In this document: positions 1 to 64,000 of the stretch, piece by piece | How positions within the stretch are numbered: the stretch's first letter is position 1 | Layout: each line of letters starts with the position of its first letter | Assembly (NCBI GenBank): GCA_039028615.1 | Contig: JBCCHT010000009.1 | Span: forward strand, 212,889-276,888 | Length of the DNA: 64,000 nt | Source of the DNA: Myxococcota bacterium | GTDB taxonomy: Bacteria > Myxococcota_A > Polyangia > Nannocystales > Nannocystaceae | Direction of reading: 5' to 3' | Notes under the pieces: generated by a model | The model's database searches: none | What the model was told of the DNA's origin: nothing | Seen by the model: only the letters and a program-made list of their open reading frames with translations | Made by a program: the position numbers and the translations under genes

Positions 1-2
1 GG

Positions 3-677
3 CTGCAGGGGCTGCTGGAGGCCTTGGAGGTCGAGCTCGAGGACGGTCGCCGAGTCACGGTCCTCGAACATGTACGCAGCGCGGCGAAGGTCCTGGTCCA
101 CGGGAACACGGCCGAGAGCTTCGAGATGCCGCACCGTTGGCCTGCCATCTCCAAGCGAACCCGCCGAGCACTGCTCGATGCTGCATGGGAGGCTACGCAG
201 GCACGGTTCGCGAGCGCTCGAGCGGGCCGGTCGCGCTATGGCGATCGCGATGCCCAGTACGTGGTGCGGACCTTCGTTCGGGTTCGCCGCGAGGACGGAT
301 GCCCGCCGGACCTCGTGTGGTCCGAACCTTCGGCTCCCTTCGAGATCGCGGCTTGGTTCGAGGGATCCCCTGCGCCGAAGCGCATCATCGAGCTCCCCGA
401 TCCTCTGAACGGAGGCTTGGCGGCGATCAAGCCGAGTGTTGCGTTCTCCGTGCCGTCGTCGTTCTCCAACTTTCTCGGTGGCAACTCCGAAGAGGACATC
501 CTGACCGGCAACGCCAGCGAAGGTTCGGGCCCCGGCTTCGGGTTCTTGTGTGCATGGAGCATTCCCATCGTGACGCTGTGCGCGTTCGCGATGCTCACCA
601 TCATCGTCAATCTCCTCAACTGGGTGTTCTGGTGGCTGCCGTTCGTGAAGATCTGCATCCCCATCAAGACCAAGTGA
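3..677 (+). CDS. eCIS-associated hypothetical protein, 5'-truncated, with C-terminal hydrophobic segment
   Basis: Frame is open from the window edge; ends FLCAWSIPIVTLCAFAMLTIIVNLLNWVFWWLPFVKICIPIK; lies directly upstream of the gp25-like gene. Confidence 0.7.
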   Translation: MQGLLEALEVELEDGRRVTVLEHVRSAAKVLVHGNTAESFEMPHRWPAISKRTRRALLDAAWEATQARFASARAGRSRYGDRDAQYVVRTFVRVRREDGCPPDLVWSEPSAPFEIAAWFEGSPAPKRIIELPDPLNGGLAAIKPSVAFSVPSSFSNFLGGNSEEDILTGNASEGSGPGFGFLCAWSIPIVTLCAFAMLTIIVNLLNWVFWWLPFVKICIPIKTK

Positions 678-684
678 ACGCATC

Positions 685-1074
685 GTGAATCGTCGAGCAC
701 CACTCAGCTGGCCGTTGCTGCCCAGGCCCGATGCCGCGGGGCGGCTGCAGTTCCCCGCTTCGCTGGATGTCAGCGTGCAGGAGCGCATTCGTGTGTTGTT
801 GAGCGTGCGGCCAGGGGAGCTGATGTTCCATCCCGAGTTCGGGGCGGGGCTGGACGAGCTGCTGGCCGAGCCCAATACGCTGGAGCTGCGCCGCGAGGTT
901 CACGACCGCATCACGGAGAGCCTGCGTCGCTGGGAGCCGCGGATCGATGTCGAGCGCGTCGATGTCGAGGAGATCGTCGGTCGCCCTACGCAGATTCGTG
1001 TGCGTATTTCGTACCGCCTGCGGCGAACCGGTGCCCTCGCGAGCCTCGGGCTGACTCTGGAGACTGGGAGCTGA
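685..1074 (+). CDS. GPW/gp25-family baseplate protein
   Basis: IRVLLSVRPGELMFHPEFGAGL and LRRWEPRIDV motifs; 129 aa. Confidence 0.92.
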   Translation: MNRRAPLSWPLLPRPDAAGRLQFPASLDVSVQERIRVLLSVRPGELMFHPEFGAGLDELLAEPNTLELRREVHDRITESLRRWEPRIDVERVDVEEIVGRPTQIRVRISYRLRRTGALASLGLTLETGS

Positions 1075-1077
1075 CCA

Positions 1078-3312
1078 ATGCCGATCAATCCGCCACGTCT
1101 CGATGATCGAGGGTTCGACGACCTCGTCGCGGAACTCGTTGCACGCGTCCCCGCTCACACTCCGGAGTGGGCGCCCCAGGTGGGTGATCCGGGACGAACC
1201 CTGATCGACCTGTTCGCGTGGCTCGGCGACACGATCTTGTATCGAGCCAACCTGATCCCGGAGCGCCAGCGGCTCGTGTTCCTCAAGCTGCTCGGGATGC
1301 AGCTGCGTCCGGCCGTTCCTGCTCGGGGGATCGTGGCCCTGGGCCTCAATCCCGATGACACGGAAACGGTGACGGTGGTGCCCGGAGCGACGGTGACGGG
1401 TCCTCCCGACTTCGAGACCCACCGAGAGGTCACCGTCCTGCCCTTCGAGACGAGGGTCTACGCCAAGCGCAGAGTGGACGCTCTGCAGAACGAGAGGATG
1501 GAAGACGTCCTGCGGGGGATGATGGCCGTCTATCGGGCGGTCAACCCCGACGGCGACGCCGACTCGAAGCCGGTTGGCTACCACACGACCGAGGTCTTCC
1601 CCGAAGGCGCGGCCGCGATCGAGAGCTTCGATGTCGTCCGCGACACGGTGGATAACGCGCTGTGGATCGCATTGCTGGCGCCGTCACCCGAGGACGTCGT
1701 GCCCGTTCGCGCGAGTCTCATCGACGGCATCGATGGTCGGCCCTTCACGCTCAATATGGGAGTGGTGCCCGAGGTCGCCCCGGTCGATCGTCTCGAGGAC
1801 CTTCGCGAGCGACGACCACGGCGGACGGTGTTCGAACTGCTCACCACCGAGACGATCGGTGGTCGCAGCGTGTTCACGGTGCTGGACACTCGCTCGGATA
1901 CCACCCGAGGCCTGCGGCGCGACGGGGTCATGGAACTCACGTTCTCGGTGCCGAGCTTCGGTGTGCCGAGCAACGACGTCGCGTCGACACCCTGGGCGGG
2001 GATGGGCGATCTGCCGCCGCGCATCGATGTCCCCGAGGACGCCGCCCGAGTGGTCGGCTGGCTTCGCTTTCGACCGACCGAGCCGCTCAACGAGCTGGCG
2101 GTGCAATGGATGGGGGGGCACGCGGTGGAAGTCGAGCAGACGCGCTCGGTGATCAACCTGGTGGTGGGCACGAGCAACGGGGCTGCCGATCAAGTCGTGT
2201 CTCTCGGGGCCACTTCGGTCGATCCGCTCACCTTCGATCTCCAGATCCGGGACGAAGACGGCCGCTACGTGTCGTGGCGACGGGTCGACGATCTGCTCGC
2301 GGCCGGGCGAGACGACCAGGTGTTCGTGCTCGACTCCGAGGCGGGCGCGGTCCGCTTTGGCGACGACGTCCGCGGCAAGATCCCGCCGGTCGGAGCTCGT
2401 GTTCGGGTCGGGACGATGAAGGCCGGGGGCGGGAAGGCGGGCAACGTGCCAGCCAACACCTTGCGTGAGCTCCACGGCAAGGACCCCACGGGAGCCAACG
2501 TCAAGTCGCTGCGGGTCCTACAACCTCTGCCTGCGCGCGGTGGCGTCGAGGCGGAGACCTTGGTGCAGGCCGAGCGAAGGATCCCCGCGACGTTGCGCCA
2601 TCGCAATCGGGCGGTGACGGAAAACGACTACCGGGCTCTCGCGGCGACGGTGCCGGGAGTGAAGGTGGGGCGCGTCGAGATCCTGCCTCGCTTCAAGCCG
2701 CACCAGCGTCGACACAACGTGCCCGGGGTCGTGACGGTGATGGCCATCCCCTCGGTGGCTCGTGGTGATCTTCGAGCCCCGACTCCCCGGGGTGATCGGC
2801 ACTTCATCGAGAGCGTGCACGCGTGGCTCGACGAGCGGCGCGCAGTGGGGACCGAGCTTTATGTCATCAACCCCGAATACGTTCCGATCGCGATCAGCGT
2901 AGGCGTCGAGCTGCGGCACGGGTTCGCGGTCGAGCAGACGCTGGCGGCGGTTCGGCTGTCGTTGCGATCGTTCTTCTGGCCACTGCCACCGCGGGGCCCG
3001 GGTCGGCGTGGCTGGCCCCTGGGCACGACGGTCTCTGCGGCCCAAGCCGAAGTGGCGGTGGCACGTACACCCGGTGTCTCGCTCATCCGCGGGCTGCGGC
3101 TGTTCTCACGTGACGAGCAGTGGGAGGCGGTCGATCGAGGCGAGCTTCGGCTACAGCCCTGGCAGCTCCCCGAGCTGATGCATGTGGTGGCGGTGAGCAG
3201 CGCCGAAGCACCTGCGGATCCCCGCGCCATTCCCGATGCGTTCGCCGGCTCGACGACAGGTGCGGGCACGCGACCGTCGATCTTCGTTCCTCTCGTCCCG
3301 GAGGTGTGCTGA
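1078..3312 (+). CDS. Baseplate J-like assembly protein (Afp11/Pvc11-like)
   Basis: PRLDDRGFDDLV..HTPEW..DPGRTLIDLFAW; VRFGDDVRGKIPP; GGVEAET..RHRNRAVTENDY. Confidence 0.92.
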   Translation: MPINPPRLDDRGFDDLVAELVARVPAHTPEWAPQVGDPGRTLIDLFAWLGDTILYRANLIPERQRLVFLKLLGMQLRPAVPARGIVALGLNPDDTETVTVVPGATVTGPPDFETHREVTVLPFETRVYAKRRVDALQNERMEDVLRGMMAVYRAVNPDGDADSKPVGYHTTEVFPEGAAAIESFDVVRDTVDNALWIALLAPSPEDVVPVRASLIDGIDGRPFTLNMGVVPEVAPVDRLEDLRERRPRRTVFELLTTETIGGRSVFTVLDTRSDTTRGLRRDGVMELTFSVPSFGVPSNDVASTPWAGMGDLPPRIDVPEDAARVVGWLRFRPTEPLNELAVQWMGGHAVEVEQTRSVINLVVGTSNGAADQVVSLGATSVDPLTFDLQIRDEDGRYVSWRRVDDLLAAGRDDQVFVLDSEAGAVRFGDDVRGKIPPVGARVRVGTMKAGGGKAGNVPANTLRELHGKDPTGANVKSLRVLQPLPARGGVEAETLVQAERRIPATLRHRNRAVTENDYRALAATVPGVKVGRVEILPRFKPHQRRHNVPGVVTVMAIPSVARGDLRAPTPRGDRHFIESVHAWLDERRAVGTELYVINPEYVPIAISVGVELRHGFAVEQTLAAVRLSLRSFFWPLPPRGPGRRGWPLGTTVSAAQAEVAVARTPGVSLIRGLRLFSRDEQWEAVDRGELRLQPWQLPELMHVVAVSSAEAPADPRAIPDAFAGSTTGAGTRPSIFVPLVPEVC

Positions 3313-3313
3313 G

Positions 3314-5719
3314 GTGGATGCGAACGGGCAGCGCTTCTGGTCGTTGGCGGGCGAGCAGGCGTGGGTGCGACAGGGGGCTCCGCCTCCGGTCCACGACAGC
3401 GAGCGCCGGACCTTTCGACTGGGCAGCCATCGCGAGCTTGGTTTTACCGAGTCGCCCGACGAAGCCGAGGAGCGTCGGGGGCGGCCGCGTATGACCCACG
3501 ACCGGCATGGCACCCATGCGTTCGTCGACCCCGTTACCAACGAGATCCATGGGGCGGGAGCGCTGTCCGGGAGCGTCGTGCTCCACGCGCCGGACGATCC
3601 GGTGATCGACGTCGCCGTCGGCTACGACGAAGTCCTCTATTTCATCGAGGAGGCCGAGGTCTGGCTCGTGGACTTGCGGGGTCGCTGGGACGCCGTCGCC
3701 GTGTCGCTGCCCGACTTTGCACCGAGCCGCTTGGCGGCTCGCCCCGAGGGCGGCGTCTGGGTCCTCGACCGTAATGACCAGCAGCTCGCTCGGGTGACCG
3801 GTGTTCCCCTGCCTCGCGAAGGAGCCCGAGAGCGCTCGGACCTGCTCTTCGATCCAAAAGAGGAGAACCCCCGTCCTCCTCGGATGGTCCGGGTCGATCT
3901 CGGGTCGACAGATGCGGAAGAAGCCATCGACATTGCGACGAACTCGCGGGGGCGTACGGTGTTGTTGTCGTGGGAAGCGGATGCGTCGTCCGTGCGCTTT
4001 GTCGCCTCGGACGGTTCGTTGGGGCCACGCCAATTGCTCGACGGCATCGAGCGGCCATTTTCCATCGGGTTCGTGGATGTCGACACCTTGGCCGTGCTGG
4101 TGGCGGCGTTGCATACCGAAGCCGAGGGCGGGCCGCTCGTCCCGGGCGGGACGCAAGTCGTGACCTACGACGGAGGCCCGAGCGACGAGGCGGGGTCGCG
4201 ACTCCCTCTGGGAGGCACCTATCCCTTGCTCGGCCACGATGGTGGTCCGTTCGCCCGTGGCCTCGACGAGCCCGTACGCTACGGCGTGACGGGCAGTGAG
4301 CCGGTCGCTCCCGCGCCGCGGCGCTTGATTCAGATCGCCGCCCCGCGACACGCGATGACGGGCAACCTGGTGACCCCACCAGGGGCTCCGCTCGATGGGG
4401 GCCGCGAGGGGTTCGAGTGGCATCGCGCCTACGTCGAGGCTCACTTTCCTCCCGGCTGTGGCCTGCGGCTGTACGTGCGGGCAAGCGACGAGCCGGTCGA
4501 ACCCGCCGAGGAGCACGAGCATGTGTTCGGTGACGTCGAGCCTGCTCCTGGCCTGCCCCACGGCATCTGGTCGACGATGGCCTCGGAACTGCCCTTTCAC
4601 GATGGGGTCTTGCCTTGTCCGCTCGAGCCGCACCGAGCGGGCTTGTTCACGGTGCTGCTGCAACGAACGGGGCGAGCGGTCACGGCCATTCGCGGTCGGT
4701 ACCTATGGGTGAGGGTGGAACTCGTCGGAGATGGGCGGCTCGGACCCGAGCTGGCGGCGGTCCGGATCTACGGCTCCCGATTCTCCCACGTGGAGAACTA
4801 TCTGCCGCGCATCTACCACGACAACCGCTTCGGAACCGATGCCGACGCGCCTGGGGCCGCGTCCCCGGCCGACTTTCTCGAGCGCTTCGTCGGCAACTTC
4901 GAGGGGGTGCTGACCACCCTCGAAGATCGAATCGCCAACGCTCATCTGCTCACCGACCCGCAGACGTGCCCCGAGGACGCCCTGGGGTGGCTGAGTTCCT
5001 GGGTCGGTCTGGTCTTCGACGCCGCGTACCCGGCCGAGCGACGACGAGTGGCTATCGAGCACGCCATGGCGCTGCATCGCTGGAGGGGGACTGCCCGTGG
5101 TCTCCGCATGGCGATCGACTTGCTCACCGGCGGTGCGGTCGAGCGCGGGAAGGTCGTCATCTTGGAGGGGTGGAGGTTGAGACGGACCTTCGCGACGATC
5201 CTCGGAGCCGACCTCGCCGATGAGGACGACCCGCTATTGGGGGGCGTCGTTCAGAGCGGAAACTCGGTCGTCGGAGACAGCCTCATCCTGGGTGACGACT
5301 TCCGCCGGGAGTTCGTCGCGCTGTTTCGCGAGAACCTGCCCGAGCGGCCGAGTGGTTCGACCCTCGACGAGTGGATTCAGTGGATGGTCGAGCGCTACAT
5401 CGATCCACATGTGGTCGACGCGTTCTTCGATCGACTCGCCCACCGCCTGACGATCCTGGTCCACGCCGAGGACACCGAGCTGCTGACGTCGTTGCGAAAA
5501 ATCGTCGAGCTGGAGACTCCGGCTCACCTCGAGACGGAAGTCGTCTCGGCCCCCTATCCCTTTCTCGTGGGGATGGCGTCGTTGGTGGGCGTCGACACGT
5601 TCCTGCGAGGCCCCGAGGAGCCGCCCGGCATCGTCGTCGGCGAGTCCCGAATCGGTGGCACCGGATTCCTCTCGAGGCCGGCGGCCCTCGACTCTCGCCT
5701 GGAAGGAGGCACCACATGA
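3314..5719 (+). CDS. Phage tail protein I-domain baseplate protein with N-terminal beta-propeller-like region
   Basis: GTG start 1 nt after the baseplate J stop; C-terminal YLPRIY..FLERFVGNFE..DPQTCPEDALGWLSSWVG..RGTARGL..ETPAH. Confidence 0.85.
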   Translation: MDANGQRFWSLAGEQAWVRQGAPPPVHDSERRTFRLGSHRELGFTESPDEAEERRGRPRMTHDRHGTHAFVDPVTNEIHGAGALSGSVVLHAPDDPVIDVAVGYDEVLYFIEEAEVWLVDLRGRWDAVAVSLPDFAPSRLAARPEGGVWVLDRNDQQLARVTGVPLPREGARERSDLLFDPKEENPRPPRMVRVDLGSTDAEEAIDIATNSRGRTVLLSWEADASSVRFVASDGSLGPRQLLDGIERPFSIGFVDVDTLAVLVAALHTEAEGGPLVPGGTQVVTYDGGPSDEAGSRLPLGGTYPLLGHDGGPFARGLDEPVRYGVTGSEPVAPAPRRLIQIAAPRHAMTGNLVTPPGAPLDGGREGFEWHRAYVEAHFPPGCGLRLYVRASDEPVEPAEEHEHVFGDVEPAPGLPHGIWSTMASELPFHDGVLPCPLEPHRAGLFTVLLQRTGRAVTAIRGRYLWVRVELVGDGRLGPELAAVRIYGSRFSHVENYLPRIYHDNRFGTDADAPGAASPADFLERFVGNFEGVLTTLEDRIANAHLLTDPQTCPEDALGWLSSWVGLVFDAAYPAERRRVAIEHAMALHRWRGTARGLRMAIDLLTGGAVERGKVVILEGWRLRRTFATILGADLADEDDPLLGGVVQSGNSVVGDSLILGDDFRREFVALFRENLPERPSGSTLDEWIQWMVERYIDPHVVDAFFDRLAHRLTILVHAEDTELLTSLRKIVELETPAHLETEVVSAPYPFLVGMASLVGVDTFLRGPEEPPGIVVGESRIGGTGFLSRPAALDSRLEGGTT

Positions 5720-6624
5720 GCACACGCAAGGACCGCATCGCCGATCCCGAGTACGACCGACGCGATCGCGTCAACTATGCGGAAGGGGTCTTGCTCGACG
5801 CCCGCGACTTCGAAGACGAGCAGCTTTACCACCGGGCGACGTCCGCCCGGGCGTTGCAGTACCTGTTCGGTACCGGGACGGTCGCCGGTTTGGAGGTGAC
5901 CTACAACCCGGCGACGGGGGAGATCGAGGTGGCACCGGGCCTTGCGATCGACCCTCTGGGTCGCTTGATCGAGCTGCCTCGCACCTGGTGCCTGGTGGTC
6001 GAGGACTGGTTCGACGCGCAACGAGACGAGGACCTGGCGCGATCGTGGATCGACGAAGGCGCTGGACCGGTCTTGGTCGCGGATGTCTTCATTCGATTCG
6101 TCGCGTGCGGTCGCGGAAAAACGCCGTCGTTTGCCACGGGGCCCTTCGATGCGCTCGATGCCGTCACGCCCTCCCGCGTCCGCGATGGGTTCGAACTCGC
6201 GTTGGTGGTGCGCCCCGAGACGGAGCGACGCAGAGAAGATCTGGCGGCCGGAGCCGACCCTCGAGAGATTCCACTGCCGAGCACCGAGGCGGAAGCGGCG
6301 GCCTTGGTCGACCTCCCGGGCGCCGCCTTCGTGACGCAGATGCGACAACGAATCCTGTCCGCGTGGCGGGAAGGAACTCAGCACTGGACCGACGATCGCC
6401 CCCCGGCCCTGGTCGAACACCTCGAGTGGCGCACGCTCGTCGACGAAGTCGATCCCACGGCGGTGGGCCAGGATCCGACGTCCGTGCTCCTCGCTCGAAC
6501 CACCATCCCCGTGACGGCGCCGGCGGCAGGTGGACCTCCCGGGTTCGTGTCTGCGGCCTTTGCCCCCGCAAACTTCGTGCGCCGCTTCGTCTATTGCCCG
6601 GGAGTCCTGACCCGAATCCCGTAG
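5716..6624 (+). CDS. eCIS protein, paralog 1 (shared N-terminal tail-fibre/anchor-like domain)
   Basis: ATGA overlap and GGAGG SD; RVNYAEGVLLDARDFEDEQLYH..GTVAGLEV..VAPGLAIDPLGRLI. Confidence 0.75.
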   Translation: MSTRKDRIADPEYDRRDRVNYAEGVLLDARDFEDEQLYHRATSARALQYLFGTGTVAGLEVTYNPATGEIEVAPGLAIDPLGRLIELPRTWCLVVEDWFDAQRDEDLARSWIDEGAGPVLVADVFIRFVACGRGKTPSFATGPFDALDAVTPSRVRDGFELALVVRPETERRREDLAAGADPREIPLPSTEAEAAALVDLPGAAFVTQMRQRILSAWREGTQHWTDDRPPALVEHLEWRTLVDEVDPTAVGQDPTSVLLARTTIPVTAPAAGGPPGFVSAAFAPANFVRRFVYCPGVLTRIP

Positions 6625-6637
6625 GGAGACGCGTGCT

Positions 6638-9196
6638 ATGGCCGTATTTGATCCCGTAAAGGGCCCAGATCGTGAACGGATCGATCGCGAGGAGCTCGAC
6701 GATGCGACCGACTTGCCCGCGATCCTCCGCGATCGCCGTCGTCGTCGCCCGCGTTACTTCGACCGGCGCTTCCTGACCGCCCGCGACCTCACTCGCGATC
6801 AGCAGTACGTCGCGCTTCGACAGGCCGACCTCGGGCAGATCGGGGGCTCGGGGGTACTCTCGGGGCTCGACGTTCACTCGGACGCTCGCGGAGCGCAGCT
6901 GTTCCTCGAGCCAGGGGTCGGGGTCGCGCGCTCGGGCGAGGTCGTGGCGGTTCGGGAGCGGGTTCGTGCCCGTGTTGCCCACTTGCCCATCACGCACTTT
7001 AGCGGCCGCGCCGTCGACTCGTTGAGCAATCGGAGACCGTGGCGCCGTCGGCATGGGCTGTTCGTCCTCGTGGCGAGGCCGGTCGAGTACGCTCGCGAAC
7101 CCACGACCGCATTCCCGACCGGAGTCTCGGGTGAGCGCAGCCTGGAAGATGGTGAGATCGCTGAAGCCACTTGGCTCACGCTGATGCCGGTGCCGAGCCT
7201 CGCACCGCGCGAGGTCCTACGGCGCGGACGTGCGCGGCTGGCTCGGGAGGTGTTCTTGGAGGGGTTCGACCTCTCCGAGGGGAGCGATGGCCTCGCGCTC
7301 GCGGTGGTGGGCCTCGTCGGCAATCGAATCAACTGGATCGACACCCACATGGTGCGTCGAGACGTCGGTGGCGACGGCCTGCTCGGGCTCGGCATCGAAC
7401 GCCGCAAGAATCGGCTGGCCTTCCAGCGCCACTACGTCGACCGCATTCGAGATGTGGTGGCCGAGCGCGGAGATCGTGGCTTGGGCGAGAACATCGCGGC
7501 CGCCGACGAGTTCGACGTCTTGCCGCCCGTCGGCCCGCTACCTCGGGCGGCACTCCAGGCGGAAAACGGCGATCTGTTCCAGAGCTTCTTTCCCGCCTCC
7601 ATCTACACCGAAGTCACGGTGGTCCCGGAGGACGAGCTGTCGAGTTTCGTCTCTGAGGGGCTGGTGCGTGCGCCCATCGATCTGACGGTGGAGCCCGAGA
7701 CTCTCGAGGCGGTGCCGGTCCTGCTGATCGTTCCAGTTCCCCGGAAGGGCTTGCTCGATCGCATTCGTCGGTTGCAGAGCGGGGTGTTGCGGTCGTCGCT
7801 CTCTGCCGCCGGCCGACCCCTGGCACGAGTGCGGCCGTTCGACGGGCTGTCGGCCCTGAGACGCAAGCTGATGCCCGAAGTCGCAGATCCGAAGCCGTTG
7901 GACATGAAGGCGTGGCGGAGTGCGCTCGAGTCCGCCACCGAGCTGTGGTACATGCGCCGCCCTCAATTCGCGCCCGTGTCTGCCGTCGTGCCTCGGATCC
8001 CCGAAGGTAGCCTCGACAGCGAGCCCATCGAGATGCTCGATGGGCCGGCTCGCGATCACATCGAGGGAGCGGGCGAGGTCGAGCGGTTCAATAATCTGTT
8101 GTCGACAGTGGGAGAGGAGGTCATCGCCGCCCTCGGTGAGACTCTCGCAGACTCCGTGTTTGCGACACCGGTCTTCGTCACCGGGTTGCTCGCCGAGCTG
8201 GCCTACGTGGCTCGCCGCCCTCGCGCGACGGGGTTGCTCCCCGAGCCTCCCGATGCTCCGCGAGCTCCGTTCTTCGTCGAGTCTCCCCCGCTCGACCGAG
8301 TCGTGCTCCGGCCGATCGAACTCGGCGATGTCCAGCGCGTGACCTTGCGGTATCGGGCCCAGGGGGCCGTGGGCGGGATCGCGTTGCTCGGCGCGCTCGG
8401 TGACTTCGAACGGGCCGTGCTCGGCCAGAGCGTGGTGTTGCCGGAGATCGGCGCGTGGCTCAGTCAGCCTCTGGGAGGCTTCGTGACCGTCGGGGTCGTT
8501 CAGCAGATGCTAGCGAATGCCGACGTCGACGGCCTGCGCGGGCTGGCCGAAGGTATGGACCTGAGGATCGCTCGGCTGTTCGACGAATCGCGCTCTGCTC
8601 CTCGGCTGGCCACCTTTGGTGCGGAGCCCCTGCTGCGTCTGGTCTGGGACGTCAGTGCGGCCAGCTTCCGGGAGAGCATCGACGATGCGCTCGCGGACCT
8701 GCCCTTGGGTGAGTCCGCGGTGTTCACCACGATCTTCCTGGTCAAGCTGATCGAGATCGGGTGGGGGCTGGATATCGACACCGCGGACGAGGGGCGGGCG
8801 TTCCTCGACGCGTTGGCGGCATGGGTGCCCGGGACCGCCTTCGCCGTGCCCGGCGTACCCACGCTGCACCCCAATGGCGAGGTCTTGGCAGATGTCTCCC
8901 ATGTCAGTCGCGACTTGCTCGTCGAAGGAGCCTTGAACACGGCACCGGAGACGGTGAGCCAAGCCAGCGAGCGGTTGGTCGACGTGGGTTTCCCCCGACC
9001 GGTGGTCCCGACTTCCGAGGATGCCGAGGCGCTCCAGTTGCTGGCCTTGGCCGCGCCGGGGGTCACGTTCTTGAACGAGATCGCAACCGCGACCGATGCT
9101 GCGCTGGGCTCGTTCGCAACGCAGGCCGGTCAGGCAGTGACGCTGCGGCACATGCTGCTGATGCGCGTTGCCGTAGTCCAGCTGTCGAACTCGTGA
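6638..9196 (+). CDS. eCIS protein, paralog 2
   Basis: RPRYFDRRFLTARDLTRDQQY..GVLSGLDV..LEPGVGVARSGEVV; 852 aa. Confidence 0.75.
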   Translation: MAVFDPVKGPDRERIDREELDDATDLPAILRDRRRRRPRYFDRRFLTARDLTRDQQYVALRQADLGQIGGSGVLSGLDVHSDARGAQLFLEPGVGVARSGEVVAVRERVRARVAHLPITHFSGRAVDSLSNRRPWRRRHGLFVLVARPVEYAREPTTAFPTGVSGERSLEDGEIAEATWLTLMPVPSLAPREVLRRGRARLAREVFLEGFDLSEGSDGLALAVVGLVGNRINWIDTHMVRRDVGGDGLLGLGIERRKNRLAFQRHYVDRIRDVVAERGDRGLGENIAAADEFDVLPPVGPLPRAALQAENGDLFQSFFPASIYTEVTVVPEDELSSFVSEGLVRAPIDLTVEPETLEAVPVLLIVPVPRKGLLDRIRRLQSGVLRSSLSAAGRPLARVRPFDGLSALRRKLMPEVADPKPLDMKAWRSALESATELWYMRRPQFAPVSAVVPRIPEGSLDSEPIEMLDGPARDHIEGAGEVERFNNLLSTVGEEVIAALGETLADSVFATPVFVTGLLAELAYVARRPRATGLLPEPPDAPRAPFFVESPPLDRVVLRPIELGDVQRVTLRYRAQGAVGGIALLGALGDFERAVLGQSVVLPEIGAWLSQPLGGFVTVGVVQQMLANADVDGLRGLAEGMDLRIARLFDESRSAPRLATFGAEPLLRLVWDVSAASFRESIDDALADLPLGESAVFTTIFLVKLIEIGWGLDIDTADEGRAFLDALAAWVPGTAFAVPGVPTLHPNGEVLADVSHVSRDLLVEGALNTAPETVSQASERLVDVGFPRPVVPTSEDAEALQLLALAAPGVTFLNEIATATDAALGSFATQAGQAVTLRHMLLMRVAVVQLSNS

Positions 9197-9206
9197 TGAG
9201 GAGAAG

Positions 9207-11876
9207 ATGATGGAAGACCTCGACAGCTTTGCTCCTCGACGCCGTTCGACCCGTCGGCGCCTGCCTCCCGACGACATTCGTCGCGCGGAACGGATTGGCG
9301 CGCTGGCCAACGACGCCGAGCGAGTTCGGCCCCGCTATTTCGATGGTCGTCGTTTGAGTGCGACAGACCTGTCCGCCGACTTCGACTACTTCGATCGGCG
9401 GCAGCGTGACCTGGCCAGCACGGTCGACGGCGGCGTGGTCGAGGGGCTTGGGATCGAGTGGCCACCCCCTGGTGAAGGCGGCGGCCCACTGCGGCTGAGG
9501 GTGGGCTCGGGCCACGGTTTGACGCGCGCGGGTGAGCTGGTCCTGGTGCGCGAGGCCATCGTGCTGGACCTGGCCGACCTTCCCACCTCGTCCCAGCTCG
9601 ACGCGGTCTTCGATCTCGACGAACGACCTCGGCCCCCGGCGCGCACGCAGAGCGGAATCTTCGCGCTGACGCTTCGCCCGGTGGAGTTCCAGGCCAACCC
9701 GGTCGCACCCTATCCCAAGAACATCACGGGCGAGCGCGTCCTCGAGGATGGCGAGGTCATCGAGGCTACGCTGTTCACGTTGGTCCCGCTCGCATCCGAG
9801 TCGGGTCTGGATGCGGTCCGCGAGGGCAGAGCCGGCCTCGCCCGGCGAATCTTCGTCGAAGGGCTCGACCCGGCGCGTTCGATTCACGGCTTGCCGATTG
9901 CGGTGGTGGCCATCGAACGAGGTCAGATTTCGTGGGTCGATGTACACCTGGCACGGCGTCGCGCGATGGCCGATCCCACCAGAGGGTTCGGGGCAGGGGC
10001 ACGGCCGCGGTTGGAAGCGAGCCTGCAGCACTACGACGACGCGCTGAAGCGCATCATCGCGGAGCGCCTGGCCGTTCCACTCGGCCTGCGTTTCGGCGCG
10101 AGTGAGTATTTCGAGGTCTTGCCCCCGGCGGGGGTGCTGCCGGCCGCCGCGGTCGAGGTGCAGTTCGATCGCGTGTTCCAGTACTTCTTCCCGCCCGGGG
10201 TGGATGCCGAGATCGCGCTGGTTCCCGAAGACGAGATTCCGGGCCTCATCGAGGAAGCCATCGACCTGGGGCCGATCGATCTCGCGGCGGGGGCGGCTTC
10301 GCTGGAGTCGACACCGGTATTGATCACCATTCCCGTCCCGCGGGAGGAGTTTCCCGAGTGGGTTCGCCAAACGGGCGGAGTGCCGCGCCGACCGGTCGCG
10401 CAGCGACTCGCGCGTTCGTTGGCCCATCGACGTCCAGTCGACGCGTTCCTTCGCCGCGCACTGCGGCGATCGGCGGCCGAGGGAGCTCCTGCGGTGCCGT
10501 TGCTCGAACCCTGGCAGAACGCGCTGGCCAACGCGGAGACGCTGTTGTTCGTGCGGCAGCGCCAGCGGGCCCAGACCTCGTTCGCTCAGGCACGCTATGG
10601 CCCCATCCCCGCGGAGCAACGGCCGTCGGGGACGATCGCGGAGCTGGTACGCAACCGCCTCGAGCTGGCCGGCGAGCTCGGGCGTTTCGATCGGCTCTTG
10701 GTCACCGCGGGCCCCGACGCGCTCGAACGCCTCGAGACGCTGCTCTCGAACGACGCATTCGAGCATCTTCTCTTCGTCAACGGGCTCGTCGCCGAGCTGT
10801 CGTACCGAGCACGTCGCAAGCTCCTCGGGGCCGGCGAGAGCGTCGGTGATGGAAGCACCTTCCTCACGGTGGGGAGCGTTCCACCCGGAGCACCGCTGCC
10901 GCTCCGTGTTCGCCCGCTCCGGCCCGAAGATGTAGACGCGGTCGCAGATCGCTACGCGAACGTCGCCGTGCCGCAGGGATTGGTCGAATTGGCGACACGG
11001 CATAGCGCGCTCTTCGATGAGCTGGACGTTCGTATCGTGCTCGCGCAGACGTTGCGCGTCCCCGAGCTCGATCAGCAAGTCGCGAACGTTCGGGAGGCTG
11101 AGCGTGACGATCTGGCGGCTCGCCTGCTCGACTTGGCTCGGGATCGCGACGTCAGCGAGATTCGTGACTTCATCGGCTACCTCCGCCCACAACCGCCTCG
11201 CTTCGAGCCTCCGGCAGGGGCGACCGGGTATGCCAATGTGGAAGCCGTCGGGGCGGCGGACCTCTTTCGGTTGCTGTGGGACCACAGCCCCGATCTCTTC
11301 GATGCCACCGCGGCGACCGACGTGCGAGGAAAGCTCGATGCCTTCGTCGCCGACCTTCGCAATGCGGAGCCCTTGTTCACCACCGTCCTGCTGACCTCGG
11401 CGGTCGTCGGAGGTTGGCGGCTCGATGTCGATACCAGCTCGGATGCCAAGCTGGTCCTGCAGAGCCTCTACTGGCGCTCATTTGGCACAGGCCCTCTGTT
11501 CGTCGCCACCAAGAGCCCTCGCCTGGGTGAAGGAGAGGAGCTGCAGCTCTCCGGTGAGGGCAGCCAGCTGGGTGGCATCGAGTCCGAGCTCCAGAGATTG
11601 GCCCAGCTCTCCGCCCTTCATGACGCCGACCCCGGCCTGGCGGGGCTTGGTGCCCGATTCGAGGAGGCGGGTTTCCCTGGGCCCACCATGGAACCCGGCG
11701 ACGCCTATCGGATGATGGGGATGGTCGAGGACGCGTGGGCATGGATTACCGAGCTACGCGATCTCGAGGTTGGCGGTCACGACCTCGGCGCGCTGGCCCA
11801 GGAGCTCATTGCGGAGCTCGAGGTGGGGTCGTTCGCGCGCTTGGAAGCACTACTCCACGACTGGCGACTCAGGTAG
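9207..11876 (+). CDS. eCIS protein, paralog 3 (full-length paralog of 6638-9196)
   Basis: RPRYFDGRRLSATDL..GVVEGLGI..VGSGHGLTRAGELV; GAGGAG SD. Confidence 0.75.
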   Translation: MMEDLDSFAPRRRSTRRRLPPDDIRRAERIGALANDAERVRPRYFDGRRLSATDLSADFDYFDRRQRDLASTVDGGVVEGLGIEWPPPGEGGGPLRLRVGSGHGLTRAGELVLVREAIVLDLADLPTSSQLDAVFDLDERPRPPARTQSGIFALTLRPVEFQANPVAPYPKNITGERVLEDGEVIEATLFTLVPLASESGLDAVREGRAGLARRIFVEGLDPARSIHGLPIAVVAIERGQISWVDVHLARRRAMADPTRGFGAGARPRLEASLQHYDDALKRIIAERLAVPLGLRFGASEYFEVLPPAGVLPAAAVEVQFDRVFQYFFPPGVDAEIALVPEDEIPGLIEEAIDLGPIDLAAGAASLESTPVLITIPVPREEFPEWVRQTGGVPRRPVAQRLARSLAHRRPVDAFLRRALRRSAAEGAPAVPLLEPWQNALANAETLLFVRQRQRAQTSFAQARYGPIPAEQRPSGTIAELVRNRLELAGELGRFDRLLVTAGPDALERLETLLSNDAFEHLLFVNGLVAELSYRARRKLLGAGESVGDGSTFLTVGSVPPGAPLPLRVRPLRPEDVDAVADRYANVAVPQGLVELATRHSALFDELDVRIVLAQTLRVPELDQQVANVREAERDDLAARLLDLARDRDVSEIRDFIGYLRPQPPRFEPPAGATGYANVEAVGAADLFRLLWDHSPDLFDATAATDVRGKLDAFVADLRNAEPLFTTVLLTSAVVGGWRLDVDTSSDAKLVLQSLYWRSFGTGPLFVATKSPRLGEGEELQLSGEGSQLGGIESELQRLAQLSALHDADPGLAGLGARFEEAGFPGPTMEPGDAYRMMGMVEDAWAWITELRDLEVGGHDLGALAQELIAELEVGSFARLEALLHDWRLR

Positions 11877-11883
11877 GCGCACC

Positions 11884-14800
11884 ATGACAGTGATCACCAA
11901 AGGAATCCCGACTTCGACGTTCGGTGAGCGTGCCCTGGAGATTCAGCCTCCACTGACCACGGGCGCCGATGCGGCGGACCGTGAAGCGCAAGGGTGGGCT
12001 CGACGTACGCGGTACTTCGCGGGTCGTTCGGTCACGGACCTGGCTCTGAAAGGGGGTCAGCGTCACTATGGAGGGCATCTGGCGACGGCCGGGCAGAAAC
12101 TCGCGCCCGGAGTCGTGGTGGGCTTGGAGGCGATGGCCGAGGGGCCACGGAACGCGCCGATCCTTCACATTGCGCCGGGCATCGGCCTATGCGTGAGCGG
12201 TGAGGACGTGAGGGTGCCGGAGGCGGTGGCACTCGACGCGCTCTCGCTCATGGTGATCGCGAACGAGGTGCCGGACGACGACGCCGAAGACGACGAAGCG
12301 TCGTTGCCTACGCTGGAAGCAACGCTCGGCCAGCTTCGGGGGGCGGCGTTCGTGATCCTGCTGCGGCCCGTGGAAATCGAGGTGACGGAGAACGTCGACC
12401 CGGACGACCCTTGCGAACTCGACCCCGGGGACATTTCATTCCGAGACGAGCTGTTGGTCGACGGGTGTCGCGTCGTCTTGTACCGACTCGACTCGCTGCC
12501 CGACCCTTCGGTTCGATGGCGTAACGAGCTAGCGTACATGGTCTTCGATGCCGAGGCCGCTCTTGGCACAGGCGAGGTGCACCCGTGGGAGCCGTTCGGG
12601 GTCCCCATCGGAGTGCTCGCATTTCCTCCCGACGGCGGCCCACCCTTTGTCGATATTCATGCCGTTGCTCGAGCGGGAGGTTCACCTGCCGAGCAGCTGC
12701 GCTTGCTCGACGGCCCGGGAACTCCGCGACTTTGGCAGGCTCGACTCGAGCAGATGACGACCGAGCTGCGCGAGTCGGACATCGACGCCCTGCAGGTGGC
12801 CGGGTTGGATTCGCAGTTCCGTTGGCTGCCGCCCGTGGGCCTGCTGCCGCCAGGGACCGTCGCGGTTCGTGGCGACCACGGGGAGCCCGACTACCCTCTG
12901 CCTGCGCCTTCGCTCTTTCCCGAGGACTACGTAGTCGAGGTCGTTCCCGTCGAACTCGAGGCCGTCGACGAATATCTACACGCCGGGGCGTTCCAAGCTC
13001 CGCTCGATACGGAAGCACAGGAGCAAGTGCAGATCCTCGTGCCCGTGCCTCAGCAGCACTTCGATCCCGATCTGCTGGTGGTGGAGGACGAGACGCCGGA
13101 CGAGTTCCGAGAGACGATCGAGATGCTGCTCCTGCGGCTCAATCACCGACTGGGCCGTCGCTACCTCGTTCGGGTCTACGACACCTCGTTGACGAGGCAT
13201 CTCGACAGTCGTGTCCAGCAGTACCCCGACGAGCCGCGTGCCGTCGACGGGGAGGTCGATGGGTTCTTTCCTCCCGACGAGGTCCTTCCCGAGGTGGATG
13301 TACCCCCTCCCGAAGAACCCTACGGGCATGATCTCGACGACCGTATGTACGCGCTCATCCAACGCGTCGCGGACACGGTGGGAGTCGAGGAAAACCCTGC
13401 CCGCAACCCGCTGGCGATCATGCTCTACGGGATTGCCGACGGCGTCACGGTTCCCGCGATGAACATCGCGCCCCTTTCGTATCCTTTGAACATCACGAGG
13501 GCCGCTCTGCCGACGTTCTTCGTCAATAGCCGTTTCCGTGGGAAGGGGTTCGTCGGGTTCGCCAAGGGGCTGACTGAGCGCCTCGTGGAGGCCGCCGAGC
13601 GCCTCGACCTCGCCTTTGCCGGGGTCGAAGCCGAACTCCACCAGCTGCGCTCCTACGTGTCCGACGAGGGGGCGTCCGATCACATGGCCAGTTCCCCCGT
13701 GGTCTCGGCCATTACCTCGCACTCACTCGCCCCTGCACCCCCCATCCAGCTCCGAGCTTTTCGGTCGTTCATGCTCGATCGGCTCAACCAGGTGGCCACG
13801 ATCACTGAAGTCGATCCGAGCGTCACCATCCCGACTCGTCGGATCCCGACCGGGGAACGCAAGGTCCAACCTTCGTTGTTGTTCGGCCGGAACTTGGTCG
13901 ATCGGATGCGGGCCTCGGTGGCCGCGACCGCAGCCGAGAATGCCCGGCACGCCAAGATCTCGGCGCTTCGGTCGCTGCTGTACATCAACGACCGCCTCGC
14001 GCTGTCGTTGGACGGCATCGAGTTCCCTGTCCTGCGAGAGGCTGCCTTGGAGGCCCCGTTGGGGCCAGGGGAGTTCATCAGCATCTCGACGATTCGGACG
14101 GAACTCGCCCGGGCCGAGACGGACTGGCCGCATGATGACGTCGAGACTTGGCCTGGTGGTGGGGCGGCCGATTCGGAAGCGACGTTCTTCGCCCAATCCG
14201 TCCGCTCGCTCGAGGAGCTGATCGCGGCGTTGCGGATCGCCGAGGCCAGACTCACCGCCTACGAGGCCGGGCTCGAGGTGCTGCGGGACGAACTCCAGAG
14301 CCTCCGGCAGCTGCGGCAGAGAATCCGTGAACGCCTCGATGCACTGCAGGACGAAATCCAGGAGGTTCGGCACGACGTTCGCGTTGCGCGGGCCCTGGAG
14401 CGGGAGGAGGTCGTGCGAGCCACCCGGCTCAACCGATTGCGCGAGCAAGTGATCGAAGAGCACGTACCGTTCCTGCTTTTTCGCCGACCTCGTACGGTGG
14501 ACGCGGTGCAGTCGCCCCCGACCTTGCAGGTCTCGTCCTCGCAGGCCTCCGATGTCGTGCCCGAGTGTCTGGACGCGGATTTCGAGGCCCCCGAGCAACT
14601 GCGGGCAATGATCGACCTGGTTCGCGATGCACCCCTGAAGTGGCTGAAGATAGGTCCCGCGGTGGTCCGCAGGGTGAATCGAATCGCGGCGTTGCGGCAG
14701 GCCGCCGAGGTCGCGTGGCATCGCTCGCGCAACCCGGAGCCTTTCGGATACCGGCCCTTCGACGGTGCCTCGTTCGAGACTCCCGCAGGACTGCGGATGC

Positions 14801-15609
14801 GGGGCCTCTTCTCCGCGCATCGTTCCGCGTTTCAGAACATACGTCTGGCGGCCGGAGGGTGGCTGAGCGGCTCGGCCTATCTGAGCTACCCCTGGCATCA
14901 GCTGGCCACGCTCGTCGAAGGCAATGCCACGGTCAACGACTTTCTGCTCAGTCCACACGGACGACAGGATGCAGCGCAGCGGCTGACCGAGGAACTGACG
15001 AACATCTTCCGCGTAGCAGCATGCCTCTACGAGCACTTCGGCCAGGTCCTGCCGTCGCTGCGCTTGCGGTGGGTGCAGCAGGTGAGCGAAGAGGACGAAG
15101 ACCCGCTCGATCTCGACGACCTGTCGAAGCTGCCCGGCTGGGAGGACGTGGACCGAGTCGATCGACGCGACATTCAGACTCTCGTCGATTGGTTGTTCGA
15201 CCGCTTCCGAACCGAGGAGGACGGGGCGCTGCAGTTCGTCCGCGACATCATTCGGGTGACGCTCCTGCTCAGTGGCCATGCTCCGGTTCGGCAGGTCATC
15301 GAGGCTACGGTGGTGGAGACGCGTCCCGTGCAAGCGGGAGGGCGAGTGAGCGTGGCGCTCGACCCCGAGCGGGTGCGCGTGGGTATGCACGTGCAGCTCT
15401 ACGCGAGCGAGGTTCGGACGCGGGTGATCGCCCGCGGGATCATCGATGACCTGGCCTCGGGGGTGGCGGCGGTTCGCGTCGTCACCACCGATGGCAACAA
15501 GGCGGTCTCGCCCACCCGGGCCGAGATCAGTGAACCCTCCCAGTCGCCGAGGATCGAGATGCGTGACGGCAGCTCGTTCCACCTCGGTGTGGCCGCGACC
15601 CTCTCGTGA
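11884..15609 (+). CDS. eCIS large protein, paralog 4, with coiled-coil segment
   Basis: RTRYFAGRSVTDLAL..GVVVGLEA..IAPGIGLCVSGEDV; heptad-like LRDELQSLRQLRQRIRERLDALQDEIQEVR. Confidence 0.75.
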   Translation: MTVITKGIPTSTFGERALEIQPPLTTGADAADREAQGWARRTRYFAGRSVTDLALKGGQRHYGGHLATAGQKLAPGVVVGLEAMAEGPRNAPILHIAPGIGLCVSGEDVRVPEAVALDALSLMVIANEVPDDDAEDDEASLPTLEATLGQLRGAAFVILLRPVEIEVTENVDPDDPCELDPGDISFRDELLVDGCRVVLYRLDSLPDPSVRWRNELAYMVFDAEAALGTGEVHPWEPFGVPIGVLAFPPDGGPPFVDIHAVARAGGSPAEQLRLLDGPGTPRLWQARLEQMTTELRESDIDALQVAGLDSQFRWLPPVGLLPPGTVAVRGDHGEPDYPLPAPSLFPEDYVVEVVPVELEAVDEYLHAGAFQAPLDTEAQEQVQILVPVPQQHFDPDLLVVEDETPDEFRETIEMLLLRLNHRLGRRYLVRVYDTSLTRHLDSRVQQYPDEPRAVDGEVDGFFPPDEVLPEVDVPPPEEPYGHDLDDRMYALIQRVADTVGVEENPARNPLAIMLYGIADGVTVPAMNIAPLSYPLNITRAALPTFFVNSRFRGKGFVGFAKGLTERLVEAAERLDLAFAGVEAELHQLRSYVSDEGASDHMASSPVVSAITSHSLAPAPPIQLRAFRSFMLDRLNQVATITEVDPSVTIPTRRIPTGERKVQPSLLFGRNLVDRMRASVAATAAENARHAKISALRSLLYINDRLALSLDGIEFPVLREAALEAPLGPGEFISISTIRTELARAETDWPHDDVETWPGGGAADSEATFFAQSVRSLEELIAALRIAEARLTAYEAGLEVLRDELQSLRQLRQRIRERLDALQDEIQEVRHDVRVARALEREEVVRATRLNRLREQVIEEHVPFLLFRRPRTVDAVQSPPTLQVSSSQASDVVPECLDADFEAPEQLRAMIDLVRDAPLKWLKIGPAVVRRVNRIAALRQAAEVAWHRSRNPEPFGYRPFDGASFETPAGLRMRGLFSAHRSAFQNIRLAAGGWLSGSAYLSYPWHQLATLVEGNATVNDFLLSPHGRQDAAQRLTEELTNIFRVAACLYEHFGQVLPSLRLRWVQQVSEEDEDPLDLDDLSKLPGWEDVDRVDRRDIQTLVDWLFDRFRTEEDGALQFVRDIIRVTLLLSGHAPVRQVIEATVVETRPVQAGGRVSVALDPERVRVGMHVQLYASEVRTRVIARGIIDDLASGVAAVRVVTTDGNKAVSPTRAEISEPSQSPRIEMRDGSSFHLGVAATLS

Positions 15610-17387
15610 TCGTCGACCGTAGACGCGTAGGGCGGCTGAAGCTCCAGGCTTCCCGGTCCGAGCATGTGCCCTCCGCGGTAGCGGTGGTGCGCGAGGCCTT
15701 GAGGATCGCAACGATGCCGGGCGACGGACAGTCGGGGCGCTTGTTCGTCCGTCGCGTGGACCTGGGCCGCATCGACTTGCGTCGCGGTGCACAAAGCGTC
15801 GCAAAGGCGCTGTCCGAGCAGATGCAGGCGTTGCGGGCTTCGGCGGTTCCGATCGCCTCGGCGCGCGCGAAAGAGGCCGAGGCTGTGTTTGTGCGGGACT
15901 CTTTCGAGGCGACCGCGCTTGCGCTCTATCGCGCTTCGGCAGGGTGCTCGCTCGATGGGTGGGTTTGGTCGCGGATCGAACCCTCGTGGTCTGGATGCTC
16001 GCCCCGGCAGATCGTCGCTCGAGCGTGGCAGAAGCTGGCCACCGAGCTCCAGGCCCCCGCTGCGATGGCGGGAGCCGTGGGCGCACTCCTCGATGGACGG
16101 CGTCTCGAGGCCGCGTGTGATGAACTCGATGCTCGAGATGGCCGGGTCCTGTGGACAGCGTCGCAGGCTAGCGGGCATCGCTCCGAGCCCACGAGCAATG
16201 GTGGTGATACGGCCGAGGTATTCGATCCGTTGCCGCCGGTCTGGCGTGATTCCATTCGTGGGCTGGTGCGCTCGTGGGGAGAATCGGACGCTCGGTCGCA
16301 TTGGGTGATGCTGGCCGCACTCCGGGCCGCTCACCTGGGTTCGACTCATGGGCGCGTCGAACGAGTCGAAGCCCTGGTTCGGGCCTATGCCGACCCCGAG
16401 ATCGATTGGGATGCGCATCGGCCCTGGTACGCGGCTGGGCCGGGGGATGAAGAGCACCTCGGTCGATCGAAGCGAGAAGGAACGATGGTTGAGTCCGAAC
16501 TCCCCGAGATTCGCCGGGTCTCGGACGAGGAGGCGCCCAATGCCGATTCGAGGCAGGTCCGAGCGAAGCTCGAGGTGTCGGAGCGAGAAAACACGGGGGG
16601 GTCTACGCGCACCGAGAGTTCTTCGGGCGGGGATTACGAGGCCGCGAGGGGTGTCGAGCACGACTCAGTACCGGTCGAGGCCGAGCGAGGGCAACCGGAA
16701 CGAGAGCGGTTCGCGTGGGGAGCTGGCGCGCACCCGGTGCCGACCGCTTGCGGGGGTCTCTGGTTCATTCTCGCCATCCTCGAGCGGTTGGGCATCGAAG
16801 CCTTCATCGATGTCCATCCCCATCTCGACGGGACGGCACTGGCCGCCAGGGTACTGCGGCGGGTCGCCGATGAACTCGAGGTGCCCGGTGATGACCCGGC
16901 TCGGGTAGTTCTCGGCATACCACCCGCGAGCGATCGGCCGACCCCATTCGTCGTCCCTCCCGCATGGCTGAGCGGCGTCGAGACGATACATGCCAGATGG
17001 TCCGCTGCGGCTCATCGAGTGGTGTTGGTGGACTCCGACGAGCGTCCCTTGGCGATGTTGACGGCACCCGGGAGCGCCATGGTGTCGCAGTTCGAGGATC
17101 TGCCTCTCTACGGCCTCGACCACCCCATCGATGCCCTCGTGGAGGCGTGGTTCGCCGCCGTTTGCCGATGGCTCGAGCGTCACACCGAGATGAGCCTCGC
17201 CGAGCTCGTACTCCGGTCGGGAGCCGTCGCCTGGACACGGACCCACATCGACCTCGTCTTCGATCTTCAGCACACCGACATCCGCGTTCGCCTGGCGATG
17301 CTCGATCTGGATCCGGGTTGGGTCCCGTGGCTCGGGCGCGTCGTGGCTTTTCACTACGTTCATCGAGGAGTGTTGGGCGATGGTTGA
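15606..17387 (+). CDS. Contractile injection system tape-measure-like protein (Afp14-like)
   Basis: GTGA overlap; GGLWFILAIL and terminal THIDLVF..DIRVRLAMLDLDPGWVPWLGRVVAFHY; low-complexity middle; sits just before the ATPase. Confidence 0.65.
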   Translation: MIVDRRRVGRLKLQASRSEHVPSAVAVVREALRIATMPGDGQSGRLFVRRVDLGRIDLRRGAQSVAKALSEQMQALRASAVPIASARAKEAEAVFVRDSFEATALALYRASAGCSLDGWVWSRIEPSWSGCSPRQIVARAWQKLATELQAPAAMAGAVGALLDGRRLEAACDELDARDGRVLWTASQASGHRSEPTSNGGDTAEVFDPLPPVWRDSIRGLVRSWGESDARSHWVMLAALRAAHLGSTHGRVERVEALVRAYADPEIDWDAHRPWYAAGPGDEEHLGRSKREGTMVESELPEIRRVSDEEAPNADSRQVRAKLEVSERENTGGSTRTESSSGGDYEAARGVEHDSVPVEAERGQPERERFAWGAGAHPVPTACGGLWFILAILERLGIEAFIDVHPHLDGTALAARVLRRVADELEVPGDDPARVVLGIPPASDRPTPFVVPPAWLSGVETIHARWSAAAHRVVLVDSDERPLAMLTAPGSAMVSQFEDLPLYGLDHPIDALVEAWFAAVCRWLERHTEMSLAELVLRSGAVAWTRTHIDLVFDLQHTDIRVRLAMLDLDPGWVPWLGRVVAFHYVHRGVLGDG

Positions 17388-19422
17388 GCGAACGACAGTG
17401 GCGAGCCTGGCCCTGGCTGCGATTGCAATGAGGGTCCCCGAATCCCTGGGCGCCGAGTTTCAGGGGATGGTGTCGAAACTCGACCCGGCGGTGTCCCGAA
17501 GTTCGCACGCGTTGGCCGATGCCCTGGCCCGCTTGCTCGAGCAGCCAAGTCCAGCCGACGAGCGGCTCGTGCGGGTGGGTGACGCGTTGGGCCTGCGGGA
17601 ACTCGAGATCCTGACCGTTGCGCTGATCGTCGAGGGAGAGCGTGAGCCGATGGTCGGTCGGCTGCTCTCCCGTCTGCAGGACCCGGTCGGTGGCAGTCGG
17701 CCGACGCTCGGACTGCTTCGCACCATGTTCGAGTGGGCGACCCCCGGAGACGTGATCGATGAGCTCCTGACCGGCGTCGCAGTGCAGACGGGTCTGCTGG
17801 AAGTCGTACCCCCAGGACCTCCGATGCCCGAGCGCGCGCTGCAGGTCCCGCCTCACTTGGTAATGGCTGTGCGGGGCCAAGCCGCGTCGGTCCCCGGAGC
17901 CACCGTTGGCCCCGATCCACGCTCGCCCCCGCTGACGCCGTCGTTGCTCGCGGATGCGCGGAGGTACGCCCATGGCCTCGAGCATCGCCCTCGCGCCGCC
18001 TTGACGATTCGGGCGGGATGCGACGCCGAACGGCGGGCCGCGGCCGAGGCGGTGGCTGCTGCACTCGGGCTCGCGCCGGTTTTCTTGCGAGATTGTCCCC
18101 TCGACGGGCTAGTCCCATGGCTGCTGCTCGAAGGCCTCGTCCCCGTATTCGAACGTGAACTCGCTCCCTCAGAGCGATGCGTCCTACCCGAGCTCGTCGG
18201 CTACTCGGGGCCGGTCTTGGCGACCTTGGGCCCGGACGGGGGCATCGTGGTCACCGGGAGCACCCCGATGTCGTGGTCCGTGCCCGTGCCGTCCGCAGCG
18301 GAGCGCAGAGAGTTGTGGGAGCGAGCGGTCGGAGATTCGGCCATGGCCGAGCGCCTCTCGCGAGGGCATCGACATGGGTGTGCTCGCATCGCGGAACTCG
18401 GTCGTCTCGCCCGGCAGCGCGCCGCCATGGATGCGCGCTCGGTCGCGAGAATCTCCGATGTGCTCGAAGCGTCGTGGTCGAGCGACGCCGGGGGGCTGGA
18501 TGCGTTGGCGGAGCCCATGCGAGCCCGGATTGACGGCGACAGCTTGGTCTTGCCCGACCGGATTCAGCAGAGCCTCGACCTGTTTGTGCTTCGCTGTCGC
18601 GCGCGGGAAGGACTCACCGATGGTCTGGGGAGTGCGTCCTCCACCCGCTACCGACCTGGGGTTCGGGGACTGCTGGTAGGGCCCTCGGGGACGGGCAAGA
18701 CCCTGGCCGCCGGGTGGCTGGCGACCCAGCTGGACCTGCCCCTGTATCGAGTCGATGCCGCTTCGGTGGTGTCCAAGTACATCGGCGAGACCGAAAAAAA
18801 CCTGGCGCAGCTGCTCGCGCGGGCAGAGGACGCGGAGGTCGTGCTGCTATTCGACGAAGCCGATTCACTGTTCGGCAAACGTACCGAGGTCAAGCAGAGC
18901 AACGACCGGTTTGCCAATGCTCAGACCAACTACTTGCTCCAGCGGATCGAGTCCTACGACGGCATCGTCGTACTCACGAGCAACAGCCGCTCGCGGTTCG
19001 ACTCTGCGTTCACTCGACGGCTGGACTTCGTGATCGACTTTCCCGCGCCGGAGCCCGAACAGCGTCGAGACTTGTGGGAACGGCATCTCGGCGAGGAGCA
19101 CGACATCGATCGCTCCGAGCTCAACCGGCTGGCCGCGACCATCGATCTGTGCGGCGGTCACATACGCAACGTGGTGCTCTGTGCCGCGGTGCTGGCCAAG
19201 TCCGAGTCGCGCCGGGTCGGTTTTCGCGACCTCATTCGCGGGTTGGAGCTGGAGATGCTCAAGCTCAACCGCCAGGTGCCAGCCTCGATGTACGGCCAGC
19301 GCAGCGGAAGCCGAGTGCTTCGCAAGGGGCGTCGAGCACGGGCAGGTTCGGTCTCGGCTCGGGCCAACGGTGACGGCACAGAGCCCGTCGTCGTGTTGCA
19401 GGGGGGTGACGTGAGAGGCTGA
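17380..19422 (+). CDS. eCIS AAA+ ATPase (Afp15/Pvc15-like)
   Basis: Walker A GPSGTGKT, VVSKYIGETEKNL, Walker B LLFDEADSLFGKRTEV, RFANAQTNYLLQRIE. Confidence 0.93.
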   Translation: MVERTTVASLALAAIAMRVPESLGAEFQGMVSKLDPAVSRSSHALADALARLLEQPSPADERLVRVGDALGLRELEILTVALIVEGEREPMVGRLLSRLQDPVGGSRPTLGLLRTMFEWATPGDVIDELLTGVAVQTGLLEVVPPGPPMPERALQVPPHLVMAVRGQAASVPGATVGPDPRSPPLTPSLLADARRYAHGLEHRPRAALTIRAGCDAERRAAAEAVAAALGLAPVFLRDCPLDGLVPWLLLEGLVPVFERELAPSERCVLPELVGYSGPVLATLGPDGGIVVTGSTPMSWSVPVPSAAERRELWERAVGDSAMAERLSRGHRHGCARIAELGRLARQRAAMDARSVARISDVLEASWSSDAGGLDALAEPMRARIDGDSLVLPDRIQQSLDLFVLRCRAREGLTDGLGSASSTRYRPGVRGLLVGPSGTGKTLAAGWLATQLDLPLYRVDAASVVSKYIGETEKNLAQLLARAEDAEVVLLFDEADSLFGKRTEVKQSNDRFANAQTNYLLQRIESYDGIVVLTSNSRSRFDSAFTRRLDFVIDFPAPEPEQRRDLWERHLGEEHDIDRSELNRLAATIDLCGGHIRNVVLCAAVLAKSESRRVGFRDLIRGLELEMLKLNRQVPASMYGQRSGSRVLRKGRRARAGSVSARANGDGTEPVVVLQGGDVRG

Positions 19423-22400
19423 TGGCGGATGGCGCTCACATTGCGGGGAAGCGACGGAACGATGCGGCGAAGCCCTCGTCCTCGTCGAAACCTTCGTCTG
19501 TAGATCCCGTCGGGTCCAAGTCGGGGATGCCTGCGTTCTTGCAGGTTCCCAAGCAGGATCGGCAGGGAGCCTCCGCGTTCGATCACCATCGGGTCGACGA
19601 CGCTGGGCCTCCCGTGCAGCGCGAGTGTTCTGATTGTGCGTCCGAAGGAAGCGTCGACGCGCCGGCCGTGCAGATGTGGAACTGCCGGGGTTATCGCAAA
19701 CCGTCGTGTGTCCAGGCCAAAGAGGCGGGAGGCGCGGATGAACCGGTGCAGCAGGAGGCCGCGGAGGAGTCGGTGCAGCGAGACACCGTCTCCGCGGACG
19801 ACACCGCCGTGCAGATGTGGAACTGCCGGGGCTATCGAAAACCGTCGTGTGTACAAGCGCAGCTGAGCGATGAGGTTCAGGCAAAGTGTGATGGTTGTGC
19901 GGCCGAGCAAGGAGTTCAGCAGGCCTCGGCCGACGCTCCGGCCCAAACATCCGGGCCCAGGGCGATCCGCAGCGCGGCGAGAAAGGGGCTGGCGAACGTC
20001 TCGAGTTCTCTTCCTCACCAGCGAGCGATTCAGGCCTCGTTCGGCCGACACGAGGTCGGGCACGTGCGTGCGGGAGTCGGGGGAGATGCGGGGGCTGCGG
20101 CACGAAGCATGGGCGCAGAGGCCTTCACGTCGGGCGATCGGATCGGGTTTCGAGAGTCGCCAAGCCTGCGGTTGGCGGCGCACGAGAGCGCTCACGTCAT
20201 TCAGCAGCGCGAAGGGCTGAGCCTGCCGCAGCAGGTCGGAACACCCGGAGACCAGTGGGAGCAGCACGCCGATCGGGTCGCCGATGCCGTGGTCCGGGGG
20301 GACTCGGCCGAACCCCTGCTCGACGAGGTCGCGCCCGGGGGGAGCGGCGAAACGACGCCGCCCGTTCAGCGTCAGATCACCAGCCTGGCGTCGCGGAAGT
20401 CGGAGCCGGCGCCTGCACGCGAAGAAGGAGAGGAACAACCGGAGCCCGAGCCGGAGCCCGAACCGGAGGTCGAGCCGGAGCCCGATGCCGAAGCGCCCAA
20501 AGAGGGCGCGCTCGAGACCGCGAACGCGATGGAGAGCGAGACGAAACCTCCGACGCCGCGCAAAGGGCCGCCTCCGAGCGGGTGCGAGAAGGCCTCGGGG
20601 CGAGAGGGGACGATTCACGCTCCCAAGTACAGGGGCAGCAAGCAGGCGCGCCCCGACGGTGTCGACGAGCCGGAAGCGGACCGACCGTCCTCGAAGAAGA
20701 AGGGCGACTCGAGCATCGAGTTCGAGGAATGGAAAGACGAGCCGGATGTGTGCCCGGCCGAAAAGGAGGTCAACCAGCGGGCGGAGACGTTGCCTCCGCA
20801 GGTCAAGCCTGGCGAGGGCGCGGAGATCGAGCGGGTAGGGGAGACGGAACCGAAGCGAGATGGCTCGGGCGAGGAGACCGGGACCACGGACGACGAAGGG
20901 GTCGTTTCCGCGGCGGCCAACGATGCCGCACAGAAAGAGGCGATCGGAGCGGAGTTCGAGGCTCGGGTCGGAACGGCGGAATCCGAACGAGCCCAGTCGA
21001 TCGGAAACTACGAGGCCTCGGTCGCGGGGCTCGAAGGGGTTCGTACACGGGCCGCCCAGCTCGAGCAGGGCTTCGGTTTCGAGCCGGGCGCGGACGAGGA
21101 CGCCTACGCGGTCGAGCGACGGGACGCCGCGGAGGGCCAAGTGCGCGATTTCATGCGCCGGGCAGGCACGCAGCTCATCAGGGCTGTGGACTACGTGCAG
21201 CACGAGGTTCCCGGGTTGCTGAGCGAGAGCGCCGAGTCGGCCAAGGCCGCGATCGAAGCGCGCATGCAGGCGGAGAAGGACGCCATCTCGGCCCGGATCG
21301 CGCAGACCCGGAGCCTCGCGATTGCGGAGTCCATCGCCGCTCAGGCGCAGCTGCTGAGCGAGCACGCCAACGCGATCTCGATGGTGAACACCGAGACAGA
21401 TGCCGCGATCGAAGCGCTCGACGAGCAGTACGAGACCTCGCGTGACACCGTCGACGAAACGGAAGACGGCGGCCTGGACGAGGTCAACCGACTCTTCGCT
21501 CGGGGGAGGAAAGACCACGAGGCCAGAGGCCCACACTGGGCTGCCAAAGCCGTCCAGCGAGGCCAGGACCACGCGGACGCGTACGAAGACCACAAGGAAA
21601 ACGAGAAAGGAAAGGACTGGGAGGACGACGGTTTCTGGGACGGGTGTCTGTGGGTGCGACGGGCCCATGCACAGCAAGAGACCGCCTGTAAGACGGCCAA
21701 GGGGTACCGCGACAAGTTCCTGCTCGCCGCAAATCGAAAGGCCTTCAACCTCAGGGACCAACGCAAGTCGATGCGTTGTGCGGTCATTGCCGGGGCGCGC
21801 CGCGTACGGGCCACGCTCGACCAAACCCACGCCGATCTGGTGAACGGGCTGAAGACCGGGCGCGAGAAGACCCTCGACCAGTTGCAGCAAGCCTTCGACA
21901 AGAGCTCGGCATCGATCTCCGATGGGCTCGACGCGACGATCGAGGCTCTGGCGTCACAGGAACGCGCTCAGCGGCAGGCCATCAACGACAACGGGTACCT
22001 CAAGCAGCTCGCCATCGAACGTGTGGCCCACACGGTCGCGGCCGGGCTGGCCGAGTCGATCCACTCGGCATTGGTCTCCGTGGACGGCACGCTCTCTGAT
22101 CTACGAGCTCAATTCGAGTCGGGTGAGGCGCCCGAGGCCGATGTCTTGGCCGAGCGGCTCGCTGCCGCTGACGAGGGCCTCAGCAGCGGGATGGGGACGT
22201 TGCTCGGAAAGATGGAGGAAGGCGCCGGCGATGCCTTGATGCGCATCGACGGCACGCGAGATGCCGCGTTCGAAGCGCTCGCGAGGATTCGGGAGGGGAA
22301 CGACTCGCAGTGTGTGCAAGTGGAGGCTCAGTTCTCCACCACGATGGCCACGATCATGGCGGGAGCCACGACCTCGATCGGCAGCGCGCGCGACACGATG

Positions 22401-24518
22401 GTCGAGCAGGCGCAGAAGGGAGCGACCTCGGGCGTCGAGTCGATGCAGAAGATCGTGACGGGCTATCAGCAGGCGGTCGAGGGCATCTACGGCAAGATCG
22501 ACGAGGTCCTCACCGAGTCGGAGGCCGAACTCGACGCGGAGCTTAAGAAGACCCACGACCAGCTCGACAACGTCATTCCCTGCGAGGCCTGGAAAGCGGC
22601 CGAGAAGGAGCAACCCGCGTGGAAGAGCGTGGTCGCGATCCTGTTGATCATCGCGATCATCGTCATCGTCGCCGTCGTGGCCGGTCCCGCCGTGCTCGCT
22701 TTGGCGAAATCGGTAGGCACGTTCTTGGCGAGCGTGATCGTGGGGGCAATCTCGGGCGCGGTTTCGGGCGGATTGATGACGCTCGTCAACAACTGGGCCT
22801 CGGGGCGCGCATGGGACGAAGGCCTCGTCGACGCGATCTTGATGGGAGCGATCGGCGGGGCCCTCGGCGGCGGACTCGGTTTCCTGGGCGGGGCCATGAG
22901 CGCCGGAGTGGGCACCGTGGCGAGGATCGGGATCAACCTCGGGGCCGACCTCGTGGCGGATGCACTCACCCAGGTGATCGGGATCCTCGGGTTCGGCCAG
23001 AGCTTCAGCCTCGAGAGCCTCCTGATGGCCGGCGTCATGTCGGGGGTGGGCTCGTTGAGCAGCGGCGCTCGGCCACGAGCAGGCGGACGCACACCGAGCG
23101 GTGGCGTCGATGTGCCGAGCGGGGGAGCCCGGACTCCGAGGGCCCAACGCGGTGCCAGTCGAGGTCGAAACGGCGGGGTTGAAGCCCCCAGTGCGCCTCG
23201 GGGGCGTACGACCGGGCCCGATACACCGGGGGGACTCACGCCCGCACAGGTCGCCCGGCGGACGGTCGTGGGGGGAGTGCTCAAAGATCTCGGAGTCGGC
23301 GTCGGGTTTGGTCTTGGTGCCGAACTCGTCGGAATGCTCTTCGGCCGCGAGTTCGATGCGACCCGGATGTCGACCAACCTCGCGTCGGTCATGAGCACGC
23401 GGTTGGGTGGTCGCCTCGGTCGGACCGGGACGAGCGATCGGCCCTCGACGCCACCTCCCAAGCCACGCGGGCGACTGGGTCGGACCGCTGCGCGGATCCG
23501 CGGCCTCGACCAGCGGCTATCCCAGCGGTTGGATGGTGTCGGGCGTCGGGTCGAGGCGGGTGGAAAGCGGTTGGGCGATCGACTGCGGACGCGACCGGGG
23601 GCGCCCGATGTCGACCCCAACTCGCCGCGGCGTCGCGCGACGGATGAGCCGGAGCAGGTTCCGCCGCGTCGACTCGATGATCCGGATCCCAGGGTGCGGG
23701 AACCCGTGCCGGATACCGACAACGGTGTCGTCGCTCGGGTGCCGGCTTCCGACGGGCACCACGTCAAGGTCCTGGATGACGGCCGGATCGTCCGCTGCAG
23801 CCCCACGTGCACGACGCTGCAGATGCGCTACGGGCCGGAACTCGAGAGCAATCCGAGGCTGCGGCAAGAGCTGGAGGACATCCAGCGGATCCCGGACCCC
23901 CAGCGGCGAGCAGAACGGGCCGCCGATCTCGAGATTCGCTTGTCGCTCGAGATGAAGCGCCGGCCTTCTGCCGAGCGCGGGGATAACGATCCGGACGGAC
24001 CGCAGCGGCACCCTCCGTCTGGTGAGCGTAGGATCGATCCCGAGCGATTCCAGTCGCTCGTGGACGACTTTGCCGCCAACGTGACGTCTTCCAATTTCAC
24101 GGTTTGGAAACGACGACAACTCGCGGCGGGCTACTCACCAGTCACGATTCAAGATGTCGTTCACCACGGAGCTCTGAAGATTGGGCGCAACCCCTGGAAA
24201 GATGACTGGTCGAGGTACTTGGCCGAGACTACGGGGCGGCCAATCCCTCGCGGCGAAATGGAGCGGCCTCATGCTCACCATATGGCCCAAAAGAAGGGGG
24301 GAGGGGGCCCTGGGAGGCTGAATCGCGAGATTCTCGCAGATGTCGGCATTGATCCTCTGCTATCGCGACACAACCTCGAGTGGGCGCCGAACGTGAAGGG
24401 ACAACACGGGCGAGGACCTCAGGCAGAGCTGCTGCGCCGTTTGTTGCCAGCCCGGGGAGATCGGGCCAAGATCATCGAGGTTCTAAACGAATGGCGTGCG
24501 GTCACGGTGCAGAGATGA
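19422..24518 (+). CDS. DUF4157 (eCIS core domain) polymorphic toxin with TM/glycine-rich region and C-terminal AHH-type nuclease
   Basis: AARSMGAEAFTSGDRIGF..LAAHESAHVIQQ..EQHADRVADAV; hydrophobic VVAILLIIAIIVIVAVVAG; C-terminal PHAHH..IDP..NLEWAPN..GQH. Confidence 0.85.
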   Translation: MADGAHIAGKRRNDAAKPSSSSKPSSVDPVGSKSGMPAFLQVPKQDRQGASAFDHHRVDDAGPPVQRECSDCASEGSVDAPAVQMWNCRGYRKPSCVQAKEAGGADEPVQQEAAEESVQRDTVSADDTAVQMWNCRGYRKPSCVQAQLSDEVQAKCDGCAAEQGVQQASADAPAQTSGPRAIRSAARKGLANVSSSLPHQRAIQASFGRHEVGHVRAGVGGDAGAAARSMGAEAFTSGDRIGFRESPSLRLAAHESAHVIQQREGLSLPQQVGTPGDQWEQHADRVADAVVRGDSAEPLLDEVAPGGSGETTPPVQRQITSLASRKSEPAPAREEGEEQPEPEPEPEPEVEPEPDAEAPKEGALETANAMESETKPPTPRKGPPPSGCEKASGREGTIHAPKYRGSKQARPDGVDEPEADRPSSKKKGDSSIEFEEWKDEPDVCPAEKEVNQRAETLPPQVKPGEGAEIERVGETEPKRDGSGEETGTTDDEGVVSAAANDAAQKEAIGAEFEARVGTAESERAQSIGNYEASVAGLEGVRTRAAQLEQGFGFEPGADEDAYAVERRDAAEGQVRDFMRRAGTQLIRAVDYVQHEVPGLLSESAESAKAAIEARMQAEKDAISARIAQTRSLAIAESIAAQAQLLSEHANAISMVNTETDAAIEALDEQYETSRDTVDETEDGGLDEVNRLFARGRKDHEARGPHWAAKAVQRGQDHADAYEDHKENEKGKDWEDDGFWDGCLWVRRAHAQQETACKTAKGYRDKFLLAANRKAFNLRDQRKSMRCAVIAGARRVRATLDQTHADLVNGLKTGREKTLDQLQQAFDKSSASISDGLDATIEALASQERAQRQAINDNGYLKQLAIERVAHTVAAGLAESIHSALVSVDGTLSDLRAQFESGEAPEADVLAERLAAADEGLSSGMGTLLGKMEEGAGDALMRIDGTRDAAFEALARIREGNDSQCVQVEAQFSTTMATIMAGATTSIGSARDTMVEQAQKGATSGVESMQKIVTGYQQAVEGIYGKIDEVLTESEAELDAELKKTHDQLDNVIPCEAWKAAEKEQPAWKSVVAILLIIAIIVIVAVVAGPAVLALAKSVGTFLASVIVGAISGAVSGGLMTLVNNWASGRAWDEGLVDAILMGAIGGALGGGLGFLGGAMSAGVGTVARIGINLGADLVADALTQVIGILGFGQSFSLESLLMAGVMSGVGSLSSGARPRAGGRTPSGGVDVPSGGARTPRAQRGASRGRNGGVEAPSAPRGRTTGPDTPGGLTPAQVARRTVVGGVLKDLGVGVGFGLGAELVGMLFGREFDATRMSTNLASVMSTRLGGRLGRTGTSDRPSTPPPKPRGRLGRTAARIRGLDQRLSQRLDGVGRRVEAGGKRLGDRLRTRPGAPDVDPNSPRRRATDEPEQVPPRRLDDPDPRVREPVPDTDNGVVARVPASDGHHVKVLDDGRIVRCSPTCTTLQMRYGPELESNPRLRQELEDIQRIPDPQRRAERAADLEIRLSLEMKRRPSAERGDNDPDGPQRHPPSGERRIDPERFQSLVDDFAANVTSSNFTVWKRRQLAAGYSPVTIQDVVHHGALKIGRNPWKDDWSRYLAETTGRPIPRGEMERPHAHHMAQKKGGGGPGRLNREILADVGIDPLLSRHNLEWAPNVKGQHGRGPQAELLRRLLPARGDRAKIIEVLNEWRAVTVQR
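19665..19852 (+). repeat. 47-bp direct repeat, two copies (19665-19711, 19806-19852), encoding AVQMWNCRGYRKPSCV
   Basis: Direct comparison: 45/47 identical, offset 141 nt (in frame). Confidence 0.9.
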
Positions 24519-25144
24519 CAATGAACACGATTGATGAACTACGTCAGGCCCTTGCTGCATTGCTGCCCGGAGCGCTTCGGAAGCTCGTCGCCAGGATTCG
24601 AGAAGGAGAAGCGCGCGGCATCTATTCGTTCGTGCTCTATCCGTCGTCAGGGTTTCGTGACATCGGTACGGCTTTCTCTTCCAGACGGACGCTCGCGGAG
24701 GCCTACGAAAAAGGTCAGGCTCTCAACGCCGAGTTGGAGGCGATGATGAAGGAACATCCCGATCTCCAGCTGAACGATCTCTCCTACACGAGTTCGGAGG
24801 CCTACTACGAGGTCAACGCCTGCGAATGGCACTTCATCAGTCTCTTCCAGGAGGAGTTGGCTGAAGTGAATCGGACTATCGACCGCGTCTATTCGCTGCT
24901 ACAGGATCAGGGCGTCGACTCCGCGACCATCAACTCGACTTTCGAGGAGTTGTCGGTGGAAGCCATCAAACGACTCAAGAGCGAGGGGGCCTTCTCAGCG
25001 CCCACGTTTGAGGACGATGTCTTGCTGGGAGTTCAGTTCCCGGATTCGAGCGATCAGGAACTCGTGGTTCGAGTTTCAGCGATTCTAAACTCGCCAGCTT
25101 GGCATACGAAGATCATCCAGAACAGCAAGGAAGTCGACGAGTGA
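24515..25144 (+). CDS. Putative immunity protein (DUF4303-like)
   Basis: ATGA overlap with the toxin stop; IYSFVLY..NACEW..SVEAIKRLKSEGAF..LGVQFPDS; less GC-biased codons. Confidence 0.65.
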   Translation: MTMNTIDELRQALAALLPGALRKLVARIREGEARGIYSFVLYPSSGFRDIGTAFSSRRTLAEAYEKGQALNAELEAMMKEHPDLQLNDLSYTSSEAYYEVNACEWHFISLFQEELAEVNRTIDRVYSLLQDQGVDSATINSTFEELSVEAIKRLKSEGAFSAPTFEDDVLLGVQFPDSSDQELVVRVSAILNSPAWHTKIIQNSKEVDE

Positions 25145-26214
25145 CGAGTCCGTCCGTAGCAAAACCTCATTCGATGGATGGCCGTGAGCCGCTGGCTATG
25201 TTGAGTTCGCTTCGTGACGGCCGTCGCACGGCGCGGGAGCTGCAGCTGCCGGGAGCCGACCTGCGGGGCGCCGACCTCACCAAGCTCCGCGCCGACGGTC
25301 TCGACCTCACGGGCGCCAATCTTCGCGGTACCACGCTGTCCCGTGTCCGCTGGGTCGGTTGTCGCTTACTCGACGCCGATCTTTCCAACGCTGACCTCGA
25401 CCGCGCGGTCCTACGAACGTGCGAACTCTCTGGCGCGCGCGCGAGCGGAGCCCGGCTGACCCACGCCCGGATCGAGAACGACAACGCTCAGGGAGCCGAC
25501 TTCGGAGGAGCCGACTTCACCGACGCCTCGCTCGTCGATACCAATCTATCTCGAGCCCGGCTACGCAAGGCGCAACTTCGGCGGGCCAATGCGTCGGGAG
25601 TCATCCTCCGAGGAGCCGACCTCCGAGGAGCATGCTTGGCCGACGCGGACCTCAGCGATGCCGACCTCCGAGGCGCCGATCTGACGGATGCGGATCTTCG
25701 TGGGGCCGACCTCCGCGGCGCGGACCTGCGAGGGGCCATCATGGCCGACGCATGTCTCGACGGCGCTGAACTTTCGGGGACCCGGCGCGACGATGCCCCA
25801 CCCCAAATGCCGCAGGAGCTGCAGCCACTCAGCACGGCGGTCAGCCCCCTCATCGTCGAGGTCCTGACCCAGCTACGGCAACACGGGCACGTCCCCAAGA
25901 ACGCCGGCGACCGGTTACTACAGAGCATCCAGGATAGCCCGCTGGTACGCCAAACGGTCGCCGCCTCACCGGAACAGACAGATTCGTCCGGATTTCATCG
26001 AACGGTGTCTGCGGTAATGCGGGCCTTGGGAGGTGCGCAGGAGGACGTGCTCGAGCAAGCGGCCGAGTCCCTTCGCGGAGATTCGCGCGAACCGTCGCCC
26101 GGCGTGGCCGACTTGATCCGTCGGGTCGCGGTCGAAATGGGGATGGACGCCGATACCAATCCCGAGGACCTACTGTCGAAGCTCACCGGGCAGCCACGGT
26201 CCGACGCGGAGTAG
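25141..26214 (+). CDS. Pentapeptide repeat protein
   Basis: GTGA overlap; many ADLRG/ADLSD pentads followed by a non-repeat C-terminal region. Confidence 0.9.
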   Translation: MTSPSVAKPHSMDGREPLAMLSSLRDGRRTARELQLPGADLRGADLTKLRADGLDLTGANLRGTTLSRVRWVGCRLLDADLSNADLDRAVLRTCELSGARASGARLTHARIENDNAQGADFGGADFTDASLVDTNLSRARLRKAQLRRANASGVILRGADLRGACLADADLSDADLRGADLTDADLRGADLRGADLRGAIMADACLDGAELSGTRRDDAPPQMPQELQPLSTAVSPLIVEVLTQLRQHGHVPKNAGDRLLQSIQDSPLVRQTVAASPEQTDSSGFHRTVSAVMRALGGAQEDVLEQAAESLRGDSREPSPGVADLIRRVAVEMGMDADTNPEDLLSKLTGQPRSDAE

Positions 26215-26223
26215 TTCGATCGC

Positions 26224-27159
26224 TCAACCCCACTCGGGTGTCAGCACTTCGACGGCCTCGGTCGCCCAGGCGACGATTCGCGGAAACCGGGGAGCATCGG
26301 GGTCCACCCATCCCAGGTGCTGGAATGCACTGCGAACATGCATGCGCCGAACCATGTCGCGATCGACATCGACCCCGGACTCCCGTTCGTACGCAGCCAT
26401 CGCGAACTCGGCGAAACGCGGCCCCTGAGACTGCAGGTACATCAGGTCTTCGTGTCGATCGCCGACGCAGGCCTCGTCGAAGTCGATGAGCGCAGTGACG
26501 CGCCCCGCTTCGTCGGCAAACACGTTGTGCAGGTGGGGATCGCCGTGCAGTACGGTCGCGCCCCGATCTCGCGCCTCATCCCACGCCTTCACCCGGCCGC
26601 ACGCACGAAGGAGCAGCGCACTGTCGGTATGTCGCTGCACGGTCGATGCGATCGGCTCCCAGTCGATCGCTTGCGGAGGCACCCGCGAGAGCAGGCCTTC
26701 GGTGGTCGTGCCTCGATGGAGTCGCGCCAAGACCTGACCGAGCTCGGCGGCGAACACCTCACCCCACTCGGTGAGCGGGCAATCCATCGAGTAGCGCGGC
26801 AGTGACAGCGGTGGGGGCTCGGCCTTCACCCCGAAGATGCGGTCTTCGATCTCCCACCCGTGCACGCCCGTCTTCCAGTCTCGAACCTGGACGCGCGCGG
26901 CGGGGTCGTGCGCAACGACGAGGGGAACGCGGGAGCCTAGAGTACGCCCGGCGGCATCGAGGAGGTCAGCCTCCAGCTCGAGCTTGGCCCACGCGGCGGC
27001 CGAGTCGGCGAGGAAGAGCTGGTACGGCGGCACACGGGCCATCCATCTCCACTCGCGCCACTCCGCTTCGATGCATGCGGGGTCGACCTCGGCTCCCACC
27101 AGCCGCGACAGCGCTGCACTCAACGCTTCGCCGCTCGGGGGTAAGCCCGCTTCCACCAC
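26224..27159 (-). CDS. Aminoglycoside phosphotransferase (APH)-family protein
   Basis: HGDPHLHN and LIDFDEA motifs. Confidence 0.85.
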   Translation of the reverse strand: MVEAGLPPSGEALSAALSRLVGAEVDPACIEAEWREWRWMARVPPYQLFLADSAAAWAKLELEADLLDAAGRTLGSRVPLVVAHDPAARVQVRDWKTGVHGWEIEDRIFGVKAEPPPLSLPRYSMDCPLTEWGEVFAAELGQVLARLHRGTTTEGLLSRVPPQAIDWEPIASTVQRHTDSALLLRACGRVKAWDEARDRGATVLHGDPHLHNVFADEAGRVTALIDFDEACVGDRHEDLMYLQSQGPRFAEFAMAAYERESGVDVDRDMVRRMHVRSAFQHLGWVDPDAPRFPRIVAWATEAVEVLTPEWG

Positions 27160-27320
27160 GAATGACTCACTGTATCAGTGAGAGGACGGAGATCGATCAT
27201 CTTCGACAAACGGTGTTCGAGGGCCTAGGATCAGCATCGAGGCTGCTTCTCACTGGAACGATGCGACGGGGTCGAGGATGACTGCGTTCGGCATCGGGGA
27301 GGAGCGGCCGAGCCTTCGTC

Positions 27321-27824
27321 ATGACACCACGTGGAACCATCCATCTGTTGGTCGGCCCGGTCGGGGCAGGAAAATCAACCTACGCACGGGCACGCATCGC
27401 TCGGTCGCCCGGGGTGTTCTTCAACCTGGACACGTGGATGACCCGGCTGTTCGGGGCGGACGAGCGCCCCGCGGAGGGAGTGGTGGGGTGGTACCTGGCC
27501 CGCCGCGAGCGGTGCCGGGCGCTCGTCTGGGACATGAGCATGGAGGTGCTGGCATGCGGGATCGATGCGTACCTGGAGACGGGACTGCTGGCGGCGGCGG
27601 AACGGCAGGCGTTCTACGAGCAGGTGCACGCCGAGGGCATCGCGCTCGAGGTCTATTGCGTCGATGCACCCCGCGATGTTCGGCGGCGCAGAGTCCTGGC
27701 GCGCAACGAGTCGGCGGGGCCCGAGGTCCAGGTGGTGCCGCTGCCGTTCTTCGAGAAGGCATCGGACGCATGGGAGCCTCCCTCGGAGCAAGAGCGAGGA
27801 CGCTGGCGCATCGTCGACGTGTGA
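27321..27824 (+). CDS. P-loop kinase (AAA_33-like)
   Basis: LLVGPVGAGKSTYA, D-x-WMTRLFG. Confidence 0.85.
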   Translation: MTPRGTIHLLVGPVGAGKSTYARARIARSPGVFFNLDTWMTRLFGADERPAEGVVGWYLARRERCRALVWDMSMEVLACGIDAYLETGLLAAAERQAFYEQVHAEGIALEVYCVDAPRDVRRRRVLARNESAGPEVQVVPLPFFEKASDAWEPPSEQERGRWRIVDV

Positions 27825-27831
27825 GGCGGGC

Positions 27832-28497
27832 TCAACGATAGGGCGAGGCATGCCCGCTGCGGCGCAGCAACATGGCGATGGCGACGTCGAGGTACAGGTC
27901 GGGGGGACGCAGCATGGGCCCGAGCAGCCGCGACTTGTACATGCGGCGGCAGAGCCGTTGGTCGTAGGTCGCCAGGGGGCAGGCCTGGCGCAGGGTCTTG
28001 ACCACGTGCTTGAAGTGGGCGACGCGGGTGGGGTCGACGTTGGGATCGCCGATGGTGGCGTAGCGCAGGATGCCGCCCTGAAACGAGAGGAGGGGCAAGT
28101 CGGAGCCGTATGCGAGCAGGAAGTGGCCGTCGAAGCGAGTGCCGTGCAGGAGCCCACGGATGTTCTCGACAGGCACCTCGAGCCGGCCACGGTGCGCGAG
28201 CTCCAGCTTCAGCAGGCCGCCCTCGGCGATGAAGCTCAGTACGTAGAGCCCGGGAGTCTCGGTGAAGTGCGGGGTGACCCAGGCGGAGAGGCCACACGCG
28301 CGCAGGGCATCGGCCATCGTCCCGGCCGAAGCTTCACTGGCCCGGGTCGCGAGCACGCCAGGCCAGCCATCGAGGACCCGAAGGCGTGTGCGTAGCTCGT
28401 ACTCGGCTAGGCCGCTGCGCCGCGACACCATGCGGATCCAGTCGCCGTCGGCAGGCGCGCCCGCGACGGCATCAGCCTGGACGGTGACGGCGTACAC
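27832..28497 (-). CDS. Hypothetical protein
   Basis: 221-aa ORF filling the gap; TATCAT -10-like box 5 nt before the GTG. Confidence 0.6.
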   Translation of the reverse strand: MYAVTVQADAVAGAPADGDWIRMVSRRSGLAEYELRTRLRVLDGWPGVLATRASEASAGTMADALRACGLSAWVTPHFTETPGLYVLSFIAEGGLLKLELAHRGRLEVPVENIRGLLHGTRFDGHFLLAYGSDLPLLSFQGGILRYATIGDPNVDPTRVAHFKHVVKTLRQACPLATYDQRLCRRMYKSRLLGPMLRPPDLYLDVAIAMLLRRSGHASPYR

Positions 28498-28515
28498 CTT
28501 CCATGATAGCGCCGT

Positions 28516-30951
28516 TTAGATCGGAAGCGCGCCTGAACTCAGGCGGGCCTCGATGATGTCGGCGGCGCGCAGGGCCATGGCCATGATCGTCATCTGGGGG
28601 TTCACCCCGAGCGAGGTGGGGACGGTGGAGCCGTCGACGATGTGGAGGTTGTCGGTGCCGAAGACCCGATGGTCGAAGTCGACGACGCCGCGGTCGGGGG
28701 AGTCGGCCATCGCACACGTACCCAGAGGGTGGGCGCCGAGGAGACGGAAGTCGATGGGTCGCGGGGCGGCGTGCACGAGGGCTTCGGCCTCGGCCATGGT
28801 GCGCACGAGAGGGAGCCGCGCGATGCCGGGGTAGACCTCGGTGGCTCCCGCGGCGACAAAGATCTGCGCGACGCGGGAGACGGCGCGGAGCAGCTTGTGC
28901 TGGCTGGCCTTGGACAAGCGATAGCCGACGAGGGGGCGACCGTCGTGGCCACGTCGCACCCAGCCGTCGCCGCGGTCGCGCACCATGAGGCCGAACTGAC
29001 CGAGGCGATCGAAGTCGTCCATCCAGCGGGTGAGCTCGTGACCCACCCACGGCAACAGGGCGGCGAGGATTTGCGGGGGCAGGTAGAACCCTTCGAGCTG
29101 GATGCCCTCGTCTTCGAGGCCGTGCACGGAGTAGCCCTGAGGGATGGCCGCCCAGGGGGACAGCGATTCGGGGCAGCGGGCGACCAGGCCCATGGCGGGG
29201 TGTACGGAGAGGTTGCGGCCGACCCGAGCCGAGCCCAGGCCGTTCTCGAACAGCACGACGGGCGTCTGGAGCGAGCCGCAGGAGAGCACGAAGCGCTCGG
29301 CGAACACCCGGACGACCTTGCGGGCACCGTTTTCGTCGGTGCCGCGGGCCTCGAGGGCGACGACGCGGCGACCTCGCTTGAGGATGCGGGTCATGGGCAA
29401 GCCGACGTACAGCTCGGCGCCGGCTTTGAGGGCGGCGGGGATGTACGAGACGTCGGTCGAGCGCTTGGCGCCCTCGGGGCAGCCCAAGATGCACTCGCCT
29501 GCACCCGGGCAGCCGGGCGCGTTGCGAGGCAGGGGGCCGTGGCTGAAACCCAGCGCATCGGAGCCACGTGCGATGACCCCCGCGATCTTGCCCAGGGCCT
29601 TGGTGTCGCCGGGCTGGACGTCGAGTGTGCGGGCGACCCGAGCCGAGTAGCGATGGTAGGCCTCGGGATTGAAGTCGGAGGGAAAGCCGAGCTCGGCCTG
29701 CCACTCGCGGAGCACGGCGTCGGGCGTGGTGAAGCAGGTGCCGGAGTTGATGGTGGTGGTGCCGCCGACGACCTTGCCTTGGGGCAGGGCCAAGGGGGGC
29801 CCGAGCGCGAAGTTGGTGCCCGCGCCTCGCCACAAGGACTGAACTCGCTGGGCCGGGCTCCCGCTGAACTCGTGGCGACGGCGATAGCGGCCCTCTTCGA
29901 GGATGGCGACGGCGATGCCCTTTTCGGCGAGGGCAGCCGCGACTGCGGCCCCGCCGGCCCCCGTTCCCACCACGGCGACTTCGGCGTGGACCTCGGTGAC
30001 TTCGTCGAGCTGCTCGGGGCGCTTGACCCGGGCGAAGTGCCGCGCCTGGGGCTCGGCGGCGACCTTCAGCGGGGTGGGGTGACCGATGGAGCCCAGGTAG
30101 CCGGGCCGCTGGAAGTGGGCGGCGCGAATGGGGATGGTGAGCACCGCGAGCAGTAGGTCGACCGGGATCGATCCGCGATAACGACGAAGCCGGGCGACGG
30201 CCTCGGCCTTGGCCAGCGAGTCGAGGAAGGCGGCGCGGGCGGGGAGATCGAGGGCCGTGAGGGCGTGGCCGGTCCGCACGCGCGCGGTGGCGTCGAGCCA
30301 GCGCAGCCCCGCCCGGAACCCGAGCCGGGCCGAGGCGGGGGCGGTTTGCAGGTGGGCGAGGGCATCCTCGAGCGTGTGCTCGTCGGGCTTCGGCACGCGG
30401 GACCCCGGGGCGATGGTGCCCTCGACCAGCGCGGCAAAAATAGCGCGTTCCTTGTCGTCGAGCAGCTCGGGGACGGGCTGCACGGCGGGGGCGGTGACGT
30501 GCCGAGGGGCGCGGATGCTGGACGAGGGCCACCACGAGCCGAAGAAGCTCAGCACGGTGTTGAGGTCGAAGTGCAGGTGCCCTTGCGCGATGGTCTGCTG
30601 GTCGCGGTGCAGGGTGGCGCGCATACGGGTGAGCGAGTCGACGGGGCGACGCAGGCGAAAGTCCTTGCGCCCACGCAGCTCGAAGGCCTCGTCGTCCTCG
30701 TTGCGGAAGGCGAAGCGATACTCGATGGCCCGGCGGCGGAGCAGCGAGATTTCGATCTCACCTTGGAGCGGGGCGTGGGTCACCCAGGCGGGTGCATGCA
30801 CGACCCCGGTGATGCGGGCCCGGCCGGCCCGAGCGAAGCGCCGCGCCGACGGGGCCTCGGCCTTGATCTCGAAGTCGGCGGCATGACGCCGACCCCAGCG
30901 GTCGACCAAGTCGCCGCGCATGACCTCGAAGAATGAAACGCCCTTGGCCAT
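28516..30951 (-). CDS. GMC-family FAD oxidoreductase with N-terminal extension
   Basis: VVGTGAGG, VGGTTTINSG, C-x-GCPEGAKRS, HPLGTCAM, DGSTVPTSLGVNPQMTIMAMA. Confidence 0.92.
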   Translation of the reverse strand: MAKGVSFFEVMRGDLVDRWGRRHAADFEIKAEAPSARRFARAGRARITGVVHAPAWVTHAPLQGEIEISLLRRRAIEYRFAFRNEDDEAFELRGRKDFRLRRPVDSLTRMRATLHRDQQTIAQGHLHFDLNTVLSFFGSWWPSSSIRAPRHVTAPAVQPVPELLDDKERAIFAALVEGTIAPGSRVPKPDEHTLEDALAHLQTAPASARLGFRAGLRWLDATARVRTGHALTALDLPARAAFLDSLAKAEAVARLRRYRGSIPVDLLLAVLTIPIRAAHFQRPGYLGSIGHPTPLKVAAEPQARHFARVKRPEQLDEVTEVHAEVAVVGTGAGGAAVAAALAEKGIAVAILEEGRYRRRHEFSGSPAQRVQSLWRGAGTNFALGPPLALPQGKVVGGTTTINSGTCFTTPDAVLREWQAELGFPSDFNPEAYHRYSARVARTLDVQPGDTKALGKIAGVIARGSDALGFSHGPLPRNAPGCPGAGECILGCPEGAKRSTDVSYIPAALKAGAELYVGLPMTRILKRGRRVVALEARGTDENGARKVVRVFAERFVLSCGSLQTPVVLFENGLGSARVGRNLSVHPAMGLVARCPESLSPWAAIPQGYSVHGLEDEGIQLEGFYLPPQILAALLPWVGHELTRWMDDFDRLGQFGLMVRDRGDGWVRRGHDGRPLVGYRLSKASQHKLLRAVSRVAQIFVAAGATEVYPGIARLPLVRTMAEAEALVHAAPRPIDFRLLGAHPLGTCAMADSPDRGVVDFDHRVFGTDNLHIVDGSTVPTSLGVNPQMTIMAMALRAADIIEARLSSGALPI

Positions 30952-30969
30952 CGTGTGCTCGACCGTCGG

Positions 30970-32493
30970 CTAGAGCCGGGGGCTCCGCAGGAACATGCGC
31001 AGGGCTTGCTGGCCCATCTTGGTGGCGGCGCGGGCCTTGGCTCGGAGGCCGCGCGCGCCGACCAGCTCGGTGTAGTGGGACATGACTTCGCGTTGGGTCT
31101 CGTCGTAGGGGAACCACCAGGGGCGCTTGAAGTCGAGTCCCGGGACGCGCGGGCGATCGACGACCTTGGTGAAGGTGTGCTCGTGCAGCCCTCCGAGGCC
31201 GTGGCTGCGGCCGAAGCCCGAGCTACCCACGCCTCCCCAGGGCAGCTGAGGCACCGCGTGCAAGGTAGCGGCGACGTCGTTGATGGCGACCAAACCGGCG
31301 CGCAGGCGCTGGGCCAGGGCGGCGCCCCGGGCTTCGTCGCGGGAGAACACCGAGGCGGTCAGGCCTCCCCACAGCTCGTCGTGCATGGCGACGGCCTCGT
31401 CCTCGCGACGGAAGGTACGCACGGCCACCATCGGGCCGAAGCTCTCTTCGCGGTAGACGGCCGAGTCCTCGATGCCGGGGCCTTCGACGACGGTGGGGCG
31501 CAGGGTCTGTTCGGACAGGTACTCGCCGCCGCAGCGCAGCTCGAGCCCGCGGGCGTGGGCATCGGCGAGGTGGCGATCGTAGACCTCGGACTGGCGAGAC
31601 GCGGTGATGCGCCCCAGGTCGGTGGCGGGCTCGAGGGCCCGGGCCTTGTCGAGGACGCGCTGCACGAAGGGCTCGCGGATCGACTCGTGGACCAGCACGC
31701 GCTCGACGGACGCGCAGACCTGCCCGCCGTTGAAGAAACCACCCCACGCCGCGGCCGACGAGGCGAGCTCGAGGTCGGCGTCGGGGAGCACGATGAGCGC
31801 ATCGACGCCGCCCAGCTCCATGGAGACGGGAATGGGGAACTGAGCCGCCGCCTTCATGACGGCGCGCCCGGTGGGCAGCGACCCGGTGAAGAACACCTTG
31901 TCGGGGCGGGCGGCGACCAGCTCGGCGCCGACTTGGCCATCGCCCTGGACCACCGACAACAGACCCGGGGGAAGGTCGCAGTTGGACATGATGTCCTCGA
32001 TGACGGCGCCGATGCGGGGGGTGACCTCGCTGGGCTTGAGGATGACGGCGTTGCCCGCCAAAAGCCCGGCCGCGACCTGGCCCAGAGGGATGGACAGCGG
32101 GAAGTTCCACGGCGAGATGACCAGCTCCACGCCCCAGGGCTCGCGATGCAGCTGGGCCCGGCGGTGGGGCATGAGCGGCATGGAGACCGAACGCGGGGCG
32201 AGGGAGCGCCAGGCGTCTTCGCACAGCCAGCGCACGTTGGCGATGGATGCGGCCAGCTCGTGGCCGAGGGCTTCGACCTCGCGCTTGCCGTTTTCCTCGG
32301 TGATGAGGGCGAGCAGCGAGTCTCGGTGCTGGACCATCCAGTCGGCGGCTCGCGACAGTCGCCGGGCGCGGGTGCGGGGCTCGAGCGCGGCCCAGCTTCG
32401 TTGGGCTTGGCGAGCCGCGTTCATGCGCAGGGTGACCAGGTCCTCGCTGGCCATCAGCCACTGCGGGCCGCGGGAAGGAGGTGTGCCGTCCAT
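30970..32493 (-). CDS. Aldehyde dehydrogenase family protein
   Basis: ISPWNFP, LKPSEVTP, FTGS, MELGG, GQVCAS, EESFGP. Confidence 0.95.
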   Translation of the reverse strand: MDGTPPSRGPQWLMASEDLVTLRMNAARQAQRSWAALEPRTRARRLSRAADWMVQHRDSLLALITEENGKREVEALGHELAASIANVRWLCEDAWRSLAPRSVSMPLMPHRRAQLHREPWGVELVISPWNFPLSIPLGQVAAGLLAGNAVILKPSEVTPRIGAVIEDIMSNCDLPPGLLSVVQGDGQVGAELVAARPDKVFFTGSLPTGRAVMKAAAQFPIPVSMELGGVDALIVLPDADLELASSAAAWGGFFNGGQVCASVERVLVHESIREPFVQRVLDKARALEPATDLGRITASRQSEVYDRHLADAHARGLELRCGGEYLSEQTLRPTVVEGPGIEDSAVYREESFGPMVAVRTFRREDEAVAMHDELWGGLTASVFSRDEARGAALAQRLRAGLVAINDVAATLHAVPQLPWGGVGSSGFGRSHGLGGLHEHTFTKVVDRPRVPGLDFKRPWWFPYDETQREVMSHYTELVGARGLRAKARAATKMGQQALRMFLRSPRL

Positions 32494-33582
32494 TTAGCTG
32501 GCCTTTCGGAAGAGGTCGGGGTGCTCGATGGCGAAGCGCACGAGCGTGGGCCAGTACTCCTGCACCCGCGGGCACTGCAGCGCGTCGCCGAGCAGCCGCG
32601 CCGTGTTCGAAACGTCGAACTCGACGTGGTGATCGAGGTAGTCGAGCGACTGCACGGGAATGGGCAGGGCGCGCTGGAACGCCGCGCTGCGCAGCACGGA
32701 GCTGGCCAGAGCGAGCGGAACCCGGCCTCGAGCGGGCGGGCGACCCATGGCCTCGAGGGTCAGCTGCATGAGAGCCCGGGCGGTGAGCGGTGAAGGGTCG
32801 GCGAGGGCGAAGGTCTGCCCCGCCGCATCGGCGTGGGCACCGAGGCGCACCATGGCCTCGACCACGAAATCGACGGGCACCACGTTGAAGGGAGCCGCGG
32901 CCGCGCCGAGGTTCACCGCGGGGAACCACCGGGGCAGCGCATGCAGCAGCTGGACCATGAAGTAGGGACCGTCGGCCTTGGCGGTGACGCCACTACGCGA
33001 GTCGCCGACGACGATGGCGGGGCGCACGATGGTGGTGGGCACCCGATCGAGGCGCTCGCGGACCTCGAGCTCGGCCCAGTACTTGGTCGACTCGTAGTGG
33101 TTTTTGAAATCTTGCCCGCAGTCGAGCTCGTCCTCGTAGACCAAGCCGTGGCGTAGCCCGGCGACGTAGCAGGTGCTCACGTAGATCAGGCGCTCGAGGG
33201 CATCGAGCGACTCGCACAGGTCGAGCACGCGGCGAGTGCCACCGACGTTGACCGAGTGCGCAAACGCCTGGGTGACCGCGAGGTCGTAGACGGCCGCCAG
33301 GTGCCACACCTGGGCGACATTGCGTTGGAGCACCCGCAGGCTCTGCGGATCGATGCCCAGCCCCGGCTTGCGCAGATCGCCGACCACCAGGCGCCAGCGG
33401 CCGGCCAACGCCGGTTCCGCTTGCTCGAGCTGCCGACAGCGACGCTCGGCCTCGAAGAGCAGACGCGGCTCGACCAACAGATAGAAGGTTGCCTCGGGGC
33501 TTTCGCTGGCCAGCCGCTCGACCAAGCGTTGCCCGATGAAGCCGGGGAACCCGGTGATGAAAATACCGCGTTCACTCGCCAT
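32494..33582 (-). CDS. Extended SDR / thioester-reductase-like oxidoreductase
   Basis: FITGFPGFIG, HLAAVYD, VSTCYVAG, YESTKYWAE, RPAIVVGDS. Confidence 0.9.
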   Translation of the reverse strand: MASERGIFITGFPGFIGQRLVERLASESPEATFYLLVEPRLLFEAERRCRQLEQAEPALAGRWRLVVGDLRKPGLGIDPQSLRVLQRNVAQVWHLAAVYDLAVTQAFAHSVNVGGTRRVLDLCESLDALERLIYVSTCYVAGLRHGLVYEDELDCGQDFKNHYESTKYWAELEVRERLDRVPTTIVRPAIVVGDSRSGVTAKADGPYFMVQLLHALPRWFPAVNLGAAAAPFNVVPVDFVVEAMVRLGAHADAAGQTFALADPSPLTARALMQLTLEAMGRPPARGRVPLALASSVLRSAAFQRALPIPVQSLDYLDHHVEFDVSNTARLLGDALQCPRVQEYWPTLVRFAIEHPDLFRKAS

Positions 33583-34288
33583 GGGACCGATGCGCCTTTT
33601 GTCCGCGCTCTCCGTAGGCGCGCATGGCCGCGGCCGCACCTGCGGAGTCGCCGGCCGCAATCGCGGCGACAGCCTGCTCGTGCGCAGACAGATCGAAGGG
33701 GACCTGCGTGTACAAGAACAGCAGGTGCGCGCCGTTGTTGCCGTAGATCTCGCGCAGGACGTTGGTGAACAGGGTCAGCACGCGGTTGCGCCCGACGGCG
33801 ACGAGGCGTTCGAAGAACTCGAAGTCGATGGTCTGGATCCGCTCGGCATCCGATGCGCGGCGCATGGACTCGAGCAACTCTTCGAGCGCAGCCACGTCTT
33901 CGGGGGTCGCGGTGGCGGCGGCTCGCTCGGCCGTCCAGGCCAGGAACATCACCCGAATGGAGAGGATGTCGTCGAGTAGGCCGGTATCGAGGCGGTCGCC
34001 CGGGGCGACGAGATAGGGCAGCACGTGCAGCCCCGCGCCCTGCAGGGCGTCGCGCACTCGGGTGGCGCCGCCCTGCCGGATGTGGACCAGGCCCCAGGTC
34101 TCGAGCCGGAGCATCGCCTCGCGGATCGACGAGCGATTGACCCCGAACTGGGTGGCCAACTCGCGCTCGGAGGGTAGGGGATCGCCCTCTTTGTAGTGGC
34201 CTCGGATGATGGCATCGCGGATCGCGCCGACGACCTGCTCCGCCACCTTCAGCTTTCGTACCCGCTCAAACACCACGTCAAGCCTCAA
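33572..34288 (-). CDS. GntR/FadR-family transcriptional regulator
   Basis: LPSERELATQFGVNRSSIREA HTH plus FCD-like C-terminus; exact start uncertain. Confidence 0.92.
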   Translation of the reverse strand: MRLDVVFERVRKLKVAEQVVGAIRDAIIRGHYKEGDPLPSERELATQFGVNRSSIREAMLRLETWGLVHIRQGGATRVRDALQGAGLHVLPYLVAPGDRLDTGLLDDILSIRVMFLAWTAERAAATATPEDVAALEELLESMRRASDAERIQTIDFEFFERLVAVGRNRVLTLFTNVLREIYGNNGAHLLFLYTQVPFDLSAHEQAVAAIAAGDSAGAAAAMRAYGERGQKAHRSHGE

Positions 34289-34302
34289 TTCTCAGCCTTG
34301 TC

Positions 34303-34326
34303 GGGTGGTCCGACCAGTTGAGGATA
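34303..34326 (-). promoter_or_regulatory. FadR-type operator (TGGTCnGACCA) directly downstream of a -10 box
   Basis: Minus strand reads TATCCT-c-AACTGGTCGGACCACCC, close to the FadR consensus AACTGGTCnGACCAGTT. Confidence 0.75.
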
Positions 34327-34437
34327 GAGTCCGCGGCAACGAGCGTCAAGGCGCCGTCGGATGCGCCACGAGCGGCCAACGGGTCGATCCGTGGGCCGCT
34401 CGTGGAGTGGGCGGGTTCGTCCGGGAGGGCCCCCGGA

Positions 34438-35073
34438 TCAGCTCGGGCGTTCGAGGTCGAACACGGCGTGGTCGTTGCCCAGCACCGACACGTCCATCTC
34501 GAAGTTCTGGTCGTCGACGTCGATCTCCACCACGAGGTACCCGGGCATGGGCAGGGTGACGAAGCGAACGCGCGAGCCCTCTTGCCAGACCGGATGCAGG
34601 GTGTGGGCCTGCACCAGTCCGCCGGGCAGCGTGCCCTCTTCGAAGAACACCCACTGCCCGTCTTCTTGGAGGAAGCGGAAGTCGAAGCTCGAGCCCTTCC
34701 CGTCGTCGACGAAGGCGTGGAGGCTGCCGTCGGCCTCCCACGCGAACTCGAGGAAGAACTGCGGAATCAGGCCGATGGGGGTGTCCTCGACGGGTCCGAG
34801 CCAGGCTCCGGCGACCTGGTCGAGCCACTCGGTGCTGAGCTCGATGGGTTCGTTGTCGTTGTTGCCACCGGTGGAGTCGGCGCCCGCGGTCGCGTCTGCG
34901 CTGGGGTCGGCGTCGCTGGTCGAGCCGGGCTCGACGTCGCCGCTCGACGCGGGGGGCTGCGCGGCCGTATCGCCGCTGGCGTCGACGGAGTTTTCGGGGG
35001 CGGGGTCGTCGGCGCAGCCCAGGGGCAGGAGCAGGCCGGAGATCACGGCGGCGCGCAAGAGCGTCGAATGCAT
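34438..35073 (-). CDS. Hypothetical lipoprotein
   Basis: Lipobox LPLGC, acidic S/T linker, beta-rich C-terminal domain. Confidence 0.75.
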   Translation of the reverse strand: MHSTLLRAAVISGLLLPLGCADDPAPENSVDASGDTAAQPPASSGDVEPGSTSDADPSADATAGADSTGGNNDNEPIELSTEWLDQVAGAWLGPVEDTPIGLIPQFFLEFAWEADGSLHAFVDDGKGSSFDFRFLQEDGQWVFFEEGTLPGGLVQAHTLHPVWQEGSRVRFVTLPMPGYLVVEIDVDDQNFEMDVSVLGNDHAVFDLERPS

Positions 35074-35247
35074 GCGAGCACCATGGAGGGCGGCTGCGCC
35101 GATGTCCGATCGCGTCCGACCGGCGGTCGTGGCGACCCGACGAACGGTCGGTCCCGCCGGACCAACGACACGCCGACGAAGAGTTGCTCCGCGCCCGCGC
35201 TTCGATCGCAGATCGAGCGGGCACGGCCGTGCTACCGTGCCTGCGGG

Positions 35248-36825
35248 GTGACAAGACCGTGCTGGCGACCGGTGTTGGGGGCGTTACCGCTGTGGGGGGT
35301 GCTCGTGGGCACAGCCATGGCGGCGCCGCGCGTCAGTCATCACGGTGACGCCCTGCTGCAGGTCGAGGCCACCCCCGCGCAGCTGCACGAGCTCGGGTTC
35401 GACGTCTGGACCCATCGCGCGACCGAGCCGAACGTCTTGGTGCGAGTGACCCCGCAGCAGCGCGCGCAGCTCGATGCCACGGGCTGGCCCTATGCCGTGG
35501 TCGAGCCGGATCTGGGCCCGGCGCTCGACCACGGTGCGGAGTGTCGACCGACCGCTTCGGGACCGCTGGGTCTCGATGGGCTCGATCCCGCGTACCACGA
35601 TTCTTTTCGGGATCTCGATGCCATCTACGACCGGCTGGAGACGCTGGCCGAGGAGGTGCCGGAGCGGGTGCGGCTGGTCGAGATCGGCCTGTCGCTCGAG
35701 GGGCGGCCGATTCGTGGCATTCGGGTGAGCAATCGAGACCTCGATCTCGAGGAAGGCTCCGACCAGGGCAGCGCGGTCGACCGCCCCGCGGTGTTGGTGC
35801 AGTCGTGCCAGCACGCGCGGGAGTGGATCGCGGCGGCAGCCACGATGTGGGCGATGGAGCAGTTCGTCATCGCGCCCGAGGGCAGCGAGCTCGACTCGTT
35901 GCTCGATCAGGCCGAGCTCATCGTGGTCCCGGTGGCGAACCCCGACGGCTTCGTGCACTCGTGCGAGGTCGAGCGTCTGTGGCGAAAGAACCGACGCGAT
36001 GGTCACGGGGTCGACCTCAACCGCAATTGGTCGACCGCGTGGGGCGGAGATGGATCGAGCGGCTTGCCCGACGCGGGCAACTACCGCGGGACGGGGCCGT
36101 TTTCCGAACCCGAGGCCGCGGCGATGCGTGACTTCATGGTCGCCGAGTCCGACTTGGTGGCGGCGCTCGACGTGCACACCTACGGGCAGCTGTTCTTGTA
36201 CCCGTGGGGGTTCGAGGTCACCGATGCGCCCGATGACGCGCTGTTCGTGCAGCTCGCCGACCAGGTCGTCGACGCGATGGGGCAGCCGCACGACACGACG
36301 TATGTGCCGCTGCAGGCCGCGGCGTTTTACCCGGCGGCGGGCAATGCCATGGACTGGGCCTACGGGGCGCGGGGGCTGTACTCGGTCGCGATGGAGCTAC
36401 GCCCGGCGATGGGCAAGGAGCCGGGGTTCTTGCTCGGTCCCGAGTTCATCGTGCCGACCGGGGAGGAGCTGCTCGAGGGGATCGAGGTGCTCGTGGAGTC
36501 CTCGGTGGCGCTCGGTCCGGGGGCGCCGGGCGACAGCGGAGGGCCGGTCGATCCCGAGCCCGAGTCCACGGGGGACGACGACGGGTTCGATGACGACGAT
36601 GGCGACGGAGCCGGCAGCACCGAGTCTTCGGGGGGCACGACCGGCGCGCCCGATGATGAGCCGCCGCAGGGCACGACGGGTCCGGCTCCGGCGGCTGGAG
36701 ACGAGTCGGGATGTGGCTGCCGCAGCACCGATGCTCCCGGCGGAGCATGGTGGCTTCTGTGGGGCGGGGTTTGGCTCGTGCGGCCCCGCCGACGCGCTAG
36801 TCGCCAAAGACCTCGTCGAGCGTAG
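35248..36825 (+). CDS. M14 zinc carboxypeptidase with MYXO-CTERM-like tail
   Basis: QHAREW, WRKNRR, VDLNRNW, DVHTYG, MELRP; GCGCRS plus hydrophobic stretch plus RRR; start approximate. Confidence 0.9.
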   Translation: MTRPCWRPVLGALPLWGVLVGTAMAAPRVSHHGDALLQVEATPAQLHELGFDVWTHRATEPNVLVRVTPQQRAQLDATGWPYAVVEPDLGPALDHGAECRPTASGPLGLDGLDPAYHDSFRDLDAIYDRLETLAEEVPERVRLVEIGLSLEGRPIRGIRVSNRDLDLEEGSDQGSAVDRPAVLVQSCQHAREWIAAAATMWAMEQFVIAPEGSELDSLLDQAELIVVPVANPDGFVHSCEVERLWRKNRRDGHGVDLNRNWSTAWGGDGSSGLPDAGNYRGTGPFSEPEAAAMRDFMVAESDLVAALDVHTYGQLFLYPWGFEVTDAPDDALFVQLADQVVDAMGQPHDTTYVPLQAAAFYPAAGNAMDWAYGARGLYSVAMELRPAMGKEPGFLLGPEFIVPTGEELLEGIEVLVESSVALGPGAPGDSGGPVDPEPESTGDDDGFDDDDGDGAGSTESSGGTTGAPDDEPPQGTTGPAPAAGDESGCGCRSTDAPGGAWWLLWGGVWLVRPRRRASRQRPRRA

Positions 36826-37030
36826 CCGCCGTGACGGCGCGGTCGAACCAGCGCTGTAGTAGCGCTTGGTCTTCGCAGTCCGCCAATCGTGCGCGGAGTT
36901 CCTCGGTGAGCGCGAGGCCACGGTTGTCCAACAGGCGCTCCACCATCTCGGCGATGCCCTTCGCCCGACCTTTGATCCGGCCCTTCGCCTCACCCTTGGC
37001 GAGGAGTTCGTCTAGCATGGTGGTGTACAT
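36797..37030 (-). CDS. Putative internally translated Rpn C-terminal small protein (77 aa)
   Basis: GGAAGGAG (37040-37047, minus) 9 nt before an in-frame ATG (MYTTMLDELL...). Confidence 0.55.
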   Translation of the reverse strand: MYTTMLDELLAKGEAKGRIKGRAKGIAEMVERLLDNRGLALTEELRARLADCEDQALLQRWFDRAVTAATLDEVFGD

Positions 37031-37825
37031 CTGACGTGTCTCCTTCCGGGCGGACTCGGCGAGTATACCCCGCAGCGGGGTCTCGGGCTCGAACGCCGAC
37101 AGGACGTAGGTGGCAATGGCGAGCAACTCCTCGTTACCCCAGGTGTCTCCGACGATGTCGAAATAGAGTTCGAGCTGCCCGGCGCGGTCTCCGGCGACGC
37201 GTTCGCCGTGGTGGACGAGCCATAGCAATGTGCGCGCCGCTTCGGCGAGAGCGAGGCCCCGGTCTCGGGCGAGTTGCTCTCGCGTGACGTGCTCGCCGAT
37301 CACGGACTGGCCCAGGTCGTCGACGCCGAACACCAGCTCGATGGGTGGGCGAAAGGCCCCACGGAGGTCCGTGGGCACATCCAACAAGTCGGACAACCGG
37401 CGCGGCATGGTCCAGCCGTTCGGGCCCTGGAACAGCAGTAGGGGCACGACCAGCGGAATCGTCTCGGCCCCCTTGTTTTCCGCGAGAAACCGCTCGTAGA
37501 TGCGATTGGCGTAACCCAGAAACCGCACCGCCATCATGCGGTCGGGGGTCGACTGATGCTCCATCAGTACGAACACGAAGGCTCGATGGGTCGTGCCTTC
37601 CAGATCGACGGAGTAGAGGATGTCGCTGTGCTTCGGCTTGAGTTCGCCATCGACGAACGTGCCGGGCTCGACGCGCAGCGTCGACCAATCCAAGCGGGTG
37701 GTCAGTGCGGGCGACAGCGCCTGGCGAAGCTCCGCCGCGGCCGCCTCGGGCCTGGTGAAGATACGCTTGACCAATCCGTCGTGAGGATGGCGTGCGACCT
37801 CCTCGTCGTACCCGGGCTTCGTCAT
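36797..37825 (-). CDS. Rpn/YhgA-family recombination-promoting nuclease (PD-(D/E)XK)
   Basis: HPHDGLVKRIF, SDILYSV, LMEHQSTPDRMMAVRF, C-terminal GEAKG repeats. Confidence 0.92.
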   Translation of the reverse strand: MTKPGYDEEVARHPHDGLVKRIFTRPEAAAAELRQALSPALTTRLDWSTLRVEPGTFVDGELKPKHSDILYSVDLEGTTHRAFVFVLMEHQSTPDRMMAVRFLGYANRIYERFLAENKGAETIPLVVPLLLFQGPNGWTMPRRLSDLLDVPTDLRGAFRPPIELVFGVDDLGQSVIGEHVTREQLARDRGLALAEAARTLLWLVHHGERVAGDRAGQLELYFDIVGDTWGNEELLAIATYVLSAFEPETPLRGILAESARKETRQMYTTMLDELLAKGEAKGRIKGRAKGIAEMVERLLDNRGLALTEELRARLADCEDQALLQRWFDRAVTAATLDEVFGD

Positions 37826-37933
37826 CGAGCTACGGGCAAACCGTAGCGCTGTGACGTTGGGCCGACCATTGGTCGAAAATTCCCATGGGGGCTAATGAAC
37901 CACGTGCCCCTCGAGGGGCACGGCCGGACGCGG

Positions 37934-38809
37934 TCAGCCGCAGCGTTGCGCACAGGCTCGCATGGCCTGATCGCACTGCTGCCGACACGTCTCCGTGTTC
38001 GAGCCTTGGCCCGAGCAGCCCGCTCGACACGGCCCGTTGTCGGCCCGACATTGCATCCGACACTGCTCGGCAGCGGGGCCCTTGGCCCGCGTGTTCTTCT
38101 CTTGCTCGGCGGCCCGAACCTTGCGGTCTTGCTCGTGCTCGCACATCTGCGCGCACGTCATGCGGTCGTCGTCCGTCGGCTCCCCCGCGCACTGCTGCGT
38201 GCAATCGACCGTGGGAACGGCCGGCGTGGAGACTGCGGCCGGAGCAGCAACCGGCTGCGGCTGAGCCACCGCTGGGGTGGGGGCTGCCGCGGGGGCTGCC
38301 TTCCCCACCGGGCTCGTCCGCGGAGGCGGAGGCCCGGGCCTTCGTCGTACGCAGGTGAGCTTGCAGCGCGCTCGATCGATGTCCGTGCTCCGCCCGTTGC
38401 AGCTGTCCTGGCACCCGCACACAGCGCGGTAGAACTTCTGTCGGGCGGTGAGCGGCGGCGGCTTCGGCTGGCTCGCGACGGGCTTGGCGGGCGCATTGCT
38501 GCGAGTCGTCGCTCCCCGCGGCGTCACCTCGGTCACGGTGGTCACGGGGGCCGCGACCTCGGTCTGCCCCGGCGCCGGGCCGCCCACCTGGCGCTCCTCT
38601 TTCCACCGAATGATGTGGACGCGGTCCTTGCTCTCGGTCGCCTGACGGCAGTTCAGCTCGCAGGTCGCTCGATCGCTCTCGTCGGCGATGGAGGTGCAAC
38701 CCTGCTGGCACTTCCGAATCTCGGCCTCGGGATCCGCGGCCGGCGTGCTCGGGGCGGCCGCGAGGGCCCCGAGCACGACTCCCAACATGACGACGAACAA
38801 CGAGTGCAT
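37934..38809 (-). CDS. Secreted Cys-rich repeat protein
   Basis: Signal peptide; three CX3CX7DRX2CX3C units plus a terminal CX3C array. Confidence 0.8.
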   Translation of the reverse strand: MHSLFVVMLGVVLGALAAAPSTPAADPEAEIRKCQQGCTSIADESDRATCELNCRQATESKDRVHIIRWKEERQVGGPAPGQTEVAAPVTTVTEVTPRGATTRSNAPAKPVASQPKPPPLTARQKFYRAVCGCQDSCNGRSTDIDRARCKLTCVRRRPGPPPPRTSPVGKAAPAAAPTPAVAQPQPVAAPAAVSTPAVPTVDCTQQCAGEPTDDDRMTCAQMCEHEQDRKVRAAEQEKNTRAKGPAAEQCRMQCRADNGPCRAGCSGQGSNTETCRQQCDQAMRACAQRCG

Positions 38810-38860
38810 GGCCGAACTCGTGACGATCGTATCAGCACTCGGCCCTGCGGCGCTGGCGAA

Positions 38861-39652
38861 TCACTTGCCGGAGAACGCGGGCGGGCGCTTTTCGATGTAA
38901 GCGGCCAGACCCTCTCGCGCGTCGTCGCCCTCGAAGAGCCGCTGCTGCAATTCTCGCTCGAGCGCGAGGCCGTCGGTGAGCCCGACTTCGGCTCCAGTTT
39001 GGCAGGCGCGCTTGATGAGCCCGACGGCGCGCGAGGCCTGGGCGGGCGGCACGAAGCCGCGGGCGTACTCCTCGACTTGCCCCATGAAGGCGTCGTGATC
39101 GTCGGCCTCGAGCAGTCGGTTGATCAACCCGAGCTCGGCGGCACGATCGAAGCCGAAGACCTCGCCGCTGGCCATCAGCTCGATGGCGCGGGACTTGCCG
39201 AGCATGCGGACCATGCGTTGGGTGCCGCCGGTTCCGGGCAGCACACCGAGCTTGACCTCGGGCAGCCCGCACTTGCCAGAGCCGCTCCGCGCGATGCGAA
39301 TGTCGGCCGCCATGGCGACCTCGAGACCTCCGCCGACACAGTGGCCATCGATGGCCGCGATGACGAGCTTGGGCGTCTGCTCGAGGCGCAGCAGGGTCTC
39401 GTTGGCATGCAGGCAGAAGTTGTACTTGAAGTAGGGGTCCGCGCCCTTGAGCATGCTGATGTCGGCGCCAGCGCAGAAGAACTTCTCGCCCGCTCCCGAG
39501 AGCACCAACACGTGCACGTCGGGATCGAAGCGGGCCTCCAAGATGGCCGCATCGAGCTCCTTCATCATCTCGAACGAGTAGCAGTTGGCAGGCGGCACGT
39601 TCAGCACGAGGTGCGCCAGACCTTCGCGAGCGGTGTACTCGACCAGTGGCAT
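38861..39652 (-). CDS. Enoyl-CoA hydratase/isomerase family protein
   Basis: FFCAGADI, GGGLEVAMAADIR, LPEVKLGVLPGTGGTQR. Confidence 0.95.
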   Translation of the reverse strand: MPLVEYTAREGLAHLVLNVPPANCYSFEMMKELDAAILEARFDPDVHVLVLSGAGEKFFCAGADISMLKGADPYFKYNFCLHANETLLRLEQTPKLVIAAIDGHCVGGGLEVAMAADIRIARSGSGKCGLPEVKLGVLPGTGGTQRMVRMLGKSRAIELMASGEVFGFDRAAELGLINRLLEADDHDAFMGQVEEYARGFVPPAQASRAVGLIKRACQTGAEVGLTDGLALERELQQRLFEGDDAREGLAAYIEKRPPAFSGK

Positions 39653-39675
39653 CGGCGGAGCATACACTCCTCGAC

Positions 39676-40143
39676 GTGGCCGAGCCGACCCAGACCCCGA
39701 CGGGGGTGTATCGCCTGCGGCAGCAGGTATCGTGGGGAGATTGTGACCCCGCGGGGTTCGTGTACTTCCCGCGCTTCTTCGACAAGTTCCACCTGGCCAT
39801 GGAGCGTTGGTTCGGCGACGGCTTGGGCGAGTCCTACGAGCGGCTCATCATGGGGCGCAAGCTTGGGCTGCCCTCGGCGCATACCGAGGCGGATTTCCGC
39901 CGACCGTGTCGCTTCGGGGACTGGCTCGAGATCGAGATGCGAATCACGAAGCTTGGACGCACCTCGATCGAGCTGAGCTACGTGGGTCGGGTCGATGGCG
40001 ACACCGAGCCACGCCTGACGGGCAGGACCATCTGCGTGTTGATGGACCTCGACCCGACGCACGAGGGCTACGAGCGCGCCACGCCGTGGCCCGAGGACCT
40101 GCGGGCACGGATCGAGGCTTTCGGCGTGGGAGCAGCCCCGTGA
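39676..40143 (+). CDS. Acyl-CoA thioesterase (4HBT-like)
   Basis: VSWGDCDPAGFVYFPRFF hot-dog-fold motif. Confidence 0.9.
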   Translation: MAEPTQTPTGVYRLRQQVSWGDCDPAGFVYFPRFFDKFHLAMERWFGDGLGESYERLIMGRKLGLPSAHTEADFRRPCRFGDWLEIEMRITKLGRTSIELSYVGRVDGDTEPRLTGRTICVLMDLDPTHEGYERATPWPEDLRARIEAFGVGAAP

Positions 40144-41507
40144 GCGGCCTGGCCCGCCTGGGGCTGTCGGCGCGGCGGGGCTTCGGCCGTATCGTGCCCG
40201 ACCCCTTCGCCATCGCGGTGCTGCTGACCTTGCTGGTGATGGTGTTCGCGCTGTTCGCCGGGCGGCCGCCGCTCGACCTCATGCGCGACTGGACCGGGGG
40301 CGGTGGCCTGTGGAAGCTGCTGACCTTCACCATGCAGATGTGCACGATGCTGGTGTTGGGCTCCGCGTTGGCGGCGGCCCCCGCCGTGCGCCGAGGCTTG
40401 GCTGCGATCGCAGCCCGTGCCCCCTCTCCCCGCACCCTGGTCGCGCTGGTCGCCTTCGTCTCGATCGCGCTGTCGCTGCTCAACTGGAGCCTCGCCCTGG
40501 TCGGCGGGGCACTGCTCGCGCGCGAGGCGGGGCAGCTGGCGCGGCGTCGCCGATGGTCGCTGCACTACCCGCTGGTGTGTGCGGCCGGCTACTCCGGGTT
40601 GATGACCTGGCACGGTGGCTTCTCGGGCAGCGCCCCGCTCAAAGCCGCCACCATGGCGGGCATGGAAGAGGTACTCGGCCCCGAGCTGGCCGCGCGGGCC
40701 GGCGCCATCCCGCTGAGCGAGTCGATCTTGGGGCCGCTGAACCTGCTGGTCAGCGGTGGCTTGCTGGTGCTCGGCCCGCTGCTCTTTTGGCTGCTGACGC
40801 CCGCGCCCGACCAAGACCCCGACCCGGCCGAAGCTCCCGCGCTCGATGGCGACGACTCGCCGCGCGCCGAGCCCGAGCCCAGCTCCACCATCGAGAAGCT
40901 CGAGCGCTCGTCGATCATCGTGTGGCTGCTGGCGCTGCCCATGGCCGCCGCGCTGGGGCTGTACCTGGCCGACGAGGGCATCGGCCGCCTCGACTTCAAC
41001 ACCGTCAACCTGGTGCTGTGGTGCACCGCGCTGGTCCTGCACGGTCGCCCCGATCGCTTCGTGGCCGCGTGCGAGCAGGGCGTCCGCAGCTGCACCGGGA
41101 TCATCATCCAGTTTCCGCTCTACGGCGGCATCATGGGCATGATGGCGGGCGCCGGCCTGTCCTCGGCGCTGTCGACCTGGTTCGCCGAGGCGGGGGCCCA
41201 AGCTTTCAGCGTGGTGGGCTTTTTGGCGGCAGGGGTGCTCAACCTGTTCGTGCCCTCGGGCGGCGGGCAGTGGGCGGTGCAGGGGCCGATCCTGGTCGAA
41301 GGTGCGCTCGAGCTCGGCCTCCCCGTGAGCGACGTGCTCATGGCCATGGCCTACGGTGACCAGTGGACCAACATGCTGCAGCCCTTCTGGGCGCTGCCGC
41401 TGCTGGCGATCACCCGGGTGCGAGCGCGCGACATCATCGGCTACACGGCGATCTGGATGGCCGCAGGTGGTGTGTGGATCGTGGGCTGCCTGCTCTGGTG
41501 GGCCTGA
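40140..41507 (+). CDS. atoE: Short-chain fatty acid transporter (AtoE family)
   Basis: PDPFAIA, WHGGFSGSAPL, QFPLYGGIMG, VPSGGGQWAVQGP, GDQWTNMLQPFWALP. Confidence 0.9.
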   Translation: MSGLARLGLSARRGFGRIVPDPFAIAVLLTLLVMVFALFAGRPPLDLMRDWTGGGGLWKLLTFTMQMCTMLVLGSALAAAPAVRRGLAAIAARAPSPRTLVALVAFVSIALSLLNWSLALVGGALLAREAGQLARRRRWSLHYPLVCAAGYSGLMTWHGGFSGSAPLKAATMAGMEEVLGPELAARAGAIPLSESILGPLNLLVSGGLLVLGPLLFWLLTPAPDQDPDPAEAPALDGDDSPRAEPEPSSTIEKLERSSIIVWLLALPMAAALGLYLADEGIGRLDFNTVNLVLWCTALVLHGRPDRFVAACEQGVRSCTGIIIQFPLYGGIMGMMAGAGLSSALSTWFAEAGAQAFSVVGFLAAGVLNLFVPSGGGQWAVQGPILVEGALELGLPVSDVLMAMAYGDQWTNMLQPFWALPLLAITRVRARDIIGYTAIWMAAGGVWIVGCLLWWA

Positions 41508-41781
41508 CCCCGACCGGGGCCCCAGGGCCTCGAGCCGGGTGAGCGCGAAATTCCACAACCTCGACGACGACGTGGCCACGCGGGCAATCGTGGAGTCGGG
41601 CCAGGCGGCGAGCGACGCACGGCGACGCGGGTACCTTGGACCTCCCGTCGTCCGTTGAGGTCCAGGGGCCCCGGGATGCCCCCACGGAGGCGAAATTCGT
41701 GAGATCGCAGGAGCCGAGGCAGGGCCGGCTGGGCTCCGTCGGCGGGACAATGGGCCGAGCTTCATGCTAACTAGCCAGGCC

Positions 41782-42546
41782 ATGATCAAGCCCTCTTTGG
41801 CGCTGTGCTGCGCGACGTTGGTGCTGGCCTGTTCCAAGAACGCTCCGGACACGTCCGTGCCCGAGCCCGCCCCGGCCCCCGAGGTCGAGGCTCCCGCCGA
41901 GGAGCCCGCCGAAGAGCCCGAGCCCGAGCCGGAGCCCGAGGACCAGCGCACGCTCCAGACCCGTGCCTGCGACGAAGAAGGAGACGCGGCCGTCTGCACC
42001 GCGCTGGCCATCAAGTGGGAGACCGGCGAGGAAGGCCCGGCCGACGCGGCCAAGGCTCGCGAGTACTACCAAAAGGGCTGCGAGGGCGGCCACGCGCTCG
42101 GTTGCTACAACTACGCCGTCTTCCTCGAGAAGGGGCAGGGCGGCGACGCCGACGTGGCCAAGGCGCTCGAGCTGCACATGCAGGTCTGCGAAGGCGAGCT
42201 GCCCGACAAGGGCTGCCTGAACGCGGCCATCCTGCTCGAGGGCGGAGCCGGGGGCGAGCCCGACCCGGCCAAGGCGCGCGAGCTTTATCAGAAGATCTGC
42301 GACGGCGGGAACCAGATCGGCTGCGTGTCGGTGGGTCGCATGGCCATGCTGGGCGACGGCGGCAAGAAGGACGCCAAGCAGGCCCGCACGCTCTTCGACG
42401 CCGCCTGCGAGGCGGGCGAGGCGACCGGCTGCTACTTCATGGCGCTGGCCTGGGAGAAGGGCGTCGGCGGCAAGCGCAGCAAGAAGAAGGGCGCCGAGTA
42501 TCGCACCCGCGCCTGCGAGGGCGGTTTTCAGCAAGCCTGCGGCTGA
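41782..42546 (+). CDS. Sel1-repeat lipoprotein
   Basis: Lipobox LVLAC; repeated KAxxxYxKxCxGG..GC units. Confidence 0.9.
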   Translation: MIKPSLALCCATLVLACSKNAPDTSVPEPAPAPEVEAPAEEPAEEPEPEPEPEDQRTLQTRACDEEGDAAVCTALAIKWETGEEGPADAAKAREYYQKGCEGGHALGCYNYAVFLEKGQGGDADVAKALELHMQVCEGELPDKGCLNAAILLEGGAGGEPDPAKARELYQKICDGGNQIGCVSVGRMAMLGDGGKKDAKQARTLFDAACEAGEATGCYFMALAWEKGVGGKRSKKKGAEYRTRACEGGFQQACG

Positions 42547-42710
42547 GCCGTCGCGCTCGGGCACCTCGCCCGGCACTCACCGATCACCCTGCGAGCCTCG
42601 TGCTCGGAGGGTGATTGTCGTTGGGTTCCGCGTCGGCTGACGGTCTCCCGATTGGGGCCACTGAAAAATTGAGCCGCTGGGCATCGGTCGACGCGTCATG
42701 CTGATCGACC

Positions 42711-44510
42711 ATGGCTTGCACTGCGTTGTCGAGGGGACTGGGCGTACTGGCACTGAGCGCGGCCGTTGTCGTGGCTGCGCCCGGGGAGCGGGTGGCTTCG
42801 GCGTGCGGTGGCACCTTCTGCGACGCCGGCCCCACCGCGATGCCCGTCGAGCAGACGGGCGAGACCATCGTGTTCGCGGTCGACGACACGCACGTCGAGG
42901 CGCACATCCAGATCGCCTACGACCCGGAGACGGAGGCCTCGCAGTTCGCCTGGGTCGTGCCCGTGACGGCGTTGCCCGAGTTTTCCGTCGGCTCGCAGGA
43001 CTTCATCGCCCGCCTGCTGGACGCCAGCGTGCCCTCGTACGGTCGCAGCAACTGGAACGAGCCCTGCGGCAGCGCCGATGACGGTGACTTCGACGACAGC
43101 TGTGACGGCGGGGCCGGCGAAGGCGGCGACGCCGAGGGCGAGCGCTTCGACATCGGGAGCGGGCCCGACGGTGGGGCCGAGCCCGAGGTCGTGCTCTCGG
43201 AGACGGTGGGTGCATTCGAGGTGTACGTGCTCGACGGCGGCACGGCCCAGGGCGTGATGGACTGGCTGAGCGCCAACGATTTTCAGCAAGACGAGGCGGC
43301 CACGCCCATCCTGGAGGAGTACCTGGCCGAGGGGCACCTGTTCGTGGCGTTTCGCTTGGCCACCGACGCCGAGGCCTCGGAGATCCACCCCATCGTGCTG
43401 CGCTACGAGGGGCAGGCCCCCTGCGTACCGATTCGTCTCACGCGCATCGCGGCCCAGGACGACCTCGAGATTCGGACGCTCTTTCTCGGCGACCATCGCT
43501 TCGCCTCCTCGAACTACCCGCAGGTCACCCTCAACCGGCTGAAGATCGACTGGATGAACTCGGGGACGAACTACCGCGAGGTGGTCTCGATGGCGCTGGA
43601 CGAGCCAGGGGCCGATGGACACGGCTTCATCACCGAGTACGCCGGGCCTAGCGACATCGTCTCCAGCGACGGGTTGCTCGGTGAAGCCTGGGACCCGATG
43701 CCCTTCACGATGGCCGAGACGCCCGGGCTCGCGGTGGAGCTGCTGCTCGACCAGCAGCTGGTGCACGACTGGACTGGCATCTGCGAGGGGCAGCATCCGC
43801 TGGTGGCCGGGCTCGTCGCGCAGCACCTGCCCACGCCGCCGGACGTGCCGTTTTCCGACCTGTGCGACGACCCGCTGGGGTTCGCCAACACCGTGGACCC
43901 CGAGGCCTGGGACGGCGCCGCGTTTGCGGCTGACTTCGAGGCGCGGATCATCGTGCCCACCGTCCATGCGATCGAACTGCTGGATACTTGGCCTTACCTC
44001 ACCCGTCTGTACACGCTGCTGTCTCCGCACGAGATGACCGTGGACCCCATGTTCCACGCCACGCCCGAGCAGCCGGAGTCCACGAGCCTCACGCTGCAAG
44101 GCTCCCGCAACCGGTTTTGCGATGGGCACACCACCTTCGAGGTGCCGGGCGGGCGACTCGTTCATCTGCCCCAGCAAAACCTGTGGCCCGACATCCTTCC
44201 CGAGCTGATGCCCTGGGCCGAGCGCATCGAGTTTCTGCCCGCGGCGGGAGCTCCCATCGTCGAAGTGGACAACACCGAGTCGATCGAGGGGGTGCTCGCG
44301 GCGTGGCACGAGCAGGTCGGTGACCCGCGACCTCGTAGCTCGATGGCCTGCGGCGACGAGAGTGACTCGGGTCAGGTGCCGACGACGAGCAGCGGCGGGC
44401 CGGGGGCGGATGCGATCGACGGCGGCTGTGGCTGTCGCAGCTCCGACTCCGCCCCGCTCGGGCTCGCCGTGTTCGCTCTGACGTTGCTCGGCCTGCGTCG
44501 TCGCGAGTGA
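42711..44510 (+). CDS. DUF2330-domain protein with MYXO-CTERM tail
   Basis: ACGGTFCD..VEQTGETIVF, FAWVVPV, PIRLTRIAA, LTRLYT; GGCGCRS..LLGLRRR. Confidence 0.88.
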   Translation: MACTALSRGLGVLALSAAVVVAAPGERVASACGGTFCDAGPTAMPVEQTGETIVFAVDDTHVEAHIQIAYDPETEASQFAWVVPVTALPEFSVGSQDFIARLLDASVPSYGRSNWNEPCGSADDGDFDDSCDGGAGEGGDAEGERFDIGSGPDGGAEPEVVLSETVGAFEVYVLDGGTAQGVMDWLSANDFQQDEAATPILEEYLAEGHLFVAFRLATDAEASEIHPIVLRYEGQAPCVPIRLTRIAAQDDLEIRTLFLGDHRFASSNYPQVTLNRLKIDWMNSGTNYREVVSMALDEPGADGHGFITEYAGPSDIVSSDGLLGEAWDPMPFTMAETPGLAVELLLDQQLVHDWTGICEGQHPLVAGLVAQHLPTPPDVPFSDLCDDPLGFANTVDPEAWDGAAFAADFEARIIVPTVHAIELLDTWPYLTRLYTLLSPHEMTVDPMFHATPEQPESTSLTLQGSRNRFCDGHTTFEVPGGRLVHLPQQNLWPDILPELMPWAERIEFLPAAGAPIVEVDNTESIEGVLAAWHEQVGDPRPRSSMACGDESDSGQVPTTSSGGPGADAIDGGCGCRSSDSAPLGLAVFALTLLGLRRRE

Positions 44511-44560
44511 CGACTCGACATGGTTGTCGTCCGCTCCCCCAACAAACGACATTTCTTCGC

Positions 44561-44588
44561 TAGACACCAACGAGCTGCGTGCTAGCTT
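44561..44588 (+). promoter_or_regulatory. Sigma70-like promoter for the leader/tRNA unit
   Basis: TAGACA (44561-66), 16-nt spacer, extended -10 TGc-TAGCTT (44580-88). Confidence 0.55.
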
Positions 44589-44600
44589 CCCCGGGTCGCC

Positions 44601-44702
44601 ATGTTGCGTTTCCCGACAGAGCTCTCGACGAATGCGGTCTGCACCGCAGGGGTCGTCGTGCTCATCGGATGTCAGCAGCAATGTGCGTGCGTCTGCGGGT
44701 AG
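44601..44702 (+). CDS. Putative Cys/Gln-rich leader peptide MLRFPTELSTNAVCTAGVVVLIGCQQQCACVCG
   Basis: Hand-translated 33-codon ORF, too short for the ORF track; TGT CAG CAG CAA TGT GCG TGC GTC TGC precedes the final Gly and TAG stop; upstream of tRNA-Cys and tRNA-Gln. Confidence 0.6.
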   Translation: MLRFPTELSTNAVCTAGVVVLIGCQQQCACVCG

Positions 44703-44813
44703 TCATCGTCTCTCCACCCACGGGGGCATGGCTGCAACCCGCATGAGTGGGTGAACGAGCCTGTTCGACGATCGTGGTGCTGCGGCATCGCGACCGTGCT
44801 GGTTCGACAATTT

Positions 44814-44890
44814 GGCGTGGTAACCCAATTGGCCGGGTATTCGGTTGCAACCCGAAACGAATGCAGGTTCGAGTCCTGTCCACGCCTCCA
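44814..44890 (+). tRNA. tRNA-Cys (GCA)
   Basis: Acceptor GGCGTGG/CCACGCC, D stem ACCC/GGGT, anticodon arm TTCGG-TTGCAAC-CCGAA, T loop TTCGAGT, U73, encoded CCA. Confidence 0.93.
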
Positions 44891-44892
44891 AT

Positions 44893-44964
44893 TCGAGAGT
44901 GGTCCAACGGTTAGGGCATCCGGCTTTGATCCGGAAGATCGGGGTTCGATTCCCTGCTCTCGAG
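44893..44964 (+). tRNA. tRNA-Gln (UUG)
   Basis: Acceptor TCGAGAG/CTCTCGA (U1-A72), D stem GTCC/GGGC, TCCGG-CTTTGAT-CCGGA, T loop TTCGATT, G73; followed by CCG rather than CCA. Confidence 0.92.
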
Positions 44965-45015
44965 CCGACGCCATGGGACGCCGGGCGAGCGATGTGTTGC
45001 GCTCGCCCGGTGTCC

Positions 45016-47112
45016 CTAGGGCAGCGTGGCCAAGCGTCCGACTTCGTCGCTGCCGTTCGGTCCCGGGTACCGGCTGTTGAAGCTCAGGCCCTTGCCGTCG
45101 GAGGTGAAGCGCGGGGACGAGTGGTCGGCCTCGGGGTTGTTCGACACGGTCGTCTTGGCACCGTCGGCGAGGGCCATGACCTCGAGCGTGTGCGAAGCAT
45201 TGCCCGAGACATAGACGACATGCGTGCCCTGAGGCGACAGCGCGAACGAGGTCGCGCCCTCGAAGTCGAGGCTCTTGCTGGTGAACTGGTCCGCGCTCAG
45301 GGCAGCCACGGCGTTACCCCAGGGGACGAAGGCAGGGCGAAGCAGGGGCTCTTCGGGAGCTTGCTGGGTCGGATCGACCTCGGCCCCGTCCGTGGGCGGG
45401 GCAGCGGCCGGCGTGGGCGCCTGCGCTTCGACGCCGGCCTCTGCGGCTGCCTTGGCGGCGGCTTCGGCTGCGAGCGCGGCCGCATCGGCTTCGGCCAGCT
45501 TGGCGAAGGTGGGCTCGGCGGCGCTGAACAGCGACGCCACGTCCTGCGAAGACTGGACGCGCACCACGGACTCGCTCAGACCGTGCACGGCCAGCAGGTC
45601 GATTGTCTTCGAGCCGGGGACGCTGCGTAGGTTGTAGGCAGTGGGCTCGTCGTCGATCAGCGTGCCCGGGATCGCGACGATGCGCTGATCCTCGATTCGC
45701 ACCACGTACACCCAGGCCTGCTCGGGCGGCGGAGGAGGCGGGGGCGGGGGCTCGGCCTGAGCTTCGGTCCCTTCGGCCTCGGGGTCCTCCTCGGCCAGGC
45801 CGAAGTCGTCGGAGTAGGGGTCGTACTCCGGCTCCTCGATCTCGGGCGGATCCCAGCGGCACGAGATGGCGAAGTGCTTGTCGTCCAGCCACTCGGGGTC
45901 GCCGATGAACGAGCAGCCCGGCATCTGGATGTCCACGGGCGCGTCGCCGTCGACGCTATGGACGTTGACCCACAGAGCTTCGTCGTTGGAGGCCGGTCGC
46001 AGCACGCGGTGGTCGGGGCCCACCGAGCCCCAGGAGTGCTCGGGCCCCGCGAGCGCGGGAATCTTGCCCTTGCGGGTGAACTCGCAGGCGCCCTTGCTCT
46101 CGTCCAAGATCCACAGCTCCACGTTGGGCCCGCTGTCGACCATCATCACGTTGCCGGCCGCGTTCAGCTGGTACGAGTTTCGACCGTCGGTCAGCGTGCC
46201 GCCGCGCAGGGACTTGCAGCGCTTGCGCTCGCTCAGGTCGGTCTGACCCGGCGGCAGGTACCAAAGCTCGAGGCCGGCGGTCGCCTCGAAGTGCACGTCG
46301 GGGTCCCAGCCGTCGACCAGCCGCACGCCCGCGGTGACGGCCAGCGTGGTGCCGTCGGCCAGGGCGTAGGCCTCGGTGCTCTCGAGGGGCCCGGCGAGCA
46401 CGGCCGCGGCCGGCTTCTGCTGCTCGTCGTCGACGAGCCGCTCGGTGCGGGCCCGCAGCTCCTTGAGGCTCTTGCGGTCGAGCATCGCGTAGGCCCCGTG
46501 CAGGTCCACCGCGGCCTTGATGCTGTTGTGAAGCTCGACCGCGTCGATGGGCAGGCGCGACTCGGCAAAGAGCGTGCTGGCGAGCTTTTCCTGGATGAAC
46601 CCTGCCCGCAGGATGACCGCGTAGTCCGGGTACTCGATCTCGCTGGCGTTGGGGTCGACGGTGGCTCGCGGCGGCTTGCCGAGCTCACCCACCGTGAACA
46701 CGGCCCACTCGGTCTCCTTGGTGATGTCGTCCGAGTCGCCGGTCAGCTGGAGCGGGGAGCCGTGGCTCAGGGGCTCGTGGACGGCGACGTAGCCGTAGCC
46801 CTTCATGTCGGCCAGGTGCACGATGGCCTCCAGGCCTTCGCCCGAGGCGCCTTCCTTGCTGCCCTCGGCTGCCAGGTCGTCGAAGGTGCCCTGGCGGGCA
46901 TCGAAGCCCAGGTCGGTCAGCGTGGTCGCGGTGCCTTCGTCTCCGCCCACCACCAGAATCTTGCGCGGATCCTCGGCCGCACCGACGGGCCCGGCCGGTC
47001 GCGTGAACCACCAGGCGGCGCCTCCGATGATCCCGACGGCCAGCAGGCCCGCGAAGATCTTCGGCCCCTTGGGGCGCACCATTTCGAGGTTCGTCAACGA
47101 GGCATCGGACAT
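45016..47112 (-). CDS. Membrane-anchored hypothetical protein with TolB-like propeller remnants
   Basis: N-terminal TM IFAGLLAVGIIGGAAWWF; FALSPQG and PRFTSDGKGLSF blades. Confidence 0.75.
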   Translation of the reverse strand: MSDASLTNLEMVRPKGPKIFAGLLAVGIIGGAAWWFTRPAGPVGAAEDPRKILVVGGDEGTATTLTDLGFDARQGTFDDLAAEGSKEGASGEGLEAIVHLADMKGYGYVAVHEPLSHGSPLQLTGDSDDITKETEWAVFTVGELGKPPRATVDPNASEIEYPDYAVILRAGFIQEKLASTLFAESRLPIDAVELHNSIKAAVDLHGAYAMLDRKSLKELRARTERLVDDEQQKPAAAVLAGPLESTEAYALADGTTLAVTAGVRLVDGWDPDVHFEATAGLELWYLPPGQTDLSERKRCKSLRGGTLTDGRNSYQLNAAGNVMMVDSGPNVELWILDESKGACEFTRKGKIPALAGPEHSWGSVGPDHRVLRPASNDEALWVNVHSVDGDAPVDIQMPGCSFIGDPEWLDDKHFAISCRWDPPEIEEPEYDPYSDDFGLAEEDPEAEGTEAQAEPPPPPPPPPEQAWVYVVRIEDQRIVAIPGTLIDDEPTAYNLRSVPGSKTIDLLAVHGLSESVVRVQSSQDVASLFSAAEPTFAKLAEADAAALAAEAAAKAAAEAGVEAQAPTPAAAPPTDGAEVDPTQQAPEEPLLRPAFVPWGNAVAALSADQFTSKSLDFEGATSFALSPQGTHVVYVSGNASHTLEVMALADGAKTTVSNNPEADHSSPRFTSDGKGLSFNSRYPGPNGSDEVGRLATLP

Positions 47113-47353
47113 CGGCTGGAGTGTCGCATACGCGTCGTGGACCGTGCGGATGGGCGTGTACGGATGGCCCCCGTGCACCGGCCGCATGACCGGTGCCTCC
47201 GCAGCGCATTTCGCATGACGGCGAGGGGCACCGTAGAGATGCGTTCACTGCCACGAAGCGCGATCTGGTCCACGACGGGACACCTCAGAAATGCACTGAC
47301 GCGTGCACAACGTCGGTCCTCGATGACTCGCGGAGACGACTATCATCCGGGCG

Positions 47354-47953
47354 ATGAACAAGCTCGTCGTCGGTCTGCCGTTGGTCTTGGGTCTCGGGTG
47401 TGCACCTTCGGGCTCGACCGCTCCGCCTGCGGAGACCGCTGCCTCGCCTGCGCCTGCCGACCAGAGCGCGCCGTCGTCGGAGTCCGAAACCGCCATCACC
47501 GAGAACGACGAGCCTCCGAAGGAAGGCACCACGCCCGTCGCCGTCGGTGACCAACAGAGCGAAGACCTCGAAGGTGGAGGGGGCGGCGATGCACAGGGGC
47601 CGTCGCGGCCCGTGCCGCGGGTGAAGCAGGCCAAGGCACAGGTCGAGGGCGAGCTGTTTCCCGACATCGTGCGTCGCATCGTGCGAGCCCACATCAACGA
47701 GATTCGCTACTGCTACAACCAGGGGCTCCAGCAACACCCCACGCTGGAGGGGCGCGTCGTCGTGCAGTTCGTCATCGGACCCGACGGGTATGTCGAGAGC
47801 GCGACGTCGTTCGAGACGGTGCCGGCCGACGACTCCGCGATGACGGCGGTGGGTCAGTGCTCCGCCGAGCGCGTGGCTCAGTGGCGATTCCCCAAGCCCG
47901 CCGACAAGGGCAAGGTCGTGGTGACCTACCCCTTCGAGCTTTCGCCGCAGTGA
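47354..47953 (+). CDS. AgmX/PglI C-terminal (TonB-C-like) domain lipoprotein
   Basis: Lipobox LGLGC; IVRRIVRAHINEIRYCY..GRVVVQFVIGPDG..WRFPKP..VVVTYPF. Confidence 0.9.
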   Translation: MNKLVVGLPLVLGLGCAPSGSTAPPAETAASPAPADQSAPSSESETAITENDEPPKEGTTPVAVGDQQSEDLEGGGGGDAQGPSRPVPRVKQAKAQVEGELFPDIVRRIVRAHINEIRYCYNQGLQQHPTLEGRVVVQFVIGPDGYVESATSFETVPADDSAMTAVGQCSAERVAQWRFPKPADKGKVVVTYPFELSPQ

Positions 47954-47975
47954 GCCGCTCGTAAAAGCGCTTGGC

Positions 47976-48142
47976 CTAAAGCTCATCTCGAAAACCCTCG
48001 TGGGGTGAGAACGTGGTCAGCGTCGGCGAGGGCAAGGCGCCAATTCGTAGGCGTACCGGGCGTACTTCAAGAATTGGCAACGCGGCCCTCGTCGACGGGG
48101 GCCGCGTTATCGCCTCGCGAGGGTTTTTGAGATGAGCTTTAG
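47976..48142. mobile_element. Palindromic MITE/REP-like element, about 167 bp
   Basis: Terminal inverted repeats CTAAAGCTCATCTCGAAAACCCTCG / CGAGGGTTTTTGAGATGAGCTTTAG (24/25), nested inner stems, TA at both ends. Confidence 0.8.
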
Positions 48143-48390
48143 AGCGCCAGGTCGATCTCTCGCCCGGTCTTCGGGTCGCGCAGCACGATGCGCTGGCCGT
48201 TCTTCTTGGCCTGCTGCACCGTCTGCAGCAGGCCCAGCGCCTGCGCGACGACCTGCCCGGGCGTCTTGGCGTCGAGCTGCCTGGCGAGCTCGACGAGCAA
48301 CATCGCGGTGCGGCCCGGAATCTCGATGGACATGGGGCCGACCGCGGCCGAGCCCGGCGCGACCTGTCGTTTGGGATCGAAGGTCGTCAC
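48139..48390 (-). CDS. Small hypothetical protein, possibly ribbon-helix-helix-like
   Basis: AGGAG SD before the GTG; 28 nt downstream of the prkA stop. Confidence 0.7.
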   Translation of the reverse strand: MTTFDPKRQVAPGSAAVGPMSIEIPGRTAMLLVELARQLDAKTPGQVVAQALGLLQTVQQAKKNGQRIVLRDPKTGREIDLAL

Positions 48391-48418
48391 CGGGCCGGTC
48401 TCCTGAGGGGGGCGGGCT

Positions 48419-50470
<2,052 letters not shown>

Positions 50471-50681
50471 GGCGTTGTCGCCCACGATGCTACACTAAAG
50501 CCGTGCTCTTGGTACCGGTCTGGCTTCGTGCCGTGTTCGACGGCAGTACGAGCCTTCCGGCTGCCCTCCGTCGCGGGGCCCGGCCCTCGTGGGCGCCCCC
50601 ATTCGTGGCGCGCTCCTTCGCGCGCGCCACCGTCACCGAGTCCTACTGCCTCGCCACCAACCCATCTCGGGCCACACGCCG

Positions 50682-51794
<1,113 letters not shown>

Positions 51795-51797
51795 CCG

Positions 51798-53291
51798 ATG
51801 GCTCCCGTCACCGGAGAGCTCCGCGACCTCCAGGTGGAGATCCAGGGCTACGCCACCGAGTTCGGCCTGGATTTCTTCACCCAGGTGTTCGAGACGGTCG
51901 ACTACGAGCAGATGTGCGAGATCGCGGCCTATGGGGGCTTCCCCGTCCGCTACCCGCACTGGCGCTTCGGCATGGAATACGACCACATGATCAAGAGCCA
52001 CACCTACGGGCTCTCCAAGATCTACGAGCTGGTCATCAACACCGACCCTTGCTACGCGTACCTGCTCGAGGGCAATACCTTCACCGACCAGAAGCTCGTG
52101 ATGTGCCACGTCTACGGGCACAACGACTTCTTCAAGAACAATAACTACTTCGGCCCCACCGACCGCCGCATGATCGACGTGATGGCGAACAACGCCTCGC
52201 GCGTGCGTCGCTACATGGATCGGCACGGCGTGGCGGCCGTCGAGTCCTTCATCGACACCTGCCTGTCCGTCGACAACCTCATCGACCCCTGGGTGCCCTT
52301 CCGTACGCCCGCGCCCAGTCCGGCCGACGGCGAGGAAGAAGAGGAAGTCCACCGCCTCAAGAGCGGCCGGGGCTACCTCGAGGACTACATCAACCCGCCC
52401 GAGTTCATCGCCAAGCAGCGCGAGAAGGCCAAGGCCGAAAAAGAGGCGAGCAAGCGCAAGATCCCGCGTCGCCCCGAGCGCGACGTGCTGGGCTTTTTGA
52501 TGCAGCACGCCCCGCTCGAGGCCTGGGAGGCCGACGTGCTCGGCATCATCCGCGAGGAGGCCTACTACTTCCTGCCGCAGATGCAGACCAAGATCTTGAA
52601 CGAGGGGTGGGCCAGCTACTGGCACTCCAAGCTCATGACGGAGCGAGCGCTCCGCGACACCGAGGTCATCGACTACGCGGACGCCTGCGCGGGCGTCATG
52701 TCGATGGCCCCCGGGCAGCTCAACCCCTACAAGATCGGCATCGAGCTGTTCCGCAACCTCGAGCGCCGCTGGGACATGGGCCGCTTCGGTCCCGAGTGGG
52801 AGTCCTGCGACGACCTCGAGGCGCGCTCCTCCTGGGACAAGCAGCTGGGCAAGGGCCGCGACAAGATCTTCGAGGTCCGCCGCCTGTACAACGACGTGAC
52901 CTTCATCGACGAGTTCTTCACCCTCGACTTCTGTCGCGAGATGAAGTTCTTCACCTTCCAGGAGAACCGCCGCTCCGGTCGCCTGGAAATCGAGAGCCGC
53001 GAGTTCGACAAGGTCAAAAACCAGCTGCTGGGGCAGCTGACCAACTTCGGTCAGCCCTTCATCTATGTCGTCGACGCCAACTACCTCAACCGCGGCGAGC
53101 TGCTGCTCGGCCATCGGCACGAGGGCAAGGATCTCAAGGTCGACTACGCTCGCGACACCCTGCGGCACCTCGAGCGCATCTGGCAGCGGCCGGTCTCCAT
53201 CCTGACCATGGTCGACGACAAGCCCAAGCGCATCCGCTACGACGGCTCCGAGGTCACCATCTCCGACGAGACGGCCGCCTTCGCCGTCTAG
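51798..53291 (+). CDS. spoVR: SpoVR/YcgB family protein
   Basis: [45 protein letters not shown]. Confidence 0.95.
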
Positions 53292-53360
53292 CGGCGAGCA
53301 ACGCGTCGGGTGACCCGCGGCGAATTGGACGGCGGGGGGCCATCGGCTACGGTGGTCCCG

Positions 53361-54020
53361 ATGAAACTCCAACCCGCTAGGGTCCTGCTGACGCTGTGCC
53401 TCGGGGTCGGCTGCGCGCGCTCGTCGTCCCCGGAGTCCTCGGCGCCGGGGGAGGCGGCTCCCGAAGGCCGAGCCGAGGTCGAAGGTGAAGCGGACGAGGT
53501 CTTGCGCGAGTACGAGGGGTCGTTCGCCCAGGAGCTGGTCGAGTGTCACCTGACGGATGAAAACTGCCTCATCCGAGTCCAGGCCATCCGCCACCACACC
53601 GCCAACATGGCCAAGCTCGACGAGGTTCTCCGGGCGCTCGAGCAAGACCGCCGAGAGCAGCAGGAGCAACACGAGCAGACGCTCCGCACCATGAAGCGGC
53701 TCGCGGGCGTCGACCCCAACGCGGGCATGGGGTTTCGGTGCGCCACCAGCCAGGCGGAGGGCGAGTCGCTGATCGAGTGCCACCGCACGTGGGACGAGTG
53801 TGCCGACCGCATCTTGCTACGCGAGAGCGAGGGACTCGAGGTCGAGGGGCGTCGCTGCGAGGACTATGCCCAGGCCGCCTGCTTTCACGTCACCCGGACC
53901 CTCAAAGAGGGCGAGCGAGTGATGTGCTACGGCGACGTCGCCCACTGCGAGTTCATCCGGAAGAACCTGAAGGGCGAGGGGTTCGTCTCCGCGCCGACCG
54001 AGTGCCGGGTGACCGACTGA
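53361..54020 (+). CDS. Hypothetical Cys-rich lipoprotein
   Basis: Lipobox LGVGC; Cys-rich C-terminus. Confidence 0.75.
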   Translation: MKLQPARVLLTLCLGVGCARSSSPESSAPGEAAPEGRAEVEGEADEVLREYEGSFAQELVECHLTDENCLIRVQAIRHHTANMAKLDEVLRALEQDRREQQEQHEQTLRTMKRLAGVDPNAGMGFRCATSQAEGESLIECHRTWDECADRILLRESEGLEVEGRRCEDYAQAACFHVTRTLKEGERVMCYGDVAHCEFIRKNLKGEGFVSAPTECRVTD

Positions 54021-54056
54021 CGGGGCTCGCCCTGGTGGTGAACAGCCGCGTCGCCG

Positions 54057-54887
54057 TCAGGGTTGGATGCGCTCGGCGATGAGGGCCCCGATGGCCGCGC
54101 TGCCCTGCACCGAGGGGTGGATCTGATCCTCGTCGAGCGTCTCGGGATCCGCGAGGGGGTCGATGGCATCCCCCATGCTCACGTACAGCACGGCCGGGCG
54201 CTGTGACGCGAGCTGGGCATAGCGCTCGTGGAGGATCGCGAACTCCTCGTCGCAATCGGAGAACTCCCCGGGAGGGATGTCGTAGTAGCCCAGCAGCACG
54301 ATGCCCGCGCCATCGGCCTCGATGCGGTCGATGAGCTCGACCATGGCTCCGTCGCCGACGTCCGCGCTGATGATGGCGTCGACCTGCCCGACACAGTCGC
54401 CGCAGCCACAGCCGTCGCCCACGTCGTTGGCGCCCCCGTTGACGAGGACCCACTCCCAGTCGGAGGGCTGATACTGGCTCGGGATGCTCTCTTCGTCCTC
54501 GAGGAGCATCGCCCCGGACACGGACGCGTTGGTCACCGCGAGGCCGGCCAGTTCTCCCGCGACTTCGGGGATGCTGGCCCCTCGTTCGGCATTCCATTCC
54601 AACACGGAGTCGCCGATCGCGAGCATGGTGTCGGTGTCGTTGGAGCCGCCGGGCGTCCCTCCCGAAGAGCCGCCGGAGTCCGGTCCATCGGAGGTGCTGG
54701 CCGAGTCCTCGCCGGCCGAGCTCTCATCGTTCGCCGCGGTGGTCGTGGCAGGAGACGCGGAGCCGCTGGAGCCAGCTGCGCCGCTGGACGCCGAGGTGGA
54801 GTCGGCGTTCATGTCCGGGTCGTCGGGGGCGGGACAGCCCGCGAGCATCAGGAGGGAAGCGGCAGCAGCAATAGGGGTCAGGGTCAC
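54057..54887 (-). CDS. SGNH/GDSL hydrolase lipoprotein
   Basis: LAGC lipobox; GDSV, GGAND, DQIHP. Confidence 0.9.
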   Translation of the reverse strand: MTLTPIAAAASLLMLAGCPAPDDPDMNADSTSASSGAAGSSGSASPATTTAANDESSAGEDSASTSDGPDSGGSSGGTPGGSNDTDTMLAIGDSVLEWNAERGASIPEVAGELAGLAVTNASVSGAMLLEDEESIPSQYQPSDWEWVLVNGGANDVGDGCGCGDCVGQVDAIISADVGDGAMVELIDRIEADGAGIVLLGYYDIPPGEFSDCDEEFAILHERYAQLASQRPAVLYVSMGDAIDPLADPETLDEDQIHPSVQGSAAIGALIAERIQP

Positions 54888-54941
54888 GCCCCTCGTTTCC
54901 CGGTGGACGCCCGATGTTACGAGCCCGCTCGAGATGAGCTC

Positions 54942-55547
54942 TTAGTCCTCGGGGGGCCACGCGCAGCGCATCGCGTTGCCGCCCATGCCCAGGCCGATGC
55001 AAATCATGCCGTCGGGGCAGTCGCCCTTCGAGCAATCGAGCAGGCAGATGTCTTGGCCGGGCGGTCCGGCGCACAGCGGGGTCGCGGTGCCCGAGCTGGG
55101 GTCGGGGCACTCGTCGTTGCCCTCGCATTCGAAGGTGCACCAGTCGCCGAGGTCGCCTCCGCCCGGCTCGAAACAGACGTCGTAGGGCTCGGGGCAATCT
55201 CGCTCGGCGCACGACGGATAGCTCCCGTCCGGCGGAGGATCCCCGCTGGAATCGTCACCTGGCTCACCGGAGCTTCCCACGGTGGTCGTGGTGGCCGACC
55301 CGTTGGTGACGGTGCCGTCGGTGGCGTCGTCCGCCGCACCCGTGGAGCCCGTGCCGCCCATGCTGCCGGTGGCGGCGGTGGGGTCCGAGCCGCCGGCCGA
55401 GGTCGGCTCCGCGGCTGTCGAGCCGGAGCCCGAACCCGAGCCGGAGCTGCCTCGGCCGGTTCCGTCCCCGGTCCCGTTGACGTTCGGTCCGCAGGCGACG
55501 AGCAGCGAGATCAGACCGAAAAGTGAGTGATGGACCTGCTCTCTCAT
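54942..55547 (-). CDS. Hypothetical lipoprotein with G/S/T linker and Cys-rich tip
   Basis: LLVAC lipobox; Cys-rich C-terminal domain. Confidence 0.75.
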   Translation of the reverse strand: MREQVHHSLFGLISLLVACGPNVNGTGDGTGRGSSGSGSGSGSTAAEPTSAGGSDPTAATGSMGGTGSTGAADDATDGTVTNGSATTTTVGSSGEPGDDSSGDPPPDGSYPSCAERDCPEPYDVCFEPGGGDLGDWCTFECEGNDECPDPSSGTATPLCAGPPGQDICLLDCSKGDCPDGMICIGLGMGGNAMRCAWPPED

Positions 55548-55688
55548 GGAAATTCCCCCCACGCCGCACGATACGGGGCGTGCGCGAACGCTCGCAATGA
55601 GAAGTTGGAGGGGGGCTGCGACCCCATTCTCGGCCTGAAATGCGCGCTCGTGCGGGCGATGGGGATTGCGCGTGCTATCGTTCGCGCC

Positions 55689-56510
55689 GTGCGGATCATC
55701 GCCTGGCCCGCCACCGACGTTGGTCGGGTGCGCAGTCACAACGAGGATAGCCACCTGGTCGACCCAGAGTCGGGGCTTTACCTCGTCGCCGATGGCATGG
55801 GCGGTCATGCCGGTGGCGCGCACGCCTCCCAGCTGTGCGTCGACGTCGTCGACAAAGTGGTCCGACGGGGGATCGAGTCGCTCCGTTCGGTACCGGCCCA
55901 GCATCGCAACGCGGCCATCGCCGAGCTCCTGTGCGCGGCGGCCAGCGAGGCCAGTGCCCGCATCTTCGATCAGGCCGCAGCCGACCACCGCCTGCAGGGC
56001 ATGGGCACCACGCTGACCGGCCTGCTCCTGTTCGGGCGCCGCGGCTACGTCGTGCACGTGGGCGACAGCCGGGCCTTCTTGCTGCGGGCGGGCAGCTGTC
56101 GCCAGCTCACCAACGATCACAGCTGGCTCAACGAGCAGCTGCAGGCCGGCCTCATCACCGAGGAAGAGGCGGCGGTCAGCGACCTCAAGCACATCATCAC
56201 CCGGTCGGTGGGCTTCGAGCGTCACGTCGAGGCCGACGTCATCCAGGTCAACGTGCTCCCCGGCGATGCGTTCCTGCTGTGCTCCGACGGCATGGCCAAC
56301 TACATCGACGGTGACGAGATCGCCGAGCTCGCGCGCGACCACTGGTACGCCGACCTGCCGCAGCTGTGCACCGACTTGGCCAACAAGCGGGGCGGGGACG
56401 ACAACATCACGGTGGTGGTGGCGTTGGCCTGCAACGACCACGACGAGCGCCGGCCGGTCCGGGACAACCGCGCGACCATCACCGACACCTTGCCGCCCAT
56501 CAAGGCGTGA
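55689..56510 (+). CDS. PP2C-family Ser/Thr phosphatase
   Basis: TDVGRVRSHNED, VADGMGGH, MGTT, HVGDSR, LCSDG, GGDDNIT. Confidence 0.95.
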   Translation: MRIIAWPATDVGRVRSHNEDSHLVDPESGLYLVADGMGGHAGGAHASQLCVDVVDKVVRRGIESLRSVPAQHRNAAIAELLCAAASEASARIFDQAAADHRLQGMGTTLTGLLLFGRRGYVVHVGDSRAFLLRAGSCRQLTNDHSWLNEQLQAGLITEEEAAVSDLKHIITRSVGFERHVEADVIQVNVLPGDAFLLCSDGMANYIDGDEIAELARDHWYADLPQLCTDLANKRGGDDNITVVVALACNDHDERRPVRDNRATITDTLPPIKA

Positions 56511-56526
56511 GGCGCAGGTCGGTCTC

Positions 56527-57309
56527 ATGAGCACCGCGCTGGCCCGAGTCGCCGAGGGCACGAATGCCGTGCTGAGCTGGCGTCGGTTCGTCGGCCTGTG
56601 CATGGTCTATTGCCCCTCGTCGGTGGTCGCCCGCGCGGTCACCGGCCCGGCCATCCCCCAGGTGATCATGCGGCGCTGGTGCGAGGGCATCGTGCGCGAC
56701 GTGGGCATCGAGGTGGTGGCCGAGGGCATCGAGAAGATCGGCAGCGAGCCCTCGGTCATCGTCGTCAACCACGCCAGCCTGCTCGACGTGCCCGTGGTGG
56801 GGGCGCTGCTCGACATCGACTATCGCTGGGTCGCCAAGCGGCAGCTGTTTCGTGTGCCGCTGGTGGGCTGGCACCTGTGGGCGTGTGGGCACATCGCGGT
56901 CGACCGCAAGCGCCGGGGCAACCTCGAGCGCATGCAGCAGCAGGTCGAGGAAGTCATCGCGGGCGGAGGCTCGGTGCTGTTCTTCCCCGAGGGCACGCGC
57001 TCGCCCGACGGCGCGCTGCGCCCGTTCAAGGCGGGGGCCTTCGTCAGCGCGGTGGCGGCGGGGGTTCCCGTGCTGCCGATCGTGCTCGACGGCACCGAGC
57101 GGCTGATGACCAAGGGCTCCCTGCAGTTCCCGCGGGGCGCCAACAAGCGAGTGCGGGTGCGCGTCCTCGACCGGGTTCAGCCGCCGACCGGCGGCGGCGA
57201 CCCCAAAGAGCGCGCGGGCGTGTTCTCGCAGCGGGTGCGCGAGCGCATGGTCGAGGCGCTCGACGAGCTGCGCGGCGGCCCCGGGCGCGCCGAGCAGGCG
57301 ACGGTCTAG
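56527..57309 (+). CDS. Lysophospholipid acyltransferase (PlsC-like)
   Basis: NHASLLD, FFPEGTRS. Confidence 0.92.
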   Translation: MSTALARVAEGTNAVLSWRRFVGLCMVYCPSSVVARAVTGPAIPQVIMRRWCEGIVRDVGIEVVAEGIEKIGSEPSVIVVNHASLLDVPVVGALLDIDYRWVAKRQLFRVPLVGWHLWACGHIAVDRKRRGNLERMQQQVEEVIAGGGSVLFFPEGTRSPDGALRPFKAGAFVSAVAAGVPVLPIVLDGTERLMTKGSLQFPRGANKRVRVRVLDRVQPPTGGGDPKERAGVFSQRVRERMVEALDELRGGPGRAEQATV

Positions 57310-57330
57310 CGGTCTTTAGTATCCTCGGGC

Positions 57331-58059
57331 ATGGCCGAGCTCGTCGTACGTCAGCTGCTCGCGGGCAGAGACTTCGCCCACAACGATCCCAACGCCGCGG
57401 GGATGCAGAACTTCGTGTACCTGCTCGGCGATCGCGAGGCGGGAGAGTGCGTCGTGGTCGACCCCGCGTGGGACGTCAAGGGCATCATCGACGTCGCCGG
57501 GCGCGACGGCATGAAGATCGTCGGCGCGCTGGTCACCCACTATCACCCGGACCACATCGGCGGCTCCATCTTCGGCATCGAGATCGACGGCCTGCCCACG
57601 CTGATGGCCGAGTGCCCGTGTCCGGTTCATACCCATCGGGCAGAAGCGGAGGGCGTGCGGGTGGTGACGGGCTTGTCCAAGTCGGACATCGTCGAGCACG
57701 ACTCGGGCGACAAGGTGCAGGTGGGCGGCCTGGAGATCGAGCTGCTGCATACGCCGGGACACACGCCCGGCTCGCAGTGCTTTCGGGTCAAGGCCACGCA
57801 GCACGAACCGGGCGGGGCCCTGGTCGCGGGCGACACCCTGTTCTTGCAGGGCTGCGGGCGAGTGGACCTGCCGGGCGGAGACCCGGAGCAGATGCAGGAG
57901 ACGCTCGCCAATCGACTCTCGTCGCTGCCCGGGGACACGATGTTGCTGCCCGGGCACGCCTACGGGGGCGAGCGGGCCACGATGGAGCACGTGCGCCAGA
58001 CCAACCAGTCGCTGCAGGCCGCCAAGCTAGCGGCGTTTCGGCAGCGCTCGGGCGGCTGA
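57331..58059 (+). CDS. MBL-fold metallo-hydrolase (glyoxalase II-like)
   Basis: THYHPDHIGG, TPGHTPGS, GDTLF, PGHAY. Confidence 0.93.
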   Translation: MAELVVRQLLAGRDFAHNDPNAAGMQNFVYLLGDREAGECVVVDPAWDVKGIIDVAGRDGMKIVGALVTHYHPDHIGGSIFGIEIDGLPTLMAECPCPVHTHRAEAEGVRVVTGLSKSDIVEHDSGDKVQVGGLEIELLHTPGHTPGSQCFRVKATQHEPGGALVAGDTLFLQGCGRVDLPGGDPEQMQETLANRLSSLPGDTMLLPGHAYGGERATMEHVRQTNQSLQAAKLAAFRQRSGG

Positions 58060-58287
58060 GCGCCTGACCGGACGGCCGAACTTCGAAGTCGGTCGTGCGC
58101 GATGGTTGAACTCCGGGGCCGCGCCATTGCGGCCTGGTCGTGCCGCGAGTTCGGTTCGAACGGGTCGGATCGAACGACTTTGCCCGGAGTCGTTCGACGG
58201 CTCATAAGATTCGTTCGCGACGGGGATTACTCGGTGGGTGAGTCGGCCACGGTCGTGGCCGACGTCTCCCGAACCGGTATTTCCATC

Positions 58288-58740
58288 ATGATCCAATCCC
58301 CCCGTTTGTTCGCCCTCTGTGCGCTGTTCGTCACCATGCCCGCCTGTGATTCGGCGGAGGACGATCCCATCAATCAGGTCAATACGCTGGTCGACTCCAA
58401 CGTGGCGGAGCTCGACTCTCAGGTCGCGATCGTCTGCGATTGTTGGCAGGACATCGGCTTCGAGTCCCGCACCGACTGCCAAGACGAGGTGCTCGAGCTG
58501 GGCCCGGCCCAGGTGCGCTGCATCAAGGACGCCTATGCCGAAGACGCCGAGACGGCCATCGACTACCTCGAGTGCATCGTGCCGCTCGAGCGCGAGTACA
58601 CGGCGTGCATCGACCAGCGCCTGGAGTGCTCGGACTTCAGCGCGGGCGATGCCTGCTCCGACGACTATGGCGTCGGCCTGGACACCTGCATCCAGCTTCC
58701 GCGCACGATCACGCGCGACCTCGATGCGTGTTTCGACTAG
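58288..58740 (+). CDS. Hypothetical Cys-rich lipoprotein
   Basis: Signal peptide ending MPAC; regularly spaced Cys. Confidence 0.7.
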   Translation: MIQSPRLFALCALFVTMPACDSAEDDPINQVNTLVDSNVAELDSQVAIVCDCWQDIGFESRTDCQDEVLELGPAQVRCIKDAYAEDAETAIDYLECIVPLEREYTACIDQRLECSDFSAGDACSDDYGVGLDTCIQLPRTITRDLDACFD

Positions 58741-58764
58741 CCCCCGCGCGCCGAGTCGAGTCCC

Positions 58765-58797
58765 AAGAGCCCCCGGAGCCCTGCTTCGGGGGCTCTT
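58765..58797. terminator. Hairpin between convergent genes
   Basis: AAGAGCCCCCGGAGC-cct-GCTTCGGGGGCTCTT. Confidence 0.7.
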
Positions 58798-58803
58798 CGT
58801 TGG

Positions 58804-60090
58804 TCACGCGTCGCTGTGGTGCTCGGCCGTGCCCGAAAGCAGCTTGCCCAGCCAGTCGCGGAGCTCGACGCCCTCGACCTCCGTGGACGCATAGCTGCCG
58901 AAGGGCAAGAAGGTGTGCCCGATGCCGTCGACGAAGAAGGTCGCCCAGTTGGGCGCGTCGTCGACGACCTCGTCGCGGAAGTCGAGCAGCGCTTGCTGGT
59001 ACTGGTTGCCCGAGATGAAGCCGCCCGCGCAGTCGTTCTGCCCCGCGCCCAAGAAGGTGCGGATCGTGCTGTCGCGGAGGTTCGAGACGAGCCCGAAGTT
59101 CTGGTCGGGGTGTTGATCGCGAAGGTAGTGCGTCAGCGGTCGTACCCAGCCTTCGTCCCCGAAGCAGTCCTCGCAGTCGGAGGGCAGCACCTGTTCGAGG
59201 TTCCACAGCTCGGTCCACAGGTCCTGCATGCACAGCGGGATCACCGACTCGCCCATGGGCGGGCCGGAGTCGTCGAGCAGGGTGATCGGGGCGTCCGAGT
59301 AGGCGTAGGCGTCGGCGATGCGGTCGTAGTTGAGCGCAGCCCCGTAGCCGCCAGCGCTGATCCCCGTGACCAGCACGTGGGACGGCTCGGGGAAGGTCGA
59401 GCCGATGCGCTCGAGGTCGAGCCCGAAGTTGCGGTAGCCCACGAACTGATGCGAGCCCAAGAAGCCCGGCACCCCGCCGAGGTCCTTGTCGCCCGCGTGC
59501 ACGTCCCCCGTGCAGTAGGGCACGTAGACCATGCTCCAGTCGGCCACGGGGTTGTCGGTGTCTTCGTCGTCGAAGATGCCGCCCGACAACAACGTCGGGA
59601 CGAGCAGGTTGAAGGCGTTCTCGTCGAAGTTGGCGAACGTGGCGTAAAACAGCGCGCAGCTGGCCGCGTCGAAGCAGCCGCCGCCACCCTCGAAGTAGAT
59701 CACCAGGCCGTCGCCCGTCCCTCGTCGGACGCCCACACCGGTCGGGGTGCCGTCGATGCACTCGGTGCCCTCCACGTCGACCCACTGCCATTGCCCCGGG
59801 TCGCCATCGGGGAGGGGCTCGCCGTTCCACGGGGGCTCACCCGTGGTGGTGCCGTCGTCACCGCTCGATTCGTCGTCGGCCGCGTCGGTGGTGGCCGAGG
59901 TCGTGGTGGTCGAGGTCTCGTCCGCGGGCGTGTCGACGGCGTCGTCGTCCGAGCCCGGCTGGGCGCTCGGCTCGGAGGCCTCGCCCCCGGTTGAATCTCC
60001 CCCATTGGCGGTGGCCAGAGGCTCGTCGCCATTGCACGCGCACAACGATGTGGCGAGTCCCACCCCGCAAGTCCAATGCATCCAATTCAT
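58804..60090 (-). CDS. Pectin-acetylesterase-family (Notum-like) hydrolase lipoprotein
   Basis: YFEGGGGC, VPYCTGDVHAG, GISAGGYG, LLDDSG. Confidence 0.88.
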   Translation of the reverse strand: MNWMHWTCGVGLATSLCACNGDEPLATANGGDSTGGEASEPSAQPGSDDDAVDTPADETSTTTTSATTDAADDESSGDDGTTTGEPPWNGEPLPDGDPGQWQWVDVEGTECIDGTPTGVGVRRGTGDGLVIYFEGGGGCFDAASCALFYATFANFDENAFNLLVPTLLSGGIFDDEDTDNPVADWSMVYVPYCTGDVHAGDKDLGGVPGFLGSHQFVGYRNFGLDLERIGSTFPEPSHVLVTGISAGGYGAALNYDRIADAYAYSDAPITLLDDSGPPMGESVIPLCMQDLWTELWNLEQVLPSDCEDCFGDEGWVRPLTHYLRDQHPDQNFGLVSNLRDSTIRTFLGAGQNDCAGGFISGNQYQQALLDFRDEVVDDAPNWATFFVDGIGHTFLPFGSYASTEVEGVELRDWLGKLLSGTAEHHSDA

Positions 60091-60279
60091 CGCGGCGGAT
60101 GCTAGGGACGCGAGCGCGTTGGTGCGCGTCCTTTTGTGGTCCGAGCTGCGGCGATGTTCGCTTCCGCGCTCGGCGATGCCACGGGGGTTTCGTTCTCGGA
60201 TCGGTCGCCCCACGAGGGTCGACCAAAACGTGTTCGTGGATCGACCGAAACGTAAGGCCGACCGATGTCACTATCGCGA

Positions 60280-60474
60280 CTAGAAGTCGAAGGTGAGCGA
60301 GGGTCGAATGCGTAGCGCGGGGCTTTTCGCGGGCGGAGCCACCGGACGGGACAAACGATCGTTCGCGTAGCGCTTCGCGGCCTCGCTGACGGAGCCGGGC
60401 TGAGGGGCGAAGAGCATCGACTCCAAGACGTTGAAGCGCTCGGGCAGCTCCGCGATCGGGCTTTGGAGTTTCAT
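60280..60474 (-). CDS. Possible small hypothetical protein (64 aa)
   Basis: MKLQSPIAELPERFNVLE...LTFDF; GC3-rich codons in an otherwise empty gap. Confidence 0.4.
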   Translation of the reverse strand: MKLQSPIAELPERFNVLESMLFAPQPGSVSEAAKRYANDRLSRPVAPPAKSPALRIRPSLTFDF

Positions 60475-60670
60475 GGTCTCGACATGACCCGAGCCCGCCC
60501 TCCCGAGCAAGAAAGCGGCGGATTGTCGGGGGCAGCCGGAACGAGTTTTGCCGTGACCGCGATTCGACACTCGATGTGACAGTCGTGCCGAACCGCTCGC
60601 AAATTACATTGACGTTTTCGGTGAACCGAAATGAATAGATGCGACACTAATGCCCGGGATGGAGGGGAGC

Positions 60671-62383
60671 ATGGCGGAACTTTGGTTACGTCCGTACGTC
60701 GTACGATGGCGAAAACGCAGCCGTAGGCCAGCGTTGGCGCTCGGCGCAATGATGCTGCTGAGCGGCTGCTATACGGGACTGGAAGCCGGTCAGGGCCCAG
60801 ATTTGGGCACCGACGACGGCAATGACGGCGAAGATGCGGGGTCCGACGAGGTCCCGGCCGAGCTCGAGCCGGCTCCGGCCGCGCTGCGCCTGCTTCTACA
60901 GCGTCAGCACGTCAATGCGGTGCGGGATCTGTTGGGCGAAGAGGCGGCGGCCGCTGCTAGCCCGCCCCAGAACATCGCGCTCAACGGTTTCGACGCGGTC
61001 GGTGCGTCTCAGCAGGCGCTGAGCGACGCCGAGGTCGATGCCTTCGAGCAATCGGCGCGCGCGGTGGTCGATGCGGCCGCGGCTGCGGGCACCGTCGACA
61101 CCTGGCTGGCCTGCGATCCTGCGACGACGGGCGAGGGCCCCTGTATGGAGCAGGTGGTCGAGAGCTTCGGTCGCATGGCGTGGCGTCGGCCCCTGGTCGA
61201 CGAGGAAATCCAGCGCTACGCGGCGGTCGGCACCGCGGCGGCCACCGACTACGGGAGCTTCACCCGAGGCATCCGAGAGGCGATGGCCGCCATGCTCCAG
61301 TCGCCGCACTTCCTCTATCAGGTGGAAATCGGCGAGCCCGATCCCGAGGACGCCTCGCGGCGGCGGCTCACCGCATACGAACTCGCCACCCGGCTCTCCT
61401 TCTTCTTGCTGGACACCACGCCCGACGCCGAGCTGCTGGCGGATGCGGAAGCGGGGCTGCTGTCCGACGCCGACGGCATCACCGAGGCGGCGTGGCGCCT
61501 GCTCGAGCGACCGGGGGCCCGAGAGTCGCTGGGGCACTTCTTCGGCGAGGTCTGGCGGCTTCGCAACCTGCCGTCGCTGCCCAAGGACCTGGGCACCTTC
61601 CCGCAGTGGTCCCCCGAGCTGGCCGAGGCCATGCGCCGCGAGACGCTGGCCCTGGTCGACGACCTGGTATGGGAGCAGGAGGCCGACTTCCGCGAGGTCT
61701 TCACCGCCGACTACACCTTCGTCAACGCCCAGCTCGGCTACCACTACGGTCTGCCGCAAGCGGCGTCGCTGGGTGAGGACTTCACGCGGGTCGAGCTCGG
61801 CGGGCACGACGGGCGGGCGGGGCTGTTCGGCCAAGCGAGCTTCGCCTCGCTGCTGTCGCACGTGTCGAGCACTTCGCCGACGCTGCGCGGCAAGTTCGTG
61901 CTCGAGAACATCTTGTGCCGCACCGTGCCGCCGCCGCCCCCGGGGGTGGTCACCGACCTGCCGCCCACCGACGAGGCCACCACGATGCGGGAGCGCCTGG
62001 AGATCCACATGAGCGACCCGACCTGTCGGGGCTGCCACGCCATGATGGACCCCATCGGCTTCGGGCTCGAGAACTACGATGGCATCGGGGCCTTTCGCAC
62101 CGAGGACAACGGCTACCCGATCGACGCTTCGGCCGAGATCGACGGCGAGCCCTTCGACGGCGCGGCCGGCCTGGGCAAGGCGGTGGCCGAGATCCCGGGC
62201 ACCTCCGGCTGCCTCGTACGCAACCTCTATCGCCACGCGACCGGGCACATCGAGACCCCGGGCGAGGCCAGCTCCATCAACATCCTGCAAGATTCCTTCA
62301 TCGAGTCGGGCTATCGCATGCAAGACCTCATGGTCGAGATCGCGGCCAGCCCGGCCTTTCGCCTCGTCGCCGAGCCGGAGTGA
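60671..62383 (+). CDS. DUF1592/DUF1588/DUF1595-domain lipoprotein
   Basis: LQSPHFLY, YELATRLSFFL, TSPTLRG, CxxCH (CRGCH)..DPIGFGLENYD; start uncertain. Confidence 0.9.
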   Translation: MAELWLRPYVVRWRKRSRRPALALGAMMLLSGCYTGLEAGQGPDLGTDDGNDGEDAGSDEVPAELEPAPAALRLLLQRQHVNAVRDLLGEEAAAAASPPQNIALNGFDAVGASQQALSDAEVDAFEQSARAVVDAAAAAGTVDTWLACDPATTGEGPCMEQVVESFGRMAWRRPLVDEEIQRYAAVGTAAATDYGSFTRGIREAMAAMLQSPHFLYQVEIGEPDPEDASRRRLTAYELATRLSFFLLDTTPDAELLADAEAGLLSDADGITEAAWRLLERPGARESLGHFFGEVWRLRNLPSLPKDLGTFPQWSPELAEAMRRETLALVDDLVWEQEADFREVFTADYTFVNAQLGYHYGLPQAASLGEDFTRVELGGHDGRAGLFGQASFASLLSHVSSTSPTLRGKFVLENILCRTVPPPPPGVVTDLPPTDEATTMRERLEIHMSDPTCRGCHAMMDPIGFGLENYDGIGAFRTEDNGYPIDASAEIDGEPFDGAAGLGKAVAEIPGTSGCLVRNLYRHATGHIETPGEASSINILQDSFIESGYRMQDLMVEIAASPAFRLVAEPE

Positions 62384-62388
62384 GAACC

Positions 62389-63759
62389 ATGGTCAGCAAA
62401 CGTCTCAGGCTCAGTCGAAGAACGATGCTCCGCGGGATGGTGGGAGGCAGCATGGTCGCGCTGGCCCTGCCGCCGCTCGAGGCCATGCTCGATGCGCACG
62501 GCGAGGCCCATGCCGACGGCACCGAGCTGCCCCGGCGGCTCGTCACGTGGTTTTGGGGCAATGGCGTGGCGGTGGCCGACATCGGCAACCCGGGTGGTCC
62601 GCTGCGCTTCTTCCCCGCGGAGACCGGGCCCGGCTACTCGCTCACGCCGCAGCTGCAGCCCTTCGAGCCGGTGCGCGACTACGTGTCCGTGCTGTCCGGC
62701 TACCAGGTCTCCGCCTCGTTCCCGCTGCGGCGGGGTCATCACGATGGCGTGGCGATCTTCTCCGGGCATCCCTTCGTGGAGCTCCCGCCCGGCTCGGCCA
62801 ACTACGCGAGCAAGTTCGGGGGGCCCACCCTCGACCAGGTGGTGGCCGAGGAGATCGGCAGCGAGACCTTCCTGCCCTCGATCCAGCTCGCCGTCTCGCG
62901 GCGCATCGTCACGGGCGAGGGTTTTGGGCTGCAGTTCCTGTCGCACAAGGGTCCCGACCAGCCGCTGCCGCAGATCTTCGATCCGCGGGAGGCCTGGGAC
63001 CGCCTGTTCGCCTCGTTCACCGTGCCCGACGACCCGACCAAGCCCCATCGCTTGGCCGCTCTCGACGCGGTGATGGTCGACGCCGAGGCGCTCAAGGGGC
63101 GCGTCAGCACGACGGATCGCCATCGCATCGATGCGCACATGGGCGCGGTGGCCCAGCTGCGCTCACAGATCGACGCCCTGGCGCCCAACTGCGAGATCCC
63201 GCCCGAGCCGACCCAGGCCAACGACGCGATGAACGGCAACGAGCCGATCGAAGAGGTCAACCGGGTGATGTCCGACCTCATCGCCTTGGCGTTCTCCTGC
63301 GACGTCACCCGGGTGGCGAGCGTGCAGTTCACCGGCTCGGTGGGCGGCACCGTGTTCCATATGCTGGGCCAGAGCACGGGGCACCACGACCTGACCCACG
63401 ACGGCGGCGCGAACGAGGAGGTCGATGCCTCGACCATCTACACCATGGAGCGGCTGTCCGAGCTGCTGCAGGGCTTGGCCGCGACGCCCGATGGTGCGGG
63501 CAACCTGCTCGACAACAGCGTGGTGTTCGCCAGCTCGGATGCCTCGTCCGGGCTCACCCACGCGGTGACCAACATGCCGATCATCGTCGCCGGAGGCGGC
63601 GGCGGGGCGCTGGTGCACCCCGGGGTGCACCTGGCCTCCGAGTCGGGCAACAGCTCCGACGTGCTGCTCAGCTGCGCGCGCACGGTGTGCCCGGAGCTGC
63701 CCGAGATCGGCAGCGGCAACGGCCGCTCGGCGTCGACCGTCTCGGGTCTCATGGCCTGA
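62389..63759 (+). CDS. DUF1552-domain protein with Tat-like signal
   Basis: SRRTMLRG, LPPLEAM, DPREAWDRLF, AFSCDVTRV, LLDNS. Confidence 0.9.
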   Translation: MVSKRLRLSRRTMLRGMVGGSMVALALPPLEAMLDAHGEAHADGTELPRRLVTWFWGNGVAVADIGNPGGPLRFFPAETGPGYSLTPQLQPFEPVRDYVSVLSGYQVSASFPLRRGHHDGVAIFSGHPFVELPPGSANYASKFGGPTLDQVVAEEIGSETFLPSIQLAVSRRIVTGEGFGLQFLSHKGPDQPLPQIFDPREAWDRLFASFTVPDDPTKPHRLAALDAVMVDAEALKGRVSTTDRHRIDAHMGAVAQLRSQIDALAPNCEIPPEPTQANDAMNGNEPIEEVNRVMSDLIALAFSCDVTRVASVQFTGSVGGTVFHMLGQSTGHHDLTHDGGANEEVDASTIYTMERLSELLQGLAATPDGAGNLLDNSVVFASSDASSGLTHAVTNMPIIVAGGGGGALVHPGVHLASESGNSSDVLLSCARTVCPELPEIGSGNGRSASTVSGLMA

Positions 63760-63780
63760 GCGCCCTACGATGGTGCATGG

Positions 63781-63814
63781 TCCCGGTCGAGCGCAGGGCT
63801 CGACCGGGATTTTT
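63781..63814 (+). terminator. Intrinsic terminator
   Basis: TCCCGGTCGAGC-gcagg-GCTCGACCGGGA-TTTTT. Confidence 0.8.
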
Positions 63815-63821
63815 GCGTGCG

Positions 63822-64000
63822 CTACGGCAGCGGCGGCAGCTCGATCGTCGTCAGCTCGATCCGTGAGGGGTGCTTCGCATCGCGGTAGACCCGGTGCGTC
63901 GCGCTCACGAAGTCGTCGTCCTTGGCTTCGAAGATGTTGTCCACCCACTTCTGCGGGTTGCGATCGACGAGCGGGAACCACGTGCTCTGCACCTGGATCA
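63822..64000 (-). CDS. CocE/NonD-family hydrolase, C-terminal fragment
   Basis: Hand translation: IQVQSTWFPLVDRNPQKWVDNIFEAKDDDF..ATHRVY. Confidence 0.8.
   Translation of the reverse strand, partial: IQVQSTWFPLVDRNPQKWVDNIFEAKDDDFVSATHRVYRDAKHPSRIELTTIELPPLP

What the first reader, a model, noticed from the sequence alone, without database searches (positions are those of the whole stretch)
44561..44967. Candidate Cys/Gln leader-peptide attenuator controlling its cognate tRNA-Cys and tRNA-Gln genes
Seen: a sigma70-like promoter, then a 33-codon ORF (44601-44702) whose final codons read C-Q-Q-Q-C-A-C-V-C-G-stop, then about 110 nt of structured spacer, then exactly tRNA-Cys(GCA) and tRNA-Gln(UUG). 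The two amino acids clustered in the peptide match the two tRNAs, and the cluster includes TGT and CAA codons, which are uncommon in the GC3-rich genes nearby. Known: leader peptides rich in cognate codons regulate amino-acid biosynthesis and synthetase operons through ribosome stalling. Inference: here a leader may sense shortage of charged or intact tRNA-Cys/Gln (starvation or anticodon-nuclease attack) and switch on back-up tRNA genes. I am not aware of this architecture being described for tRNA operons.
Basis: partly seen in the sequence, partly recalled or inferred. Interest (0 to 1): 0.92.

Follow-up and report, generated by a model that had tools for sequence, protein, structure and literature searches.

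The report
Leader ORFs that mirror downstream tRNAs
A tiny conserved gene rich in cysteine and glutamine codons sits in front of spare tRNA-Cys and tRNA-Gln genes, and it is one of a family of such tiny genes in these bacteria whose amino acids match the spare tRNA genes that follow them, which points to tRNA genes that sense their own supply.

Summary
The module (promoter-like hexamers, ORF, a hairpin with the stop codon at its foot, tRNAs) is kept in 5 of 6 genomes of the genus while its flanks differ. The codons CAA(-7), TGY(-4) and TGC(-2) are invariant.

The locus is not a one-off. In the same genome 7 tRNA arrays (25 of 86 tRNA genes, all redundant copies) have an upstream short ORF whose residues mirror the tRNAs downstream. 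A sequence model of the commonest leader type found 12 new sites in the family Nannocystaceae, and 11 of them are followed by tRNA arrays. Peptide composition tracks the tRNA set: 13 independent groups, with 0 of 500,000 permutations as good. Cognate codons are enriched in rare A/T-ending forms.

The best reading is a translated leader that senses the supply of exactly the tRNAs it precedes. The output step is not shown. No U-tract terminator and no covarying fourth RNA segment exist, so the direction of control (stall gives more or less tRNA) is inferred, not demonstrated. No expression data exist, and my literature searches found no description of this. It is a new variant of leader-peptide control.

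The parts
44561..44566 (+). -35-like hexamer TAGACA
   Evidence: Aligns with TGGACA in the 4 orthologous loci. The simple consensus scan did not call it.
44580..44588 (+). Extended -10-like TGC-TAGCTT, 16 nt after the -35-like hexamer
   Evidence: TGC-TAnnnn is conserved in 5 of 5 loci. The ATG lies 12 nt after it (9 nt in G004 and G005), so the ORF would be leaderless or nearly so (inference).
44601..44702 (+). Leader ORF, 33 codons plus TAG
   Evidence: Start, frame, an in-frame 3-nt indel and the stop position are conserved in 5 of 5 loci. The other two frames have no shared start or stop.
44626..44655 (+). Hairpin inside the ORF
   Evidence: RNAalifold consensus, alignment columns 39-68 of A2, partly compensatory.
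44670..44699 (+). Cys/Gln codon cluster C-Q-Q-Q-C-A-C-V-C-G
   Evidence: CAA at -7, TGY at -4 and TGC at -2 from the stop are invariant in 5 of 5 loci. Rarity.
44692..44746 (+). Two-tier hairpin with the stop codon TAG (44700-44702) in its 5' strand
   Evidence: MFE fold. Consensus fold with compensatory changes at 4 inner and 1 outer pair. The same layout is seen in 18 of 18 leaders folded.
44814..44890 (+). tRNA-Cys(GCA), extra copy
   Evidence: It is 66% identical to the best other Cys(GCA) gene of the genome.
44893..44966 (+). tRNA-Gln(UUG), extra copy, no encoded CCA
   Evidence: It is 64% identical to the other Gln(UUG) gene.
44981..45010 (.). GC-rich hairpin after tRNA-Gln, between convergent genes, with no T-run
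   Evidence: Read from the sequence. Strongest downstream hairpin, -41.6 kcal/mol for the 50-nt window. Weak miRNA-model hits on both strands.

Best explanation
The 33-codon ORF is a translated leader, not a protein gene in its own right. It belongs to a family of leaders that precede redundant tRNA arrays in Nannocystaceae. The codons of each leader name the tRNAs encoded behind it, here Cys and Gln. A ribosome reading the leader slows at these codons, many of them rare A/T-ending ones, when the matching charged tRNAs are scarce. Whether the ribosome stalls upstream or reaches the stop decides whether a long hairpin can form, because the 5' strand of that hairpin contains the last sense codons and the stop codon. 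In the commonest leader type, that same strand can instead pair with the first codons of the ORF. The state of this RNA switch sets how much transcription runs on into the tRNA genes. Shown here: conservation, the match between codons and tRNAs, the hairpin geometry, the alternative pairing, and the redundancy of the tRNAs. Inferred: that the ORF is translated, that the output is transcription read-through, and that stalling raises tRNA output (a homeostatic back-up). I hold that last direction at about 60:40 over the opposite. Because no U-tract terminator is present, the termination step, if there is one, is more likely factor-dependent (for example Rho) than intrinsic.
For: Conservation. 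The module is present in 5 of 6 genomes of the genus. Outside the module, tblastx of 17-kb neighbourhoods gave only short 25-39% HSPs. Start, stop, frame and an in-frame indel are kept, and Q(-7), C(-4) and C(-2) are invariant.

Family. A scan upstream of all 60 tRNA clusters of the genome found 7 arrays with matching short ORFs, for example Met,Phe; Thr,Phe,Asn,Lys,Lys; Asp,His; Ser x4,Tyr; Arg,Leu. Model R1, built on the stop region of 13 leaders, gave 25 hits at E<0.01 in 73 family genomes. Twelve of these were new, and 11 of the 12 are followed by same-strand tRNAs.

Match. For 13 model-defined independent groups the summed z is 32.5 against 2.4+-5.1 in permutations, with 0 of 500,000 as high. 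For the 8 motif-defined groups, 5 of 200,000 permutations were as high. Within one orthologous group, Met codons rise where a tRNA-Met is present (3-4 against 1-2; peptides).

Codons. Cognate codons are A/T-ending in 53 of 134 cases, against 67 of 312 for non-cognate codons and 11% genome-wide.

Structure. The stop-foot hairpin is predicted in 18 of 18 leaders, z -1.3 to -6.7, with compensatory pairs. Start-region to stop-region pairing is -16.8 kcal/mol on average against -8.5 for a shuffled partner, and cognate pairs beat non-cognate pairs (49 of 20,000 permutations).

Redundancy. 25 of 25 leader-led tRNAs have another gene with the same anticodon elsewhere, at 51-79% identity.
Against: There are no expression, ribosome or 3'-end data of any kind. 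No intrinsic terminator was found: 0 sites in the window region, and 0 of 22 leaders have a T-rich tail after the hairpin. Canonical hairpin-plus-T-run terminators do follow other tRNA genes of this genome (10 of 53 clusters). No covarying partner for the hairpin's 3' arm exists in the spacer (mean rank 6.7 of 13, expected 7), so the classical four-segment attenuator is not met. The C/G ratio of the spacers is only 1.14, which is a weak case for a Rho loading site. One group (Thr,Asp leaders of genus g14) shows no enrichment (z about 0 to 1). In G005 the tRNA-Gln is truncated, yet the Gln codons remain. The window's own hairpin is weak (z -1.58). The window subtype is single-copy and confined to one genus, so its tie to the larger family rests on shared layout and a similar start region, not on a significant alignment. 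The N-terminal residues and the last Cys of the common type are fixed by RNA pairing and are not informative. The window, Ser/Tyr and Arg/Leu leaders were picked by a scan that favoured cognate residues.
Confidence: 0.6

Rival explanations
1. The sensor is the same but the sign is opposite. The hairpin that forms when the ribosome stalls upstream halts or ends transcription, while a ribosome running to the stop keeps the hairpin open. The array would then be made when its amino acids are plentiful and shut off when they are short, an amino-acid-specific counterpart of stringent control.
For: A stop codon at the foot of a hairpin that a terminating ribosome must melt is the layout I recall for the pyrE/pyrBI attenuators (recalled, not tested). 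No downstream terminator partner exists, so the hairpin itself is the only conserved effector. The common-type promoters have A/T-rich upstream tracts and A/T-rich sequence after the -10, which may escape ppGpp control (inference). The 3' ends of the leader-led arrays also carry hairpins without T-runs (0 of 7 with a T-rich tail).
Against: The hairpin has no T-run in 0 of 22 leaders, although this genome uses T-run terminators elsewhere. A shut-off on starvation would not need each leader to match its own tRNA set so exactly. The start-stop pairing, which resembles the 1:2 pairing of classical attenuators, is not needed in this model.
Confidence: 0.25
2. The ORF encodes a small Cys-rich peptide with a function of its own (metal binding, membrane peptide or modified-peptide precursor) and merely shares a transcript with the tRNAs.
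For: The ORF is conserved and has a hydrophobic middle and a CxxxCxCxC-like tail.
Against: Between close orthologues, substitutions fall about equally on the three codon positions (7, 8 and 6 by my count from the alignment). The peptide sequence is therefore not conserved outside the C/Q codons. No neighbouring genes are shared. The family-wide match between peptide composition and tRNA set has no explanation under this reading.
Confidence: 0.07
3. The region is an untranslated structured 5' leader of the tRNA precursor, and the open frame is incidental to G+C-rich DNA.
For: All three frames are largely open here. Much of the conservation in the common type is explained by RNA pairing.
Against: Only this frame has a shared start and stop. 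The indel is in frame. The conserved positions are whole codons spaced by variable triplets. The codon-tRNA concordance reached 0 of 500,000 permutations.
Confidence: 0.08

Closest known systems
Classical leader-peptide transcription attenuators (trpL, hisL, pheL, thrL, leuL, ilvL; pheM of pheST), recalled from textbook knowledge; pheL paper PMC3082878 seen as search listing and abstract only
   Same: A short ORF enriched in the codons of the amino acid being sensed. The stop codon lies next to an RNA segment that can pair in two ways. The ribosome's position chooses the fold.
   Different: The genes behind the leader are tRNA genes, not biosynthetic or synthetase genes. One leader reports up to six amino acids at once. 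There is no hairpin-plus-U-tract terminator and no fourth segment.
Polycysteine leaderless short ORFs of mycobacteria (bioRxiv 10.1101/834739; title and start of abstract seen in search listing)
   Same: Short ORFs rich in Cys codons, at or next to the 5' end of the transcript, described as cysteine-responsive attenuators of downstream genes.
   Different: Going by that paper's title, those ORFs control 'operonic gene expression'. Here the downstream genes are tRNAs, Gln is sensed as well, and the phylum differs.
Inducible supernumerary tRNA arrays (L-arrays), Anabaena trn operon (PMC8421152, abstract and term search; TrcR repressor, PMC10272220, abstract and term search)
   Same: The tRNA gene set is split into a housekeeping subset and an extra, separately controlled subset. 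In Anabaena the extra subset is induced when translation is impaired.
   Different: In Anabaena the control is by a protein repressor. The terms 'leader peptide', 'attenuat' and 'small ORF' occur 0 times in either text. The arrays here are short (2-16 genes) and scattered, and each has its own leader.
T-box riboswitches (recalled)
   Same: A cis-acting RNA leader reads the state of one specific tRNA.
   Different: T-boxes bind the uncharged tRNA directly and have no ORF. No Rfam family, T-box included, matched the leaders.
tnaC and other Rho-dependent leader-peptide switches (recalled)
   Same: A stalled ribosome near the end of a leader ORF changes factor-dependent termination without an intrinsic terminator.
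   Different: No Rho loading site was demonstrated here (C/G ratio 1.14). The stall signal would be tRNA supply, not a small molecule.

Membership tests
Classical leader-peptide transcription attenuator | Short ORF enriched in codons of the sensed amino acid(s) | tested here: met
   8 of the last 10 codons before the stop are Cys or Gln, counting A, V and G as the exceptions. Only 3 of 208,834 frames genome-wide are as rich.
Classical leader-peptide transcription attenuator | ORF and regulatory codons conserved in orthologous loci | tested here: met
   5 of 5 loci keep the start, frame, stop, CAA(-7), TGY(-4) and TGC(-2).
Classical leader-peptide transcription attenuator | Mutually exclusive RNA pairings selected by ribosome position | tested here: inconclusive
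   In the common leader type the start region and the hairpin's 3' arm compete for the stop region. In the window subtype only the stop hairpin and an upstream long-range pairing are predicted, from 5 sequences.
Classical leader-peptide transcription attenuator | Intrinsic terminator (hairpin plus U-tract) between leader ORF and regulated genes | tested here: not met
   0 terminator-like sites in 44300-45200. 0 of 22 leaders have a T-rich tail after the hairpin. No covarying partner for the 3' arm was found.
Classical leader-peptide transcription attenuator | Regulated genes make or charge the sensed amino acid | tested here: not met
   The downstream genes are tRNA-Cys and tRNA-Gln.
Nannocystaceae tRNA-array leader family (defined here) | Short ORF 65-335 nt upstream of a same-strand tRNA array, with its stop codon in the 5' strand of a long hairpin | tested here: met
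   Window: 111-nt spacer, hairpin 44692-44746. The same layout is seen in 18 of 18 leaders folded.
Nannocystaceae tRNA-array leader family (defined here) | Residues of the ORF mirror the tRNAs of the array | tested here: met
   Window z 3.76 for C+Q. Family-wide, 0 of 500,000 permutations were as high.
Nannocystaceae tRNA-array leader family (defined here) | Sequence signature of the common type (stop-region motif, M-x-R-x-T start, terminal Cys) | tested here: not met
   Model R1 gives no hit at the window locus. Only the start region resembles that of the common type. The window is a separate subtype, single-copy and confined to one genus.
Inducible supernumerary tRNA array (as in Anabaena) | tRNAs redundant with a housekeeping set | tested here: met
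   25 of 25 leader-led tRNAs have another gene with the same anticodon.
Inducible supernumerary tRNA array (as in Anabaena) | Silent in standard growth, induced under translational stress | not testable with these tools
   No RNA data were available to me.

The most novel reading that the evidence does not exclude
Nannocystaceae keep a second, scattered set of tRNA genes in which every array carries its own 'bar-code' ORF spelling out the tRNAs behind it. Each array would then be switched on only when one of its own tRNAs runs short, whether through depletion, cleavage by tRNA-targeting toxins, or translation inhibitors. The switch would work through a stop-codon hairpin without a canonical terminator, that is, by an output mechanism not yet described for leader peptides.
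Probability: 0.4. Interest if true: 0.93.

Novelty: new variant of a known kind. Interest (0 to 1): 0.88.

Why it matters
Leader peptides are the textbook way in which bacteria sense charged tRNA. In the cases known to me they govern amino-acid biosynthesis, transport or synthetase genes, not the tRNA genes themselves. If these leaders work as they appear to, tRNA supply in these large-genome predators is under direct feedback, tRNA by tRNA. A single short ORF would integrate up to six amino acids.

This would explain how supernumerary tRNA arrays are kept in check. It would also give a natural, sequence-readable sensor of tRNA availability, and it would offer parts for synthetic control of tRNA expression.

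The comparative signal is strong enough that the question is now directly testable in a cultured relative. Paraliomyxa miuraensis carries one window-type and two common-type leaders.

Tried and rejected
- Metagenome scan with the tRNA-Cys pattern: 0 matches.
- Genome-collection scan: only the four relatives already known.
- Sequencing runs: no RNA holder listed; read laying was not used.
- Rfam: no family other than tRNA on the window leader or on six other leaders.
- Earlier notes of this scan: nothing returned.
- Model R2 of the window subtype: only its 5 training loci in 73 family genomes. Three weak hits have no tRNA nearby, so no paralogue of this subtype with another tRNA set was found.
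- Model R1 outside the family: 1 weak hit in 133 genomes of 29 other families. It lies in a NUDIX-like coding region without tRNAs. The model is sequence-specific, so unrelated leaders elsewhere would be missed.
- Classical terminator: rejected.
- Rho loading site: C/G skew too modest to call.
- Mobile-element or defence context: rejected. The neighbours are a transporter, Sel1, DUF2330, PrkA and DUF444 at the window, and kinases, hydrolase, TetR, CobW and AraC at two other arrays.
- Modified-peptide precursor: rejected for lack of any shared neighbour.
- tRNA-Thr remnant in the long spacers of G003 and G005: none found. The Thr codons at positions 4-6 of those peptides belong to the conserved RNA-pairing region and were left out of the statistics.
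As a result, the start-stop pairing test covers 13 leaders, not the 21 I had in hand.
- Supplementary files of the papers were not consulted.

Full report
**1. The observation**

The window holds, on the + strand, a 33-codon ORF at 44601-44702 (MLRFPTELSTNAVCTAGVVVLIGCQQQCACVCG). After a 111-nt spacer come tRNA-Cys(GCA) at 44814-44890 and tRNA-Gln(UUG) at 44893-44966.

In G+C-rich DNA an open frame of this length means little, and all three frames are largely open here. The C/Q cluster is another matter. Only 3 of 208,834 stop-to-stop frames of at least 20 codons in the 12.3-Mb genome end with 7 or more C/Q in the last 12 residues.

The simple promoter scan found nothing. Even so, TAGACA, a 16-nt spacer and TGC-TAGCTT are conserved as TGGACA-16-TGC-TAnnnn in all orthologues. 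Transcription would then start a few bases before the ATG.

**2. Conservation of the window module**

The genome (G000, 94 contigs) has 86 predicted tRNA genes. Other Cys(GCA) genes lie on C27 and C36, and another Gln(UUG) gene on C17, so the window pair is an extra, divergent copy.

The tRNA-Cys type occurs in 5 of 73 genomes of the family, all in one genus (4 of its 5 other genomes). One of these is Paraliomyxa miuraensis.

The five loci align from the promoter-like hexamers to the end of the tRNAs and nowhere else. tblastx of 17-kb neighbourhoods found no shared flanking genes.

- **The ORF.** It is kept in all five loci (33-35 codons), with a start 9-12 nt after the -10-like hexamer, an in-frame 3-nt indel, and a TAG at the same place. 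The other frames lack a shared start and stop.
- **The peptide.** Its sequence drifts freely; by my count, substitutions between close orthologues fall about evenly on the three codon positions. CAA at -7, TGY at -4 and TGC at -2 are nevertheless invariant.
- **The hairpin.** The TAG lies in the 5' strand of a two-tier hairpin that is kept through compensatory changes. The window's own copy is the weakest of the five (z -1.58).
- **Variants.** G002 has an extra tRNA-Gln(CUG). G005 has only a stump of tRNA-Gln but keeps its Gln codons.

**3. The locus is one of a family**

I scanned the 350 nt upstream of all 60 tRNA clusters of G000 for frames whose last 12 residues match the tRNAs downstream. 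The window came out joint top, and six further cases appeared:

| Leader peptide | tRNAs downstream |
|---|---|
| MERFTTTTPMNTERMFGMGFMFGTC | Met, Phe |
| MKRTTTKTHTTTNPVAMGSFTASNSRKFGSC | Thr, Phe, Asn, Lys, Lys |
| MNRSAQTHRHHHVVIVHSMHDICPC | Asp, His |
| MERFTNISTPASAQAAALWSLVRLAGEIVAC | Ser, Ala, Trp, Cys, Val, Ile, Ser |
| a Ser/Tyr-rich ORF | four tRNA-Ser and tRNA-Tyr |
| an Arg/Leu-rich ORF | Arg, Leu |

Four of these share several features: a strong-looking promoter (TTGACN-17-TAAAC with an A/T-rich upstream tract), an M-x-R-x-T start, a terminal Cys, and a 13-nt motif across the stop codon.

The seven arrays hold 25 of the 86 tRNA genes and cover 17 amino acids. Every one of the 25 has another gene with the same anticodon elsewhere, at 51-79% identity. 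They form a redundant second set.

Their neighbourhoods hold ordinary chromosomal genes, with no phage, integrase, nuclease or RNA-repair genes.

**4. An unbiased test of the match**

The scan in section 3 selects for the feature it then reports. I therefore defined members by nucleotide sequence alone.

- **Pattern search.** The exact stop motif occurs 35 times in 73 family genomes, against 26 for the reversed control. Only 13 of the 35 sites have a same-strand tRNA array 98-335 nt downstream together with an M-x-R-type ORF (four of these are the G000 leaders).
- **Model search.** A sequence-only model of these 13 sites (R1) gave 25 hits at E<0.01 in the family. Of the 12 hits that were not training data, 11 are followed by tRNA arrays and one (G076) is not.
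- **New members.** They include MFRFTDHTTTTTTTTVVRGIIVAFMGVDMRPR before Thr, Val, Ile, Met, His, Phe; an ORF with six Met before two tRNA-Met; and MNRSTNTTAMRTIDTMVVIVVRPLVGDTTVC before Thr, Thr, Thr, Asp, Val, Met.
- **Spread.** Members occur in at least six genera of the family. Outside the family, 1 weak hit in 133 genomes proved to lie in a coding region.
- **Permutation test.** I used a uniform rule (the 18 residues before the last residue) and one representative for each of 13 groups, which I delimited by peptide likeness. The summed z-score of cognate residues is 32.5, against 2.4+-5.1 when peptides and tRNA sets are re-paired, and 0 of 500,000 permutations reach it. An earlier version with 8 motif-defined groups gave 5 of 200,000, that is, essentially only the true pairing.
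- **Exceptions.** The Thr,Asp leaders of genus g14 show no enrichment. The single-tRNA-Thr(UGU) leaders are weak.
- **Variation within one orthologous group.** Leaders whose array contains tRNA-Met have 3-4 internal Met codons, against 1-2 in those without. Thr codons follow tRNA-Thr less cleanly: 5 and 3 with it, against 1, 1 and 3 without (peptides).
- **Codon choice.** Cognate codons are A/T-ending in 53 of 134 cases, against 67 of 312 for the other codons of the same ORFs and 11% genome-wide. This fits a sensor tuned to be slow.

**5. RNA anatomy**

In 18 of 18 leaders folded, the minimum-energy structure is a long hairpin (-25 to -54 kcal/mol; z -1.3 to -6.7; 0 of 200 shuffles as stable in 8 of them). 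Its 5' strand begins in the last two sense codons and contains the stop codon. The inner stems differ in sequence between loci yet stay complementary.

In the common type, the first codons after the ATG are complementary to the stop region. The pairing averages -16.8 kcal/mol, against -8.5+-3.0 for a shuffled partner. Cognate pairs are better than re-paired ones (49 of 20,000 permutations). One clear compensatory change is seen: AAA or AAC in codon 2 goes with TTT or GTT after the stop.

The stop region therefore has two alternative partners. From footprint geometry (inference), a ribosome at the stop codon covers it, and one stalled further upstream leaves it free for the downstream arm.

An A/T-rich patch at codons -5/-4 is conserved whatever the tRNA set, and it nearly always encodes at least one cognate residue.

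**6. What is missing**

A classical attenuator needs a terminator.

- None was found in the window.
- 0 of 22 leaders have a T-rich tail after the hairpin.
- The hairpin's 3' arm has no covarying partner in the spacer (mean rank 6.7 of 13). The spacer varies from 86 to 331 nt.
- The genome does use hairpin-plus-T-run terminators after other tRNA genes (at least 10 of 53 clusters), but after none of the 7 leader-led arrays.
- The spacers are only slightly C-rich (C/G 1.14).

So the sensor is well supported, but its output is not identified. It could be Rho-dependent termination, pausing, or something new. The sign of control is an inference from function, not from sequence.

**7. Comparison with what is known**

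The element works like a leader-peptide attenuator. It fails two defining features of that family: an intrinsic terminator, and a biosynthetic or synthetase target.

The nearest published cases I could find are these:

- Cys-codon-rich leaderless ORFs in mycobacteria (bioRxiv 10.1101/834739, listing only).
- The inducible supernumerary tRNA array of Anabaena, which is controlled by a protein repressor. Neither paper on it mentions a leader peptide or attenuation.

Six further full-text searches combined leader peptide, attenuation, upstream ORF, tRNA operon, tRNA array, tRNA gene cluster and Myxococc- (and the listing). None returned a paper describing leader ORFs in front of tRNA genes. The library lacks most subscription journals, so this is not proof of absence.

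**8. Verdict**

The locus turns out to be the Cys/Gln member of a family-wide system. Translation of the ORF, the regulated step and its direction remain to be shown.

Noticed in passing
window 42711-44510 (+): A 599-aa DUF2330 protein. Its C-terminus (GCGC, a hydrophobic stretch, then RRRE) looks like the myxobacterial MYXO-CTERM sorting tag. That name is recalled, not tested.
   Followed up: no
G000 contigs, 3' ends of tRNA clusters: Housekeeping tRNA genes are often followed by canonical hairpin-plus-T-run terminators, but none of the 7 leader-led arrays is. The two sets may differ in origin or in how their transcripts end.
   Followed up: partly
G000 C27:172144-172216 (L055 2650-2714, - strand): The first 'tRNA-Ser(CGA)' of the seven-gene array scores below the Rfam threshold (27.2 against 29 bits). 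The sequence just upstream looks like a tRNA 5' half whose acceptor strand matches the 3' end. It may be a tRNA with a long insertion.
   Followed up: no
G000 C58:11064-11158: A 95-nt ARAGORN 'tRNA-Cys' with no tRNA-like flanks. It is probably a false call inside coding sequence.
   Followed up: no
L005 / G005 C122 (Paraliomyxa miuraensis): The tRNA-Gln after tRNA-Cys is cut off after about 25 nt, yet the leader keeps three Gln codons. Either the loss is recent or the leader still reads the housekeeping tRNA-Gln.
   Followed up: partly
L004 / G002 C149: An extra tRNA-Gln(CUG) sits between tRNA-Cys and tRNA-Gln(UUG). The leader there has CAG-CAA-CAA.
   Followed up: partly
L024 and L049 spacers (G019, G043): The spacer between the leader hairpin and tRNA-Lys holds a T-arm-like hairpin, probably the remnant of a lost tRNA gene.
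   Followed up: no
Common-type leaders, codons -5/-4 (alignment A3): An A/T-rich patch (RAW-WTN) is conserved 10-15 nt before the stop, whatever the tRNA set. It could be the main stall site, a pause signal or a nuclease site.
   Followed up: partly
L060 / G022 C76: One leader precedes a 16-gene array (Thr, Thr, Val, Asp, Val, Asp, Val, Asp, Ile, Ile, His, then five Lys after a 443-nt gap). The gap holds no obvious second leader.
   Followed up: partly
window 44981-45010: A strong GC-rich hairpin lies between tRNA-Gln and the convergent 723-aa ORF. It gives weak miRNA-model hits on both strands and is probably a two-way transcript end without a T-run.
   Followed up: no
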